Origin: an uncultured virus (IMG/VR IMGVR_UViG_3300032293_002550) | Lineage: Duplodnaviria > Heunggongvirae > Uroviricota > Caudoviricetes | Virus record (IMG/VR): IMGVR_UViG_3300032293_002550 | Length of the DNA: 64,000 nucleotides | Reading direction: 5' to 3' (one strand) | Part shown: positions 1 through 64,000 of the stretch, one piece after another | Layout of the letters: every line of letters begins with the position of its first letter | How positions within the stretch are numbered: the first letter of the stretch is position 1 | The notes under the pieces: model-generated | The model's database searches: none | Seen by the model: only the letters and a program-made list of their open reading frames with translations | Told to the model about the DNA's origin: nothing | Translations under genes and position numbers: made by a program

Positions 1-1585
1 ACACGTCGAAATCTATTGTGGGGTATTGTCTTTCTTTTGGACCACCGAGCCCTTGAGCTTGTGGTGTATTATCTGCGAATGGATTTGGTATTCCTCCGTC
101 AATTGTACTGATGAGAGATTGTATACTGGAAGTAGCTTGTTGAACATTGAATCCTCCAAATCCATAGATGTTTCCTAAAACTGCTCCTTGAACAACTGAT
201 ATGCCTTGGTTAGCTAAGTCAGCAACTGAATTGTTGATGAAATTCGAAGCCATTTGGGCAAAAAATTCTGCGGGATTTCCAGCAGTGTTAAGATCCACCG
301 GGGCCAACCCTTCTGTTCCTGTGTAGTCGTAGTTATTGTATTCAGATGTTTTATTTCCCCAAGTGTCCGAAATCACCATTTGTTGAATGTTGTCTTCTTT
401 CTTGAGCACGTCTGCTAACTGATTGAATTGTATTTTATAGTCTTTGGCTTTTCCAACGTGAATTTTGAACTTTGTGGCAACTGCAGATCCTCCTTGATTA
501 TCTATTGAAGTATAGGAAGGAAAGGTGTCATCAAAGTCAAACTCACATTGATCCAATTGATAAACAAAAGCATAAGGCCCCATTTCATAGGTACCGAATC
601 TGTCTGTGCCCGGCTGCTCGTTGTTAGTTGATCTTTGTAATAGACCCTCAGTATTGTTGAGTAGACCTGTTTGTGTGTTGAAGCTATCTAAAAAATTTGC
701 TGCTTGAGCAACTGCAGGTATAGAGAAAGGATTTAAAATGTCATTTATTCCGTAGCTCAATTGTATGTTTCTCAACTCTGTGATTACTATCCACATCCTG
801 AATTTTCTTAAATTTTCGGGAAGCATAGTCCTATGATAGGTGAAGTCATACACTGCTTTTCTATATAGTTCACTTAACCCAAAAATCCTCATGTCAATGG
901 ACTCCATACAATCGATTGTCAGGGTCCCAGCTCTTTTAGGAGCACCGCCCTTTTTGAAATAGTTTGGAATGTCATTCTTAAGTAAAGTGTCCAATCCCGT
1001 TAGGGTCTTGAAATAATAGGGGCACTCTTTGTTGATGAAAGCCAATCCGTTCTTAAATGATTTGAGCATCTCGAATCTCTTCTGAGAGCGTTGATACATG
1101 AACTGTTGAGCACCCATGTAAGCGACATCACCTGTGGGAAAGAAGCCAAAGCCTTCCATTCCGTTTATTCTGGACTTAGAGCCATAGAAGAAATCAAGGT
1201 CTGTTTTGAAGCCATCATCCGATGAGGAAATGATTCTCTGAATTCTTGCCAGTTCTTCTGGTGAGGTTTGCTGGTTCTGTAGAGTGGAAACTAAGTCGCT
1301 GATCGATCTGCTGCTTGCTGCTATTTCTGCACTATCCCTTTGATATCCTCTAAATAAAGGGGAGGGTGCTAGGAATGTTTCTTGATCCAAAAGGGAATTG
1401 TCACCGAAGTCAAAAATAAACTTGAAGTGCAGATATGTGGGATCTTCTTTTTTTCCGTGCTTTGTGCTCGAGACTCCCTTCAGAAACTTTTCTCTCTGAA
1501 AATCTATTTTTCGGTTCAGGACATTCCCATCAGGTAATACCCTGTCGCCAACAGCGGAACCAAAATCGGAGAGAAAATCTGCCAT
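1..1585 (-). CDS. Partial putative tail-tube/baseplate-associated structural protein (runs off the left edge; missing from the ORF track)
   Basis: ATG at 1585 gives MADFLSDFGSAVGDRVLP...KEDPTYLHFKFIFDF...TLTIDCMESIDMRIFGLSELYRKAVYD...LPENLRKFRMWIVITELRN. The frame was open in the segments I translated, including the last ~180 nt. It lies next to baseplate-like genes. Confidence 0.55.
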   Translation of the reverse strand, partial: MADFLSDFGSAVGDRVLPDGNVLNRKIDFQREKFLKGVSSTKHGKKEDPTYLHFKFIFDFGDNSLLDQETFLAPSPLFRGYQRDSAEIAASSRSISDLVSTLQNQQTSPEELARIQRIISSSDDGFKTDLDFFYGSKSRINGMEGFGFFPTGDVAYMGAQQFMYQRSQKRFEMLKSFKNGLAFINKECPYYFKTLTGLDTLLKNDIPNYFKKGGAPKRAGTLTIDCMESIDMRIFGLSELYRKAVYDFTYHRTMLPENLRKFRMWIVITELRNIQLSYGINDILNPFSIPAVAQAANFLDSFNTQTGLLNNTEGLLQRSTNNEQPGTDRFGTYEMGPYAFVYQLDQCEFDFDDTFPSYTSIDNQGGSAVATKFKIHVGKAKDYKIQFNQLADVLKKEDNIQQMVISDTWGNKTSEYNNYDYTGTEGLAPVDLNTAGNPAEFFAQMASNFINNSVADLANQGISVVQGAVLGNIYGFGGFNVQQATSSIQSLISTIDGGIPNPFADNTPQAQGLGGPKERQYPTIDFDV

Positions 1586-1600
1586 TTCTTATTTCATTAT

Positions 1601-3226
1601 TTATCCAAATATATTGTTGCGTATGTTTCCAACATCCTCTTGTAATATACTTGACGCATTCTCCACTAAATCATTGAAATCTGCTGGATCCTCTTTTGGA
1701 TTAAGAGTGTCAGGATCAGAAGCCAAACCTGGATTAAGTGTCCATTGTTTCTTGCCGAGTAACATAGTTTGGTGCATGCCGTCTCTTTTATTGTATTCTA
1801 TAGTGAATCCAAGCACCACGTAGTTACCAGAAAAGAAAGCATTTGGTGTTCTTTTGTCTGGAGGTGGTGCCAATGATGACTCTTCCCCTCTTGCCGCAGA
1901 GTATTTCGAGTCTCCTGAAACGGTTGCACTTCCTTCAGTGATTATATTAACAGGAAAAGTTTGTCCGCGATAGAGGAAGGGTGTCCATGCCCTGTTCTTG
2001 ACTTTCAACAGAATCTTATAGCTGTCGTTTCTATTGAGGATGTTTTGAATTTGGGCTTGATGAAAATTTTCATGCACGTTCTCGAAATACATCGTTCCGA
2101 GATAGGTGGTTTTAATTTCTTCTTTATAAATAGATTCTCCAAGTCTTCCTTTATTCAAGACGTCTCTAGATCCTAGATCTTTATTTGTGACAGCCTCAAG
2201 ATTATAAGAAACGAATTTGTTTTTTGGTTTATCAGATTTTAGTTTATCGTCATAAAATTGCAGTTTTTGGAAGTACCCTAAGTCGTTATTGATTTGACCC
2301 GCGTGCTGTTCTAATGACAATGCAGTTATAAAAAGAGGAGACTTGCTATAATTTGTCGAGTTGGTAAGAAGAATAGGAAACTCAATTTCTTGAGTTTCTG
2401 CACCAGGAGCAAGATCCGTTATGTAATCTGCACCATAGGCCATTCTAATGGTTTCCAACACAGAATTTTGTTCATCAAACTGTTTTTTAAGATTGACCAA
2501 ATTCAAGTTGTAATATTGGTCGATCCAACAGTCAAAGTAGTCCTCCTCCTCCAACCAAGATCCATTTACAACTTGCTTTATGAATGTTTCATAGTCAACA
2601 TTAGGGGAAATCCAATTCATGGTGTCGTTGGTTTTAGCTTCGTTAGAAGCATATCCCAAGCCAAGATCCTCAGAAATTTTGATTAGAGCATCGGCACTTG
2701 ATCCCCTGAAGTTCTTGGAAATGTTCTTGTACAGTTTTGGAATTCTAACTTCACCTGTGATTGTATATGTTTGGAATTTACCAGATGAAGGCTCATAATT
2801 GTTTTCTAAATTCATTGGGGATGAAGACTTTGAGAACGGTGAAATAACTTCCGTAATAATAAAGTCCATTCTTATTGGTTTAAACATCTCTCCAAAAGCT
2901 CGAATGTAAATTGAGAAGATGTCACCATCTTTAGGAAAGGAGGTGAACATAAATCTCTCATCAATCGTTTGGAACCTGAAAACGCAGGTGGGCTTGAATC
3001 CAGTTACATCAAGTGAGAAATAGCTAAGACCACTTACAATCACATTATTGATTCTAATAAGTGGTTCTGCCATCCCATAATATTTCTTCTGAACATTAAG
3101 GGTTTTCGTGTCATTGAAATTAGGATCCCCTTCCTGAACTGAGGTGTCTAACATGGAGAGTTCATCCAAAGAAATGTCTGGATTGCGATATTGCAGGATC
3201 GCTTTTCGTATATTAAATTCTGCCAT
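1601..3226 (-). CDS. Putative baseplate hub protein (gp27/gpD-like)
   Basis: 541 aa with hub-like segments (FRGSSADALIKISEDLGLG, DTMNWISPN, CWIDQYYNLNLVNL, FSGNYVVLGFTIEY). Sits next to a gp53-like gene. Confidence 0.5.
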   Translation of the reverse strand: MAEFNIRKAILQYRNPDISLDELSMLDTSVQEGDPNFNDTKTLNVQKKYYGMAEPLIRINNVIVSGLSYFSLDVTGFKPTCVFRFQTIDERFMFTSFPKDGDIFSIYIRAFGEMFKPIRMDFIITEVISPFSKSSSPMNLENNYEPSSGKFQTYTITGEVRIPKLYKNISKNFRGSSADALIKISEDLGLGYASNEAKTNDTMNWISPNVDYETFIKQVVNGSWLEEEDYFDCWIDQYYNLNLVNLKKQFDEQNSVLETIRMAYGADYITDLAPGAETQEIEFPILLTNSTNYSKSPLFITALSLEQHAGQINNDLGYFQKLQFYDDKLKSDKPKNKFVSYNLEAVTNKDLGSRDVLNKGRLGESIYKEEIKTTYLGTMYFENVHENFHQAQIQNILNRNDSYKILLKVKNRAWTPFLYRGQTFPVNIITEGSATVSGDSKYSAARGEESSLAPPPDKRTPNAFFSGNYVVLGFTIEYNKRDGMHQTMLLGKKQWTLNPGLASDPDTLNPKEDPADFNDLVENASSILQEDVGNIRNNIFG

Positions 3227-3831
3227 TATCTTCTGAAGATATTCTTTTGTGCAAGTTTTGTTTTGATGTCAGTCACCGAAATGTTTTTCTTAACCTTAGT
3301 ACGACATTCTCCAATATCAGGTCCAAATAGTAATTTGCCCTCCTCAACACTTATTTGTTGTTGTCCATCTTGAAGGAGGTTTGGAGGAAGTGGTGTGTCC
3401 GCCAGATTAGAAATATTCTTAGAATTTAAGTACTCCAATCTTTCTTTGCTCACTTGTGATATTTTTTCCTGTAGTTCCTTTCTGAAAGATTTTGCCTTTT
3501 GCTTTTGATTTGTGACTGATCTTCCACTATTGAAAAGATCGGTGACCATGGTTTGTCCAGGAACAGCCAAGACCTCCCCAGAAGCAACTGACAATGGGTT
3601 TGAAATGTTGTTCAATTTCAAGAGAGTTCCTAATCCACTTTGGTCTCCCATATAAGATAGACTTACAAGATCTGGTCTCATTTCTGTCTCGTCAGTTACA
3701 ACTGCAATACTTCTAAGTGAATAAGTGATTCTTCTTGGGTTCCATGCAGGTGTTAGAAGATCCAATGCACGTATTTTCGTGTTTGGATTCGTAACGAATG
3801 GTTTGGATTCTATGATATCAATTGCTAACAT
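3226..3831 (-). CDS. Baseplate wedge protein, gp53-like (LysM-like)
   Basis: EMRPDLVSLSYMG...LLKLNNISNPLSVASGEVLAVP is typical of gp53/tail-X LysM-like folds. Confidence 0.65.
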   Translation of the reverse strand: MLAIDIIESKPFVTNPNTKIRALDLLTPAWNPRRITYSLRSIAVVTDETEMRPDLVSLSYMGDQSGLGTLLKLNNISNPLSVASGEVLAVPGQTMVTDLFNSGRSVTNQKQKAKSFRKELQEKISQVSKERLEYLNSKNISNLADTPLPPNLLQDGQQQISVEEGKLLFGPDIGECRTKVKKNISVTDIKTKLAQKNIFRR

Positions 3832-3846
3832 GGCGATTATGGTCTT

Positions 3847-5676
3847 CTAACGGGGTCTTCTAACGGGGGCAGAGGCTTCTGTAATCTTGTTAATATTCGT
3901 TTCTAAATTAGGGAAGAATCCTTCTGTTGTAGTGAAGGCTTGTGATGATTCAGAAGAGCTCACTAGTTGACCAAGATATAGTCTTCCGTTTCCTCTGTTG
4001 AACATAGATTCCCAGTCCCCTCTATGTCTCTGTCTACCAGGTGAAAGGGTAAAGGAAGCTTTGATTTCTGTTGGAAAATCATCGGGTCCTAGATCATTAC
4101 CAAAGTTCAATGTGACGTTGGTACAAACCAAATTACCAATCATTGCTATTGGATTTAGTGGATTTCCTACGACAAGATGCCATTCTCCTGTTGGATATCC
4201 ACTCAACATCAAGGGTTGATAGTAGATCCTTTTTAAGAATAAGTCACTCAAAAGAACGGCTATCGAATTGTAAAATTTTCCATCTTTTTTAATTCCAACA
4301 GAAGGATTTGCTATAAATGCTTTGAGCTCATTTGTGGCATCCTCAATATCCTTACTTACAGATCCCTCAGCACTGAGTTGATCATTCACGGTTTGTTCTG
4401 AAAGAATTCCAGAAACTTGATCTCTCAAATAACCCAATGGGTCTACTATAGACTTTGCATATCCTTTTGCCCCACCAGGAAATCCTAGACCAACACTAGT
4501 TTGCTCTAGTCTGAGCTCAGGGGATAGGAATTGCCCATAGTCTGTGCCAATGGAAAGCAAATTTGTCATGAGGTCAAGAAATAACAACTTACTATTAGCA
4601 GTTCCTACTGATGTTAGATTGTATTCAAAATTTATTGTAAAATAATTTTTACCTCCAGTGAACCCTTGCTTTCGAACCATCATCTCGTTGACTGTGTTGA
4701 CATTAACGAAAATTTTCTTAGACAAAGGGCCATCTTGTTGTAAAGCATTATCAAGAAGCTTCCTCTTGAGTCTGTTGATGTTTCTTTCGGGCGCGGTGAA
4801 TGTTCCAAGTAAGTTGTCTACAGCTTCAACGTTGATATTGTTTTGACCACTAGAAATGAATGATTTGATCAAGTCACCGAAAGGGGAATTAAGCAGGCCT
4901 GGATCCCCCGTCTGTTCATTTTTCATAGGATCTTGGGTCTCATAAGCATAATATAATCCGGTGTTGATACTTAGAATGGAAGCTAAGTCGTTACTTGTCC
5001 CATCACCAAAAAAAGTGACTGCTTGTGCGACAGGAAGCGATGAATTTAGCTTTCCATCTAAATCTTTGACCTTTCCTATTTCCTCAATTGCGACTAGATC
5101 CAATTTAACCTTTTTACCCTCCTTGGTGACTTGTTGAGCCTTGTCCGGTAGAATTCTAAGTGAATCCAAAGTTGGGTAGGCAAATCTTCTCAAAGTCAGC
5201 ATTCTATTATTTGGAATCACCCCATAATGTTTACAAAATATGAAATCTTTTACATTGTAAACTTGTCCCCTATAGGGACTCTGAGGATCCAAAAAAGCAG
5301 GAATGCTTCCTCTTTTAGCACTGACAGTGTCAATTATCATTTTGGCAGTGGGATTCCTAGACTCAATAGGCGTTATCTGGGGAAGGTATTCTTTTAGCTC
5401 GGATTTATGATAGGGAATTGAGCCAGAAGACGATTTTCCTAAGACATAGTAGGCAAAAAGACCTCTATAGACACCATCAGAAGTGGCTGCTTCGTAAAAT
5501 AGGCTTTTTGGTAGTCTTTCTAGCTCGCTTAGCTCATAGGTAGCAAAAGTTTTATCCCCCTCGAATGCATAAATTCCTTGAGCAAACCTTTGGATATCTG
5601 TAACAGTACTTCCCCCACTAGAAGTGTTTGAGGATGCTTGATAGCCTTGGGTGGTAGTGTGCTCTGGTGTTGGCAT
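3847..5676 (-). CDS. Putative baseplate / tail-tube-initiator structural protein
   Basis: 609 aa. C-terminal GEWHLVVGNPLNPIAMIGNLVCTNVTLNF...DDFPTEIKASFTL. Late-type motif just upstream; baseplate context. Confidence 0.4.
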   Translation of the reverse strand: MPTPEHTTTQGYQASSNTSSGGSTVTDIQRFAQGIYAFEGDKTFATYELSELERLPKSLFYEAATSDGVYRGLFAYYVLGKSSSGSIPYHKSELKEYLPQITPIESRNPTAKMIIDTVSAKRGSIPAFLDPQSPYRGQVYNVKDFIFCKHYGVIPNNRMLTLRRFAYPTLDSLRILPDKAQQVTKEGKKVKLDLVAIEEIGKVKDLDGKLNSSLPVAQAVTFFGDGTSNDLASILSINTGLYYAYETQDPMKNEQTGDPGLLNSPFGDLIKSFISSGQNNINVEAVDNLLGTFTAPERNINRLKRKLLDNALQQDGPLSKKIFVNVNTVNEMMVRKQGFTGGKNYFTINFEYNLTSVGTANSKLLFLDLMTNLLSIGTDYGQFLSPELRLEQTSVGLGFPGGAKGYAKSIVDPLGYLRDQVSGILSEQTVNDQLSAEGSVSKDIEDATNELKAFIANPSVGIKKDGKFYNSIAVLLSDLFLKRIYYQPLMLSGYPTGEWHLVVGNPLNPIAMIGNLVCTNVTLNFGNDLGPDDFPTEIKASFTLSPGRQRHRGDWESMFNRGNGRLYLGQLVSSSESSQAFTTTEGFFPNLETNINKITEASAPVRRPR

Positions 5677-5695
5677 GTAGTATATACCCTAAGTT

Positions 5696-6022
5696 TTATA
5701 CCTCCAATAAAACTACCTCACAAAATTCACACTCAAAAATATTGTTTATTTTTTCCTTCAAGAGATCAATGAAAGGACTTGTTGGATGCTCGTAAACAAC
5801 TACTAGATTATATCCTGTAATGACTTTGTTTTTCGATCCCTCTATTTTTTTGCTAAGCCATTCTTCGAAAATGTATTGTCTAATCTCATTCATACAAGAG
5901 GGAGACAAATTGTTGGATTTAAACCACGAATTCACATCTATAGAGCAGAAATCATTTTTTTCAAAAATATCTGTGTTTTTGACTTTGTCAATTTTGGAAA
6001 CTATGAAAGATTTGAATTGCAC
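5696..6022 (-). CDS. Hypothetical protein
   Basis: 108-aa ORF tightly packed in the minus-strand operon. Confidence 0.6.
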   Translation of the reverse strand: MQFKSFIVSKIDKVKNTDIFEKNDFCSIDVNSWFKSNNLSPSCMNEIRQYIFEEWLSKKIEGSKNKVITGYNLVVVYEHPTSPFIDLLKEKINNIFECEFCEVVLLEV

Positions 6023-6025
6023 TAG

Positions 6026-6214
6026 CTACTCTTCATTTTTTTTGTTTGAGTTTCTTTGCTCTGTCAAATTCCTAAGATGTATCAACTTACCAATTGATTT
6101 GGACTTTTCTGAGGATTCATGATTTTTTTTGGCTGAGAGAAGACCAGCTTTTTTAGCCAACTTTCTTCTCTCTTTTCTATTCGGTAGAATCATCTTGCTT
6201 GATTTTTTTGACAA
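6026..6214 (-). CDS. Small basic hypothetical protein (probable start MILPNRK)
   Basis: Fills the gap between neighbours; PNRKERRKLAKK motif; ends in -EE. Confidence 0.55.
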   Translation of the reverse strand: MSKKSSKMILPNRKERRKLAKKAGLLSAKKNHESSEKSKSIGKLIHLRNLTEQRNSNKKNEE

Positions 6215-6740
6215 AAACGGTTTTGAAAGTTTTCATGAAAAGGGTACTAACTAGTGAGTCCTCAAGATCTAGGGCCTCATCTACACTGATTAGTTCAAAC
6301 TTGCTATCTTCTTCTGACTGAGAACCATCTGTCGATTTTTCTTCTGCCACCAGACCAGTGATATTGACACTGAAGCAGGGATTTGAATTAAGTACCAGTT
6401 TTGAAGTATAAAGAGTTCCTAGAAAATTCCATCTTTTAATATCAGGAACATTAAAACCTGATTCCTCTCTTAGTTCCCTGATTGCTGTTTGGAAGATGTT
6501 GTCATCCTCATCATCAGGAGTACCAGTGATGAGTGTCATCGAGATGCCACCGGGTCTTTGATTTAGAATTTCGCTAAGAATACCTATTTCATCTGGGTTA
6601 CCATCAGAATCCAAAGTGTAAGGCATTATTATAACTCCAGGATTTATTTGGCGAATAAAAAGTTTGCCATCTAGTTCTACAGATTCAGTGTTCTTGTTCT
6701 TCCGTAGAGATGTTAGTTCCTCCTTTTCGAATATTTCCAT
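6177..6740 (-). CDS. NUDIX hydrolase
   Basis: Nudix box-like GTPDDEDDNIFQTAIRELREESGF. Confidence 0.85.
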   Translation of the reverse strand: MEIFEKEELTSLRKNKNTESVELDGKLFIRQINPGVIIMPYTLDSDGNPDEIGILSEILNQRPGGISMTLITGTPDDEDDNIFQTAIRELREESGFNVPDIKRWNFLGTLYTSKLVLNSNPCFSVNITGLVAEEKSTDGSQSEEDSKFELISVDEALDLEDSLVSTLFMKTFKTVFVKKIKQDDSTE

Positions 6741-7389
6741 TATTACCTTTATATATCTCTTTGATATTTATTCTTAGACTTTCTTTGATGATTTCTAAGT
6801 CAAGATCATTGACTACAAATTCTATGATCTCTTTTTCTGCTTCATCGAAAGACGTCGTTAAGACATTATAGAGACTTTTGGTAGGAAGATTGAGTTTGAG
6901 TTTGATTCCGACCTCAACCCAATGTGGCTTTTGTTTTTCCAAAAGAGATGTTATAGGATTACCAGCTTGGGCAGAAACCTGGGTAGGTTCTGATAGCATA
7001 ACATTCCGTACTGGTATTTGCCTTGTATTCGGTAGTACCCTACTTATTGCTTCGATCGTCTGTCTAGGAGCAAGTGGATCTATTTGAATCATATATTCAT
7101 TCAATAGAGAATAGTTGATCCGAGAACCGTCCTTGAAATTAACCCAGATAACTCCAGTAGTCGCATCCTTGAAAACACTTTCGTATTCACAGACATTCCC
7201 GTTATTGTCCCCTTTAGTCCACCTATAAGCAAAAGGTTTTAGCTCGTAGTCTAGAACTTCAATATCTAATTCTTCTATATTTTCCATTTTAGGTTTTTTT
7301 CTGATAAGTTTTTTTAGAAGACCCCACATTTGTTTCTTTTTTGCTGTGTATCCTTCTTTTGGTTGAGAATTTAAGAGAATGTCCAACAA
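6685..7389 (-). CDS. Hypothetical protein (true start may be downstream)
   Basis: 234-aa ORF overlapping the NUDIX start. Confidence 0.65.
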   Translation of the reverse strand: MLDILLNSQPKEGYTAKKKQMWGLLKKLIRKKPKMENIEELDIEVLDYELKPFAYRWTKGDNNGNVCEYESVFKDATTGVIWVNFKDGSRINYSLLNEYMIQIDPLAPRQTIEAISRVLPNTRQIPVRNVMLSEPTQVSAQAGNPITSLLEKQKPHWVEVGIKLKLNLPTKSLYNVLTTSFDEAEKEIIEFVVNDLDLEIIKESLRINIKEIYKGNNGNIRKGGTNISTEEQEH

Positions 7390-7443
7390 TTTGGTATTTC
7401 ATGAATATTGTTTTATATCTAGTTTGTTGGAAATGATTTCGAT

Positions 7444-7980
7444 TTATCTGTGTCTCTTTTTGATGCCCCAAAAATATAAGTCATGTGGAGCGGTTGTTCT
7501 AGAAATGAATTGAAAATCTGAAAATAATTCTTCGATATTCAGAACCTCTCTCACGTCTTTTTCTGTGACGTTTTTGTAGTAGTCAGTAACAAATGGTGCG
7601 TCTTTAGGAGAAGTTCTTTTGGTTCCGTGCTCTTTTCTACCCGTTGTTGCACACGTAAATAGAAAAACCCCCTCAGGTTTTAAATGCAGGTACATGTTTT
7701 GTAGGGTCAAGTCATAAAACTCATCATGTTCAAAGCATTCAGTGGACATGACAACGTCAAAAAGTATATCTGACCTATATTCATGCCCCCTACAAACGAC
7801 GTCAACGTTTTTTCCTTCCCCTATATCAACTCCAACGTATTCGAAATCGCCACTAAAAAGAAATCGATTGTTACCATTTATGTCTAGTGAACCAATGTCC
7901 AAAACACGACAGTCTCTGAATTTCTCAAGAAATTTGTGTTTAACATAAGTACAAAATTGCATTTGTTCTTTGTGTGCCAT
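7444..7980 (-). CDS. Class I SAM-dependent methyltransferase
   Basis: VLDIGSLDING, YVGVDI, FDVVMSTECFEHD. Confidence 0.85.
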   Translation of the reverse strand: MAHKEQMQFCTYVKHKFLEKFRDCRVLDIGSLDINGNNRFLFSGDFEYVGVDIGEGKNVDVVCRGHEYRSDILFDVVMSTECFEHDEFYDLTLQNMYLHLKPEGVFLFTCATTGRKEHGTKRTSPKDAPFVTDYYKNVTEKDVREVLNIEELFSDFQFISRTTAPHDLYFWGIKKRHR

Positions 7981-8003
7981 GATACGTATTTATCCAATCT
8001 GAA

Positions 8004-8720
8004 TTAGGCTTGCACCTTCCGCCATTTTTTTTCAAATTTATGTCCTTGAAGAACCGTGATATCTCTTATTTTGTCACCCTCGTAAGATTCGATTGTTTTT
8101 CCAATAGTCTTCTCATGATGGTTGACCACTGACTCGACTACTAAAGCGTGAATGATGCCTTTGGATAAGAGAGTCATACCGTAGTCATTATCACAATACC
8201 AACAAGTGAATTCCTCATCAAGATCACCTATGGTCTCATAAATTTCTCTTTTTTGAAATATACACCAACCTGCGAGTTCACCCCTGACGTTGTGGCCAAA
8301 AAATATTTTCTTGTCTAGGACTTGTGTGTTGGCTCCTTGAGTTTGTGGACACCATGGACTTGCAGAAAGAATGTATGGCTTTTGTTCCATTTGCTCCACT
8401 ATCTTAGAAGCCCACTCACTTTCATAGGTCAGATCATTATTACACAGTACAACATACTTGGAGTCACCTTGTTTTCTTCCTAAGTTTAAATACTTATGAT
8501 ACCCAAAAGTTTTATCCTCTGGATGAATTGTTCGACAAGTATGACCAAACTCATTCTGATTATATTCTTCATACTTGGTGTCAGGATTTGATTCAACAAC
8601 GTAAATATGAAATCGAATATTCGACTCAGATTTCAAAAGAGAATCGATTCCCTTCTTTGTTACTTGGTGAAGATTGTCGTTCTTTGCCCAAGAAACGATT
8701 ACCACATCTACGTTTGTCAT
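8004..8720 (-). CDS. Glycosyltransferase family 2
   Basis: VDVVIVSW, YVVESN, LNLG...VVLCNNDL, WYCDNDY. Confidence 0.85.
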   Translation of the reverse strand: MTNVDVVIVSWAKNDNLHQVTKKGIDSLLKSESNIRFHIYVVESNPDTKYEEYNQNEFGHTCRTIHPEDKTFGYHKYLNLGRKQGDSKYVVLCNNDLTYESEWASKIVEQMEQKPYILSASPWCPQTQGANTQVLDKKIFFGHNVRGELAGWCIFQKREIYETIGDLDEEFTCWYCDNDYGMTLLSKGIIHALVVESVVNHHEKTIGKTIESYEGDKIRDITVLQGHKFEKKWRKVQA

Positions 8721-9511
8721 AGTTTGTAAATTTTACTTGCTAAACTTAATACAGAGTCAAGCTTTGAAAGTTCCAGCATATTTTCAGCATCAGAAGGTGA
8801 ATCTTTAGGTCGAGGATGGGTTTCTATGAATAATCCATCGGCGTCCATAATAGCACCAAACTTGACCATATCGATGATGTGCTTTGATTGTCCCCCTGTG
8901 CGGCCATTTACTCCATTTGGTTTTTGGAGGCTATGAGTGCAATCCATGATTACCAACGAATTCTTACACGCTGCTTTAAGACGAGAAATAGATGTAACAT
9001 CAACGACTAAATCGTTATATCCAAAACTGTTTCCTCTTTCAGCAATCATCATATCCATCCCGTTAGATTTGTAGAATTTACGCTCTATAAATTCACACGT
9101 TTCATGGGAGAGAAATTGTCCTTTCTTAATTAATGTCGGCTTTCCTGAGGCGGCACATGCTTCTATCAAATCTGTTTGTCTACACAAAAAAGCAGGAACT
9201 TGCAGAAAATCCACTATATTTTGGACTACCTCTACTTGGGAAGTTTCATGAACATCTGTTATGATCGGGACCCCCACCTTTAGTCTAACTTCAGAAAGAA
9301 TGTCAAGAGCTTTGGATATGCCCACTCCTCTAAATGAGCCAAGAGACGTGCGATTTGCTTTGTCGTAGCTAGCCTTGAAAATAGGCTTGAAACCATTAGC
9401 TTCGCAAGCTCTTTTAACCTCAATAGCGACTTCTAGGCACAGCTCCAAACTCTCAACCACACATGGACCAGCTATTATGATCTTGTTCCTTTGGGTTTTG
9501 TGTTGTTTCAT
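8717..9511 (-). CDS. kdsA: 3-deoxy-D-manno-octulosonate 8-phosphate (KDO8P) synthase
   Basis: IAGPCVVES, FKASYDKANRTS, QVPAFLCRQTDL, KKGQFL, ERGNSFGYNDLVVD, DCTHSLQKP, GLFIETHP. Confidence 0.95.
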   Translation of the reverse strand: MKQHKTQRNKIIIAGPCVVESLELCLEVAIEVKRACEANGFKPIFKASYDKANRTSLGSFRGVGISKALDILSEVRLKVGVPIITDVHETSQVEVVQNIVDFLQVPAFLCRQTDLIEACAASGKPTLIKKGQFLSHETCEFIERKFYKSNGMDMMIAERGNSFGYNDLVVDVTSISRLKAACKNSLVIMDCTHSLQKPNGVNGRTGGQSKHIIDMVKFGAIMDADGLFIETHPRPKDSPSDAENMLELSKLDSVLSLASKIYKL

Positions 9512-9513
9512 TT

Positions 9514-10092
9514 CTAATTTTTAGCTTTTATGTTTAAGTATCCCCCATGGTGTCTTTTGGCATATTCGTCCTTAGTAAAAAAATTTTTATTGATCATTCC
9601 AACCACCAACAGATCACAAATAACTGACATACATGTGGTTGATGTGGTTGGAGTGAGACCTAATGGGCAAATTTCTTGAACAGGACCAAATTTGAGAACA
9701 AACGAACAATTGCTATCAATGTATTCATTTGTTTCCCCCACAATGGCGAATATTTTTAAATCCTTGTGCAGATCTTTCGCCAATCCTATTAGTTCTAACA
9801 CTTCCCTTGTTTTCCCAGAGTTTGAAAAAAGAACCAATATGTCCATCTTACATAGAATTCCAAGATCCCCATGTTGGGCTTCCGATGGATGAAGAAAGTA
9901 AGAAGGGACTCCAGTAGAGCAAAGAGTAGTGGCAAAAGTGTGGGCTATTTGTCCTGCTTTTCCCATGCCTGAACAAATTATTCTTGTTCCATCATGTAAT
10001 CCGTTTTTAAGAAGATCTACAAATAATGCAACCTTATCGACGGGAATTTGTGATAGGTATTCTATTTCTTTTAGTAGGAGGTCTGAGTACAT
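9514..10092 (-). CDS. kdsD: Arabinose-5-phosphate isomerase, SIS domain only (KdsD/GutQ-like, no CBS domains)
   Basis: SGMGKAGQIA, STGVPSYFLHPSEAQHGDLG, SNSGKT, CPLGLTPTTST, HHGGYL; adjacent to kdsA. Confidence 0.85.
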   Translation of the reverse strand: MYSDLLLKEIEYLSQIPVDKVALFVDLLKNGLHDGTRIICSGMGKAGQIAHTFATTLCSTGVPSYFLHPSEAQHGDLGILCKMDILVLFSNSGKTREVLELIGLAKDLHKDLKIFAIVGETNEYIDSNCSFVLKFGPVQEICPLGLTPTTSTTCMSVICDLLVVGMINKNFFTKDEYAKRHHGGYLNIKAKN

Positions 10093-10093
10093 T

Positions 10094-11110
10094 TCAATTT
10101 ATTTTATGCCTAATCATCTCCTCTAAAATTTCTTCTAGAGTTGTTTTTGACTCCCATCCAAGAATTTGTTTCGCTTTTTGGGAATCTCCTACAAGCAAAT
10201 CGACCTCAGATGGTCTAAAATATTTAGGCTCAACATAGACTATCGTCTGCCCAGTTTGTTGATCTATTCCTATTTCGTTAAGGCCCTCTCCTCTCCACTC
10301 AATTGACGTTCCAAGAATATTTGCAGTGTACTCAACTATTTTACGAATGGTGTGCGTTTTTCCTGTTGCTAAGACAAAGTCATCAGGTGAATCCTGTTGT
10401 AACATTCTCCACATTCCCTCAACATATTCTTTGGCGTGACCAATATCTCTTTGAGAGTTAAGGTTACCTAAAGAAAACGATTTTATCCTCTTGTTATGAA
10501 TGATATCGACTAAAGAATCTACTATCTTCTTCTCAACAAAGTTCTCACCCCTTCTTGGAGAGGTATGATTGAAAAGAATCCCATTACAAGCAAACAAATT
10601 ATATGCTTCTCTGTAATTTTTAATTATCCAAAATCCATAAAGCTTAGCAACACCGTATGGTGATCTTGGATAAAAAGGGGTTTTCTCATTCTGTGGAATC
10701 TCCTGAACCATTCCATAAAGTTCAGAGGTTGAAGCTTGATACAGTTTAGTTTTTGGTGAATGTGATCTAATAGCTTCTAATACATTCAATGTACCTATAG
10801 CATCCACCTGCCCAGTATAATAAGGTATTTCAAAAGAAATCTTTACGTGGCTTTGTGCTGCAAGGTTGTAAAATTCCTCAGGTTTAATCTCTGCAATCAG
10901 ATTGCTAACAGAAACAGGATCGGTGATATCTGCATAATGCCAATGAAAATCAGGATTGTTTCTTAGGTGATCTATTCTTCTAGTATTAAATGAAGAGGAT
11001 CTACGGATAGTTCCGTGGACCTCATATCCTTTATCAAGTAGCAATTCAGCAAGATAGCTTCCGTCTTGCCCATTAATACCCGTGATGATACACTTTTTTT
11101 TATTTTCCAT
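10094..11110 (-). CDS. gmd: GDP-mannose 4,6-dehydratase
   Basis: ITGINGQDGSYLAELLL, YNLAAQSHV, YQASTSELYG, FYPRSPYGVAKLY. Confidence 0.97.
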   Translation of the reverse strand: MENKKKCIITGINGQDGSYLAELLLDKGYEVHGTIRRSSSFNTRRIDHLRNNPDFHWHYADITDPVSVSNLIAEIKPEEFYNLAAQSHVKISFEIPYYTGQVDAIGTLNVLEAIRSHSPKTKLYQASTSELYGMVQEIPQNEKTPFYPRSPYGVAKLYGFWIIKNYREAYNLFACNGILFNHTSPRRGENFVEKKIVDSLVDIIHNKRIKSFSLGNLNSQRDIGHAKEYVEGMWRMLQQDSPDDFVLATGKTHTIRKIVEYTANILGTSIEWRGEGLNEIGIDQQTGQTIVYVEPKYFRPSEVDLLVGDSQKAKQILGWESKTTLEEILEEMIRHKIN

Positions 11111-12029
11111 ACATTTCTTTATAGTAAGAATATGTTTTTTTGATTCCTTCTTCTAAGGAGTATTTTGGCTCCCATCCCATTTCAAATATTCTGGATGAGT
11201 CCATTACTTTTCTCATAGTTCCGTCAGGGTATGTGCTATTAAAAATAACATCTCCTGTATACCCAACTTCATTTTGAATATAGTGTGCTAGAAGCTTAAT
11301 TGATAAGTCAGACCCAGATCCGACATTTATTATTTTATCGTCTGAATAATTTTCAGAAAGAAATATAAGGGCATCTGCTAAATCATCAACATATAAAAAT
11401 TCCCTCATTGGTGTACCAGTTCCCCATATTTCAACAAAAGGTTTGTTTTCTATTTTAGCTTCATGAAATTTTCGAATTAAAGCTGGTAATACGTGACTTG
11501 AAGTCAAATCGAAATTATCTCCAGGACCATAAAGATTTGAAGGCATTACTGATATAAAATCACATCCGTATTGTTTTCTATAAGACTGACACATTTTAAT
11601 TCCAGCTATTTTTGCAATAGCATAGGCATCATTTGTCTCCTCTAGAGGTCCAGTCATTAAATATTCCTCCTTTATTGGTTGATCACATTTTTTTGGATAT
11701 ATGCAGGATGATCCAAGAAATACTAGTTTCTTTATACCAGCTAGAAAGCACCCCTCTATAACATTAGTTTGTATTTTTAAATTCTCTGTTATAAAATCAG
11801 CTTTAAAATCATCGTTTGCTTTTATACCACCGACTTTAGCTGCACAAAGAAATACCAAATCCGGATTATTTTTCTTCAAATATTCTAAGGTCTCATTGTA
11901 ATTACAGAGATCCAAATTATTTCTCCTTGGTGCTAATATATTAGCATCGGGATATTTTTCTAAATATTTTTGATAGAGATTAGAACCAACCAATCCAGAA
12001 GATCCTAGTATTAATACATTTTTCGCCAT
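11100..12029 (-). CDS. fcl: GDP-L-fucose synthase
   Basis: GSSGLVGS, AAKVGGI, FLGSSCIYPK, YAIAKIAG, NLYGPGDNF, SHVLPALIRKF, WGTGTPMREFLYVDD. Confidence 0.96.
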   Translation of the reverse strand: MAKNVLILGSSGLVGSNLYQKYLEKYPDANILAPRRNNLDLCNYNETLEYLKKNNPDLVFLCAAKVGGIKANDDFKADFITENLKIQTNVIEGCFLAGIKKLVFLGSSCIYPKKCDQPIKEEYLMTGPLEETNDAYAIAKIAGIKMCQSYRKQYGCDFISVMPSNLYGPGDNFDLTSSHVLPALIRKFHEAKIENKPFVEIWGTGTPMREFLYVDDLADALIFLSENYSDDKIINVGSGSDLSIKLLAHYIQNEVGYTGDVIFNSTYPDGTMRKVMDSSRIFEMGWEPKYSLEEGIKKTYSYYKEMYGK

Positions 12030-12153
12030 ATATCTAGATTATATAATAAATCAAATATTTAGTTCCGAAAGAATGTACAACACAGATATTTTCCCTGTAT
12101 AAGTTTAGTGTTTTAGTATATTATCTATTATTAAAATAAGAAAAAATCCATTT

Positions 12154-12897
12154 CTATCGAGCATGCGGATTTTTCATTATTTTTTTTCTCATAATTAATC
12201 CGTCTATATATTTTTGCTCTTTAACTGCATCTAAAAATATATTATCCTTATTAATCTCTTTTATAAGATCAATTAGATAATCATCTTCGATATCGCATAT
12301 TATATCTTTAATATAATCTATTTTTTTATCATAAATATTACAAAAATGCTTTACCTTAAAGATATCGGGTGAATGGTAATTAGGATTTTTCTCATCTGCC
12401 CATGTACATATAACATTAAAATCTATAGGAATAATCTGCTCATCTTCAGATATTAATAGATTGCTATCCCCACTGCAATCTAATCTGCTAACCCATTCGT
12501 CTATCCAATAAATCCATCCTGGCCACTTTTTTCTGGAAAATTTATTTTCGTTAGTTAATGTTATCCTATTGTGTTCTATTATATTATCAATTAAACAGTA
12601 GAATCTATCTATTAGTTCAATATTATTATTATCATAAATGATAAAATTACTATCTACAGGTTTTCTATAAGGAATTATATTCTCTATTTCTGCTTTTTTA
12701 AGAATATAATCTGTTATCCTATAATAAAAAAGCTCATTAAATACAACCACATCTTTAAAATCTCCATCATATCCTTTTAAAATCTTAATATCTTTACATC
12801 TACTACAAGTAATTTCCCTGCATAATGAAGAATATTTTTTTGTTTTTACGTAATGATGATTACACTCTTCTATCAATTCTATAGAATACTCGCTCAT
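12154..12897 (-). CDS. Putative HipA/PI3-4-kinase-like kinase
   Basis: VFNELFYYRI and IDEWVSRLDCSGDSNLLISEDEQIIPIDF resemble the NE and D-x-N...IDF kinase motifs. The gene is very AT-rich. Confidence 0.5.
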   Translation of the reverse strand: MSEYSIELIEECNHHYVKTKKYSSLCREITCSRCKDIKILKGYDGDFKDVVVFNELFYYRITDYILKKAEIENIIPYRKPVDSNFIIYDNNNIELIDRFYCLIDNIIEHNRITLTNENKFSRKKWPGWIYWIDEWVSRLDCSGDSNLLISEDEQIIPIDFNVICTWADEKNPNYHSPDIFKVKHFCNIYDKKIDYIKDIICDIEDDYLIDLIKEINKDNIFLDAVKEQKYIDGLIMRKKIMKNPHAR

Positions 12898-13477
12898 AAT
12901 TTTTATCCCCCATTGTTTCTTTTATTATCCCTAATTTCTTAGCTTTGTATATCTCATCAGAAAGAGCATCCTCTGATAAATGCCCATCTGCCCCAGTTTC
13001 TAAATAAATAACTTTAGGTGATTTTAATTCTCTCCATATTTTTTTATATCCTAAATATTGGATAATAGCGAAGCAGAATATAGTATCGAATTCTTTTTCC
13101 TTGATCTCTGTGGGTAATCCATTATTAAGATCCCATTTATGCAATTCTATATCTATCGATTTATCTATTTTTTTAATCTCTGATATAAAATCAGAAATTA
13201 TCAGACATTGTCTATCTAATCTTTCGATGCAATCTACTCTTTTAGCACCATTTTCAATGGCCCATATAGACTCCGCTGCAGTTGAAGCTCCCATGTCTAG
13301 AATTCTTTTATCTTTTATATCCAACAGATCAATAAATTTTCTTCTCTCCGGATATCTAATTCCGCTTTTTAGTATTTCACCTTTATATTCTATAGTTTGA
13401 TAAAAGTTAAAATCTTTATGTTTTTCTATTACTTTAATAAGAGCTTCTTTCATATTTATTTTGGTTTTTTTCAACAT
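12860..13477 (-). CDS. Class I SAM-dependent methyltransferase
   Basis: RILDMGASTA, GAKRVDCIE, FDTIFCFAIIQYL. Confidence 0.8.
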   Translation of the reverse strand: MLKKTKINMKEALIKVIEKHKDFNFYQTIEYKGEILKSGIRYPERRKFIDLLDIKDKRILDMGASTAAESIWAIENGAKRVDCIERLDRQCLIISDFISEIKKIDKSIDIELHKWDLNNGLPTEIKEKEFDTIFCFAIIQYLGYKKIWRELKSPKVIYLETGADGHLSEDALSDEIYKAKKLGIIKETMGDKNYERVFYRIDRRV

Positions 13478-13533
13478 TCATATTATACCAAGATCTATCA
13501 ATCCATTTATTTCTTATACTTAAATTAATCCTG

Positions 13534-14109
13534 TTACCTAATTATATAAAGAGTCATATCATTTGGCCTATAATCGTGTCGTAAAACAAATTTGTTTGAT
13601 ATTTTAGACGCCAACAAACAAATTTCGTCTGGACTTGAATATTTCATTTCTTCGTCTTTTGAGCCCATTGATAACACAGACAAGAAATTAACGCCTATTC
13701 CTTTTTTGGATTTGTTGTACATTTCCTTCATGACACTCTCTGCGTTTTCTGTCCAATCTTCTCTGGAGAAACCGAAAATTCCAGAACCGAAAATCCAATC
13801 GTATTCTCTTTCTGTTTCAAAAACCGATTGACACTTGAATACTTTGTTTGGAAACTTTCCTCTTGCTATTTCTATTACAGACTCTCTTAGGTCTATTCCA
13901 TAGTAGTTATCACTAAATTGGCAAAAATCACCATGACCACACCCAACGTCTAGCATTGAATCAGTTCTTGAGAAACCTGGAATTTCAGATAAAATTCTAA
14001 ATCTAGTGAGTTGGGAATTTTCACTTCCCCATCCCAGGGATTTAAAGTCACCAGAATTTCCAAATTTTACAGAATATTTCTGGTCAGTTTCTATCGAGTC
14101 TAAGTTCAT
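13534..14109 (-). CDS. Class I SAM-dependent methyltransferase
   Basis: SLGWGSENSQLTRF, MLDVGCGHGD, YYGIDL, YDWIFGSGIF. Confidence 0.85.
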   Translation of the reverse strand: MNLDSIETDQKYSVKFGNSGDFKSLGWGSENSQLTRFRILSEIPGFSRTDSMLDVGCGHGDFCQFSDNYYGIDLRESVIEIARGKFPNKVFKCQSVFETEREYDWIFGSGIFGFSREDWTENAESVMKEMYNKSKKGIGVNFLSVLSMGSKDEEMKYSSPDEICLLASKISNKFVLRHDYRPNDMTLYIIR

Positions 14110-14110
14110 T

Positions 14111-14893
14111 CTATTTTTTTAAAAATTCTATAATTTTTTCAATAGATCCCTCATCTAAGGGTCTAAGAAAATTACACATGACGTAGTCAAAATTTTCCAA
14201 TCTAGATTGGTCAAATCCCCACCAGCTCCTATCGATCCAATACTTCCTTATATCATAGTTCCTTTCAACGTTCACAACTGGGACTGGATTTTGTTTGATT
14301 AAATATCTTAGTAAAGATTCATCAGAAAATTTCTCAATTGGGACATTTAACACTGACTCTTTTCCATCTATCTTATTTTCTTTCCACTCTTCATAAAGAT
14401 CCCTTATAGTCTTATCATGAGGATTAATTATCCTCTTGAAAGTGCTACCTTTTGCGGTGATATAACCCATAGGGAACTTACCAGAATCATTTGTATGTTG
14501 GTAAACATTCGCTCCCAAGGCCATCAAAAATCCCTCCTGGATTTTTTTTATCACATCCTCTGAGAAAATCTGATTTATATAATTTGATTGTAACGGAATT
14601 GAATCTATATCGTCGATCAAACAAATTCCTTCTTCAAATGTTGAGGCTAGAATCAGTCGAGCCATTTTTCCTTGGCTGGCAGTAGGGACACCGTCGATTA
14701 CAGGAAATATGTGAACGTGACCATGTGATTTCATTTGCATGACAACTTGATCGTCACTTTCTCTGGAGGACACAAATGCACAATGAAGCTCCCTTTCAGG
14801 AAAGAATTTTTTCCATGCCATTGAAACTATAGGCCAAAATTCTCTGAAGTTAGAATCATCTGTACTCACAATAACCCTTTGAAACATATACAA
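14111..14893 (-). CDS. Putative GT-A fold glycosyltransferase (paralogue of 23348-24079)
   Basis: FWPIVSMAW, DDIDSIPL (DxD), KFPMGY, SDE, IDRSWW. Confidence 0.55.
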   Translation of the reverse strand: MYMFQRVIVSTDDSNFREFWPIVSMAWKKFFPERELHCAFVSSRESDDQVVMQMKSHGHVHIFPVIDGVPTASQGKMARLILASTFEEGICLIDDIDSIPLQSNYINQIFSEDVIKKIQEGFLMALGANVYQHTNDSGKFPMGYITAKGSTFKRIINPHDKTIRDLYEEWKENKIDGKESVLNVPIEKFSDESLLRYLIKQNPVPVVNVERNYDIRKYWIDRSWWGFDQSRLENFDYVMCNFLRPLDEGSIEKIIEFLKK

Positions 14894-14908
14894 ACGCTTA
14901 TACTTGTT

Positions 14909-15535
14909 CTAAATTTTTATAAATTTTTTGCCCTGCAGATCTCTAGAATGATGAAAGTGCGGGAGTGCCAATTCGGATTCGACCAAAATGGAGGGTAGTA
15001 TTTTTTCAAATTCTTTTTTTACAAAAATTAAATTTATAAAGTGATTTTCAGCATATAAGTAATAACCCTTTGATTCTCCTTATTCCTTCAAAGCCTTGTA
15101 AGAAGCACTATAAGCGTAAGATTGATTCCATAAATAATTGGGATCATATTCTAATACCACAGCTTCATCAATCGAGAAATTAGAATTGTATTCAATCACC
15201 ACAACATTAACATCACGATTTATATTCTTCCAAACCCAATAGTCATTCCCATCAATATCTATACTCAATAGGTCTATTTTCGAAGGAACTGAATACTTGT
15301 CAAATAGGTCGTTTATGTTTTCTGCAGTAATAAATTCTTTTACTACACCATTTGCTGCCTTGTCACCTCCTTCCATTTGCAAGCTTTTCCAACCCTCTTC
15401 GATAAACATTCTTATGTTGGAATACCAAAATCCATCGGATGCTCCGAACTCTACCGCAAAATTATTGTGAGTTCCGATCTTCGAAAAGATGTCTTTTAGC
15501 ATGATACTTTCTTTGTTTTGTGAATAGTCTGCCAT
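14909..15535 (-). pseudogene. FkbM-like methyltransferase interrupted by an in-frame TAA at 15080-15082
   Basis: VEFGASDG, LLSIDIDGNDYWVW, IEYN. After KALKE* the frame continues GESKGYYLYAENHFINLIFVKK...KFIKI to TAG at 14909, collinear with paralogue 18509-19240. Confidence 0.7.
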
Positions 15536-15539
15536 GTTT

Positions 15540-16136
15540 TTATTTTTTGGTTTGATTTAATTTTTGCAAGATTGGAACGTTTTCCATTTCTTCACTCTTT
15601 TGAAACTCAATGCCTAGTCCAGAATTTGTGAAAGAATTTAAATCCAAATAATTTTTTCCGGAAATGCCAGAAAGATATTCATCTCCATTGTAAGCTTGAC
15701 AAATTTCTATGATTCTGTCTGTGGATTTTTTCGATGTCGGAAAATCAAAAACTACTTTTGTTTTAATTTGAAGTAGCTCTTTTATTCTAAGAATTATAGA
15801 TATATTAGTCTCTACTAAGCTTTGGCTAATACAATCATCAAACTTGTCAAGGATATGTCTGAAATTTGGTAGTTTATTCTTTATTGTCAACCAATCTTTT
15901 TCGTGATTCAAATATCTCTTGGAAATAATTAGATCCCCGTGAGATGAGTTTTCCTGAACTACGGTCCCTCTATTTACCGACATTGTATAAAATTTGTCAC
16001 CAATATTGAATCGATTTTGATAGTTTCTTTTTTCGTATTGACAATGGTACATCAATACAAACACGTCACATGCTTCCATTTTTTGAAAGAACGGATAATA
16101 TGGAAAGAAATTAGGTTGATGTAAAGATATTTTCAT
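15540..16136 (-). CDS. WbqC-like protein
   Basis: HQPNFFPYYPFFQKM, YQNR, YLSGISGKNYL. Confidence 0.85.
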   Translation of the reverse strand: MKISLHQPNFFPYYPFFQKMEACDVFVLMYHCQYEKRNYQNRFNIGDKFYTMSVNRGTVVQENSSHGDLIISKRYLNHEKDWLTIKNKLPNFRHILDKFDDCISQSLVETNISIILRIKELLQIKTKVVFDFPTSKKSTDRIIEICQAYNGDEYLSGISGKNYLDLNSFTNSGLGIEFQKSEEMENVPILQKLNQTKK

Positions 16137-16456
16137 TTATCTTTTATGTATAGTGCATCCCCCCATGTTCCTCCACAAAAATCTGTTTCTACCCGAGAAA
16201 ATCCCAAATTAGATAAAAAAAGGTCCAGTTCCGAAACTAGAGAACAATTTTCATAAAGTTCGGCCTGGTTGATTTCGGTTAGCACATAATTGATAGTGTT
16301 CAATGATTTTGTTGCCCCTTTAAGCACGTTTAACTCAAATCCGTTTCTTACAATAGGGATACTATTTTGTTCTAGAATCCCAACAAATCTATCCCATTCA
16401 ATCATTTCCTCTTTGGTGATGAAGAAATCTCTTAATTTCATTTTTAATTGAACCAT
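16133..16456 (-). pseudogene. FkbM-family methyltransferase fragment lacking the SAM-binding N-terminal part
   Basis: C-terminal GFELNVLKGA...YVLTEINQAELYENC...WGDALY is present, but there is no glycine-rich SAM-binding motif. Confidence 0.55.
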
Positions 16457-17001
16457 TTTGTAAATAATTCAAACTTTATCTCCCTTGCATGTAGGTACCA
16501 CAGATTATGAGAGTCATCATAATTATTGTATTCAATAGATTTCCATCCATCTTCAAATTTTATTAGTTCAATCCCGTTTTGGTTACAAATAGATTCTGTA
16601 TGGTGATTCCATTTATTAAACGGTGGAACGAAAATTTTAGATTTACAAAGAGAACAACTCACCAGAATGCTCATTTCCTGAGCAGATTTCTTGAGCAAGC
16701 GGTGGTCCACGTGTATCATCGCATGTGATGCTACTTTAGCTTTTGGATGTAAGTTGGGAATTCCAAGTTTGTCCACTTCATAAAAAACTTTGTAATCTGA
16801 ATGAGCATTAAGAATTTTGGGAAAAATTCTTTGCTTAGTTGTTTCATTGGTTTCATTGTCCATGTTGTGAACCAAAGGAGAAACTGCCCAGATAACGTCA
16901 CAAGTCTCAAATCTATCGAACAAGAAGTCAGTCATTTTCCACACTGTCTCCATATCTGCATTGATGCAGACATCATCAAATCTAAATATTTTCTTTGTCA
17001 T
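16444..17001 (-). CDS. Polysaccharide deacetylase-like protein
   Basis: IFRFDDV, ASHAMIHVDH, FVPPFNKWN, YLH. Confidence 0.65.
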   Translation of the reverse strand: MTKKIFRFDDVCINADMETVWKMTDFLFDRFETCDVIWAVSPLVHNMDNETNETTKQRIFPKILNAHSDYKVFYEVDKLGIPNLHPKAKVASHAMIHVDHRLLKKSAQEMSILVSCSLCKSKIFVPPFNKWNHHTESICNQNGIELIKFEDGWKSIEYNNYDDSHNLWYLHAREIKFELFTKWFN

Positions 17002-17834
17002 ATTTTTTCAATTAGTTGCTTGACTCTAATTTTATAGGTATGGGATTTAGAAAACTCAAGCCCGTTTTTTGATATTCTTTTTATTCTTTCATCGTCGTGG
17101 AGTAGATCACCAAGTATTGAATCAATTTCATTTTCATTTTTGTACAAAAGACAATTATGATTATGGATGAAACCTAGTCTCTCATAATCCAAATGGAAGT
17201 TAGTGAGCAAAGCCGTTCCAGAACCTATTGTTTCAAAATTTCTATAATTGATATCATTGAAGATATTTTTGTTAAAGTGTATTTTATATTCGTTTATTGT
17301 TCTTACCATTGAATCACCTATCACAAAGATATCCTGTTTCAGTCCCCACTTAGACGAAAGCCTATCTAATAGCTCTTTTCTGTTCACGTAATTTCCACAA
17401 AACCCTAGAAAATGTGTTTTTGTGGATTCTAGATTCTTTATCAGATCGTCATCAAAAGAATTTGGAAACCAGATATGATATGGTTTTTTTACGAAGTCGT
17501 GAGATGAGTGGAGTAGATAATCATATCTTCCAGTTTCGAAAGTGCTTTCATATACTCCCTCACCCCTACAATGAGCATCAATACTCCAAAGTATTTTCTT
17601 GGGTTTTTTATAGAATGATAAATCTGGGACCCACCCGATGTAGTCGTAATTTTCAATGTTAAAAATTAAATCATAAGAATCCCAGTCCGGAATTTGATTA
17701 TAATTTGGATGACCCAAACCCCAAACGTCACAAGAATGTCCATTAAATATGAATGCTCTCTGTAGACTTAGACATTCTCTGTAATTCCTGTTTGCTTCAT
17801 GTCTTCCGGCTTCTTGTATTACAATTATCTTCAC
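16998..17834 (-). CDS. Glycosyltransferase (GT-B, CgeB-like)
   Basis: LGFCGN, IHFNKNIFNDINYRNFETIGSGTALLTN, HTYKIRV. Confidence 0.8.
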   Translation of the reverse strand: MKIIVIQEAGRHEANRNYRECLSLQRAFIFNGHSCDVWGLGHPNYNQIPDWDSYDLIFNIENYDYIGWVPDLSFYKKPKKILWSIDAHCRGEGVYESTFETGRYDYLLHSSHDFVKKPYHIWFPNSFDDDLIKNLESTKTHFLGFCGNYVNRKELLDRLSSKWGLKQDIFVIGDSMVRTINEYKIHFNKNIFNDINYRNFETIGSGTALLTNFHLDYERLGFIHNHNCLLYKNENEIDSILGDLLHDDERIKRISKNGLEFSKSHTYKIRVKQLIEKI

Positions 17835-17836
17835 TT

Positions 17837-18505
17837 TTATTTTTCTAAATATTTCCTTAAAATCTCCGAGTTTTCTTTCACTGGATTATCATCTTCGTCA
17901 TATTGTTGTCCAACAAAATCATCATAATTTTTTCTAGGGTAGGGGAATTTGTTTCCACTAAAAAATTCATCATGAATGAAACTGTGGTCCTTCACCAAGG
18001 GCCAAATGTTTTCTCTCAAGTATCTCTGGTCTTCTTGATACTCATCTTTATATGTTGCAATTTCATTTAAGGTGAGTTGTTTTCCTAAGTCAATCTTTTT
18101 ATTTTTAACTCCCCACATCCCTCCAAGAATTTCTGTGTTGTGGTAAGGATGGTCTCTCATTATATGGAAGGCTTTATCACTTGCGAGCCATTCATGGACC
18201 GCCAAAGCTTCTCTCTCTGAAAGCCTGGAATCACAATCCCTGATAAGAGTAACATCATATGCTGTATCAAATGCAGGAAGAAATCTCCAAAAAAGTCCTC
18301 TTCTCTCATCCTGAGAATCGACCTTGATAATTGTGGAGTTGGGGAAACTCTCTAGATTGTGTACCAAATCTGGGTTCGAATCAGATCTAATGTAGAATAG
18401 GCACGTCCAATCGCCATACCAAACCTGAGCTAATTCACAGTTTCTGTAAGCCCCTTTAAAATACTTCTCGTCATGCCCCCACAGGGAAAAGGAAATTATT
18501 TTCAT
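17837..18505 (-). CDS. Putative glycosyltransferase (DxD)
   Basis: IISFSLWG, FWRFLP, IRDCDSR, FHIMRDHPYH, ILGGMWG. Confidence 0.6.
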   Translation of the reverse strand: MKIISFSLWGHDEKYFKGAYRNCELAQVWYGDWTCLFYIRSDSNPDLVHNLESFPNSTIIKVDSQDERRGLFWRFLPAFDTAYDVTLIRDCDSRLSEREALAVHEWLASDKAFHIMRDHPYHNTEILGGMWGVKNKKIDLGKQLTLNEIATYKDEYQEDQRYLRENIWPLVKDHSFIHDEFFSGNKFPYPRKNYDDFVGQQYDEDDNPVKENSEILRKYLEK

Positions 18506-18508
18506 TTT

Positions 18509-19240
18509 TTAGTAGGGGATTAGTTCTCTTCCAGGTTTTATAGGCCACACTCTAGTGATTGGGATTTCTGAAAGACTATATTCATAAAAAGAATCGCTTA
18601 ACTCAGACTTACAAAAAACTAAGTTCAATCCCTCAGTGAAGCCAACGAGTTTGTAGTTTTTCTCATCAGCCAGTTTTTTAAATGCTCCGGCAGTGGCGCT
18701 GTAATAAGCGTCGAGTTGATGTGTATGATTCTTATCGTATGCTATGGTCAAACTGGATGTTGAATCGTAATTTGGATTGTATTCAACGATGACTACTTTC
18801 GGCTCGTATTCATTCAAAGATTTCCAAACCCAAAGGTCATTCCCGTCAATGTCAATCGATAAGAAGTCAAAATTTTTCTTGAGCTTGGTTTTTTTCAAAA
18901 GACTATCAAGGGACGTGTCTCCTTCACAAGTTATGAAGGATTCTATCACCTGGATGTTTTTGTATTCTTTGACATTGTGTTTAATATTTTCTATGAAAGT
19001 GGTATTGGCTTCTATCAAGACTCCTCCCCATCCTTCTTCACGAAGTTTTCTTGTATTGCAATAGGTCATGCCATCAAAGGCACCAAATTCACAGAAACTA
19101 CCTTTCTTAATTTTGAGAGTCTGGAACAATTTTTCAATAATTCCATCCTCTCCAGTTTGGGAATAGACGCTTTTTCTGAAGTTATTTAATTTATACATGT
19201 TTTTATTTTTTTTGAAATCTGAGATCTGTATAGTTGCCAT
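18509..19240 (-). CDS. FkbM-like methyltransferase (probable start MYKLNN)
   Basis: YSQTGEDGII, CEFGAFDG, FLSIDIDGNDLWVW, VEYN. Confidence 0.8.
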   Translation of the reverse strand: MATIQISDFKKNKNMYKLNNFRKSVYSQTGEDGIIEKLFQTLKIKKGSFCEFGAFDGMTYCNTRKLREEGWGGVLIEANTTFIENIKHNVKEYKNIQVIESFITCEGDTSLDSLLKKTKLKKNFDFLSIDIDGNDLWVWKSLNEYEPKVVIVEYNPNYDSTSSLTIAYDKNHTHQLDAYYSATAGAFKKLADEKNYKLVGFTEGLNLVFCKSELSDSFYEYSLSEIPITRVWPIKPGRELIPY

Positions 19241-19763
19241 CTATTGATTCACTAACAAAGTCAAATCCTCTCTTTGTAACATATTCTATAACATCGTTTC
19301 TTTTTACCTCGTCCACGTAGGTATCTTCATCTGTTATGAATGCTTCTATTAAGAGATGTGCACAAATTCCAAGTTTATCACCCATGCTCTTCAAAACATC
19401 CAAATCTGATCCTTGAGCATCAGTTTTCAAAGTATGAATGTGTTGTAGGGACATTTCAGTACAAAAGGTATCTAATCTTTTGGTTGGGACTGTGATCTTT
19501 TCCTTTGTGATGTATCTTTTGTCTACGAATTCTTTCAATGAGCAAGTTGCCAGATTCTCGTTTATGTAGAAATCTGAAAATCCATCCACTTCAGAAATAG
19601 CATATGGAAACACTTTGAAATTTTTCAATCTTGATTCGTGAATTTTAAGGTCCTCGTAAAGATGTGGAATAGGTTCAAAAGCATAGACAAAATTCTTGGG
19701 GTCTTTTGTCCAAATAAATGAGTAATAGCCAACATGGCAACCAACGTCGATGAAAATGTTCAT
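19203..19763 (-). CDS. FkbM family methyltransferase
   Basis: FIDVGCHVG, VYAFEP, LKTDAQGSDLDVL. Confidence 0.9.
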   Translation of the reverse strand: MNIFIDVGCHVGYYSFIWTKDPKNFVYAFEPIPHLYEDLKIHESRLKNFKVFPYAISEVDGFSDFYINENLATCSLKEFVDKRYITKEKITVPTKRLDTFCTEMSLQHIHTLKTDAQGSDLDVLKSMGDKLGICAHLLIEAFITDEDTYVDEVKRNDVIEYVTKRGFDFVSESIDGNYTDLRFQKK

Positions 19764-19768
19764 AGTGT

Positions 19769-20335
19769 TTATTTTTTAGGTAATATGAATATACATCCCC
19801 TCATATTTAAGGTAGAGTATGTGTTATATTCGATTTCGTAGCCTTCTGGACCATAAATTGCTTCAATTTTTGTCTTGATCCAATCCCATTCATATACTAT
19901 GTTTTGGTCAGGATAAACATCATATCCTAAGTCTAGTCTTGAGGGAACCTTGAAGTCGTGAATAGCTAACACCGGTTTGGTACCAGATTCCTTGATTCTA
20001 TCAAGTTCTCTTAGAACGGGATTGGCATACCAATGGGCATCCAGAAAAATAATGCAATTTTTTCCCTTCGAATCAGCAAGAAACTTAACCAAGAATTCAG
20101 TGCTGTTCCCAAGAAAACTGTTTATGTTCGGATAGTTTAAAATTTGTTGCTTGGCTATTTCAAGGTACCTCTTGTCATATTCGACGGTATACACTGTGTC
20201 AAAGTTTTGTGCTAACCATATTGTTGTGTCCCCATGATATGTTCCTGTCTCTATTGCGACAGAAATTTGGTATTCATCTTTCAACTGCAAGAATCTCTCT
20301 GCTAGTTTTATGTCAGTGTTAAAAGCTTTGCTCAT
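19769..20335 (-). CDS. SAM-dependent methyltransferase
   Basis: IETGTYHGDT, VYTVE, LGNS, IFLDAHW. Confidence 0.8.
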   Translation of the reverse strand: MSKAFNTDIKLAERFLQLKDEYQISVAIETGTYHGDTTIWLAQNFDTVYTVEYDKRYLEIAKQQILNYPNINSFLGNSTEFLVKFLADSKGKNCIIFLDAHWYANPVLRELDRIKESGTKPVLAIHDFKVPSRLDLGYDVYPDQNIVYEWDWIKTKIEAIYGPEGYEIEYNTYSTLNMRGCIFILPKK

Positions 20336-20343
20336 TTTGTTTT

Positions 20344-21063
20344 TTATTTATTATATACCCAATTAATTATTTCAGATGGTATTTTTCCAGGTAGGTAACC
20401 CCTATCCAGGTCGAATTTTTTTCTTAGTCGTCGTTTGAATATTTCCATGCCTGAGTAAAAGGTGGATTGGTTTTTTTCATCAATTTCATCTCGATCATGG
20501 TAGAGTTGAGAATAGTGCATATGCTGGAAAGTGAGCTCTGGTGCCTCCACTACACAACCAAGCAAATGGGCTACACATGTAAGTTCAGTATCACAAAACA
20601 TATGTGTGTAAACTGGATTATAGATGAAGGGGAAGGAATCTAAATAATCCCTAGAAAATATAGGCATTGTGATAAGATCTTTTCCAATTCCGTCTGAGAT
20701 TTTGATGACGTGCTTTCCAGTTACACTAGAGCTTATCTTCACAAGTTGGGTGTCCCAATGTTCTGGACAATCAAAGTCATCAGAAAAAACTACAATCAAA
20801 TCGCCGTCAATATGTGATTTGGCAACGTTTATTGCTTCCACAGATGATGTATTAGGATTTTTAATTATTAAAAGATCTGTTCCATGTTTCTCTGCAATGG
20901 GAGGCAGGAGTTCGTAATACTGGTTCGAGGTTTGATCAGAATCATCTATTGAGATAACAACCTTGATAGACTTAGAATTATCTGCTGATTCTAGCCATTT
21001 TTCAAGGATGGTTGACATTCTATCTGGTCTTTGCCTTGAAGCCGCAATTAGATTGATTCTCAT
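20344..21063 (-). CDS. Glycosyltransferase family 2-like
   Basis: ASRQRP, ISIDDSD, EAIN, VVFSDDF, HMFCDTEL. Confidence 0.8.
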   Translation of the reverse strand: MRINLIAASRQRPDRMSTILEKWLESADNSKSIKVVISIDDSDQTSNQYYELLPPIAEKHGTDLLIIKNPNTSSVEAINVAKSHIDGDLIVVFSDDFDCPEHWDTQLVKISSSVTGKHVIKISDGIGKDLITMPIFSRDYLDSFPFIYNPVYTHMFCDTELTCVAHLLGCVVEAPELTFQHMHYSQLYHDRDEIDEKNQSTFYSGMEIFKRRLRKKFDLDRGYLPGKIPSEIINWVYNK

Positions 21064-21908
21064 AAATTTTTTATCGCATTAAAAAGCTGTGTGTCTGCAG
21101 ATCGAAGTGATTTCACACGCTCCATGTTATCCTGTACTGCTTGCATTTTAGATTCGTATAGCTCTGGTGTTAGACTACTTAGCTTAAATGACTCATTCCA
21201 CTGGATGATTCCTTCTGAATTAAAATCATCTGAAATTTTATCAGTACCCCAATAGACTGGAATGACACCAAGTGCAAAACAATCTGTGATTTTTTCGGTG
21301 TAATACTTGTCAATCTTTACATTCTCAAAAACTACAGAGAACATATAATCAGAAAGGGCTTCCTCCTTAGATCTCCACCAGTCTCCAGATGGACCTGATC
21401 CTGAACCTATTCTAGGACTTCCGAGTGCACCACCGTATAAATCCAGTCTAGTAGAATAATCTTTAGCAACTCTCAATCTTAGTTTGTGCCCCGAAGTCAT
21501 ATCCTTAGAACTACAGATAAAAGAGCACAATTTAGATTTTTGAGGAATTCTGTAAGATTCTTTTGGAGTCCAAGGTAGGTTTGAGCCTGGCGGATTGTAC
21601 ATGAAAAATGAAGGGTCCCACGCAATAATCTCAAAATCAGCGGTGAAAATCTTGATGAATTTTCTTTTTAATAGCTCCCTATTTTGTCTCAAATAAGACT
21701 TGAGTCCAGGAAGTACTTCACTTGATTCGCAAAACCATCCAAAGTTTTTCTCCCTTCCTACTGATGGAGTGAAGGACATGATTTGGTTATCGATCACAAC
21801 GTTAGCAATGCCCTCACTCCTTGACCACTCAAAATCCTCAGGTTTGAATTTAGAACAGGAAGAGAACTCGTGAGGAAAAGGAGCCCAGTTGGTTTTTAGT
21901 TTGTTCAT
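21060..21908 (-). CDS. Alpha-1,3/4-fucosyltransferase (GT10)
   Basis: GT10 motif YMFSVVFEN...YYTEKITDCFALGVIPVYWG. Confidence 0.85.
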   Translation of the reverse strand: MNKLKTNWAPFPHEFSSCSKFKPEDFEWSRSEGIANVVIDNQIMSFTPSVGREKNFGWFCESSEVLPGLKSYLRQNRELLKRKFIKIFTADFEIIAWDPSFFMYNPPGSNLPWTPKESYRIPQKSKLCSFICSSKDMTSGHKLRLRVAKDYSTRLDLYGGALGSPRIGSGSGPSGDWWRSKEEALSDYMFSVVFENVKIDKYYTEKITDCFALGVIPVYWGTDKISDDFNSEGIIQWNESFKLSSLTPELYESKMQAVQDNMERVKSLRSADTQLFNAIKNL

Positions 21909-22711
21909 ACTAAGTTGTAATTAGTTACGTTAGTTGGAAATGGTCTCTCTTTATTTACCTGTCTCATCTGGAGCAAAATTTCCCGTTTATGTGGAACGTC
22001 TGAATTTACATTTTCAATATGCTCCCCTTTGTGGTAATCAATCCCAGACAAATGTATCTTGACTTGGTCTCTGAAATATGGAAGTATTTGGTGCTTCAGC
22101 GCATCGTGGTCAAGCTCGCATTTTCCATGTTCTACTCTTGAGGTGCAATGTTTCTCCCAAGCATCGACAATCGAATGTGTCAAAGGGTTATTCACAAAAT
22201 AAATTGGTGAAGCAACGAAAGAGTCCATAGAGGATGTATAGGAAACTAATCCTAGATCAAACGTCTTCGTCTTAGTCATGATTTGGTTGAGGTTGCTTTT
22301 GATGAAAGAATCACCATCGACCCAAAGAATATTTTTACCAAGCTCACGCAGTCTAGATTGAATGAAGTAGGGTTTGAAACAACAGTTCTGAAAGTAGTTT
22401 CGATCACAAACGTATTGATAGAAAACATAATCATAGCCCATTGCTTCTATTCTATTAATCAAGGTTCTAAATCTGCTAGAATAAAAGTTAGTTCCAGGAG
22501 GATCAGAGATGAACGAGATAACAACATCAGGGGATTCAGTAAGTCTCTCTAATTTCCATAGAACCTCTCTTTGCGTTGAGTTTGAAAAGGGTTTAAATAA
22601 GTCTTCACTCATCTTGTATGAAGGAATTGGGGGTGGTAAATGATCTCTCTTGTATGGTGACGGAGATGGTGTGGCCCTATGACCCGCTGCTCTAACTCTG
22701 TATTTACTCAT
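21905..22711 (-). CDS. Nucleotide-diphospho-sugar transferase-like protein (GT-A)
   Basis: YFQNCCFKPYFI, ILWVDGDS, LDHDAL; paralogue of the next gene. Confidence 0.6.
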   Translation of the reverse strand: MSKYRVRAAGHRATPSPSPYKRDHLPPPIPSYKMSEDLFKPFSNSTQREVLWKLERLTESPDVVISFISDPPGTNFYSSRFRTLINRIEAMGYDYVFYQYVCDRNYFQNCCFKPYFIQSRLRELGKNILWVDGDSFIKSNLNQIMTKTKTFDLGLVSYTSSMDSFVASPIYFVNNPLTHSIVDAWEKHCTSRVEHGKCELDHDALKHQILPYFRDQVKIHLSGIDYHKGEHIENVNSDVPHKREILLQMRQVNKERPFPTNVTNYNLV

Positions 22712-23381
22712 GCGACTTGAAATTTTCTAGGGTTAGGGACATGAAAGTGGAATTTCGTGTGTTATTTTTTTTCATGACAATACGAGTTTCTGTACCCTTG
22801 TTCATAACCCTGGATATTCCATTTCGAATGAAACGTCCATCTGTATAATCAATGGCTTGACCTGAACATTGAAGTAGATCCACGGAGATCTTATTGACAA
22901 ACTGTGGAAGAATTTCAAACTTTAGAAGATCGTGATCGAGATCTATATAATTAGACGAAATTCTCTCGTTAGCCACTTTTGAAAACACCCCAAATAGTTC
23001 AAGAGTACGTTCATTATATTTTATACACAATGGAGATGCTTTTATGCCCTGAAGATCTCCAGTATGAGAGGCTCCCACCAAGTCACTCTCCCATGATTTC
23101 ATACAATCATTATAGGCAAGCAATTCCGTATCTGCATCGATCCAAATGAGGTCTCGTTGTAGTTCCTTGAGCTTTGCTAGAATAAAAGAAGGTTTACTCA
23201 AGGTGTTTTTCCAGTAGTAGCCCTTATCAGGAATGGTATCCATAATGATTTTGCCCCCCAGATAATGTACTTGGCCAACTAGACTCTGAGCACATGAAAT
23301 GAAATAAGGTGAGCCTGTATGGAAGGATATGAAAGGTGGATATGACATCAGATGCCTAATTTCTGAAAAAGTGGTTTGCAA
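22704..23381 (-). CDS. Nucleotide-diphospho-sugar transferase-like protein (GT-A)
   Basis: YWKNTLSKPSFI, LIWIDADT, LDHDLL. Confidence 0.6.
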   Translation of the reverse strand: MQTTFSEIRHLMSYPPFISFHTGSPYFISCAQSLVGQVHYLGGKIIMDTIPDKGYYWKNTLSKPSFILAKLKELQRDLIWIDADTELLAYNDCMKSWESDLVGASHTGDLQGIKASPLCIKYNERTLELFGVFSKVANERISSNYIDLDHDLLKFEILPQFVNKISVDLLQCSGQAIDYTDGRFIRNGISRVMNKGTETRIVMKKNNTRNSTFMSLTLENFKSHE

Positions 23382-24079
23382 AGAGCTAAATTCTGTGAGA
23401 GGGGTCTAGGTAAATGACAGTCTATATATTCTTGTGGATCGTAGTCATGAACTGGCCAAATGGCTTTGTCCAACCTTCTGGTGGCATATTTCTCCTCTAT
23501 CCAACCCCTCTCCAGATGCTTTAGACCGATGTATTTCTTCTTGAGAGATTGGTTATAGAAGAATTTCTGATCAGTTCCAAATCGTATGTTGAGATTGCGA
23601 AGCCTTCTCAGAAAAGATTTGTGGTCTTGATCATTCAAATCCAGTAATTCAATAAAGGACCTTGTATCACCTGCAAGATAACACATGGGATACTGGGGAT
23701 TCGTACGATACCATCTATATTTAATAATATCAGAGCTGTACGAAACCAATCCTGATTCTCCTAGTGTTGCAGCTCCGTTTCTAAAGTAATCCCTAGAGAT
23801 TGGTAACATGTCCATATCAGAGATGATGAAAGGAGCATCTAGAAGGCGAGCCGCCCAAAATCTAATACATTGAGCTTGCTGAGAGATTTCCCAGTCACTG
23901 ATCGATTCCAAAAAGAAAACTCTGCCATATTCTGCTAGACTCGCAGCAGGACCTTCAGAACCAATATAGAGAAGAACTGGTTCCAATCCAATCCTCTGCC
24001 ACATTTTTGCCACATATGGCCAAAAATCAAGGTACTCTGGATTAGAGTTCGAACTTACAACTGCGTATTTTAAATTCAT
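23348..24079 (-). CDS. Putative GT-A glycosyltransferase (paralogue of 14111-14893)
   Basis: YLDFWPYVAKMW, ISDMDMLPI, QYPMCY, GTDQ, YIDCHLPRP. Confidence 0.55.
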   Translation of the reverse strand: MNLKYAVVSSNSNPEYLDFWPYVAKMWQRIGLEPVLLYIGSEGPAASLAEYGRVFFLESISDWEISQQAQCIRFWAARLLDAPFIISDMDMLPISRDYFRNGAATLGESGLVSYSSDIIKYRWYRTNPQYPMCYLAGDTRSFIELLDLNDQDHKSFLRRLRNLNIRFGTDQKFFYNQSLKKKYIGLKHLERGWIEEKYATRRLDKAIWPVHDYDPQEYIDCHLPRPLSQNLALCKPLFQKLGI

Positions 24080-24140
24080 ATCTTTTATAATATTCTAGAA
24101 CGTCTTTTGGAATATTAACAGCCCTAGATATAATATCTGT

Positions 24141-24737
24141 TCATCTTTTTTTCCGGTTTATATACCTTGACTCTTGAAAATGCTCAATTATGGGATGAAG
24201 ACCAGGATACATCTTACGTGTATGATCGAAGATAAAAGTGTACTCTGGTGGCAAGTTGTAATATTGAAGTTCTGGCATTGAACGTTGAGCCGTTTGCATA
24301 TGCTTCTGTTCCCAAGTCTCTGGATTCATCCTTTCCGCAGGAACTCGTCGATTCACATCAATCCAATGATCGACAAAGTTCTTAGTCTTTTCGTTGTTTC
24401 TGAGGAAGATAGTGCCAGAGAGTGCTTCATCCCTCCTCCACTTGAAATCTTGAGTACGGTATGCTATATCACAGTCAAGTGTGTCAATAAGACTTGGGTA
24501 TTGTCTAAAGATTGCGTCGACATCCACGTACAAAAGATTTGAGTTAAACCCGTTTAGACACTTCTTGATAAAGTGTGCCTTGTAGTGTGTGTTCTTTTCC
24601 CAAGAACCTTGATCTCGAATTGCTTCCAGGTGTAATGGTAGTCCAAAGTTTTGGGTTGAGCTTTTGAGTTTTTCAGCTAGGGTTTGGTAAGTAGAATCTT
24701 GTGTGTAGTAAGCTATTACTAAAAATTGGGGGCTCAT
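24141..24737 (-). CDS. Nucleotide-diphospho-sugar transferase-like protein (GT-A)
   Basis: SWEKNTHYKAHFI, LLYVDVDA, SGTIFL, LPPEYTFIFD, IEHFQESR. Confidence 0.7.
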   Translation of the reverse strand: MSPQFLVIAYYTQDSTYQTLAEKLKSSTQNFGLPLHLEAIRDQGSWEKNTHYKAHFIKKCLNGFNSNLLYVDVDAIFRQYPSLIDTLDCDIAYRTQDFKWRRDEALSGTIFLRNNEKTKNFVDHWIDVNRRVPAERMNPETWEQKHMQTAQRSMPELQYYNLPPEYTFIFDHTRKMYPGLHPIIEHFQESRYINRKKR

Positions 24738-24897
24738 AAGAAGCTAAAGATTAATAGTATTCATAGACCGGGATTTACTACGTAAAAATTTTAGACGTGG
24801 TTTAGGGTAAAGTTTCAATTTTTTGAAAATATTTTTTATAGTGACCTTTTATTCGTTTCTATCAATATATATTAGAAAGACACACAGGTTCACAAAG

Positions 24898-25608
24898 ATG
24901 ATGAAGCCATATTGGTTCTTAGAAAGTCCGGTAGATGAGGAACACAAATTCTACATCTTGATGGATTTTTTGACGAAATCAAAAAAACAATTCAAAACCA
25001 AAGGATTTGAAAAGAAATTCAAAGAGATTCTGACAGTCAAGAGAGATTTAGAGAGTTTTGACAAGGACACGGAGTTTACTCAAAGAACCCAAAGCAACAT
25101 GACGGAAGTTGATACCAATAGATTTTATGAATTATTGGACAAAAACTTGGACAAAGTAGATGAAATAGAAAAGATTGTTAAAAGCTCATTAGACAATATT
25201 AACAAGTTCTTAGAAGAAAACCAAGATGAACTAGCAAGATACAATTCTTTGGTGGCTGTAGAGAGTTATTGTAATCAATATAATCTTTGGGATTCAGGAT
25301 TTTTGGTTGTGAGAAAATCAGAGGAGGAGTTTATGAAGATCTTTAGTTGGTTTTTCTCAGTCATCACAATTGGAGGGGAAGAAAAAGTAGCTCTTCTAAT
25401 GACGGAAATGCTTGATCCTCAATGTGAAACCACATTAGAAATCAACAAAATTCGTAGATTCTTAAAGGCAAACACAAAAAACTTTTCGGATAAACTTGAT
25501 TGTGTACTAATAGCTGATGTCTCCAAAGAGATAGACATTGATATGGGAACGGAAATAGGAAAGGAGAAATCAATTGACTTGATTCTCAAAAACTTTAAGA
25601 ATGGCTAG
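24898..25608 (+). CDS. Hypothetical protein (start reassigned to MMKPYWF)
   Basis: ORF track gives 24823-25608; the ATG at 24898 follows an AATATATA motif at 24864-24871. Confidence 0.65.
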   Translation: MMKPYWFLESPVDEEHKFYILMDFLTKSKKQFKTKGFEKKFKEILTVKRDLESFDKDTEFTQRTQSNMTEVDTNRFYELLDKNLDKVDEIEKIVKSSLDNINKFLEENQDELARYNSLVAVESYCNQYNLWDSGFLVVRKSEEEFMKIFSWFFSVITIGGEEKVALLMTEMLDPQCETTLEINKIRRFLKANTKNFSDKLDCVLIADVSKEIDIDMGTEIGKEKSIDLILKNFKNG

Positions 25609-26158
25609 ATCCCTTGGCCTTGATTAAAGCCTCTAACTCAGACTTTTCCTCGTCTGAAAATTCAAAACGGTCGTAGGGAAAACCCGTAGAGTCGAAGAAA
25701 AGAACTTTCTCGATCCCATTCAAGTCCTCAGTTACAACTTCTATTTTTGTGCCTTTTCGATTTATATAAAAATCTGCTCCTCTTCCATCCTTCATTCTTT
25801 TGTTTCTAATAAAAAGTAAAGCTCCTCCGGGCATAACGAGTTCAGGTTCGTATTCCCCTGCAGATATGATTCTTTCAATTTCTGGAATCATTCCCTTTAT
25901 CGTGGAAAATGGCTTATCAGCGAGATCCTCTATTCTTGAGATCCCAATAGAGGAGACCAAAAACTCTATTATGTCATTTTTGAGTTGTGGTTTCTCCACA
26001 AATAAAGCTTGTAGATCATCAACAAAACTTTTACTGCTATAACCAATTTTTGGGTCATTTGAGGTGTATTTAAAAGGGATTGTAAATGTTTGCTCCCTAC
26101 TACCAGCAGAGGAGCTTTCATTGACGCAAAATTCCTTAAATCCTTTTATCCTTTTCAT
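25595..26158 (-). CDS. Hypothetical protein with CTS-like N-terminus
   Basis: MKRIKGFKEFCVNES. Confidence 0.7.
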   Translation of the reverse strand: MKRIKGFKEFCVNESSSAGSREQTFTIPFKYTSNDPKIGYSSKSFVDDLQALFVEKPQLKNDIIEFLVSSIGISRIEDLADKPFSTIKGMIPEIERIISAGEYEPELVMPGGALLFIRNKRMKDGRGADFYINRKGTKIEVVTEDLNGIEKVLFFDSTGFPYDRFEFSDEEKSELEALIKAKGSSHS

Positions 26159-26562
26159 ACACTATACGATGTTACTAATTTCTCTCTTTGTTCAAATGGC
26201 ATGGGAATGGCCCTAACGGCTCCAATTCCAATCTTGGTTAACTTCTTCATTGGAAAAGTCTCAAAACCAACTCCCTTGTCCTTTTGAATTCCCTTTGGAC
26301 AACACTCAACAAATAGATCTTTGTCCTTTGGAACCAGAAACACACCATTTTGACTACAAACTAAGGTGTCTCCATCTTGTGTGTTATAGACATTCCATTT
26401 CGGTTTTTTATATTGAGCTGAGCTTCCTTGAACATTTTCATATCCAACAATGACATCTATCTCAAAAGGCTCATTGACCTCGTAGCACGAGCCATTGGCT
26501 TCCAATCCCCATTTTGATGGAAAATCCCGAGTAAAATCGTCTAATTTCAAAACTCTAGCCAT
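26155..26562 (-). CDS. Hypothetical protein
   Basis: 135 aa; late motif upstream; begins MARVLKLDDF. Confidence 0.7.
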   Translation of the reverse strand: MARVLKLDDFTRDFPSKWGLEANGSCYEVNEPFEIDVIVGYENVQGSSAQYKKPKWNVYNTQDGDTLVCSQNGVFLVPKDKDLFVECCPKGIQKDKGVGFETFPMKKLTKIGIGAVRAIPMPFEQREKLVTSYSV

Positions 26563-26569
26563 TTGTCAC

Positions 26570-26604
26570 TATATATCAGAATTAGTAATTCAAAAAGATA
26601 TATA
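26570..26604. promoter_or_regulatory. Divergent pair of putative late promoters (GATATATA)
   Basis: GATATATA on the minus strand (26570-26577) and the plus strand (26597-26604), each just upstream of a start codon. Confidence 0.6.
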
Positions 26605-26621
26605 TAAGAAAAAGTAAAAAA

Positions 26622-27314
26622 ATGTTGTATAGATATTCCCAATTCTTTTCTGAATCAAATGCCAAATCTAGCCAGATGGCTCTTCTGGAAAACCAATACC
26701 TCAAACTAAAGGCTGAGGGCTTATCTGAATCGCAAATTAACGAAAACATCTTCACGTCATTCTTGTCATCTTTAGGCGGAGGTTTCACTGATACGTTTAA
26801 GGATTACGTGATTGACTGGGCAGCAGAAAAACTTGGTATTGATCCCTTTGATGATATGGGGCAGCCTTCCTTCTTCTACCAGTTGATTAGAAACGTTATC
26901 GAAGGAGTGAGCTTCACAGATCTTGGAAAATACTTTGGAAAGGGTTCATGTAAATTCTGGTCAAGAGCAATTGTCGAGGGCTTGGCAGAAACATTACAAG
27001 AAAGAGGGATAGAATATCTACTACCCAAACTCGGAATCAAAATGGATTCAAGTACGGGAATGGGAGCAACAATCGCATCAGGACTTAGAGAGGCAATCAC
27101 AAATGCTATTAACGACACTGGATTCATGAATAAAATAGAGAATATGATAGGTGATAAAATATGTGGATTCAGTCTTGGAGACGTTTTATCAGGTAAACTA
27201 TCCTCAGGTGAAAAACAAAAGCTTAGCACTGAAATTACCAAAGCAGAAACAAATGATCCTGACATTTTCACTAAGGCAATGAAATCAGGTCTATCCAACA
27301 TTCTGAATTTCTAA
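26622..27314 (+). CDS. Putative virion/internal head protein
   Basis: MLYRYSQFFSES; INENIFTSFLSSLGGGF. Confidence 0.6.
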   Translation: MLYRYSQFFSESNAKSSQMALLENQYLKLKAEGLSESQINENIFTSFLSSLGGGFTDTFKDYVIDWAAEKLGIDPFDDMGQPSFFYQLIRNVIEGVSFTDLGKYFGKGSCKFWSRAIVEGLAETLQERGIEYLLPKLGIKMDSSTGMGATIASGLREAITNAINDTGFMNKIENMIGDKICGFSLGDVLSGKLSSGEKQKLSTEITKAETNDPDIFTKAMKSGLSNILNF

Positions 27315-27327
27315 ACAAACACACGCA

Positions 27328-27579
27328 ATGAATCAGAAAAACATCAAAAAAAGAGAAATCCTTAGTTACAAGGATTTTTTAAAAGTGGTTCAAGACCCAT
27401 GGAACCCTGAAAACCTTAGCAAAGAAGATCGCACTGGACTTCATAAAATCACTCCAGAAGATGCCTATGCCTACGTGGGATTCCAAGATTCAGTGTTTAA
27501 AGGCATTTCAAAAATAAATTATCCAGGAGCTGGTGCAACCGAGTCAGGAATCACCACGCAATTTGGAACAGCAGAATAA
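27328..27579 (+). CDS. Small hypothetical protein
   Basis: 83 aa; REILSYKDFLK motif. Confidence 0.6.
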   Translation: MNQKNIKKREILSYKDFLKVVQDPWNPENLSKEDRTGLHKITPEDAYAYVGFQDSVFKGISKINYPGAGATESGITTQFGTAE

Positions 27580-27583
27580 GACT

Positions 27584-28486
27584 ATGGACAAAAGAATTTT
27601 ATCATTCGAAGAATTTTCATCGGTGAAGCAATCCAATCTTCCTGAATTTAACAAATGGTCAGGTCACAGTAAGATGGAAAGATTTGCAAAAATCGAAGAG
27701 GAAGACGAGGAACCGGAGGAAGAGGAATCTACAGAGGAAGAATCTCCAAAAGCAAAACCAGTAAAAGCCAAGACCAAACCTGAAAAGACATCTGAAGAGG
27801 AGGAGGACACAGAGGAAGAAGAAGATCCTGAAGAGGAAGAGGATACAGAGAAAGAAGAAGATCCTGAAGAGGAAGAAGATACAGAGGAAGAAGAAGATCC
27901 TGAAGAGGAAGAGGACACAGAGGAAGAAGAAGATCCTGAAGAGGAAGAGGATACAGAGAAAGAAGAAGATCCTGAAAAGGAAGAAGATACAGAGGAAGAA
28001 GAAGATCCTGAAGAGGAAGAAGATCCTGAAGAGGAAGAAGATCCTGAAGAGGAAGAAGATCCTGAAGAGGAAGAGGACACAGAGGAAGAAGAAGATCCTG
28101 AAGAGGAAGAGGACACAGAGGAAGAAGAAGATCCTGAAGAGGAAGAGGATACAGAGGAAGAAGAAGATCCTGAAGAGGAAGAAGATCCTGAAGAGGAAGA
28201 AGATCCTGAAGAGGAAGAAGATCCTGAAGAGGAAGAGGACGATGATGATGATGACGAAGAAGAAAATGATGAGGACTTCTTAAACATGACTGATGCTGAT
28301 GATGAAGAAGAGGACGATGATGAGGATTTCTTAGAAGTCGGTGATGGAGATGAACTTGAATTTACAGATGTTCCAACCGAAGAAATGCCAAGAGATGAGG
28401 AAGACACGGAAGAGGAGGACGAATCTGATTTGGAAGACGAAGAAAAATCACAAAAAGTTATCAGGTTCGATAATTTTTTCAACTAA
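27584..28486 (+). CDS. Extremely acidic Glu/Asp tandem-repeat protein (start reassigned to MDKRILSF)
   Basis: About 25 EEEED(P/T) hexapeptides; the ATG at 27584 follows the upstream stop. Confidence 0.8.
   Translation: MDKRILSFEEFSSVKQSNLPEFNKWSGHSKMERFAKIEEEDEEPEEEESTEEESPKAKPVKAKTKPEKTSEEEEDTEEEEDPEEEEDTEKEEDPEEEEDTEEEEDPEEEEDTEEEEDPEEEEDTEKEEDPEKEEDTEEEEDPEEEEDPEEEEDPEEEEDPEEEEDTEEEEDPEEEEDTEEEEDPEEEEDTEEEEDPEEEEDPEEEEDPEEEEDPEEEEDDDDDDEEENDEDFLNMTDADDEEEDDDEDFLEVGDGDELEFTDVPTEEMPRDEEDTEEEDESDLEDEEKSQKVIRFDNFFN
27794..28243 (+). repeat. 18-bp tandem repeat (GAAGAGGAAGAAGATCCT-like), about 25 copies, encoding EEEED(P/T)
   Basis: Read directly; in-frame with synonymous variation. Confidence 0.95.
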
Positions 28487-28511
28487 AAAATATAAATACG
28501 AAAAGATTTTT

Positions 28512-28536
28512 AAAGCCTAGAGTTCCTAGGCTTTTT
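28512..28536 (+). terminator. Intrinsic terminator
   Basis: AAAGCCTAG-AGTTC-CTAGGCTTT followed by T residues, downstream of the acidic-protein gene. Confidence 0.75.
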
Positions 28537-28559
28537 AGTGTTTTATTGATATATAGCAT

Positions 28560-30056
28560 ATGGATAATCCATTATTAGAAAAATTTGTTTTCAAAGGGAT
28601 TAAGGGAAAAGAAAGACCTTTAACTGTTGTGATCCTAACAACCAAACTCGGTAAGGGCATCAAATATGCTCCAACCACTGAAAAGATCATGAAGATCTGC
28701 GAAAGTAGGGGAGTTAAATGTATTATAGTTGATACAGAGAAAGGTTCAATTCAAAAAACTCCAAAAGGGACTTATTTAATTTCGAGTAGAGGAGATAAAC
28801 AACAAGAAATATTTCTGGATAGAACAATCGTACTCACAAGGAGATCGTCCATAAAGAACAACGCTGCAAAGGGTTTTTTCAAAAAGATGGAGGATCTAGG
28901 TTTCCCCTGTGTAAACTCTTATGACTCTGTTATCACTTGTGAAGATAAATTGCAAACTACAAGAAAACTCCAACTTAACAATATTCCGGTTCCTAAGACT
29001 TCACTAATCTCTTCTGAGGCAGATATTGACAAGTCAGTTGAAGAGGTAGGTGGTCAATATCCAGTTGTGTGTAAATTTTTATCAGGTACTAAAGGAATTG
29101 GGGTTTTTGTCATCGACTCACGTCCCTCGTTAGTTTCAACCCTTCAAGCGATGTGGCACTTGGCTCCTGGAACGGAGATAGTTTTACAAGAAAAAATAGA
29201 AGCTGATTACGATTTAAGAATCCATGTAATTGCAGAATCAGATGGAATGGCTGGCAGGGAATACAAAGTCATCGCAGCCATGAAAAGAATCAAGATAGAA
29301 GGGGACTTTAGAACGAACTTCTCGCTTGGTGGCGCAACTGAAAACGTGGAGCTTTCAAAGGAGATTGAGAAAATAGCAATTGAATCAGCAAAAGCAACTG
29401 GGTGCCTTTGGTGTGGTGTCGACATCATTGTTATGAAATACAAAGATGGCGATGGGGAAGAAAAACCGTATGTGCTAGAGGTCAATGCTTCTCCAGGAAC
29501 AACAGGAATCGAAAAAACAACCGACATTCCTGTAACTGATATCATCTTGGACTTTCTACTCGATAGAAAGAACTGGGTGAAACCTAAGAAAGTCACAGGA
29601 TTTAGAGAAATGATAGGAATCTCTGGAGTTGGAACATTTGTTGGAAAATTGGACACAGGAAATGGAGCCACGTCTTGTAGTCTCCATGCAGACATTATTG
29701 AAGAAATTGATGGCAGTGTTCATTGGAAGCTTGGCAACCACGAATTTGTCAACAAAATAGTTGGACAATCAAAAGCTGAGGTGGGTGAAAAAATTCACCA
29801 TAGAGCAGTAATCAACCTTGATGTTGACTTCAATGGAACAATTTATAAGAAAGTTAAATTTTCGCTTGTTGATAGAACAGAAAAAAGTACACCATTGTTG
29901 CTCAATAGAGACTTCTTGAGTTCTGCAGGTCTCATCGTAGATCCATCTGAAGACTTTGTACTTACTGATAGACCATCAGGCTATTCACCAAAAGATGCAA
30001 AAGGAGATCCAATAGCAGGAGTAGAGGTGGTCAAATCAAATGGGACCAAGATATAG
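28560..30056 (+). CDS. rimK: RimK-family ATP-grasp ligase fused to a C-terminal retropepsin-like (RimB-type) protease
   Basis: DKLQT, PVVCKFLSGTKGIGV, QEKI, DLRIHV, FRTNFSLGG, CGVDI, LEVNASPG; then GKLDTGNGATSCSLHA...FSLVDRTEKSTPLLLNRDFL. Confidence 0.85.
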   Translation: MDNPLLEKFVFKGIKGKERPLTVVILTTKLGKGIKYAPTTEKIMKICESRGVKCIIVDTEKGSIQKTPKGTYLISSRGDKQQEIFLDRTIVLTRRSSIKNNAAKGFFKKMEDLGFPCVNSYDSVITCEDKLQTTRKLQLNNIPVPKTSLISSEADIDKSVEEVGGQYPVVCKFLSGTKGIGVFVIDSRPSLVSTLQAMWHLAPGTEIVLQEKIEADYDLRIHVIAESDGMAGREYKVIAAMKRIKIEGDFRTNFSLGGATENVELSKEIEKIAIESAKATGCLWCGVDIIVMKYKDGDGEEKPYVLEVNASPGTTGIEKTTDIPVTDIILDFLLDRKNWVKPKKVTGFREMIGISGVGTFVGKLDTGNGATSCSLHADIIEEIDGSVHWKLGNHEFVNKIVGQSKAEVGEKIHHRAVINLDVDFNGTIYKKVKFSLVDRTEKSTPLLLNRDFLSSAGLIVDPSEDFVLTDRPSGYSPKDAKGDPIAGVEVVKSNGTKI

Positions 30057-31451
30057 GTCCTTAATTTTTTTTCTATATTCTATTTGATCCTCAACAATCA
30101 TTTGATTTTTGAGAGCAAGCTTAGATCGATCAATGATCGATTCTGGAATCAATCCCTTAAACGTGTCTTTCAAAATTTTCTTGTTCTTCCTCTCTTCAAG
30201 AGGTAACGAAAGGGCGAACCTCACAATGTCATGATTCAAGAATGGACTTCGCAACTCTAAAGTGTGTGCCATTGAGAGTTTGTCAAGTCTAGGCAGATGA
30301 TAATACACCAGCTCATGAAAAATGTCAGAATCTTGTGAATCGTATTCGTTCATTCTTCTATACCCACCAAATAGTTCGTCGGCACCGTCTCCCGAAATTA
30401 CAATTCTAGTATTTGAGCCATTCTTAATTGCTTCAAACAAGTGATATTGAGGTACAACACTGCCCATATCAACCGGAGACTCGTTCCAATCTTTATAAAT
30501 GCTTCGTAAATTTTTTTTACCCTGATCTGATTCCAAATCAATATCGTAATTTAGTCTTGTTGATTTTACACTCCAATAGTTCTCACAGGCCTGTACATAC
30601 TGTTCATCATCACCATTCGATATAGAGTAAAATTGGACATCTGCTCCCAATTTAAGTAATAATCCAGCAATAATTGAAGAATCCAATCCACCTGAAAGTA
30701 GAAGTGACGTTGGATAGTTCTTGGACAACAGTCTAGCTTCTACTGATTGCTCCAACCTGGTCCATAGCCAGTCCATTCTGTCCTCATAGCTTTCTAATCC
30801 AGCCTCAAACGAATAGAAATTATAGTAGGGATCTGAAACCTCCATCTTACTTGGATTGTGGAGATTCCATTTGTAAAATCGATTGGGTTGTAATTTCTTT
30901 ATTCCCGTGTAAGGTGTTTGATCAGTTGTTAAATATCCCCATTTCAAAACACCACTGAAGAATGATGGATCTGGTGGAGGTTCATTGTCTCTCTCAAATA
31001 AACCTTTAATTTCAGAACAAACTTCACCAATCTCATTTTTATAAAGTACCTTTTTTCCTAGAGGATCCGTGAAAGCGTATATTTCTCTTTCTTCAGTATC
31101 AACTAGCACTATAGCCCAAAAACCATCCCATGAAACTACATGTGGCTCATAGATGGCTTGAAGCATGTCTACTCCACTGAAATTAAATGAACTAAAAAGA
31201 TTTTGTAAGTAAGCTGTATCTGAGTCAAACCCCCCACCAAAATTGAAGATCTCACCGTTGAACAACAACCACCTATGCTCACCTATTTGGATTGGTTGAG
31301 ACCAATCGTCACCATCTAGAGTTTGAATAGGTAGTCGGTGGTGCACTAAATAAAGGTTCCGATTGTTAACTACGGAACACTCTGTTCCTCTATGAGAAAT
31401 AGAGCTGATTCTTTCTTGGCTTGGATTCAAAGCCACCAAAATCCCACACAT
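30036..31451 (-). CDS. asnB: Asparagine synthetase-like glutamine amidotransferase
   Basis: N-terminal MCG, HRG, HHRL, FNGEIFNF, LLSGGLDSS, SGDGADELFGGY, ELRSPFL. Confidence 0.9.
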   Translation of the reverse strand: MCGILVALNPSQERISSISHRGTECSVVNNRNLYLVHHRLPIQTLDGDDWSQPIQIGEHRWLLFNGEIFNFGGGFDSDTAYLQNLFSSFNFSGVDMLQAIYEPHVVSWDGFWAIVLVDTEEREIYAFTDPLGKKVLYKNEIGEVCSEIKGLFERDNEPPPDPSFFSGVLKWGYLTTDQTPYTGIKKLQPNRFYKWNLHNPSKMEVSDPYYNFYSFEAGLESYEDRMDWLWTRLEQSVEARLLSKNYPTSLLLSGGLDSSIIAGLLLKLGADVQFYSISNGDDEQYVQACENYWSVKSTRLNYDIDLESDQGKKNLRSIYKDWNESPVDMGSVVPQYHLFEAIKNGSNTRIVISGDGADELFGGYRRMNEYDSQDSDIFHELVYYHLPRLDKLSMAHTLELRSPFLNHDIVRFALSLPLEERKNKKILKDTFKGLIPESIIDRSKLALKNQMIVEDQIEYRKKIKDLYLGPI

Positions 31452-31454
31452 AAA

Positions 31455-31991
31455 TTAAATTTTAGATATTGTCGTTTTAAACCTTATAACGGAGTCTAAA
31501 TCCATGTTGTTACGGAAAACACTCACCCCAACTCCCAAGCTCTGTAGCAAGTAAGAAAACGATGAAAAAAGGGATCTTTCTTCTTCACCTCTCTTCTCAT
31601 CTTCGTCCCATATATCTTTCATTGCTCGTTTGCTGCTCTTTCCCTCTATCAAAATAATTTGACAATCATTGAATAATCCACGCCTGTTAAAGTTTACTAG
31701 ATCCTTTCTAGCTTGTTCCTCTGAAACTCGACCTTGAAAGACCCCCCATACAGAATTAGTTAAAACCCCCCTATCAACGAGCATCTTTGGAAGAAATCCA
31801 TCACGATTTAATTCGTGAAGGATTACCTCCTTGCCTAATCCAAACCAATGAACGTCTGAAGAATCCCTTCTGAAATTCCACTCAGCGAAATTTGCATTGA
31901 AATCAAATTTGTAAACAGGCAAACTTGTTTGTTTTGATAACAAATATGTTTTTCCCGAGCTCCTAGCCCCTTCAATAATAATCAACGACAT
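31455..31991 (-). CDS. Thymidylate/dNMP kinase-like P-loop protein
   Basis: IIIEGARSSGKT and LVDRG. Confidence 0.65.
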   Translation of the reverse strand: MSLIIIEGARSSGKTYLLSKQTSLPVYKFDFNANFAEWNFRRDSSDVHWFGLGKEVILHELNRDGFLPKMLVDRGVLTNSVWGVFQGRVSEEQARKDLVNFNRRGLFNDCQIILIEGKSSKRAMKDIWDEDEKRGEEERSLFSSFSYLLQSLGVGVSVFRNNMDLDSVIRFKTTISKI

Positions 31992-32023
31992 AAAAAAAGG
32001 ATATAATCTTTTGAATTATATCC
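31992..32023 (-). terminator. Putative intrinsic terminator
   Basis: Minus strand GGATATAAT-TCAAAAG-ATTATATCC followed by T7. Confidence 0.55.
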
Positions 32024-32069
32024 CAATATATGATTTTATTTCGTTGGTCAGCAACAAAGAATATTTGGA

Positions 32070-33974
32070 CTATTTAAGTTTAGGATTTATTTGTTTTAGT
32101 GGCTCAAACTTTATGAGTTCAAGTGGTGTGAATCTCTTCTTACCTTTGAATTTGTCAAAGTTAGCAAAAGCATCTTGACCTTTGATTTCCCATGTTCCTT
32201 TATACTGTGCATCTGCATCGTCGGAAAGAAGAAGATAAACAGATGCATCTTGGTAGATCTGTATCGATGGAAACCCTTTGTTTGGATTGGATAAAATTTC
32301 TATGAACTTTTCAACTCGATTCGGGGCCCAAGTATACAAAGCTATTGTGGGCTTCATTCCAGGAGCTCCTGGTTTTCCCAGCATGGATTTCCTCAACGAG
32401 GTCATATATTCGAGTGTTAACCACTTTTCCCCCCTCACCTTTTTACAAGCATTATCGATGAATTCAATTATATTCTCCACATTCACATACTCGTAATCGT
32501 ATTGTACCCCATCATTTGCAGTAAATTCTCCCAAGTTTCCTCTTGAGTTTGTCTTGAAACTTCCCAATTCAAGTGGCACCGACCCATCTTTCCACAGAGG
32601 ATCGTAGGCTTTGAGCTCGACCTTTTTATCCTTAGGATAGTAATATATTAGAAATTCGTAAGCAGCTTTTTGGTCTTTTGTTAACCAATATCTTGTATTA
32701 GCTTGTGACGCTTCAGCTTGGGTGAGATTGACACCATTCACCTTCCAATTTTGCACAAAAGAGGTTTTGTCAAATTCTTCAACTACTTTCGCAAAGGTAG
32801 GATCGCTCTTTTCGAGTGATCCAGTCTCTTCTTGCTTCTTTTTTTCTTGTGAATTCCCACTAGATCCAGTGCCTTTGGATTTATTTGACTTATCCTTGAT
32901 AAACTGTTTCATTGCTTCGAGATCACCCTCACTCCCGTTATCCTCTAGAATAGCTCTTTTTTTTCCTAGGAAGTCTCCGAAAGACAAGAGTTTTCCCCTA
33001 TTTGAATTCACAAGTGACTCGGTCATGACTTTTGATTGTGAAAGTTTATCAACTAATTCCTGAGTTAAGTCGCCTGTATCATCCGCTAATTTATAATATT
33101 TTTTGAGAGCTTGTATACAAAATGTTCTATTTGGACCAATATGCAGAGCCTTGGGAGTACAAAATGCAGAAGCTTTCCATTGTGGGGTTGATGTCAAGGT
33201 CTTGGATCCTTTCCATTTCTCACAAATTAGAGCATATATTTTCTTGGCCAACTCTTTATTCTCATCAGTTTGCTTGTAGCCTACTTTCAATGGACTAGGC
33301 AGTTTGATGCTTGAAGTGGTAGTTGCTCCAGTCCCACCTGTCGCACCACCTTGATTTTGATCAACGTAGATTTGAGAAATATCTAGCAAGAGCTTATTCA
33401 AAAGGGGAATAGCATCTTGGAAACATTTCTCAGCAGAGTCTAATGGACGTTCAATATCGGGATACTCTTTTTTTACACCCTCGTCTTTATTCTCTGTTCC
33501 AATTTCTTTTGAATAGTTTTGGACAGATGCTGAGAAATCATCCAAAATATCTTGGTATTGTTCTCTGAAAGAAGCTATAATATTTTCATCTTCCGTTCCT
33601 GCTTCAAGCTTTCTGCCTTCTCCCCGATTTTGTCTGTATTGGGCTTCCCCAATCAAAAATGAAACCCTATCAAGTTGGGTTGAGAAAACTTTATTGTATT
33701 TTTCAGCTGCTTTCTTACCACCCAAAGTTTTGCTATCTATTCTTGTTTGGCAATCAACTATTTGTGAAATGATCCCGTTTTTGAGGGCTTCTAAGGCTTT
33801 CAAAAATTTATTGAGGTTGAAATCCTCTCCCTCTTCTTCGAACCCTTTACTCCTTCTTTCCTCTTTCCTTTTTTCTCTTCTTTTTCTCCTAGTATCTTTA
33901 TCCTCAGAGATGGAAGTAGAAGAACTTTTCTTCATGTCCTCTAGTAACCTGCTAAAAGTAGTGCTTAGTTTCAT
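32070..33974 (-). CDS. Large putative internal head protein
   Basis: 634 aa; in the capsid-downstream operon; internal LLSFGDF...ILED motif; a possible degenerate peptidoglycan-binding segment. Confidence 0.55.
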   Translation of the reverse strand: MKLSTTFSRLLEDMKKSSSTSISEDKDTRRKRREKRKEERRSKGFEEEGEDFNLNKFLKALEALKNGIISQIVDCQTRIDSKTLGGKKAAEKYNKVFSTQLDRVSFLIGEAQYRQNRGEGRKLEAGTEDENIIASFREQYQDILDDFSASVQNYSKEIGTENKDEGVKKEYPDIERPLDSAEKCFQDAIPLLNKLLLDISQIYVDQNQGGATGGTGATTTSSIKLPSPLKVGYKQTDENKELAKKIYALICEKWKGSKTLTSTPQWKASAFCTPKALHIGPNRTFCIQALKKYYKLADDTGDLTQELVDKLSQSKVMTESLVNSNRGKLLSFGDFLGKKRAILEDNGSEGDLEAMKQFIKDKSNKSKGTGSSGNSQEKKKQEETGSLEKSDPTFAKVVEEFDKTSFVQNWKVNGVNLTQAEASQANTRYWLTKDQKAAYEFLIYYYPKDKKVELKAYDPLWKDGSVPLELGSFKTNSRGNLGEFTANDGVQYDYEYVNVENIIEFIDNACKKVRGEKWLTLEYMTSLRKSMLGKPGAPGMKPTIALYTWAPNRVEKFIEILSNPNKGFPSIQIYQDASVYLLLSDDADAQYKGTWEIKGQDAFANFDKFKGKKRFTPLELIKFEPLKQINPKLK

Positions 33975-33981
33975 TTTTGAA

Positions 33982-34524
33982 TTATTTTTTTGCTTTACTA
34001 ACTAGATCTTGGAGTTTTTTGATTGTTTCCCTGAATTGGTCCATTTGATCACCAATCTTTTTGTTAATTGCTTGGAGAATTTCGGGCTTTTTGATGTGAT
34101 CACTCCCTTGTTTTTCAACCTCATTCCATGCTTGTAAGATGAAGGTGAATCCCTCATCTACTTTCTCATAATACTCCTTCATCATTTCCCATTTCTTATG
34201 TTTTTTAGCAATTTCGAGGTTTTGTTTCCAAATTCCATATAAAGCCGTTTTGAGAGATTCAACTGAAGTCTGTTTATCAAGCGTGTCGACAGATTTAGTT
34301 AATACCTCAGATACCTCTTTCGCCATGTCTTCAAGAGGAGAGCCTGTGGCATACTTAACAATAGCTTGATAGAGTCTGTCAACCACCTTGGTGAGAAATT
34401 GTTCGGTTTGTGCCGCATCTAACTTATCAGAGGTTTGTTCGTAAATCTGAAATTTTGGGCTGAAGTTAAATTTCTGAGCTTGTTGTGTTAGTGATTCAAA
34501 AACTGGATTGTAGTAGTTCTTCAT
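33982..34524 (-). CDS. Hypothetical helical protein
   Basis: MKNYYNPVFESL; late motif upstream. Confidence 0.7.
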   Translation of the reverse strand: MKNYYNPVFESLTQQAQKFNFSPKFQIYEQTSDKLDAAQTEQFLTKVVDRLYQAIVKYATGSPLEDMAKEVSEVLTKSVDTLDKQTSVESLKTALYGIWKQNLEIAKKHKKWEMMKEYYEKVDEGFTFILQAWNEVEKQGSDHIKKPEILQAINKKIGDQMDQFRETIKKLQDLVSKAKK

Positions 34525-34544
34525 CGTTGTTTTTTGTATATATT

Positions 34545-34826
34545 CTATTTTTGGAGACTTTCCATCTTTTTCAAGGCTTGAGATTTCTTTTGAAACTCCG
34601 CCACCTTTTTTTGTAATTCTATAGCCTGTTGACCAAAAGATTCGCTTTTCTTTAAACTTCCATCCTTTTCTCTTTTAGCCAAGTTAGCCAAGGCCAAATC
34701 AATATCAGACAATCTTTTGTCGATTTCCATAATTTCTTTCTCCACTGTGGTTTTAGCCTGGAGATCTTTTACCTTATCTTGAGTAGATTGTTCCGCTAAA
34801 AATTCATGCATCCTAAAGATTCGCAT
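34545..34826 (-). CDS. Small coiled-coil protein with CTS-like N-terminus
   Basis: MRIFRMHEFLAEQ. Confidence 0.7.
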   Translation of the reverse strand: MRIFRMHEFLAEQSTQDKVKDLQAKTTVEKEIMEIDKRLSDIDLALANLAKREKDGSLKKSESFGQQAIELQKKVAEFQKKSQALKKMESLQK

Positions 34827-35676
34827 ATTTTCTTTTCTTTATTTCTTTTTCTAAAATGAAAATTTTGGATCTAAGCTTTTCTATAGGCTTCGATAATTGG
34901 TATCTAAGTCTAACTTCCTCCTCTTCAAAGTAGGGAACTAGGTGTGATTGACCATCCTTCAAAGCTTTTTTCTTATCTTTTCTGAGTTGGTCTATCTCTT
35001 GAGTGTACTTAATATCAAGATCGAAAGAAAGATCCTTCATCTCCTTGTATGTTGCATAGAGTGAGTCGTCATCCAAGCTTCTAAAATAGTCAATAGCCTC
35101 TTTATTACTTGAATCTATGATGTTAATAATTTCAGTATCCACATCCATTGAAATTTCCTTGGTGTCCCTAGTTCTTTGTTCGAAGTCAGTATAAAATTCA
35201 GTCTTTTTAGTGGCATCTCTAACTAGGGCATCAAACTCGGCATTCAATTGATCCAAATAAGTCTTTTCCTTATATGGTTTTAGGCCTTTGATTAGAGTCT
35301 CAGTCACTTCCTGCTCTATTCTTGCCAATCCAGCACTAAAGAAGGCTTGGAGTTTTGTGTCACCATCTATGATTTTGTTTCCCTCCTTCACCAATGAATC
35401 TAATTCTTGCTTTTTCATTGACGTGTATGTACGGGACTGCCTATTCAAATTGGTGACTTGGAATCTATATTCTGGGGTATTTTCTTTGGGTAGATTCCAT
35501 AGTTCCTTTTCTACACCAATCGTGTGTTTGACATCCTCTTCTCTGGCCTTCTTTATATCTTTTAGCAATGACTCAAGTTTACTCTTCTTACTCTTAAATA
35601 GATTTCCTATCCCACCAAAAAGTGAGGACAAAAAAGATTCGTTCAGATCAAATTCGTGTAACCTTTGGATTCTCAT
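34813..35676 (-). CDS. Coiled-coil putative internal head protein
   Basis: MRIQRLHEFDLNESFLSSLFGGIG. Confidence 0.7.
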   Translation of the reverse strand: MRIQRLHEFDLNESFLSSLFGGIGNLFKSKKSKLESLLKDIKKAREEDVKHTIGVEKELWNLPKENTPEYRFQVTNLNRQSRTYTSMKKQELDSLVKEGNKIIDGDTKLQAFFSAGLARIEQEVTETLIKGLKPYKEKTYLDQLNAEFDALVRDATKKTEFYTDFEQRTRDTKEISMDVDTEIINIIDSSNKEAIDYFRSLDDDSLYATYKEMKDLSFDLDIKYTQEIDQLRKDKKKALKDGQSHLVPYFEEEEVRLRYQLSKPIEKLRSKIFILEKEIKKRKYANL

Positions 35677-35678
35677 TC

Positions 35679-36641
35679 TTAGGTAATTTTAACATAGGCT
35701 CTTTCCAGATCTTTAGCCAATTTTTCCCTCTCAAGATAAAGATTATGAAGGGCTTTCTTTCTCTCTTCAGAATATGTAGAAAATTCTGGAGCCAGGATAG
35801 CGTCTTCAATATCATATTGAAGTTTTTCTAGATCTCTTCTCACTGCTACGAATCCTCCTGGAGTACCTCTTATTCTTTCCAATCTCTGATGTAATTCTTT
35901 TTCAGGACTTTCTGTATAAGAAAAACTTCCTGATGGTGCAGATCCTCCTGTGAGGTTGTTGACCTGTTTTTGGGCAGCTGCAGCTGCTGCTTCAGCTTGT
36001 TTTTTCGTATCATCAATATCCACACCAAAGAATTCCTCTAAATCTCTACTTCTCTGAGAGCTTTTAGCGGTCACAGCTTTGATTTTTTCGTATCTGTCAT
36101 TTTTCGTCTCTAGAACATCAGTTGCTCTTTGAGCGTTGAAATATCTTTTCTTTCTTTTATTATCCCCAACTAAACCCTTGATTTTCTCTTCTAAAGCATC
36201 AAAAATTTCGTTGTGCATTTTAGTAAGCTCTTTCATTCTGGTATTAAGAGCATTCATTCCAGATGAGATATCCTTGCTCATCTCTGAGAAGTTGGGATTA
36301 TTTTTATCCTTTTCTAATTGTTTTTCGTCTTGTAGTAAGCTATAAAACTCATTATAAATTTGAAATTCTTCTCTGTTGAACTTGAGCTCCTGTTCTCTCA
36401 TTTGTGATAGAACAGTACGTATTTTACTTATATCACCTCCGAAAGCACCTCCCAAGAAATTGATAATTCTTTCTCCCAATCCCTCATTGAGTTCAGCCAA
36501 AGACAACCGAAGTTGTCCTTCTGACAGGGTCTTGAAATCAGGGTCTTTCTTTAGTGTTCCCAAAGCTGATTCTACGTCACCTCCATTTTCAATAAGAAGA
36601 TGCTTGGCTTTATTGAATTGATTTAAACTTTCAAATAACAT
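35679..36641 (-). CDS. Coiled-coil putative internal head protein
   Basis: LNEGLGERIINFLGGAFGG; first gene after the capsid terminator, with its own late motif. Confidence 0.7.
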   Translation of the reverse strand: MLFESLNQFNKAKHLLIENGGDVESALGTLKKDPDFKTLSEGQLRLSLAELNEGLGERIINFLGGAFGGDISKIRTVLSQMREQELKFNREEFQIYNEFYSLLQDEKQLEKDKNNPNFSEMSKDISSGMNALNTRMKELTKMHNEIFDALEEKIKGLVGDNKRKKRYFNAQRATDVLETKNDRYEKIKAVTAKSSQRSRDLEEFFGVDIDDTKKQAEAAAAAAQKQVNNLTGGSAPSGSFSYTESPEKELHQRLERIRGTPGGFVAVRRDLEKLQYDIEDAILAPEFSTYSEERKKALHNLYLEREKLAKDLERAYVKIT

Positions 36642-36684
36642 GATTGTGTTTTTCTTTATATATCCCTGTCTATGAAAAAAAGCA

Positions 36685-36714
36685 AATAAAAAAGGGTCTC
36701 CGAAGAGACCCTTT
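36685..36714 (-). terminator. Intrinsic terminator of the major capsid gene with a cUUCGg tetraloop
   Basis: Minus strand AAAGGGTCTC-TTCG-GAGACCCTTT-TTTATTT. Confidence 0.9.
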
Positions 36715-36740
36715 CCTGTAATTATCCTATTCTAAATTAA

Positions 36741-38501
36741 TTAGATGATAGAAGTTGCTGAACCAGTGTTAACGTGGAAGCAGAAGTACATTGTTTCTGG
36801 AAGGTGTCCAGCCTCTACTAGAGAGTAACGTGACTTTACTGCGATTTTCGGTGACATTGTCCCTTCAGAGATTGTCTGAATAGACTCTGCCATCATGTAA
36901 GGCATGAATTTCATACCTGGCTCATCGTCAGCACCTTTTCTTCCAACCAATACTCTTGTATCACCGAATGACATGTTCTGATCAACATAAACTGTCATAC
37001 CAGCAAGTGAACCAACTGGATAAAGTGTACCGTTGTTCTGAGTAAGAGTGTTAGTGAATGGAGCGAAAGTGAACTGGCTGATGTCTTGCAAAGCAGAAGC
37101 GATTTGAGAGTTTGTAACGATGAAGTTAGCAGGACCTCTACGACCTCTGTTAGCAACCACGTTAGCAGCAGCAAGGATACGGCTATAAAGTCTTCTTTGA
37201 ACTGTTGATAAGTTCTCGAAAGTACTTGAAGCAGGACCAGCTACTGAACCAGGAGCTCCTGTAATTGAAGAACCAGTTTTGCCAATGTAAGCAGGAACTG
37301 AGTAAGCAGAAGCAAGACCACCAATTACAAGGTTCAAGTTAAGGTTTGTACTTTCAGTTGTGAAGAACTGAGCGTGGTTTGACCAACCAAGAGCAAAACC
37401 TCTTGAAAGGATGTGCTTGTTGATAGCTTGAGAAACCTCGTTTACAAGAGCATTCTCGATCATAGAAACTACGTCGATACCGAACTGCTTGTTAAGGTCT
37501 TGGATTTGCTCAGTTGTCACAGAAGCAGCAACTTGGAAAGTACCAGCCTCAACGAATTTAGTGAAGGTAGAAAGACCTAGTGACTTGTAATAGTTAGACT
37601 CGGCTGTTCCTCTTAACATAGGATCGTAGTTCTGAGTACCATCCACGTAAGGTCCTTGCCAGTTGTTAGTGTTGTTTGGACCAGCACCAGAGAAACCTTG
37701 GATGTGATCTTCAAGAGTTTTAACTAGAACTGCTGAACCACCTGAGAAAGCAAGTACGTTACCAGAAACAGTCATTGTCTGGTCGTTAGCCTGGCTCGAA
37801 GCCAAACGAATTTCTGAGTTAGCTGTAACAACGTCTGCGATTGAATTACCAGAAGTCATTGCAGTGATTTGAAAAATTGGGAAACCATCGATACGAGAGT
37901 AACCAACAAATTTACCTTTAGCTGAATCGTTAGCTACAACAGCACCAGTAACAGCGATAATGTAATAGCTACCAACTGTTAGAGTTCCAAATACTGGAGA
38001 AGTAACTGCGATAGGAACTTTGATTACGTCAGGAGTGTTAGCAGTAAAGTTGGTAGTCGTGTCTGTTGAAGTACCAGACAAAGTACCACCTGCATACACA
38101 TAGTCAAGGTAAGAAAGTACCCCTGTAGGACCAGCCATAGGAATAACAGGAACAATGTCAAAACCAACGGTTTTAGCAGCTACCTGAATAGCCAATGGAA
38201 GTAATGAAGGGAACTTATCACCAGAACCAACATATGGAGTACCAGCGTTGTAAGTGTTGTTGTAGTAAAAACCAGCAGGACCTGCACCAGCAGCACCACC
38301 TGAATAGTTACCTGGAGGCAGGATGTTGCCCATGCCGTTTAGAACAGAAAGAGAGTTATAGGCTCCAGCCGATTCGTTCAATGAGTGGAAATGACAATAT
38401 TTAGAAAGCCATTCAACTTTTGTACGATCAGTCATGCCAGTCTTGCTCTCAATGATTGGAGACCACGTTTCGTAGATCTCGTTTTGATTTAAGAGTTGCA
38501 T
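36741..38501 (-). CDS. Major capsid protein (T4 gp23-like)
   Basis: WSPIIES, VPVIPMAGPTG, EQIQDL...GID, EVSQAINK, RRGPANFIVT, FMPY, PKIAVKSRY; preceded by the prohead protease and followed by a strong terminator. Confidence 0.93.
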   Translation of the reverse strand: MQLLNQNEIYETWSPIIESKTGMTDRTKVEWLSKYCHFHSLNESAGAYNSLSVLNGMGNILPPGNYSGGAAGAGPAGFYYNNTYNAGTPYVGSGDKFPSLLPLAIQVAAKTVGFDIVPVIPMAGPTGVLSYLDYVYAGGTLSGTSTDTTTNFTANTPDVIKVPIAVTSPVFGTLTVGSYYIIAVTGAVVANDSAKGKFVGYSRIDGFPIFQITAMTSGNSIADVVTANSEIRLASSQANDQTMTVSGNVLAFSGGSAVLVKTLEDHIQGFSGAGPNNTNNWQGPYVDGTQNYDPMLRGTAESNYYKSLGLSTFTKFVEAGTFQVAASVTTEQIQDLNKQFGIDVVSMIENALVNEVSQAINKHILSRGFALGWSNHAQFFTTESTNLNLNLVIGGLASAYSVPAYIGKTGSSITGAPGSVAGPASSTFENLSTVQRRLYSRILAAANVVANRGRRGPANFIVTNSQIASALQDISQFTFAPFTNTLTQNNGTLYPVGSLAGMTVYVDQNMSFGDTRVLVGRKGADDEPGMKFMPYMMAESIQTISEGTMSPKIAVKSRYSLVEAGHLPETMYFCFHVNTGSATSII

Positions 38502-38512
38502 TTTTATAGATC

Positions 38513-40606
38513 TTATTTTTTGAATCTTTTATCCAATTCTGCTGCGATGTTTTGGAGATAAGCATTACTTACCCCTGTTCTTACCGCATCAGGTTGGATT
38601 GTCTGGGACTCGTTCAACTGCTCTAAGCTAGCTGCAGGTGTATTGAAACCTGGACGGGTTCTCCAGAAGTGGTTGATCTGATAAGGAGTATCTAAATGAT
38701 AAAACTTACTCTGGGCGATAATAGACCCTTTCTGTGATTCATTCAGAGACGCCCAAACAGGTACCAAATCTTCTGGCATCATGTCTAGGAATTTTTCACC
38801 TGATTTAGCTTGTTCAGTTAAAGCAGACCCCATAATTTGAGCTACATCCGTACCCGAATTGTAGTTCGACTCGTTTAGAGCTTTCACGACCTTTTGTTTT
38901 TCGGCCTCGTTCAAAGAAAGGAAACCTTTCTTAGTTCTGTCATCAACTAGCTTCAAGAAAGAATATTTGTTCTCACTAATGAGCTCGTTGGTTTTATTTG
39001 TATTTAGTGACTCAATTAATTGGTCAACTTTGCTTGATAATGAAGTGTAATCACCTGAGAATCCTGAAGTTCTCTTTCCTGTAGAAACTGATTCGTTAAC
39101 TTGTTTCCCGAGATTATCCTGAGCGATTCCTCCTCTGTTGTTAATTGACTCAGCTAAATATTGAGTGTATTCAATTCCAGATTTAACTTTCTCAGCAAGA
39201 TATTCAGAATAGTTAATATTACCATTTAGATTTTCTCCCAAGTAATCTGAGTAAGAGATGTTCTTATCCAAGTTCTCAGCTAGATAATCAGAGTAAGAAA
39301 TGTTTCTGTCTAAATTCTCAGCTAGATATTCAGAGTAAGAAATGTTCTTGTCGAGATTTTCAGCCAAGTATTCCGAATAAGAAATGTTTCTGTCAAGATT
39401 CTCTGCAAGATACTCAGAATAAGAAATGTTCTGATCTAAGTTCTCAGCAAGATATTCAGAGTAAGAGATATTCTTGTCTAGATTTTCAGCCAAGTATTCG
39501 GAATAAGAAATGTTCTTATCCAAGTTTTCAGCCAAATATTTACTGTAAGCAATATTGTTATCTAGGTTTTCTGCAATATACTCGGAATAAGAGATATTCC
39601 CATCAACATGTTCTGCAAGATATTTAGCGTATGAAATAGCCTTGTCCAGATTTTCAGCTAGATATTTATTGTAAGAAATTGATCCTTCCAAGTTCTCAGC
39701 TAAATAATCACCATACTTAATTGAAGACTCCAAATTTTCAGCCAAATACTCAGAATATTTCTCTAGCCTTTTAACTCTTTCCTCTAAATCAGAGCTTCCA
39801 CCAGATCCTCTATTAGCTGATTTTATCTCGTTTCTTAAAGAATTCATTTCCTTCTTAAGGATGAGAGAATATTCGTTTAGTTCTTCTGCAGTGACAAAGT
39901 TATTGTCCATATTCTTAGAATTATTTGTTATGTTTTCTTTTAAAAGTCTGGATATTTTCTCAGAGTCTTTGATTCTATATATCTGCACATTAGAATTTTT
40001 TCTCAATCCAAAGCTTTCATTTATATTAGTAAGAGTGGAAATTATTGAATTTTTTTGCTCGACATTGAAAGATTCGAATCCTAAACTCTCATATAAACTC
40101 TCTTGAACTCTTTCTAATTGTGCATTTTCGAATCCAGGATCTGCCACAAGATCATACGTGAAAATCTTTTTAATCTCCACCTTCTTATCATTGTTTACAT
40201 TTCCAGCTGCTCTCGAAGAAATAGAGATCGGAATACCAGCATCAACAAGACTTTTAGCTATTCTTCCTGCTGGAGTATCCAACAACTTAACTTTGATTTT
40301 CACCAGACGATTGCTCTTGTCATACTCTAAGTCTATGATGATGTGAGAAATATTTTTTAAAGAAACATCAAATTCCTTCGGATGATCTAATTCACCAACA
40401 AGTCTATTCTGGTCAATCTTCTTCTTCAAATAGTCCAAGTGAGGCAAGTATTCTTTCTCTTCGTAAATTCTATGATTAGAATTTTCGACTCCAAATACAG
40501 CCGCTACTCCTTCCAGAAAATACTCTCCATCTTTCTTCATACTAGAAAGATTCTTCGAGGATTTCTCCAAAATCAGGACATAGTCCAGGTTTTTATTGTT
40601 TTCCAT
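38513..40606 (-). CDS. Prohead protease (gp21-like) fused to a repeat-containing scaffold/core domain
   Basis: LEGVAAVFGVENSNHRIY, GELDHP, ISHII, LLDTPAGRIAK, ISSRAAG, YDLVADPGF, then about 15 14-aa repeats. Confidence 0.9.
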   Translation of the reverse strand: MENNKNLDYVLILEKSSKNLSSMKKDGEYFLEGVAAVFGVENSNHRIYEEKEYLPHLDYLKKKIDQNRLVGELDHPKEFDVSLKNISHIIIDLEYDKSNRLVKIKVKLLDTPAGRIAKSLVDAGIPISISSRAAGNVNNDKKVEIKKIFTYDLVADPGFENAQLERVQESLYESLGFESFNVEQKNSIISTLTNINESFGLRKNSNVQIYRIKDSEKISRLLKENITNNSKNMDNNFVTAEELNEYSLILKKEMNSLRNEIKSANRGSGGSSDLEERVKRLEKYSEYLAENLESSIKYGDYLAENLEGSISYNKYLAENLDKAISYAKYLAEHVDGNISYSEYIAENLDNNIAYSKYLAENLDKNISYSEYLAENLDKNISYSEYLAENLDQNISYSEYLAENLDRNISYSEYLAENLDKNISYSEYLAENLDRNISYSDYLAENLDKNISYSDYLGENLNGNINYSEYLAEKVKSGIEYTQYLAESINNRGGIAQDNLGKQVNESVSTGKRTSGFSGDYTSLSSKVDQLIESLNTNKTNELISENKYSFLKLVDDRTKKGFLSLNEAEKQKVVKALNESNYNSGTDVAQIMGSALTEQAKSGEKFLDMMPEDLVPVWASLNESQKGSIIAQSKFYHLDTPYQINHFWRTRPGFNTPAASLEQLNESQTIQPDAVRTGVSNAYLQNIAAELDKRFKK
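39146..39757 (-). repeat. 42-bp tandem repeat, about 15 copies, encoding YSEYLAENLD(K/R/Q)NIS
   Basis: Read directly from the translation. Confidence 0.95.
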
Positions 40607-40630
40607 CTTTTATATATCTACGGCAATAAA

Positions 40631-43180
40631 TTAATCTTCTTCTAAATATTCTTCTTCTACTCCAGAAGTGATCTCTTCCATTCCCTCTGATAGCAATTCC
40701 AAATCCTCCTCAGATATAAAAGTTAAATTCGATTCAAGCTTTCCTTTATTGTCATTAAGCCTTTGCACCGCATCATCACATGCATCTTTAGCCGTTTCAA
40801 AAGTGGCTTCAACTCCACCTTGTGTAGGATCCTTAGTTTTAAAGCTTTTTGGAAATCCTGGAATATCATCCATATCTGTTCCTATATCCTTAAAGAATCC
40901 AGCAACACCTTCGGTGGTTTCTATATCTGAAATGTCTGTTTGTAAGTTATCCCCATCAAATGAAGTGTAGTCTGACTTTATTTTCTCCCAAACCGAAACG
41001 GCCTTACCATTTGATTCTGTAAAAGTACCTCTACAAAGAATGAGAGTAGAATAAATTGCTAGAAGATCCTGAGAAGAAACTGTTCCAGTTAAACTGTTGT
41101 AAATTCCTCTCGCCATCGCTTTCACTGCTATTGGTTCGATATACCCATTATAGACTAATATGGTAACTGGCTTTCTATCGCTTCCTGCCCATTTTCCTAT
41201 AGTTCCACCTCCAATAGCTCCAAGGCTCAAGGTCAATGCCCCTGTTGAACTTGTAACCAGAGCCGCACCTGCAGAGCCAGCTCCTGCTAGTGCTCCAGTT
41301 CCTAGAGCTGCACCTATAGCTGCTCCTCCAGTCATTACTACGGCACCAATAATAATTCCACCTATCAAAGCCCCTTTTGCAAAATCACCCCACCATTGGC
41401 TCCAGCTTTCATCATAGTAAATAGTGTATGCACCATCATTAACTGGTTTAAGTCCTTTCCATTTTGCTTCTTGACCAGTTGTTCCAGACTCTCCTGAAGC
41501 TCCTGATTCTCCTGATGGTCCCGGTACAGGTCCTGTTCCTGCCATACAGGGCAAAACTTTTCCCACAGCCAAGGAATCTTTGATGCACTTATCTTTTAGT
41601 TTCTTTGCTTTGATCTCTGCTTTTGCATCGACTGGTGCCACCGTACTAGGACTAGTCTCTTCTTTCTTCTCTTTGCCTTTAGCCAATCTATCGAGAGGAT
41701 TGTTTTCTTGTAATTTTGCAAAATGAAGAGATTCTTCAATTACAGAGAAGAAATCATCAAATGAAAGAACTGGTGCTCCCTTGATTTCCTCTCTTTCTTG
41801 CAATTTCTCTTGGATGCTCATTTCCCAGTTTTTACTGTCTTTGATTGCCATTCCAAAGATTTCTGGGGATGTATCTATATCACCTTCTGTCAATGCCATA
41901 ATTGCATCATACATAGCTTGGTCAAGGTCTGAAGTCAGAGCTTGTCCTGTTTGCCCAGAAAGATATCCCCAAACAATATTACAAACTGCAGCAGTGCCTT
42001 TTCCGTAAATTTTGTCTGCACCACCTTTCTTTTCTAGATAACTTTTCACAGATGGGATTAGTTCCATCAATTTGTTTTGTACATCACCAACCTGCTCGCA
42101 TTTTTGCCCAATAGTAATGGGAAATTGGCAAGTCTTGACTGGAACTGGAACTGGTGGCTTCTTTTTACCTCCTTGGTCAGTTTGTGATTCTCCATCTTGT
42201 TTTTTCGCAGGAACACAAATTCCTTTAGATGGATCAAAAACTTGACCTGGGGGGCACACAGGAATAACTGGTTCAGGTGTGGTTAATCCCCCTGATTTAA
42301 GAATTCCATCTTTGATTCTTTGATATTCTTTTTTCTGTCTAATAATGTCATTGATCAAAGAGTCTTGCTGTCTCATGTAATCATTCCTCTTAATCTCTCC
42401 AGATGGGGTAACAATGTTTCTTATACCCTTTCTGTCTATCATTTGGAGATCTTGAGCTCTTTTGCTTAAGTTTTGGGCAATCTCCAAATATCTCTTAATA
42501 TCTTCGTTATTCTTTAGTACAGCAACTTGTCTATCTCTATCAATCGTGCCTACAAAAGCATTCGCCGCATCTAATGACTCTTTTGATTTGTTAAATGCTT
42601 TTCCTCTAAACTCAGCATCTTCTACACTTGTTTCCTCACCTGTTCTCTTTGCCTCTTTTACCACCAAGCCTTGTTTTACAACCTCACCAAATAACTTAGG
42701 ATTGGTTTTTTGCATTTGTTTTTCTCTTTCCTTAAGATCTTCCTCAAAGTTAGTAAGAAGTCCTGTTACTGACTCTTTCTTGAGAGCATTGAAGATCTTT
42801 TGATCAGACAAAGAAGGCTCAAGTTGTGAAAAGATTTGAGTCACAAACTCAATATTCTTCTTGTAAGCTTCCTTCTGAGCTAGATCCATGGCTGCCAAAG
42901 AATCCAAGACTGAGATGATGTATTGTCTAAATGACCCAAAGTTGTTGGTCCCTAAGATTTTGTTTTTAACTTCCTGAAAACCCCTTGGAGTTTTAAGATT
43001 TTCCATTTTAGAGTTTAGAAGTATTGTGAAGAAAGTGTTCATCACAGTTGAAATTAAAGACATGGAATCAAGATTCGCTGCCTTCTTATCAGTTCCCTTC
43101 TCTTTGTCTTCCATCATCGAAGACATCATACTTTCGTAAATGGGGTTGTACCCTTTGTAAAGATCTTTCTTGTTATTCAT
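40631..43180 (-). CDS. Large putative internal/ejection protein with a hydrophobic Gly/Ala segment (start reassigned to MNNKKD)
   Basis: PG-binding-like VGDVQNKL...ADKIYGKGT; about 60-aa uncharged GALIGG...AIGGGTIG segment; late motif at 43227-43234. Confidence 0.6.
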   Translation of the reverse strand: MNNKKDLYKGYNPIYESMMSSMMEDKEKGTDKKAANLDSMSLISTVMNTFFTILLNSKMENLKTPRGFQEVKNKILGTNNFGSFRQYIISVLDSLAAMDLAQKEAYKKNIEFVTQIFSQLEPSLSDQKIFNALKKESVTGLLTNFEEDLKEREKQMQKTNPKLFGEVVKQGLVVKEAKRTGEETSVEDAEFRGKAFNKSKESLDAANAFVGTIDRDRQVAVLKNNEDIKRYLEIAQNLSKRAQDLQMIDRKGIRNIVTPSGEIKRNDYMRQQDSLINDIIRQKKEYQRIKDGILKSGGLTTPEPVIPVCPPGQVFDPSKGICVPAKKQDGESQTDQGGKKKPPVPVPVKTCQFPITIGQKCEQVGDVQNKLMELIPSVKSYLEKKGGADKIYGKGTAAVCNIVWGYLSGQTGQALTSDLDQAMYDAIMALTEGDIDTSPEIFGMAIKDSKNWEMSIQEKLQEREEIKGAPVLSFDDFFSVIEESLHFAKLQENNPLDRLAKGKEKKEETSPSTVAPVDAKAEIKAKKLKDKCIKDSLAVGKVLPCMAGTGPVPGPSGESGASGESGTTGQEAKWKGLKPVNDGAYTIYYDESWSQWWGDFAKGALIGGIIIGAVVMTGGAAIGAALGTGALAGAGSAGAALVTSSTGALTLSLGAIGGGTIGKWAGSDRKPVTILVYNGYIEPIAVKAMARGIYNSLTGTVSSQDLLAIYSTLILCRGTFTESNGKAVSVWEKIKSDYTSFDGDNLQTDISDIETTEGVAGFFKDIGTDMDDIPGFPKSFKTKDPTQGGVEATFETAKDACDDAVQRLNDNKGKLESNLTFISEEDLELLSEGMEEITSGVEEEYLEED

Positions 43181-43928
43181 TGTAGATGTTTTTGTAGGCT
43201 TTTGAGATGAGCTCAATTATTTTCTCTATATATCCTTCGTTCCTTAATTTTTTGAATACTAAATTTTCGATAGAAAATTCTCCCTCCCTAGCAAGTCCCT
43301 CAATTCTCATGTTCATAATTTTTGATTTAATCTTTCTTCCGTATTGGTAGATTTCTTTTTCCGACACAGATGAGAAGTTCGCAGAGCTCAGGAGGTTCTC
43401 CATTTCGAGAATCTCAGAAACTATCCCATCGAATTTCTTGTCAACATCATTGTAATCTATTTCTGGGGGATTGAATTTAGGAATCCTGATCCAACTATTA
43501 TTCTTTAATGAGAAGAGACCTGAAGCTGTATGTGGAAAATCAATGTCTTGTATGTAAAGTTCAACATCATGTCCCCTCAAAATCACCTTATTCCTCATGT
43601 TCCAAATTAGTCTTGGACCATCTAAAGCTTTTTTCACGAGATCTAAGTTGTCATCAATCTTCGTAAAATCAATTAATATATGTACATCCAAATCTGACTT
43701 GTCAGTCCAATTATAGTTTGCTAACGATCCTGTTAGTTGAATGTCAGCAATAGGAATATCTAGACTTAGAGTTTTATAGAAGTCTTGTGCTATACTTAGG
43801 AGTTTCTCTCTAATGTCCTGGTCGAACTTGTCACCTGTCCAAAATGAGGGATTGAGTTCTTTCTTGTAAAAATCATCTCTCTCGTTTTTTTCAAGAACCC
43901 AAGTGGAAAACTTTAAAATATTTTTCAA
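43173..43928 (-). CDS. Nucleotidyltransferase (Pol beta superfamily)
   Basis: LTGSLANYNWTDKSDLDVHILID (GS...DxD), VELYIQD. Confidence 0.8.
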   Translation of the reverse strand: MKNILKFSTWVLEKNERDDFYKKELNPSFWTGDKFDQDIREKLLSIAQDFYKTLSLDIPIADIQLTGSLANYNWTDKSDLDVHILIDFTKIDDNLDLVKKALDGPRLIWNMRNKVILRGHDVELYIQDIDFPHTASGLFSLKNNSWIRIPKFNPPEIDYNDVDKKFDGIVSEILEMENLLSSANFSSVSEKEIYQYGRKIKSKIMNMRIEGLAREGEFSIENLVFKKLRNEGYIEKIIELISKAYKNIYNE

Positions 43929-43971
43929 ATTCGGAATTACAACTTCTTATATATTCCAAACTCTAAATCAA

Positions 43972-44673
43972 TTAGGAAGAGACTCTTTTAAAACAATTCA
44001 TGGTACAAAGGACATCTTCTTCACAATAATCCTTGATTTCATCTACCGCCTCTTTTTCCCAGTAAAAATTATGAACTTGAGATCCTTCCATCTTGATCTT
44101 GGAGGATGGCACTTTCAAGACATGTGAGATGAGATCAAGTGAAGAAAATGATTGTCCCCAGGCTCCAAATGAAAAAATCTCCATTAAATCCACGAAAGCC
44201 GTCTCCCACGGTTTCTTGTTCCATGTTTGAATAATTGGATCAGGGACCAATCCATTGATAAGCATTCTCTTTCCTAAATAAGGTAAATCGAAGTTCTTTA
44301 TGTTTTGTCCACCAATTTTGTTTCCCTTAATCCTAGTGTTGGCTAGTACCTTGTTCGCCTTTTCTAGTATCTCTTTCTCATCATCACCATGAAAACTTGT
44401 GATTCTCTCCATGGCAAGGTCAGAAGAAAATACCCCGAAACTCACACAAATAATTTTTCCAAATTCAGGATGGAGACCAGCATTCGAAATCCATAAATCA
44501 TGTGGATCTGTAGATCCACCAAGTTCAACATTTTTCTGTAGCCATTTACATCTTTTGATCCAAAGATACGATAAATGTGGATCCAGATCAGCGCAGGCAC
44601 TTAGTGTTGGATAAGCACCAACTGTTTCGATATCAAGAAAAGTGCAATTTTGAATCAAAGTTTTATCAATCAT
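43972..44673 (-). CDS. DEDD 3'-5' exonuclease (PolB-exonuclease-like)
   Basis: FLDIETV, GQNIKNFDLPYL, YCEEDV. Confidence 0.88.
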   Translation of the reverse strand: MIDKTLIQNCTFLDIETVGAYPTLSACADLDPHLSYLWIKRCKWLQKNVELGGSTDPHDLWISNAGLHPEFGKIICVSFGVFSSDLAMERITSFHGDDEKEILEKANKVLANTRIKGNKIGGQNIKNFDLPYLGKRMLINGLVPDPIIQTWNKKPWETAFVDLMEIFSFGAWGQSFSSLDLISHVLKVPSSKIKMEGSQVHNFYWEKEAVDEIKDYCEEDVLCTMNCFKRVSS

Positions 44674-44689
44674 GATATATAAATGAACT

Positions 44690-44956
44690 ATGGAAAAGTA
44701 CGGTTACAAAAACATTAGCTCGAGGGACGAATTTGAAAAGGCATCCAAAAAAGACACACAAATTCCAAACAAACCTGTCGAGCACAAACACCTCACAAAT
44801 TACGACTTTATTGACATAACTTCCAATGGTAAATGGGGAATGCCAGGCCAAACAAGATATTTTGTCAAAGACATTGATGCTCTTGTTAAAGCTCATGAAT
44901 TTTCCAGCAAACCAGTGATGAAAGAGAGAAAACCCAAAGGATATGTTGGATGGTAA
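44690..44956 (+). CDS. Small hypothetical protein
   Basis: 88 aa; GATATATA at 44674-44681 directly upstream. Confidence 0.6.
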   Translation: MEKYGYKNISSRDEFEKASKKDTQIPNKPVEHKHLTNYDFIDITSNGKWGMPGQTRYFVKDIDALVKAHEFSSKPVMKERKPKGYVGW

Positions 44957-44958
44957 TC

Positions 44959-45708
44959 TCATTCTGGATCAGGAAGAGAATTATCAAAAGCAACATCAAC
45001 AACTAAGTTATATGGGTTTAAATCTTTGATTGTCACCATCTCCTCCTCACTCGAAGGACAATAAAACATGATTGGGTTATCTCTTTCCGCCCATGTTGAA
45101 GCTGCAAGGAAAAAGCTTTCCTTGTAGGTTAGTCCGCCTTGATTGGTCCTATGAGAAGAAGCCCTGAACACAATCGGGATCTTTTTTTCCACATAAGTCA
45201 CAGAAAGAAGATCCTTTACAGAAAAAAGACTTGGTTTCTCATCATTGATCAAACAGATCTTTTTTTGAGTCTTCCATGATAGGCTATCAAAAGCTTTGCA
45301 AAACTCAAACATACTTTTTCTTCTATTCCCTTTTGCCCCACCTATGTGACAAATCAAGGGAATATCAAATTTTCCTCCATCAATTTCGTCGATCAAGTGA
45401 CCAAGCTTAGAAATTTCAACCTTAGCATTCTTCTTGGAAGATGAATCTGTAGAAACTATCGGGTTTTTGCTCTTGAGATAAAAAGCTAACCTTATCTCCA
45501 GGTCTTCTAGAAAATAAAAAAATCTTTCCTTTTCCGCCGGATGGACGTCTAAATTTAGCTCTAAATCCTTTTCTGAAACTTCAATAACAAACATTTTGTA
45601 CCCTAAAGGAATATGACTTTTGATCTGGTCGCATATTCTTCTACACAAAGATGATTCTTTTGAAACTAAGGGTAATCTTAAAACAATTCCACTTCTTGTC
45701 AAGCTCAT
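44959..45708 (-). CDS. UV-damage endonuclease (UvsE/UVDE)-like protein with apparently degenerate active site
   Basis: CHIGGAKG, LINDEK...FSVKDLL, IPIVF, NQGGL, LAASTW follow the UvsE C-terminal motifs. Confidence 0.65.
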   Translation of the reverse strand: MSLTRSGIVLRLPLVSKESSLCRRICDQIKSHIPLGYKMFVIEVSEKDLELNLDVHPAEKERFFYFLEDLEIRLAFYLKSKNPIVSTDSSSKKNAKVEISKLGHLIDEIDGGKFDIPLICHIGGAKGNRRKSMFEFCKAFDSLSWKTQKKICLINDEKPSLFSVKDLLSVTYVEKKIPIVFRASSHRTNQGGLTYKESFFLAASTWAERDNPIMFYCPSSEEEMVTIKDLNPYNLVVDVAFDNSLPDPE

Positions 45709-45741
45709 GTCTTTTATACAGAGCTTAGTAGGAAGAGTTTC

Positions 45742-46551
45742 TTATAGATTGTCGAATTCTGCCAGGGTCATTTTGGGCCAAGCCTCCAACTGGCTGATAG
45801 GCGAGAGATTTGCAACTTTCACACCTTTCTTTTCTAGGGCACTTCTCAAAGCCATAAATTCAGCATCTATAGATTTGATGTGTTTTGATAACTTATGCGA
45901 CCCGGTTTCTTGAAAGAAATGATGGTTCGTAAAATCAACCCCAACTATTCCTATCTTCTTTGCCCCTAATTGGTAAGCTATTATTGCTGCCATATAGGGA
46001 GAATTCATCGTGTGGTCAACTTCCTGAAATTGATCCAATCTAGCTTGATTTCTTTGTCCTATCTTCAATTTGACCAAATGATCCTTTCTCACGATTGGAC
46101 CTGGGTCATCTAAATGTGAAAAGATAACAGGACTTAACGAATCTCTTACCCATTCCCATCGACCTCTCATGAAGGTACGAATCTCGTTCACAACAACTAA
46201 AAAATCAGGTGTAAGAATTCTCTGGATGTCGTTTACACCAACGATGTAGTATTTACTTAAGTCTGTGTCTGAAAACAAGTTTAGAGATGATCCACAGCCT
46301 GCTACTATGAAAGATTTACCTTCATATTTCCCAATGTAGTCAGGAAATAAATTGTTTCCAATATGTTGACTTTTAGGGCTGGTTTTGATTCTTCTTATTG
46401 AAGTGGGTATACTCACAGTTTTGTGATCTTGGTTGTTAAGATAAAGTCTTTCTTGCTCCTTCTTTTGTACCGGAGGATAACCTGTAAAATCAGGATTTCT
46501 TGATTTTTCTCTACTAAATCTTAAAAGATTTCTTTTTCTTTCTATTGACAT
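45742..46551 (-). CDS. Maf/DUF115-like (sialyltransferase-fold) putative glycosyltransferase
   Basis: IVAGCGSSL, VGVND, PDFLVVV, AYQLGAKKIGIVGVDF. Confidence 0.6.
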   Translation of the reverse strand: MSIERKRNLLRFSREKSRNPDFTGYPPVQKKEQERLYLNNQDHKTVSIPTSIRRIKTSPKSQHIGNNLFPDYIGKYEGKSFIVAGCGSSLNLFSDTDLSKYYIVGVNDIQRILTPDFLVVVNEIRTFMRGRWEWVRDSLSPVIFSHLDDPGPIVRKDHLVKLKIGQRNQARLDQFQEVDHTMNSPYMAAIIAYQLGAKKIGIVGVDFTNHHFFQETGSHKLSKHIKSIDAEFMALRSALEKKGVKVANLSPISQLEAWPKMTLAEFDNL

Positions 46552-46552
46552 C

Positions 46553-47431
46553 TTACAAAAATCTATTGATCATAGATTTGGCTTGGTTGTAGTTTAGATC
46601 TTTACACTCTCCATAAGACTTTCCAGTGATTTCAGGAAAGTATTGTACAATCACCTTCTTAGCCTCTGGTTCATTCTTCATATCTAAAAAGATTACCGAC
46701 ATGAGGCTTTTGAGATCCAAGGGATGATTCTTGAGATCTTCGTGATGAGCAAGAAAACATTGAGCTTCTGCCGCCTTGATTATATTTTTAAGCTTTTCCG
46801 TGTTTGGATTCGACAAGCAAGAAATGATTTTTTGTGTGGGATCTACACATATACAACCAAACATGGTTTCACCTTGTGGAAGTTGTTCCACTATCTTTGC
46901 TTTCCAACCAGTACCAAACGGACAATCTATCGTTTCCCCCATCCTATTTCCTACAGGGATAAAGTCTTGAGTTTCTGATTCGAGTGAACCCCAAACAATG
47001 TTACCCCCATTATATTTGGTGTTCTGAGCCATTCTTTCTCTTGCACTTACATTCATGCCCATCACATTCGTGGAATTTCCCCTATCTTCAACAAATTCTA
47101 TTGAACCTGGAACGAGTGTGTGAGTTTTTTTGTCTCTCTCACTTTGTATCTTTATGATGTAAAACTTTCCGTCTTGTGATTTTGAAACATCTATGATCTC
47201 ACCAACAACCTTTTTCTTTCTTCCATTGACATTTCCTTTTACAAAATCCCCTACCCCGAATCTAGAGTCTTTGATCAAAATGCTTGGATCAGGATCCCTG
47301 CCCACAGAAATTGAAAGATCCTGAAATGGTTTGTAGTCAACCTTGAAGACTCCATTCGAGCTGTTAAAGCTATCCCCTGTTAGGGTTTGCGAATAGTATT
47401 CATCTAATGACTTGATTTTTTTCTTACTCAT
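46553..47431 (-). CDS. Hypothetical protein
   Basis: 292 aa; begins KIKSLDEYY; SH3-like FGVGDFVKG segment. Confidence 0.65.
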   Translation of the reverse strand: MSKKKIKSLDEYYSQTLTGDSFNSSNGVFKVDYKPFQDLSISVGRDPDPSILIKDSRFGVGDFVKGNVNGRKKKVVGEIIDVSKSQDGKFYIIKIQSERDKKTHTLVPGSIEFVEDRGNSTNVMGMNVSARERMAQNTKYNGGNIVWGSLESETQDFIPVGNRMGETIDCPFGTGWKAKIVEQLPQGETMFGCICVDPTQKIISCLSNPNTEKLKNIIKAAEAQCFLAHHEDLKNHPLDLKSLMSVIFLDMKNEPEAKKVIVQYFPEITGKSYGECKDLNYNQAKSMINRFL

Positions 47432-47979
47432 TTTTTCTTTTTATACATGTCAATCAGATCTCTGATCTTAGAAGCCAACTCGTAGTTCTCCTCTTCTAGA
47501 GCTTTGTCCAATTGTTTTTTCAGTCCGATTGTCTCTTCGCTCTCTGCTACTTCTTGCCCAGGTTCCATCACCATCTCTTTGGAAACAACAACCATTGGTG
47601 AAAATCTAACTTCTAAAATTGACTCTAAGATGGGAACATAGTCTGAGTCTCCACCTTCTATCTCATTACCATCTTCATCTATTTCTGGCATCTCCATTTC
47701 CCATTCTCCGTTAACCCAGGCGATGTTCCACGGTCCATAAACAAATTGTGTAATATCGTTTTCCACTATGTGATTCACTATAGCTTTAACCTCATCCTTG
47801 ATGTGATTTGTGCTTAATTTTTCGTTCTTGGCCAATTTTTTAATTCCTGGGATTTGTGTGGTTTCGTTACCAATGACTCTTCCAACTAGCTTGTAAAATT
47901 TGAAAATCAGATCCCAATCTACTGTATCTAATACCCTGTGAATTAATATCTTGTTTTTGTCTGAAATCACCATTAGCAT
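47428..47979 (-). CDS. Protein with a C-terminal UvrB/UvrC motif
   Basis: LKKQLDKALEEENYELASKIRDLI. Confidence 0.7.
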   Translation of the reverse strand: MLMVISDKNKILIHRVLDTVDWDLIFKFYKLVGRVIGNETTQIPGIKKLAKNEKLSTNHIKDEVKAIVNHIVENDITQFVYGPWNIAWVNGEWEMEMPEIDEDGNEIEGGDSDYVPILESILEVRFSPMVVVSKEMVMEPGQEVAESEETIGLKKQLDKALEEENYELASKIRDLIDMYKKKK

Positions 47980-47982
47980 TTA

Positions 47983-50900
47983 TTAATTTGTAGTCAAATC
48001 TGTTTGAACAGTTCCATTGTTATCTATGTAAAGAACATAAGAAGCTCCAGTAGTACCCATGACTTTCTTGGCATAACTTGCTGAATAAATGTAAGTGGAT
48101 GTCTCGAAATCCTCCCCATCGACACTATACAAATCTGTAAACTGAAATATTGTCGCTGTTGACTTCTTTCCTAAGTAACAGTTACTGAAATCCATAATAT
48201 CGGAATATTCCACTCTGGAGTAAAGGTAAGACCCAGATATTCGTGTCAAATTACTTCCAAGAATGTTTCGCGATGAGGTGATCGATTCACAAGCTGTAAT
48301 ATGCGTATTCGACAAAGATCCTTGTATGATAGCTTCCTGGAAATTCATTATTTTAGAATAATTTATTGTTCCAACTAAAATAACCTGAAACAAAAACTTG
48401 AAGTCAGAACTTGTGATTGTGGAGCCACTTGGTATTGTTTGTGTAAATATGTTGAAATAAGAGGACTGAAACCTAGCTCCTGATAAAGCAGTCGTAGCCG
48501 AGCCTAGTATGAGTGTATTCACGTTGGAATGTCCATCAAAGGATACATCAGTTACTTTCTTTCCTGCTGTTGCCTCCCCAACTATGATGTTGTTTGGTAT
48601 CTTTGATGAGTAGACAGGGGTGGATGTCCATGTCGACGTTTTTGACTGGGGGACAGCCAATGTAGCAATTGAAATGTTCGTTATATCGTCGAATTCGGTC
48701 ACATCAACGGATTTATAATCATTAAAGTCAGAAGTGTCTACTTGCACAGTAAACGTTGTGCCGTCTGGCAAGTTGATTACGTGGTTATATGGTTGAGCAA
48801 ACACGTACTCGGCACCGGCCTCGAATATCTTGATCCACCTTCCGTTGGATCCCGCAGAAGGATTCAAACTAGAGCTGGGATCTGCGATTAGACACAAGAA
48901 ATAATCAAGTGTTGAACCGGCTGTCACTATAGCTCCAACTGAATAAGAAACCAAACTTGTCCAAGTAGCAGTGTAAATCGCAGAATCCAATCTCCACCTT
49001 CTGAAAACGAATGCTCTCCAATCATAGTAAGCCTCTATATTTCTAGTGGTGTCTTTGCGATGAGTAATTCCCCCCTTGAATCCTGAAATGATTGTAGTAG
49101 GAGCTGCTGCAGTTGTGAAGGCTTCATCGTTGTAAAAACTAGCTGGATCAGGGTCCCAATAGATCAAATCTTGAGGATAGATGCTAGAAATAACTCTTTT
49201 ATCAATTGTAGTTGCACTTGTTGCAAGCACATAAATTGGTTCGGTTGTTCCTGTGTTGGTTGTGGGAGAGGCACACTCCAAAATGTAATGAGTGGTGGCG
49301 AAGTCATTGATCAAATACAAAGCCCCAGGGGTCAAAGTTCCTCCTGTCAGAGCTGCATAAAAAGTTGCATAACTCACAGACACTGTAGAGACCGATCCTG
49401 TTGGTCCAGTGGCACCAGCTGCTCCTGTTGGTCCTGTTGCCCCACCTCCAGTTGGACCAGTGGCTCCAGCAGAACCAGTTGGACCAGTTTCACCCGCTGC
49501 TCCTGTTGGTCCGGCAGGTCCTGCCGGACCTCCCCCAGGTCCAGTAGGACCAGTGATGCCGGATTGGCCAGTAGGTCCCATTTGCCCTAAAAGTGAAAGT
49601 ACTGAAATACCAGTGTCTCCTAATGTTACATTTACAGTTCCTACACCACCTGCATCATATTCAACTTTTACCCAATACTTGTCGTTTGCAGCGGAATCAA
49701 TAATTCCAGTCACTATAACAGTTTCGAAAGGGGCTTCGGACCCTGCTACATTCTCGATAGTTTTGAATGCTCTCAGATTTGCAACCTCTACTGGAGCAGA
49801 AACACTTCTCATCAATCTTGTAGTAATTAGAGAGGAAGCGTTCGCATCTGTGTTATCTAATCCAACTTTATAGCTCACAAAATATTTTCCAGCAACTAAA
49901 GTTTCGAAGTAAGTGCCTGTGATTCCAGAAGGGACATAATCTCCAGTTGCGAAGAATAAAGAATCAATTAAATTAGTGGTATCGAACTTCACCGGTAAAT
50001 TACCACCGGAAGATATGCTTTGTGAGATAGAATTATTAGAAAGATCTAAATAAGGCATCGTGCCAATAGATCCTGCTGCTCCGGTAGGTCCTACTGGTCC
50101 AGTTGGTCCTGTTGATCCTGCTCCAGTTGGGCCTGTGGCCCCGGTTGTTCCATTGGTTCCTGTTGCTCCTGTAACGCCATCACCAGTTGCCCCAGTTGTG
50201 CCTGTCAATCCCTTTAAATTGTAAGAGAGATTCCAAACACCTGACGAATAAACAAACACATTACCAGTTTGACCATCTAGATAAAGGTCGCCCGGATTCG
50301 CTGGGTTAAATGGAGCGCCAATACCAGATGTCCAATTTGTGCCAGTAGGACCTGTGGGACCCGTGGCTGCTGGTCCGGTTACTCCAGTGCTTCCTTTGGC
50401 ACCTGTTACACTGGCACCAGTTGCTCCTTTTGCTCCTGTCACACCTGCATCTCCTTTTGGTCCAGTGTTACCTACAGTCCCTTTTGGTCCTTGTGGACCT
50501 TGAGGTCCAGTTTCACCAGTCGGTCCTGCAATTCCTGTTGGTCCTGTTGGTCCTAATCCAGTAGGACCTGTTATTCCAACGCCAGTGGCACCCACTGGAC
50601 CAGTAGGCCCAGCATTTCCTGTTGCACCTTTTGCACCTGTGACACCAGCGGGACCACCACCAGGACCAGTTGGTCCGGTCGGACCTGCAGTACCGGTTAC
50701 GCCTGTGAATGAAACCCAAGTGCCAACACCATCAACACCACCGGCCATTGAGCCTGAAGTTGGACTGACTGGCAAAGGACCAGAAAGTACGACTGTGTCA
50801 CCATTTGCAGATGATCCTGCACCTGCTAAGGCTATAATCGTAACGGTATTGAGATTGTAAGAAGCTAAACAAGGACCTGTGGTGTTGGTCAATATGGCGT

Positions 50901-51492
50901 TAGTAAGCTCCTGAGCCGTGATTGTATTGTTGAATGTCCAAGAAGCTGTTCCAGCAGTTGTGCCATTATAAACAACACTTATGCTTTGTCCCGTTGTTCC
51001 TGTTGAATCAATCGTGAAAGAAAATGTTGCTTGAACTTCTCCATATTCGGTATATCCTTCAAAGTCGTCCCCAATGTATCTGACTTGACCAGGAAGTCCT
51101 GGCTGTAAAAGAGGATTGGGATAAGTTCTATCTAAAATTAATCTTAGTCTTCCTCCTGTATTTGCGTTCCCAACAATGGCGTGTCTTCCGATGAAAGCAT
51201 CGTTGGTGATGTTCAATCCATTTGCAAGAACTTCTCCATTACTTCCGTTTAATTGGATAGCAGTATTGCCTTGAATAGGAAGTCTTACCAAATTGGACTT
51301 CAGACTTCCGACATTGAGCTTTCCCGAAGGAAAGTTCATAGATCTTTCTTGGATAGAAATACCAAAAGCACCATTGATAAGTCTTAGTGCTTCATTTATC
51401 TGAGCAAAATTGGAGTTGGTTATCGAGTTATTAGCCCCTATGGTGTTCGAGGCCAATAATTGTTTGATACTGATTTGATTTAATTCCTGCAT
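47983..51492 (-). CDS. Collagen-like fibre protein (start reassigned to MQELNQ)
   Basis: Two G-X-T collagen blocks flanking a C1q/BclA-like globular segment; beta-helix-like C-terminus; GATATATA at 51511-51518. Confidence 0.8.
50070..50706 (-). repeat. Collagen Gly-X-Y repeats (GPT/GAT/GVT); a second block lies at about 49395-49586
   Basis: Translation shows long GPTGATG runs; boundaries approximate. Confidence 0.85.
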
Positions 51493-51537
51493 TCCGGAAG
51501 AAGTTTGGTGTATATATCCGGACTTCAACAGCCAACC

Positions 51538-51939
51538 TCAACTGAGGAGTGATTCTATCTCGTGGTAGAAAATTTTGAACTTTTCTGGAAAAAAATCGAT
51601 TATCTCGACCATTTCTCGATTAGAGATGCCATACTTAGTTTTAATAAATTCCATCACATCTTCTTTATACTTAGGATCACCCTTGGTTAGATTTGGTTTT
51701 TGTGTTTTAGTCCAAAGCCACTGTGGTGATTTTTTATTGTGATGAGTAATGAAAAGTTTCCAAAAATCTACGACTTTTTCAGGCTGAATTTTCAAATGGT
51801 TAAATGAATTTGCCTGTAAAGGATAAGCTATTCCACACAATCTGTTAACCATAAAGAAATTTCTTGCTTTGTCTCGATCTCTGACTTTGTGCCAATCAGA
51901 CGTGTAGAAAGACTTAATCAGTTCGAATGGATTTGTCAT
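51538..51939 (-). CDS. Possible clamp loader small subunit (gp62-like)
   Basis: FFMVNR, W..TK, KYGISNRE pattern; size and replication context fit. Confidence 0.45.
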   Translation of the reverse strand: MTNPFELIKSFYTSDWHKVRDRDKARNFFMVNRLCGIAYPLQANSFNHLKIQPEKVVDFWKLFITHHNKKSPQWLWTKTQKPNLTKGDPKYKEDVMEFIKTKYGISNREMVEIIDFFPEKFKIFYHEIESLLS

Positions 51940-53072
51940 CAGTTAAAAAAAGCAAAAGGATCGAAAGCTTGTGGAGTGTTTGAGTCATCGGACCAAGGTG
52001 ACTTTTCAATCATAGTCTTCTTGTCAATCAGGGGATTTCTGGCAGGAGATTGTGCATCTAACTTAGAGACATGTTCTCTTAACTTCAGAACCATATCTTC
52101 TGGAAGCGCTCTATGGTTGAGCCAAACAAGTTTTCCATTTTCCTCATAAAACTGTTTGAAGATCGCACGATTTTCCGAGTTATCCGTTTGGTTAATTAGT
52201 CTTAAAGACAAACCTGCAAGCCAAGTGAGGAATTCATCATTGTCCCAAAGTTCCTCCATTGATAAGCTTGACCAAGGAGATTGCACATATAAATTCCAAA
52301 TCTTTTGAGCTTTACCTTCAGCGATGTTGGAATTCTTTCCCCCTTTGTTGACATGGGGGAATACACCAGGAACATCGTCTTTCCTATCTCCCATTAAAAT
52401 CTTTTTGAAAACAAATTCTTTGGTGTCTATTTCTTCAATAGTGCAAGAGGAAATTAAATGTTTGAGCTTGTGATCGTTGGATCCAGAAGAGGGGGTAACA
52501 TCAAAAATTGTTGGTTCCTTTTCCTCCTCTAATCTCCAATTTTGTGGAACAGTAAACTTGTTGTTTTTTGACTGGCTGTTCCAAATACAAGTCCAGTTGC
52601 TATTCGATGCCCTAACCAATTGGTGCATATCTTTGTCACCAGTAATTACTATGATATCATCATCAGAATCTTTTAAATGTTCTGACCATGCCCAAATCAA
52701 GTCGTCGCCTTCCGCACCCCCACATGTACTATAAATATAACCATTCTCGGAAAGAAATTCTCCCAACTCTTCAAGCAACTTAAAAAAAGAACCCCAATCG
52801 ACACCTTCTGTTTTTACCCGGCTTTCCTTGTAAACACTTCGTGTAATTTGATAATCTTTCCTCCAGGATCGAGAATCCTTGCAAAAAATAACACGATGCA
52901 AGTCAGGAATTTGATTTAATGAATAACAGAGATCTGTCATAACCTTTCTAACGAACATGTTCCTGTCCCCCTCTGAGGAAAGAACATCCCCAGGGGACTT
53001 AGCTCCAAAACCTGAAAAAATACCAAACGTTTTATGGAAAATGTAGTTACTATCAATTATTGCTGTTATCAT
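51939..53072 (-). CDS. RNase H / 5'-3' exonuclease (T4 rnh-like)
   Basis: IIDSNY, DSRSWRKD, YKESR, AEGDDLI, TGDKDMHQL, ILMGDRKDDVPG. Confidence 0.88.
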   Translation of the reverse strand: MITAIIDSNYIFHKTFGIFSGFGAKSPGDVLSSEGDRNMFVRKVMTDLCYSLNQIPDLHRVIFCKDSRSWRKDYQITRSVYKESRVKTEGVDWGSFFKLLEELGEFLSENGYIYSTCGGAEGDDLIWAWSEHLKDSDDDIIVITGDKDMHQLVRASNSNWTCIWNSQSKNNKFTVPQNWRLEEEKEPTIFDVTPSSGSNDHKLKHLISSCTIEEIDTKEFVFKKILMGDRKDDVPGVFPHVNKGGKNSNIAEGKAQKIWNLYVQSPWSSLSMEELWDNDEFLTWLAGLSLRLINQTDNSENRAIFKQFYEENGKLVWLNHRALPEDMVLKLREHVSKLDAQSPARNPLIDKKTMIEKSPWSDDSNTPQAFDPFAFFN

Positions 53073-53540
53073 CTAAAAAATATTTGTTATCATAATATCA
53101 TACTCTGAAAATGCTGAAAAATCCCTCTCGTCAGCTGAAATCCTCCTATCTACAGTGTCTGCATCGCTTCTAGCAGAAAGTCTTTGTCTTCTCAGTTCAG
53201 CAGGGGGATTAAGGTAGATCACTAAAGAGTTTGTTTTATCCTCATCAGAGAGACCTGTCAGACCTGCTGGGCTAAGGATAAATAAATCTTTCATGATGAA
53301 TTCTTCCCTTGAAAGCCCATAAAACCAATCATTGAAAATCTGCACCTGAACAAACATCTCCTTGTTATCGAGAAAGAAATCCCTGTTTCTAAAGAAATAG
53401 TCTCTTCCCTCTTCCTCTTCTTTTCTTTGTGGTCTGGACGTATGGAGAACACCAAAGCTGAAACCTTTAGTTTCAAACTTCTTCCTTAGATAGTCTTTTC
53501 CTGATCCCCCCGGTCCAACTATGATAATTTTGTTTTGCAT
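53073..53540 (-). CDS. Guanylate kinase-like protein
   Basis: VGPGGSGKD, HTSRPQR..EEEGRDYFF, WFYG. Confidence 0.85.
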   Translation of the reverse strand: MQNKIIIVGPGGSGKDYLRKKFETKGFSFGVLHTSRPQRKEEEEGRDYFFRNRDFFLDNKEMFVQVQIFNDWFYGLSREEFIMKDLFILSPAGLTGLSDEDKTNSLVIYLNPPAELRRQRLSARSDADTVDRRISADERDFSAFSEYDIMITNIF

Positions 53541-53598
53541 CTAAAATTGTGTAGTTTACTACTCGTTGTATCTGTTTTCTGACTTAACGGGTAATTTG

Positions 53599-54552
53599 CT
53601 AGGCGTTCTTATTCGTTAACTGCTGTAATGTGTAAACAAGTGCTAGTAGACTCAGAACCGGATCAATAACAAGATTTCTCTCTGATTGGTATTTGGCAAC
53701 TGAAATGATTATTCCCGGAACCAATCCTATATTCTGTGGACGTTTTTCTTGAATCCATTTGATGAACTCCGTTCCAAGGGAGGACATGGCATCATCTATT
53801 TTCGAAGAATATTGTCCAACTATAAATTGGTAATTTTTGATTGGGTCACATTTCGAGAACACAAGTTCGAATAGTTCTTCGTCATCCCAGAGAACTTCGT
53901 TTATTTTGGATTCCGTCAGATCTGTTACCCCGTCAATATTCCACCTTTGGATTGTATTTAAAGCAGACCTCATGTCAGGAAAGTACTTCTTGGTAAAGAT
54001 CTCTAAATTCTTTTCTTCGTGTTCAATCCCTAAAGCACTTAGAATCTTGTCCACTCTCTCTTTCCATTGAGTTTTGATTTCTTGTTCTTCTGATTGACTC
54101 AATGGGTCGAAATCATAAAGTTCAAATCTTGAACGAATGGCTTCCGGGATTTTGTTAAGATAATTACAGGTGGCAACAAATCTAGTTCCCTTAGCGTACT
54201 TTTCGATTGTTCCTCTAAGAGCTTTATAAAATTGTTCAGACGCTCCATCGAACTCATCTAGCACCACAACTTTCATCTTGTTTTCCCCATCCATAATGGA
54301 AACTGTTGAACAAAAATCGTGGATCTTGGTTCTGATTGTGTCAACGGAACTCTCATCAGAAACATTGATGAACAAGCTCGGGTGGTTTCTGATTAGAATT
54401 TTGGCCATGCTCGTTTTGCCTGAACCTGGGGATCCAGATAGGAGAACGTTTTGTTGTAAGCCAGATTCAAAGGAGCTTTTGATCCTTTCTGGAAGGATCA
54501 TGTGTCTGAGCTCTTTCGGTCTTAGTTTTTCTGTTAAAAGTTCTTGTATCAT
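53599..54552 (-). CDS. Clamp loader AAA+ subunit (gp44/RFC-like)
   Basis: EKLRP, GSPGSGKTS, VVLDEFDG, ATCN, AIRSR, PDMRSALN. Confidence 0.92.
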   Translation of the reverse strand: MIQELLTEKLRPKELRHMILPERIKSSFESGLQQNVLLSGSPGSGKTSMAKILIRNHPSLFINVSDESSVDTIRTKIHDFCSTVSIMDGENKMKVVVLDEFDGASEQFYKALRGTIEKYAKGTRFVATCNYLNKIPEAIRSRFELYDFDPLSQSEEQEIKTQWKERVDKILSALGIEHEEKNLEIFTKKYFPDMRSALNTIQRWNIDGVTDLTESKINEVLWDDEELFELVFSKCDPIKNYQFIVGQYSSKIDDAMSSLGTEFIKWIQEKRPQNIGLVPGIIISVAKYQSERNLVIDPVLSLLALVYTLQQLTNKNA

Positions 54553-55871
54553 TTTAGTTTGTCTTTCAAATCGTCAGGTTGTGTTTTATCGTTCCTCATT
54601 TCAACAAATCGTGGCAAGAACAAAGACCAGTTTGAGTTCTTATCACTTATTATTACATTATACTGTACAGAACAGATTTTATTCATGTGGGAGTCAGGAT
54701 TTTCACTTAATTCTTTCAAATCATCATCGGTAAATCCTGAACCTATTTTCACTTTCAATTGTCCGGACAGATCCTCACAAATGAATCCACCAATTTGGCC
54801 TTCTCTTTTTCCTTCCCCTGGGTACCAACCCTTGATAACCAAATCACATTCGTTAACCTCCTTGAGTTTAATCCAATTCTTAGACCTCTTACATTCATAG
54901 ACGTGATCTGGATTTTTCAAAATAACTCCCTCACCACCACGGCTTACAATATGATTATAGTAGTCGTATATGAGTTCTTTTTCCCTAGCTATAAAAGATT
55001 CTGCCAGCACCACCAAAGATGTCGTACACGTATTAAAAACAGCTTCTAATGAGGCCCTTCTTAGGGAGAAAGGAATAACTCCTTTACCATTTTTAAGTGT
55101 TTCTGCATCTTCAAGATCAAAAACATTAAATAGAAGATCATTTCCTATTGAGTCTTGTGGTTTTCCTTTGAGCATTTGATTGACCTTTCCTGAAACAGTT
55201 TTGCGATTTGCATCTGTAAGTTCTCCGTCAAAAAACCAATCACCTTGTAAACCAGAGTGTTCTATAAGCTCCAAACACTCATCAGCAATTTTCTTTAAGT
55301 AGTGTGAGGGGATTTCATTAAATGCTCGTGTAAAAAATTTAACCTCCCTTCCTGATACGAAAGCTGCTATACGAACACCATCATACTTTTCCTCACAAAT
55401 GATTTGTGGCCAGTTGTTGATTTCGTCTTCGTCATCTTGGGCTAGCATCAGACTTGGATCAGGAATAAGCTCAATTCCTACCGCTTTGTTGATGAGTTTT
55501 GCTCCTATCCCAATGTTCAATCTCTTAGTCAAAATCTTACCTAGTAACTTCCTGTGTTCAAAAGGAAGATCTATACAGTTGACTAGTTCGAACGCTTCCT
55601 CACGAAATTTGTCATTTGGAGCTGGAGCCACGAATAGTCTGGAAGTAAGATCCTCGAACTTTTCGAAAGGATCGTAGTCGACAAGATAGGGGCTATGTTC
55701 GATAACCTCCAGTTTGTGAAGTTTAGTAGTTAGAAAGGGGTTGAGTGCAACTTTCAGAAAATAATCAAGGACCTGTCCTCGATTTCCTTTAATGAGTTCT
55801 TGTTTGAATTTTTGTGAGCCCTCACCAGTGGTTGACTCTACCTTAAGCAATACCTCTAATTCCTGTTTCAT
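54549..55871 (-). CDS. ATP-dependent DNA ligase
   Basis: EEKYDGVR, FDGEL, FNVFD, GEGVILK, WIKLK, GSGF, SLFLPRF. Confidence 0.95.
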   Translation of the reverse strand: MKQELEVLLKVESTTGEGSQKFKQELIKGNRGQVLDYFLKVALNPFLTTKLHKLEVIEHSPYLVDYDPFEKFEDLTSRLFVAPAPNDKFREEAFELVNCIDLPFEHRKLLGKILTKRLNIGIGAKLINKAVGIELIPDPSLMLAQDDEDEINNWPQIICEEKYDGVRIAAFVSGREVKFFTRAFNEIPSHYLKKIADECLELIEHSGLQGDWFFDGELTDANRKTVSGKVNQMLKGKPQDSIGNDLLFNVFDLEDAETLKNGKGVIPFSLRRASLEAVFNTCTTSLVVLAESFIAREKELIYDYYNHIVSRGGEGVILKNPDHVYECKRSKNWIKLKEVNECDLVIKGWYPGEGKREGQIGGFICEDLSGQLKVKIGSGFTDDDLKELSENPDSHMNKICSVQYNVIISDKNSNWSLFLPRFVEMRNDKTQPDDLKDKLK

Positions 55872-55938
55872 ATTTCTTGATTTGATACAAATGTAGAAAT
55901 TCCTACAGAATCAAAAAAATGAATTGAGATATTATTTG

Positions 55939-57579
55939 CTAAGCTGTCTCCTCTCCTCCTTCAGCAGGGGCTTCGGTTTCAGGAGTGGCCGCTGGTGCCT
56001 CTTCCTCTGCTCCTCCTTCTGGAGCTTCAGCAGGAGCCGATTCAACCTTCTCTGTTTGCTTATATTTTTTGTTAGCCATTATGTCTTCATATGAAAGACC
56101 CGACCATCTTTCAATTAAGAAGTCTTGGTCAAAATATTGTACCTCCTCTTCATTGACGGTTTCTTTGATTTCACCCAATGAATTAATAAAATCTATGTGC
56201 TTGAGTAGTTGCTCAATTTCTCTAGATTCACCAAACGTGTTGTCGCTTTCATATTTGATTCCTATTTGGCTTCTAAACTCTGAATCATTTTTTAAATTGG
56301 GAAAGTCCAAACACATCTGGATCCAAAGTGGCTTCACCATGATCTCTTGGAAAATAGATCTTAAACGAGTTATGAATTTGGCAAAACGCACTTCATCCCT
56401 TTCAGAACCATCGGCTGGTATTTTATAAGCTGCTGCAGAACCAGATCCCCATCTTGCTGAGAATCTATTATAGGGAATTTTAGAATCCATTCTGAGTTTA
56501 TTATAGAAATAAACTACAGAATCCATTATGTTGAGATTGGGACCTTGTGCATTGATCGTCTCTACCTTGGTTGATTCTCCCCCAGCTTGTGGAAAAAGAT
56601 AGTTCTTATAGAATTGCAAATCTGGTCTACCATTAATAGCAAGTTCTCCAGAACTTGTGTCTAGCTTAATATCTTCTTTATAAGCAGACATTAGCTCTCC
56701 CAATGTTTCCTTTGCCTTTTGTGGAGACTTGCTCCCTATTGGAACAGTCATCTTAATTCTATATTGGGAGTTCATCACATTCCAAATGATTCTAGAATGC
56801 TCCATGATTTTCAACAAGTTGTAAGATCGAACTAGTCTTTCACAATAAGATGTTCTAGCAACCGTGTTTGATTTAGCATAAGAAATGTAAATCAATTGAG
56901 CATCCAACAATTTTCTTTGTCTAGTTGTCTCTCCATAATACTGCCACCAGACACTCTCTCTGGTACCATCAGGTTTCTTTTCAACCGCAGGGGTCAAACT
57001 TGTTGCATCCAATTCTTTGAATCCAACTATATCCTTTCCATCACTAGAATATATGATTTCAAATGCCAGAAATCCTTCTACCAGAAGTTGTCTAAAGTAT
57101 TGCCAAGCTGTTAATCCGTTGGTGAAGTTGTGTAGGACGTAGAGCTTTCTGAAATTCTTTCTTAGAGCTTTCATGACCTCATCCTTCAAATCCATGTTCA
57201 TGGTTGCGGGATGACAAAAGAAGTTTTTCTCGTCATAAACTATCCCCTCGTCACAAAGAGTATCTAGAATGTATTCTATCTCGGAGTTGAGCGCAAAAGT
57301 TCTTAGAAAGTCCCTTCTTACAGGGTAGTCCTTATCAAAATAGGCAATGTATTTTCTGTTAGATGAATCTTGCGCTGCAATACTATAAATGAAATCCTCA
57401 TCATCTTGAGCGTATCCGAATCGTTCTCTCATGTTGGCTTCAGAAATACCGATTGCCATCGAATCCTGAATCACCATGTCCTTGTATTCCATTCCAAAGG
57501 ATCCCAATCCACTGATCGTTTTAATGATTCTTGAAACGTTGGGGTTGATTTTCCCTAAATTATCTATAAATCCTGCCAT
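55939..57579 (-). CDS. Portal vertex protein (gp20-like), copy 2
   Basis: EIEYILDTLCDE, SYCERL, LKIMEHSRIIW, YFYNKL, RDEVRFAKFITRLRSIF; acidic Ala/Pro/Glu tail. Confidence 0.88.
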   Translation of the reverse strand: MAGFIDNLGKINPNVSRIIKTISGLGSFGMEYKDMVIQDSMAIGISEANMRERFGYAQDDEDFIYSIAAQDSSNRKYIAYFDKDYPVRRDFLRTFALNSEIEYILDTLCDEGIVYDEKNFFCHPATMNMDLKDEVMKALRKNFRKLYVLHNFTNGLTAWQYFRQLLVEGFLAFEIIYSSDGKDIVGFKELDATSLTPAVEKKPDGTRESVWWQYYGETTRQRKLLDAQLIYISYAKSNTVARTSYCERLVRSYNLLKIMEHSRIIWNVMNSQYRIKMTVPIGSKSPQKAKETLGELMSAYKEDIKLDTSSGELAINGRPDLQFYKNYLFPQAGGESTKVETINAQGPNLNIMDSVVYFYNKLRMDSKIPYNRFSARWGSGSAAAYKIPADGSERDEVRFAKFITRLRSIFQEIMVKPLWIQMCLDFPNLKNDSEFRSQIGIKYESDNTFGESREIEQLLKHIDFINSLGEIKETVNEEEVQYFDQDFLIERWSGLSYEDIMANKKYKQTEKVESAPAEAPEGGAEEEAPAATPETEAPAEGGEETA

Positions 57580-57582
57580 CTT

Positions 57583-59172
57583 TTAAATTGTAAATTCTCC
57601 CTCTTTTTCACCGCCTTCTTTCTTTTCTCCCTCTCCTGATTTTTCCTTTTTCTTTTTGGCTTCTTCTTTGAATTTCTCGTTGTCGAGCATATCTTGGTTA
57701 GACATCCCTAACCATCTATCTAGGGCAAATTTCAAATTGAAATATGACTTGCCTTCTGAATCTTTCAAGCCTAGTATTTTGATGACCTGGTCTTTTCTTG
57801 CTGTCATTACCTCCATCTCTTTGGCCTCCTTGAACATGTTCTCTTTAACGTAATCTAATCCAAACTCCGATTTGATTAGATAGTCATTTTTCATTTGTGG
57901 AAAGTCCAAACAAAATTGGACCCAAAGGGGCTTCATCAGAATCTCTTGGTAGATAGAGCGAAGACGATTTATAAACTTACCAAATCTTATTTCCTCCTGG
58001 TCTAGACCATCAGCAGAGAATGTGATAGTTCCCTCTGATCCAGAATCATCCCTACCGAACCTACTGGCAGGAACTTTAGAATCGATCCGAAGTTTGTTGG
58101 CAAAATATTGCAGAGCCTTCGTGTCAGAAAAAGCAGTTGCGTCTCCTGCTCCAGTCAATGGCTGAATATCAGGTGTACCATTCGGTGAGGATGGCATGAG
58201 ATAGTTCTTGAAAAATTGAATCTTAGGACGTCCATCAACAGTCAATTCACCACTATCAGTGTTGAGTCTTATGTCCTCCTTGTAAATGCTCATCAATTCA
58301 CCAAGCGTTTGTTTGGCTTTCTGTGGGGATTTGGTCCCAATAGGAACTGTCATCGCCATCCTGAATGAGGAATTCATCACGTTCCAAATTATTCTGGTGT
58401 GCTCCATAATCCTCAATAAGTTAAATGACCTAATAAGCCTCTCAACATAACTAATTCTAGCAGCGGTTCCTCCACCCTTTGCATAACTTATGTAGATAAT
58501 TTGGGAGTCATAAAGTTTTCTTGTGAGTGACGGATTATCTGGGTATTGAATCCAAATGTCAACATAAGAACCATCTGGTTGCTGCTCAACTGTGGGAACT
58601 AATGAAGCAGCATCGATCTCCTTGAATCCTATGATGTTTTTTCCTTTCTTGTCAAATATGATTTCGAATGATAGATTTCCCTCGACCAGAAATTTTCTGA
58701 AGAGGTGCCAAGCAAGAATGTCTTGGTTAAACCCAAACAAATTATAGATTTCCTTATATCTTTTTTGAACCTTAGAAGAAACATCTTCATCCACATCATC
58801 ATGTTGCATGAAAGAAAAATAAGCCCAAAAGTTTTTCTCGTCGTAAACTATCGATTCGTCACAAATTGTATCAAGAATGAATTCAATCTCTGGGTTTTGT
58901 GCAAAACCCTGTACATAGTGTCTTTTGTTCTTAAAATCTTTATCAAAATAAGCTATGTATTGCTTTGTTGTTGTATCAGATCTTTTTAAACCAAATAGAA
59001 AAGCCTCATCTTTGATCCCTCCTTTTTTGAGAAACTGTGCTTCAGTGACCCCAACGGCTTGTGAATTTTTGACAACGAGATCTCCATAGGCCATTCCAAA
59101 ACTGCCTACTTTCCTAATGTTTTCGATTATTGTATCAAAAAATGTTTTCTTTCCGTCAGTAAATCCAGCCAT
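57583..59172 (-). CDS. Portal vertex protein (gp20-like), copy 1
   Basis: PEIEFILDTICDE, SYVERL, LRIMEHTRIIW, KVPASRF, EEIRFGKFINRLRSIY. Confidence 0.88.
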   Translation of the reverse strand: MAGFTDGKKTFFDTIIENIRKVGSFGMAYGDLVVKNSQAVGVTEAQFLKKGGIKDEAFLFGLKRSDTTTKQYIAYFDKDFKNKRHYVQGFAQNPEIEFILDTICDESIVYDEKNFWAYFSFMQHDDVDEDVSSKVQKRYKEIYNLFGFNQDILAWHLFRKFLVEGNLSFEIIFDKKGKNIIGFKEIDAASLVPTVEQQPDGSYVDIWIQYPDNPSLTRKLYDSQIIYISYAKGGGTAARISYVERLIRSFNLLRIMEHTRIIWNVMNSSFRMAMTVPIGTKSPQKAKQTLGELMSIYKEDIRLNTDSGELTVDGRPKIQFFKNYLMPSSPNGTPDIQPLTGAGDATAFSDTKALQYFANKLRIDSKVPASRFGRDDSGSEGTITFSADGLDQEEIRFGKFINRLRSIYQEILMKPLWVQFCLDFPQMKNDYLIKSEFGLDYVKENMFKEAKEMEVMTARKDQVIKILGLKDSEGKSYFNLKFALDRWLGMSNQDMLDNEKFKEEAKKKKEKSGEGEKKEGGEKEGEFTI

Positions 59173-59765
59173 TAAAACTGCATATTTTTCTTATATATCT
59201 CTTCAATCGGGGTCCCTTCAATTGCTCTAGTGTGAAGATAAACTATTCTAGTCCATTCTTCGACAGGAATTTCTATAATGTCTCTCACTTTTTTAAGATC
59301 CCACACCCTGTAGGAATTCTTGAAGGGAATTCCAGTTAATATGGTGTTGAGAGTTTCATAGTCAGTTTTGAACTGAATTTGACTCTTTGCCTGTCCCTCT
59401 TCAACTTTTTTGATGTTGGTTTCGATCTGGGAACCGAATACACTTTGAATTTTTGTAAAGAATGGAATTCTGATCATCGGAGGCATAAGAATTAAATCAA
59501 TACCGCTGAAAAGATTTTTTTCTTCTTTTATGAAATACCCGGTAAAAAAAACAACGGGTCTTTTATTTATGAATTTTTTACTTTTTTCCAGTTTGTCATT
59601 ATACTCAAAAGAATAAACCTTTCCCGTTAGAAATTCATCAGGGTTGAATTCTTTTCTTTGGTTAACGTAATTTTCAAACCAGAATAGAAAAGAATCCTCG
59701 CCTGGAGAATTGAGAGTGGAAGATTGTAATCTAAAATCCTCAAATCTTTGATTGAAAGGTTTCAT
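59172..59765 (-). CDS. DNA end protector protein (gp2-like)
   Basis: GKVYSFEY, RPVVFF, GIDLILMPPMIR, EEW; lies next to a gp4-like gene. Confidence 0.6.
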   Translation of the reverse strand: MKPFNQRFEDFRLQSSTLNSPGEDSFLFWFENYVNQRKEFNPDEFLTGKVYSFEYNDKLEKSKKFINKRPVVFFTGYFIKEEKNLFSGIDLILMPPMIRIPFFTKIQSVFGSQIETNIKKVEEGQAKSQIQFKTDYETLNTILTGIPFKNSYRVWDLKKVRDIIEIPVEEWTRIVYLHTRAIEGTPIEEIYKKNMQF

Positions 59766-60262
59766 CGCATTATGAACTTCTCGTTAATAGCTCCAAATTT
59801 ATATCCTCTTGACTCAGCGAATCTTGTTGCAGCTTCAAACTTAGCACGATTAGTTATCCAGATTTGAAGCTTTTGGTTGTATGCTCTAACTTTCTTTTCT
59901 GTAAGATTGCCTACAGGTTCCTTTGGTCTCTTGTTAATATCATATTGGTTTTCCGGCTTTATTTCAATCAACCAATCTTCAATTGTTCCATCAAGTTTTT
60001 TGACCTGTATGTAATAGTCAACGAAATAAGTGTGCTCCTTCTTGTCAATTGGTGACCAATATTTTATTCCAGAAAGTGGCTCAGAAGACCATTTAACGAT
60101 GTTGGGATTTGTATCACAATATTGGCAAAACTTCCTTTCCCAAGAACTTCTATAGATTATATTGTTGATGTCTCCAATATACTTAGAGGGATTTAAAGGA
60201 GCATACAATCCTTGTTTGTATTTGGAATTTTTTGTGGGCCTTAAATTCTTGATGTTCTTCAT
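59762..60262 (-). CDS. Head completion nuclease (gp4-like, TnsA-type)
   Basis: PSKYIGD, IYRSSWERKF, WSSE, YFVDY, LIEIKP, NRAKFEAA. Confidence 0.9.
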   Translation of the reverse strand: MKNIKNLRPTKNSKYKQGLYAPLNPSKYIGDINNIIYRSSWERKFCQYCDTNPNIVKWSSEPLSGIKYWSPIDKKEHTYFVDYYIQVKKLDGTIEDWLIEIKPENQYDINKRPKEPVGNLTEKKVRAYNQKLQIWITNRAKFEAATRFAESRGYKFGAINEKFIMR

Positions 60263-60296
60263 AGAGGTGTGGCCTTTCTAAAATTGCCAAAAGCAA

Positions 60297-60653
60297 TCAA
60301 ATATTATAATTTGTGTTTTCTTCTTTCACGATTCTTGAAAATGGGATAGTCTTGATGGACTTAGGTGGATGAATTTTTTTCCACCCTTTTTTCATTCCAT
60401 TATGAGCTATTTGGGAGATGAATGCGAATGGATTGTCAGACTTCTCTGGATCATATCGATTCCAATACTTTATGAGATCCTCAAGACCAGACGAGATACA
60501 ATCTTCACGATCTTCTGTGTCTCGATATGAATGTGTCTTGCTCATTCCATTGACAATAAGAGTGAACATCTTAATTGTTTCTGAGGTTAGTTCACCTTGT
60601 TCTTTGCTTTCTAATAAAGCTCTTTTGAGTTCTTTGTTTTTAACGTAGATCAT
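60297..60653 (-). CDS. Late-transcription sigma factor (gp55-like), short
   Basis: YVKNKEL, REDCIS, YDPEKSDNPFAFISQI. Confidence 0.75.
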   Translation of the reverse strand: MIYVKNKELKRALLESKEQGELTSETIKMFTLIVNGMSKTHSYRDTEDREDCISSGLEDLIKYWNRYDPEKSDNPFAFISQIAHNGMKKGWKKIHPPKSIKTIPFSRIVKEENTNYNI

Positions 60654-60865
60654 TGTTCGATAGGGAGATTTTTTTGGAACTTTTCGATTTGATTTTCTAA
60701 GCTTGTCTTCAATTTTTCCAAATTTTCCCTAGAACCCTTAATTACCTCTATCCCTATTCTACCATTTTCTAAACTGGAAGTTTCCAATTCAGTTAGTTTA
60801 TCCAAACATGTCTTTAAATCATCCAAAACAAAACTGAGTCTATTTCCTAATCCCTCTTCGGGCAA
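60650..60865 (-). CDS. Coiled-coil ORF, probably the -1 frameshift extension of 60895-63213
   Basis: Only a TTG start, which lies at the end of a stem. The frame is open back to 60910 across the A9G run. Its TGA overlaps the gp55-like ATG (ATGA). Confidence 0.6.
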   Translation of the reverse strand: MPEEGLGNRLSFVLDDLKTCLDKLTELETSSLENGRIGIEVIKGSRENLEKLKTSLENQIEKFQKNLPIEQ

Positions 60866-60907
60866 GGAAACAGACTCAGATACTAAACTCGATCTTACTT
60901 TTTTTTT
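60834..60907 (-). promoter_or_regulatory. Candidate frameshift signal: A-AAA-AAG (in an A9G run) plus a downstream 15-bp stem-loop
   Basis: mRNA ACA AAA AAA AAG UAA; stem arms at 60879-60865 and 60848-60834 (one G-U pair), followed by UUUUGUUUU. Confidence 0.6.
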
Positions 60908-63213
60908 GTTTTAGGAGCAGAAGAAAGAGTAGCTCTTTTTTCGTCTTCCATAAACTTCTTGTTGTTCCTTTTGTGATTTCCTGGCGCTTCTGCCAAATTA
61001 GCATCTGTTTCTTTTTCAATAAACTTCTTTGGCTTTGGCATCTTGGCTTTAGGAGCTTTCTCAATGTGTGAGTTCTTCTGGCTTTCTTTTAAAGCCAAGT
61101 TGTGACCTTTTAAATCTTCGATAAATTTAGATGCACTTTTAATGACTGACGAAGGTGCCTTTGCAAGATTGGAATTGTTTAGATCCTGTGCAAAGTTTTT
61201 GCCTTTACCACTTTTACCACCTGGAGCTGAAGCTAGGTTTTGTTTTTTCGTTTTAGCTGAACCAGTCACTGGAGAATTTTTAGCTTCACCTTTAACACTG
61301 GCCATGTTAGCATTTTTTGGATCGTTGATGAATTTAGGGCTAGACTTTGTTTGTTTCGAAGGAGCAGCTGCCATATTCTTACGAGCTTGTCCCATCAAAG
61401 CACCATCTTTTTTTGTCCCTCTTGTTGGAGCAGGTGCAGTAGAGAATCCTTGGTTCATAGCCTCATTAGCCTCACCACTAAATTCTAGACTCATGTCGGG
61501 AGTTTGGATGTCGTAGTTATCTACCTCATCAACTAAATCCTCAACATCAGAGAAGAAATATTCTCCGGTTTTACCTTCCTTAAATAAAACAGTATATGTT
61601 TTAGAACTACCATCTACACCTACGATTTTACCCTTATTACCGTTTCTTTTGATTCTAACCTCTGTATCAATAGGATATCCCATTTCTTCGTTAACAGAAA
61701 TTTCATTTGCTGAACTTTCGAATCTTTTGATCCCAACATTAATTTGGTTCCATTTATCCTTTAGAATCTGAAGTTCATTTTCTAGGGACTCTTCTAGATT
61801 TAATAATTGTGTGGAATTTGCGATCAAAGGATTTTCTGATTTTACTTTCGTGATCTTGATCAGTTCTGCCTCAAGAAGTTCAATGTTTTTAACAATCTCT
61901 TTCTTATCATTTTTCATGACACTTAAGAAAGCTTGTTCCCCTTGTAAGAACTCTGTTAGAGACTCAGAAATGTCATATTTCATGAACTCTTTGATGATAT
62001 TGATGGCCTGGGTTGCGTTTGACTCGTAAATCTTGTTCAAGCGCATCGCAGGATTTACTGTTTGCACGTAAATTCTGTTTTCATACTTGAAAATGTTTGC
62101 TTCCACACCTTCGTATAATTTTGATTTGATCTTCTTACCAAAATCGATATCTACAATTTCATCGGCCGTTTGTGCAATGAAAGCAGCTTTAGCCGCTTTA
62201 TAATTAGAGTTCTCTAAAAGGTTGTTTGTGGTCACACTAATAGCAGCTGGAAGATCTGCTTCATGAATGTGTTTGCCATCTAAGTAAATTCTCTTTTGTT
62301 CATTTTCGAAAACAATGTCAACTTTACTTTTACCAACATTCAAAGAAATTCTGTCACCATCAATTCTAACCTCTCTATCTACAACGACAAGAGCCTTGTT
62401 TTGAAAATCTGCTGGAACATCTTCAGCTGAACACTCATTGATAGTTTTAGATGCATCGTCAATTGCTAAAAATTTCCCACTGGAAAAGAAAATGGATCCA
62501 CTTTCTGTAACCATTATTGGGGAATAAATATTAGTTACGTGACAAATGTTATTATCAACACCAAGATTGAACTTGTTTGGATTGCTGTTTTCGTGGAGTG
62601 AAAGGAAGCTAACGAGGTTTCTAACCAAAGGATTGAATCCAAATCTTTTTAATCCGTGAATCAATGTATCAGAAACATGATTTTCTGAAATTAACCAATT
62701 CTTCATTTGAGAAGTTGCATCAGAAAACAAATCTTTTCCCGGAGCTGCCTTAATTGATTCGTAAACTTTAACAACTTCAATTTCCCTTCTTCTATTGGCA
62801 AATATTTGGTTCAAATTTTCCACCACAGAAACAACTGAGGTCTCCCAAGAAAATGACTTGAGATCGTTCAAAAAAGATTCAAATACAAAAGCTTCTGAAA
62901 TTCCGTTATGAAGAATCAAGGACTCATATTTGTCAAGTAATATTTTTCCCGCAGGCAATTCGTTAAGAGTAGAATTACGCAAAGCTGAGATGGTATTAAC
63001 TAATCCAAAACTGAAGACCGTATTGTTTGATTTTGGAAAATATTCGTTGTTTGCAGACTCTTTCAACATTTGGGCGGTTGACCCATTAAGAAAAGAAGAT
63101 GCAACAGGTGATTTAGAAACATCCAAACCCCCCCAAGACTTCATTGATTCAGCAACACTTTTTGAAGTCTCCATGTTTAATCTGTCGATCTCTGGATTAT
63201 TATTTTTTTCCAT
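60895..63213 (-). CDS. Large putative prohead/virion protein with a coiled coil and a basic repetitive C-terminus
   Basis: 772 aa; GATATATA at 63232-63239; several (L/V)xE sites; C-terminal NLAxAP...KF repeats. Confidence 0.65.
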   Translation of the reverse strand: MEKNNNPEIDRLNMETSKSVAESMKSWGGLDVSKSPVASSFLNGSTAQMLKESANNEYFPKSNNTVFSFGLVNTISALRNSTLNELPAGKILLDKYESLILHNGISEAFVFESFLNDLKSFSWETSVVSVVENLNQIFANRRREIEVVKVYESIKAAPGKDLFSDATSQMKNWLISENHVSDTLIHGLKRFGFNPLVRNLVSFLSLHENSNPNKFNLGVDNNICHVTNIYSPIMVTESGSIFFSSGKFLAIDDASKTINECSAEDVPADFQNKALVVVDREVRIDGDRISLNVGKSKVDIVFENEQKRIYLDGKHIHEADLPAAISVTTNNLLENSNYKAAKAAFIAQTADEIVDIDFGKKIKSKLYEGVEANIFKYENRIYVQTVNPAMRLNKIYESNATQAINIIKEFMKYDISESLTEFLQGEQAFLSVMKNDKKEIVKNIELLEAELIKITKVKSENPLIANSTQLLNLEESLENELQILKDKWNQINVGIKRFESSANEISVNEEMGYPIDTEVRIKRNGNKGKIVGVDGSSKTYTVLFKEGKTGEYFFSDVEDLVDEVDNYDIQTPDMSLEFSGEANEAMNQGFSTAPAPTRGTKKDGALMGQARKNMAAAPSKQTKSSPKFINDPKNANMASVKGEAKNSPVTGSAKTKKQNLASAPGGKSGKGKNFAQDLNNSNLAKAPSSVIKSASKFIEDLKGHNLALKESQKNSHIEKAPKAKMPKPKKFIEKETDANLAEAPGNHKRNNKKFMEDEKRATLSSAPKTKKK

Positions 63214-63271
63214 CTTGATTCTTTTTTTTAGTATATATCCATTCTATTCCTAGATTTCTATGAAATGAAGA

Positions 63272-63613
63272 TCAGAATCTTTTTAGTTTTCCAATTCCAT
63301 CAATCTTATAGTTAATTACTCCAGTAAAAACACCCATAGATTTCTCGATAATGTTCATGTATACTAGAGCAAATTCTCCTTCAATATTGATAGATGCTTT
63401 GAAAGAGTTGTACCAAGTGCTAAGTTCGTCAGATTTTTCTTGAGCTACGTTTGTGTATGTTTGGGCTCTTACACTTTCAACTAATGTTCTTTTTGCGATT
63501 CGATCCTCTGGATCAGTAGACAAAAACAACGATAATTGCTCAGGTGTGAAATCGATCCGATTTACTTCTTTCCAGTTTCCTTCTAGAGTTGAAAGATAAT
63601 TTTTTAAAGGCAT
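63272..63613 (-). CDS. Hypothetical protein
   Basis: 113-aa ORF. Confidence 0.6.
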   Translation of the reverse strand: MPLKNYLSTLEGNWKEVNRIDFTPEQLSLFLSTDPEDRIAKRTLVESVRAQTYTNVAQEKSDELSTWYNSFKASINIEGEFALVYMNIIEKSMGVFTGVINYKIDGIGKLKRF

Positions 63614-63685
63614 ATCATTTCATTGATTGATCAATTCTTAATCGAAAAAAAAGCATTTTTAAAATCTAGTAGATACGAAAAAATT

Positions 63686-64000
63686 TCAATTATTTTGGAA
63701 ATATTTTTTGATTCTCTTACTTAATCTCACTCTCGGGTCGTTTGAACTTCTATTTAATTGTTCGTATTTCAACAAAAAACCAAAGCTCAAGAAAATTCTT
63801 CTTGAATTAAACTCTTCTGTCCAATGTTTATATAAAGAGGCTTCAAAACCATAAAGGTCTGTTTGTTCGATGTTTATTGATTCTTTATCTAAGAATAATT
63901 GGTAATTGTCAGATAATACACTAACATTACATTTATAATTTATATAACCATCTAATGAAGCGTCATAATGTGGATCAATCTTCCCACCTTTATCCATATC
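63686..64000 (-). CDS. Partial 2OG-Fe(II) oxygenase-like protein (open to the right edge)
   Basis: IDPHYD (HxD) ... YKHW ... RRIFLSFGF. Confidence 0.6.
   Translation of the reverse strand, partial: DMDKGGKIDPHYDASLDGYINYKCNVSVLSDNYQLFLDKESINIEQTDLYGFEASLYKHWTEEFNSRRIFLSFGFLLKYEQLNRSSNDPRVRLSKRIKKYFQNN

Follow-up and report, generated by a model that had tools for sequence, protein, structure and literature searches.

Transcriptional slippage and programmed frameshifting have been widely described; the phage examples mostly concern tail chaperone and capsid genes. The 10A/10B capsid protein of phage T7 is one such structural frameshift. The G/GT tail chaperone of phage lambda is another (PMC5009743). 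For Shigella spa13, the account given in the same source reports that transcriptional slippage leads to 25–30% of extended product, and that the extension overlaps spa32 at its end, with an effect on the expression of that gene (PMC5009743). The dnaX gene of Escherichia coli is described there as a case of −1 ribosomal frameshifting on A_AAA_AAG with a Shine–Dalgarno (SD) element and a stem-loop, and that of Thermus thermophilus as a case of transcriptional slippage on an A run. In the experiments reported in PMC6260861, the E. coli RNA polymerase showed no detectable slippage below eight A's and slipped weakly on A runs of about nine. The position of a stop codon can also matter for termination of transcription: a one-nucleotide insertion that moved the stop from 28 to 5 bp before the terminator tR2 reduced termination from about 90% to under 10%, as described in PMC4824070.

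The locus analysed here lies in a 64,000-nucleotide stretch of DNA (the window) from an uncultured virus of the Caudoviricetes (IMG/VR record IMGVR_UViG_3300032293_002550). Its elements are as follows:

63231..63240, minus strand: promoter-like motif GGATATATAC, 25 nt upstream of the ATG of the large ORF
60895..63213, minus strand: zero-frame ORF of 772 aa (ORF translation)
60907..60899, minus strand: A9 run, the putative slip site, followed by a G at 60898
60897..60895, minus strand: zero-frame stop codon TAA, one base past the A9 run
60650..60910, minus strand: open stretch in the −1 frame, 86 codons plus TGA (NKKK, then 82 codons starting VRSSLVSESVSLPEEGLGNRL)
60834..60879, minus strand: hairpin with a 15-bp stem and a small inner stem-loop, inside the −1 ORF (folding, covariation)
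60825..60833, minus strand: U-tract TTTTGTTTT, directly 3' of the stem
60297..60653, minus strand: gp55-like late sigma factor gene, 118 aa (PHROG 234, Pfam Sigma70_r2)

The original prediction had described most of this arrangement: an A9G run before the stop of the large ORF, a −1 frame opening just before the run and extending for about 82 codons to a TGA over the gp55-like ATG, a TTG at the end of the stem as its sole start, and a 15-bp stem 18 nt past the slip site followed by a U-tract. All of these elements were found at the positions given for them.

The locus resembles S. flexneri spa13/spa32 and mxiE, where a homopolymer run within the gene provides a minority of the product with a C-terminal extension from another frame, and shares with spa13/spa32 the overlap between the end of the extension and the start of the next gene, whose expression is affected by slippage in Shigella (PMC5009743). 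Unlike in Shigella, it is the last codons of a 772-aa phage gene that contain the run, a stop follows one base later, a terminator-like hairpin lies within the extension frame, and the downstream gene is that of a late sigma factor. The class of slippery sequence and the two isoforms with a common N-terminus recall dnaX, in which the isoforms are made in a set ratio (PMC5009743). However, the dnaX shift leads to a shorter product, whereas here it would lead to a longer one, and the stimulators of E. coli dnaX (the 5' SD and a stem 5–6 nt 3' of the site) are absent. As in lambda G/GT and T7 10A/10B, a −1 shift near the end of a late phage gene would place a C-terminal domain on a minor fraction of the protein, but those proteins and their slip motif are different, and they have neither an embedded terminator nor a link to a transcription factor gene. 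What is unusual in this clade of uncultured lake phages is the deeply conserved A9 run and stop closing a large late gene, the encoding of the added domain across a covarying hairpin resembling an intrinsic terminator, and the end of the shifted frame exactly on the start codon of a late sigma factor gene. A literature search whose coverage did not extend to subscription journals returned no description of a frameshift adjoining a gp55-type gene. We propose that the locus is probably a site of programmed −1 recoding, in which the A9 run gives rise to isoforms of 772 and 854 aa, the hairpin is a terminator, and the shifted fraction is in a position to counteract termination.

A Conserved A9 Run and Stop at the End of the 772-aa ORF

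The large ORF ends with CCT AAA ACA AAA AAA AAG TAA on the minus strand. In the zero frame, the segment ACA AAA AAA AAG contains both A_AAA_AAA and, with the G at 60898, A_AAA_AAG. Conservation was evaluated on 39 distinct junctions, recovered from 54 motif-bearing loci and the window (lake and other metagenomes). In 38 of them, a run of exactly A9 was followed by one G or C and by a TAA or TAG stop. The remaining junction (L040), on a 1217-nt contig, showed an A11, which breaks the simple −1 relation and could reflect either genuine variation or an assembly error. The base after the run was a G in 36 junctions and a C in three, the latter being distinct sequences from two separate clades. The heptamer A_AAA_AAA was kept in 38 of the 39 relatives; A_AAA_AAG was present in 35 and A_AAA_AAC in three. 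The stop directly followed the run and one base in all 39 (TAA in 35, TAG in four), and the small ORF was in the −1 frame relative to the large one in each of the 38 junctions with A9. The slip site and its stop, whose conservation the original prediction had named as a check, are both conserved.

The synonymous third base before the first Lys codon was always an A (ACA, TCA or GCA; AGA once). In seven ORFs of the phage, Lys was encoded by 175 AAA and 100 AAG codons, so codon bias does not explain the three conserved AAA triplets. The run itself seems to be selected, because a C replaces the G in three distinct sequences and all nine A's are conserved. It was the only A or T run of at least nine in the 64-kb window, and in the 206,767 nt of the 39 related loci, runs of this length were restricted to the A9 sites, besides one A13 at a contig end.

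A Covarying Hairpin with the Anatomy of a Terminator

The two arms of the stem (60879..60865 paired with 60848..60834) start 18 nt after the G of AAG. The hairpin, directly 3' of which lies UUUUGUUUU, showed a folding energy of −28.3 kcal/mol (z = −5.8 relative to 200 shuffled sequences); in relatives, the stems ranged from −17.6 to −31.5 kcal/mol. Pairing was observed in 93% of the cells, compared to 30–41% in slid controls, and the covariation score of the stem was 0.425, as against at most 0.096 in these controls. Compensatory changes, a possible sign of selection on the stem that the original prediction had pointed to, were present, as seven of the 14 pairs showed changes on both sides. 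The stem reads GAGTCT...AGACTC in clade A (ESV / NRL) and GAGTTC...GAACTC in clade B (EFV / [S/N/D]EL); the amino acids encoded by both arms change between the two clades, and the pairing is thereby kept. In the Phe codon of the U-tract, the third position had an entropy of 0 over 37 sequences, with TTT as the consensus. The core of the stem was located 18–27 nt after the heptamer, or 15–24 nt past the stop, and this distance varied in 3-nt steps.

On the coding strand of the window, this was the strongest hairpin followed by a U-tract; the canonical element ranking next was located just after the major head protein gene. A simple terminator scan did not flag it, as the loop exceeds the 8-nt limit of the scan. 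In an outgroup whose large protein is 41% identical, there was no A9 and no small ORF, and the spacer before gp55 consisted of about 190 non-coding nucleotides with two classic terminators. A second hairpin was visible after the U-tract in many clade-A sequences; RNAalifold gave no consensus structure over all 39 sequences, and no Rfam family reached the threshold in the region 60200–61300. Judging from its sequence anatomy, the hairpin with its U-tract looks like an intrinsic terminator or attenuator of the large gene.

The original prediction had assigned to the hairpin the role of a −1 stimulator, as in canonical ribosomal frameshifting on A_AAA_AAG of the dnaX or IS3 type. We consider such a hairpin-stimulated shift unlikely. 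The heptamer does sit in the correct frame, with a G after the run in all but three junctions and a strong conserved hairpin downstream, and the invariable stop directly past the site corresponds to the "shifty stop" geometry reportedly described by Weiss et al. in 1987. However, known 3' stimulators are found 5–9 nt past the slip site, as the original prediction had itself cautioned, whereas the stem core is 18 nt past the heptamer in the window and up to 27 nt in relatives, at a variable distance. A stimulator has no need of the conserved U-tract, and one heptamer does not require nine conserved A's. The A9–C variants in two separate clades also argue against this explanation, as does the outgroup with terminators at this place and no slip site. 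A conserved purine-rich (SD-like) element was not detected in the 12 nt before the run; in the window, SD-like motifs preceded two of 65 ORFs. We therefore read the hairpin as a terminator, on account of its U-tract anatomy and of the plain terminators at the same place in the outgroup.

Coding Signal and Probable Entry into the −1 Frame

The −1 frame is closed upstream by a TAA at 60913..60911 and downstream by the TGA at 60652..60650. Its first ATG, GTG or TTG is the TTG at 60865..60863, made of the last base of the 5' arm of the stem and two more. This TTG was not conserved among relatives, and neither was any other start codon position. Between the run and a conserved LETSS motif, 12 of the 39 junctions had no ATG, GTG or TTG; about two thirds of the relatives had some TTG there, and an in-frame ATG about 18 codons past the run was seen in three of 39 only. 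An independent ATG in relatives had been named in the original prediction as evidence against recoding; these three do have one, but all of them keep the A9 run, and their sisters lack the ATG.

The −1 ORF has the substitution pattern of a coding sequence across 37 sequences. The entropies at codon positions 1, 2 and 3 were 0.77, 0.41 and 0.93, the second position being the least variable, and the pN/pS ratio of the part after the hairpin was 0.30–0.58 (11 pairs). Despite the AT-rich genome, the frame of 82–86 codons is free of stops even in sequences with only about 37% amino-acid identity. Between run and hairpin, a linker of 7–10 codons evolves freely at the amino-acid level (pN/pS of about 1). 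Its −1 frame was nevertheless open in 33 of 33 distinct sequences, and its lengths of 21, 24, 27 or 30 nt were all multiples of three. Among 11 diverged representatives of the linker, 10 of them informative (the window-type linker was cut to 8 nt), a stop was found in the −1 frame in none and in the +1 frame in nine; the shuffle test gave a P of about 0.0009. These sequence patterns suggest that translation probably enters the −1 frame at the run. In this case, the shifted product would have 854 aa, with 82 codons (VRSS...PIEQ) added to the 772 aa. The extension is predicted by AF2, confidently (pLDDT 74), to fold as a disordered linker followed by a helix-turn-helix.

A search of 1.84 billion representative proteins with the extension profile returned only seven matches of 45–74 aa, called from internal starts; gene callers presently annotate the extension as such orphan proteins, beginning at arbitrary internal codons. 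An in-frame fused (A10-type) relative was found neither among these representatives nor among the 120 listed homologues of the 772-aa protein. A search for a longer fused form also returned nothing, which is weak evidence. Homologues of 843–849 aa were considered as fused forms and rejected, since their extra length corresponded to longer repeat regions. Two distant relatives, L008 and L009, were likewise rejected as in-frame fusions (BLASTP E values of 2.0 and 9.3). Between the large gene and gp55, both contain a small independent gene that starts with an ATG; by eye, this gene is not evidently similar to the extension and resembles the barrel domain of the large protein.

The small ORF could be an ordinary separate gene, translated from an internal or non-canonical start (TTG, ATT, ATA) or by re-initiation, the A9 run then being only Lys codons. 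The TTG at 60865 in the window, and the ATG or TTG present in part of the relatives, would allow an independent, low-level initiation. The short annotated proteins and the small gene of L008 and L009 point in the same direction. This explanation is quite improbable, however. The lack of a conserved start, with more than a quarter of the junctions having none before the conserved domain, argues against it, and the TTG of the window is buried in a stem of −28 kcal/mol and has no A-rich leader. A separate gene would not account for a freely evolving linker that stays open in all sequences and changes by multiples of 3 nt, nor for the fixed run length, preceding synonymous A and adjacent stop; the small gene of L008 and L009 is not evidently similar to the extension. 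It is also conceivable, though very improbable, that the −1 ORF lacks any expression and that the region is only a 3' UTR with terminator and a gp55 leader, the open frame and A run being mere by-products. In the outgroup, a spacer of similar length is indeed non-coding. Against this stand the coding-type substitutions, the long frame kept open in spite of sequence divergence, and the helix-turn-helix prediction. A homopolymer sequencing or assembly error masking one continuous ORF, to which the A11 of L040 might lend some weight, is effectively refuted by the contigs of four independent lake-water DNA runs that span the A9 with no gap and no difference (the original prediction had asked for a check of A9 versus A10 in reads), by the A9 that 38 of the 39 distinct assemblies, derived from many samples, share, and by the lack of any fused-length protein among the 120 homologues listed.

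Junction with the gp55-like Gene

The gp55-like ORF matched PHROG 234 with an E value of 1.8e-16, and Pfam PF04542 (Sigma70_r2) with 28.9 bits for a cut-off of 24. With its 118 aa the protein is short, and its match to the gp55 profile covered positions 25–130 of 181; gp55 of phage T4 has a C-terminal sliding-clamp-binding tail. The ATG at 60653..60651 overlaps the TGA of the −1 ORF as ATGA. Among 38 relatives, this arrangement was found in 26, TGATG or TAATG in seven, and a gap of 5–21 nt in five, so that in 33 of the 38 junctions the last base of the −1 ORF is nucleotide 1 or 4 counted from the A of the gp55-like ATG. None of the 39 relatives had an ATATATA motif in the interval from the run to the gp55 ATG, which is compatible with read-through being a major path of late transcription into the gp55, gp4 and gp2 genes.

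Proposed Model of Recoding and Read-Through

Taken together, the conservation of the run, stop, frame and open linker and the coding-type substitutions support the originally predicted recoding site, at which the 772-aa ORF would be connected with the −1 ORF that lacks a start. What the sequences show is the conserved arrangement of these elements, a coding signal in the −1 frame and covariation in the RNA stem; from this, we infer the occurrence of the shift, its mechanism, the activity of the terminator and the coupling to gp55. Most expression would end at the TAA and yield the 772-aa protein. A minority would shift to the −1 frame on the A9 run, adding 82 residues. Either the RNA polymerase could slip, producing an A10 mRNA, or the ribosome, on A_AAA_AAA or A_AAA_AAG just ahead of the stop. 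The sequence accommodates both; we lean slightly towards polymerase slippage, with a possible contribution of each. The A9 run exceeds the eight-A threshold of the E. coli RNA polymerase (PMC6260861). The efficiency could be low, as that polymerase slips weakly on such runs.

The reading frame of the extension runs across the putative terminator of the large gene. Since only −1 translation crosses this terminator and ends on the gp55 ATG, the shifted fraction seems placed to oppose termination and to pass ribosomes to the sigma gene. Translation in the −1 frame may therefore gate read-through into the gp55, gp4 and gp2 genes. A melting of the terminator by shifted ribosomes that would then feed the sigma gene, a possibility raised in the original prediction, would fit both the geometry and the published E. 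coli experiment (PMC4824070). As in this work of Li et al. 2015, a stop at least 15 nt before the hairpin would leave the terminator free, and a frame reading into the hairpin should repress it. Their system was an engineered E. coli construct, whereas the present arrangement occurs in nature, where it is conserved and linked with a slip site.

More tentatively, it is possible that the slip site and terminator form one recoding-gated attenuator in a positive feedback loop of late transcription, although we would not regard this as the likelier outcome. In such a loop, the gp55-like sigma factor would drive the large gene from a GATATATA-type promoter. Ribosomes halted at the TAA would leave at least 15 nt of free RNA, the terminator would fold, and transcription would end before gp55. 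The shifted fraction (A10 mRNA or slipped ribosomes) would translate through the hairpin, suppressing termination, and ribosomes would be handed to the gp55 ATG. The amount of late sigma factor, gp4 and gp2 produced in each round of late transcription would then be set by the frequency of slippage on the A9 run. A functional link of this kind would make the locus a natural case of a recoding event setting transcription read-through into a master regulator.

The 772-aa Protein and Its Upstream Motif

The AF2 model of the 772-aa protein predicted, in this order, a helical N-domain, a beta-rich domain, a helical hairpin and a small Tudor/SH3-like barrel, followed by about 210 aa of Lys-rich repeats predicted to be disordered. 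No Pfam or PHROG family matched this protein or the extension. A total of 152 homologues were found, and the 120 listed had either no name or "hypothetical". With Foldseek, only generic fold matches of low TM were obtained, apart from Tudor-like ones covering residues about 515–560, in the small barrel. The sole match in a wide VIA search was generic and corresponded to the helical hairpin (residues 424–504). When a profile of 21 sequences was searched against PDB sequences, no match had an E value below 0.1, and the ESM Atlas provided no usable lead for the large protein or the extension.

By analogy with T4, the motif GGATATATAC may be the late promoter of the large ORF. The T4 late-promoter word TATAAATA itself was not enriched in the window (three found, 3.4 expected). 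A sigma-70 scan detected no promoter-like site inside the small ORF. ATATATA was present 15 times on the coding strand as compared to five on the other strand, mostly 11–26 nt ahead of ORF starts, including those of the tail fibre, head protease and portal genes. The ATATATA motif upstream of the large ORF was kept in all the relatives listed, including the outgroup. The portals of this lake-phage clade were closest to those of huge phages.

A probable recoding site at the end of the 772-aa ORF

The A9 run closing the 772-aa ORF is very probably a site of programmed -1 recoding, yielding isoforms of 772 and 854 aa. The run, the adjacent stop, the -1 frame and its TTG, the stem, the U-tract and the overlap with the sigma gene ATG were all present in the window sequence, as in the original prediction.

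Features of the junction in the window
63213..60895, minus strand, 772-aa ORF, last codons ACA AAA AAA AAG TAA
60913..60911, minus strand, TAA closing the -1 frame upstream
60907..60899, minus strand, A9 run (slip site), followed by G at 60898
60897..60895, minus strand, zero-frame stop TAA, directly after the G that follows the run
-1 frame without a stop for 86 codons, until TGA at 60652..60650, minus strand; predicted trans-frame junction peptide spanning ...KKK/VR... or SSLVSESVSLPEEGLGNR
60879..60865 paired with 60848..60834, minus strand, 15-bp hairpin stem, starting 18 nt past the slip site
Directly 3' of the stem, minus strand, U-tract TTTTGTTTT
60297..60653, minus strand, gp55-like ORF of 118 aa, its ATG overlapped by the -1 ORF TGA as ATGA

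The 118-aa ORF matched the late sigma factor family (PHROG 234, E 1.8e-16) and, above the cut-off, Pfam Sigma70_r2. The -1 frame offered no ATG, GTG or TTG before the TTG at 60865, which sits where the 5' arm of the stem ends. The hairpin had a fold energy of -28.3 kcal/mol (z = -5.8).

Conservation of the run

Related loci came from IMG/VR scans with the big protein (9 loci) and with an alignment of the small ORF (14 loci), and from a metagenome scan (34 loci). The small-ORF motif was found in the window and in 54 of the 57 loci, the exceptions being L002, L008 and L009. Two loci (L020 and L021) ended before the junction, and removal of identical junctions left 39 distinct sequences. The conservation expected of the slip site and its stop was observed in these relatives: the run was exactly A9 in 38/39 junctions, and the stop followed immediately in 39/39 (TAA in 35, TAG in 4). 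The run was followed by G in 36 junctions and by C in the other 3 (L003 group, L050 and L052, from two clades). All 38 junctions with A9 had the small ORF in the big ORF's -1 frame. The exception, L040, carried A11 (positions 842-852) in a 1217-nt contig 96.6% identical to L041, with no other indel between them. Either the assembly is wrong here or the slip site varies naturally in length; in the latter case, fusing the two frames would take a one-base deletion, not an insertion.

The window's A9 was spanned by contigs of four independent lake-water DNA runs with no gaps and no differences, so it is no artefact, and the concern that a homopolymer error (A9 for A10) conceals one continuous ORF was not borne out. 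No further run of at least 9 A or T occurred in the 64-kb window, and the 39 loci (206,767 nt) had just one other, an A13 at a contig end. The nucleotides of the entire run appear to be under selection, because the lysine codons of this phage are divided between AAA and AAG (175:100), other KK pairs in the big ORF are frequently encoded by AAG AAG, and the base preceding the first lysine codon of the run, a synonymous third position, is invariably A.

Coding signal and entry into the -1 frame

Coding tests were performed on 37 sequences, leaving out L040 (frame) and L045 (truncation). Entropy at codon positions 1, 2 and 3 of the -1 ORF was 0.77, 0.41 and 0.93, and pN/pS in the part past the hairpin was 0.30-0.58 in 11 pairs. 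The window's TTG was not conserved among relatives, and 12 of the 39 junctions had no ATG, GTG or TTG between the run and the conserved LETSS motif of the extension. An independent ATG in relatives, which would speak for separate initiation, did occur in 3/39 junctions (L045, L049 and L054) and was absent from their sister sequences. Judging from these patterns, the -1 ORF codes for protein and has no start of its own.

The linker between run and hairpin (7-10 codons) evolves freely in amino-acid sequence and was nevertheless open in the -1 frame in 33/33 distinct linkers, which argues that translation enters the frame at the run and not further down. Among 11 diverged representatives, stops were seen in none for the -1 frame and in 9/11 for the +1 frame; 10 of the 11 were informative, the window-type linker having been cut short by the regular expression. 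Linker lengths were only 21, 24, 27 or 30 nt (shuffle P ~0.0009).

A profile of the extension found 7 matches among 1.84 billion representative proteins, all of 45-74 aa, which are gene-caller products from internal starts; no longer protein with the extension domain was found there, which is weak evidence. Likewise, fused length was not seen in any of the 120 homologues listed for the big protein. Homologues of 843-849 aa were ruled out as fused forms, their extra length corresponding to more repeats.

Polymerase or ribosome slippage

The shift could arise through RNA polymerase slippage, giving mixed transcripts, or through ribosomal slippage, and the sequence does not decide between them. 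Polymerase slippage is favoured by the retention of all nine A's, the occurrence of A9-C variants and the absence of stimulators, and the A11 variant fits it better; A9 also slightly exceeds the length from which the E. coli enzyme begins slipping, according to PMC6260861. Ribosomal slippage is favoured by the predominance of A_AAA_AAG and by the stop codon always adjacent to the run. The hairpin had been considered as a stimulator of -1 programmed ribosomal frameshifting, and its spacing does not fit this role, the core stem starting 15-24 nt past the stop, with variation in 3-nt steps. The nearest precedent was Shigella spa13/spa32, as presented in a review (PMC5009743). No report of a frameshift beside a gp55-type gene was found in freely accessible literature.

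A probable terminator inside the -1 ORF

On the 39-sequence alignment, 93% of the stem cells were paired, compared with 30-41% for a slid partner. The covariation looked for in the stem was evident: changes on both sides were present in 7 of 14 pairs, with a score of 0.425 against at most 0.096 in slid controls. Two stem families were distinguished, GAGTCTRTT...AAYAGACTC, coding ESV and NRL, and GAGTTCGTT...CGAACTC, coding EFV and [S/N/D]EL. The amino acids on both arms change in ways that keep the pairing. Synonymous sites of the U-tract were also fixed, with a third-position entropy of 0 at the Phe codon (consensus TTT, 37 sequences). In some relatives the A-rich linker and the U-tract formed A-U pairs with each other, which lengthened the stem.

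The spacing fits an intrinsic terminator placed just beyond the reach of a ribosome that terminates at the stop; by the estimate of Li et al. (PMC4824070), hairpin folding takes 10-15 nt of free RNA. No hairpin with U-tract on the window's coding strand was stronger. The other canonical example stood directly downstream of the major head protein gene and ahead of the next ATATATA motif:
36685..36711, minus strand, GGGTCTC TTCG GAGACCC followed by a T-rich stretch

A second hairpin of 9-10 bp (TAGACGATTT...AGATTGTCTA) is possible right after the U-tract in many sequences of clade A, which carries the GAGTCTRTT stem, and at 60790..60830 in the window; in the same region the U-tract is able to pair with an A-rich stretch downstream. 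RNAalifold returned no consensus structure for this second hairpin across all 39 sequences.

In the sister clade used as outgroup (L058-L060), the big protein was 41% identical and there was neither A9 nor small ORF, the big gene ending in ...KVKKGK or ...KIKRSK. Before gp55 it had a non-coding spacer of approximately 190 nt, in which two classic intrinsic terminators were accompanied by a third hairpin (L058:6045-6290, L059, L060). This argues that the terminator predates the extension, whose frame overlies it.

Proposed coupling to gp55 and the candidate late promoter

Position of the -1 ORF stop relative to the gp55 ATG (38 junctions; one further locus ended before this junction)
4-nt overlap (ATGA): 26/38
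1-nt overlap (TGATG or TAATG): 7/38
Stop 5-21 nt upstream of the ATG: 5/38

The motif [GA]GATATATA[ACG] was found at 15 places on the window's coding strand and at 5 on the other, mostly 11-26 nt before ORF starts, including those of the tail fibre, head protease, portal and 772-aa ORF (for example at 63238, 59198, 51517, 40617, 36663 and 34543, minus strand). Upstream of the 772-aa ORF it was kept in every relative inspected, outgroup included. By analogy with the T4 late promoter word TATAAATA, which differs from it and was not enriched in the window, we infer that it is a candidate late promoter of this phage group. None of the 39 relatives had ATATATA in the interval from the run to the gp55 ATG, and no stretch of unusual synonymous conservation indicative of a hidden promoter was seen there.

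We propose that translation in the -1 frame would pass through the terminator and suppress termination, that ribosomes leaving this frame would be handed on to gp55, and that gp55 output would complete a feedback loop through the big gene's candidate late promoter. This scheme is physically reasonable and is put forward as a tentative, rather doubtful one. As described in PMC4824070, changing the frame by 1 nt in E. coli, so that a stop lay 5 instead of 28 bp before tR2, brought termination down from ~90% to <10%.

In T4, the C-terminal part of gp55 binds the sliding clamp. The window's gp55-like protein (60297..60653) may lack this part, since it has only 118 aa and its match covers profile positions 25-130 of 181.

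The two proteins

The structure model of the big protein (mean pLDDT 65.7) consisted of a helical N-domain and a beta-rich domain, then a helical hairpin (426-501) and a small barrel whose fold matches were Tudor-like, followed by ~210 disordered Lys-rich residues. Pfam, PHROG, sequence and structure searches gave no family match and no informative fold match for the protein. The tail carries repeats of the KF[IV]ED(x)nNLAxAP type (residues ~590-772; 60895..61500, minus strand), and their number differs between clades, with protein lengths of ~750 to 849 aa. The extension was modelled as a disordered linker followed by helices 21-49 and 54-80 (pLDDT 74), a prediction that agrees with the coiled-coil tail suggested originally.

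Distant relatives on two contigs of huge phages, one of 344,746 nt, showed the order big-protein homologue, small gene, gp55-like gene (L008:3503-6006, L009:3575-6147). The small gene had its own ATG and resembled, by eye, the barrel domain that in the window is fused into the 772-aa protein.

Genomic context and host

The genes downstream were a gp4-like head completion gene, a gp2-like DNA end protector gene, two portal genes and a DNA ligase gene; the head protease, major head protein and tail fibre genes were found further along the window. A Shine-Dalgarno-like motif preceded only 2 of the 65 window ORFs of at least 120 aa, and leaders were A-rich. The nearest named relatives of the portal were from uncultured huge phages and Prevotella Lak phages (32-42% identity). 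Together these hint at, and do not demonstrate, an SD-independent host such as Bacteroidota.

The presence of two portal genes within one phage is unusual. They are tandem T4-type (gp20) paralogues sharing 49% identity across 515 aa, and an ATATATA motif precedes the ATG of the first by 26 nt:
57583..59172, minus strand, first portal paralogue
55939..57579, minus strand, second portal paralogue
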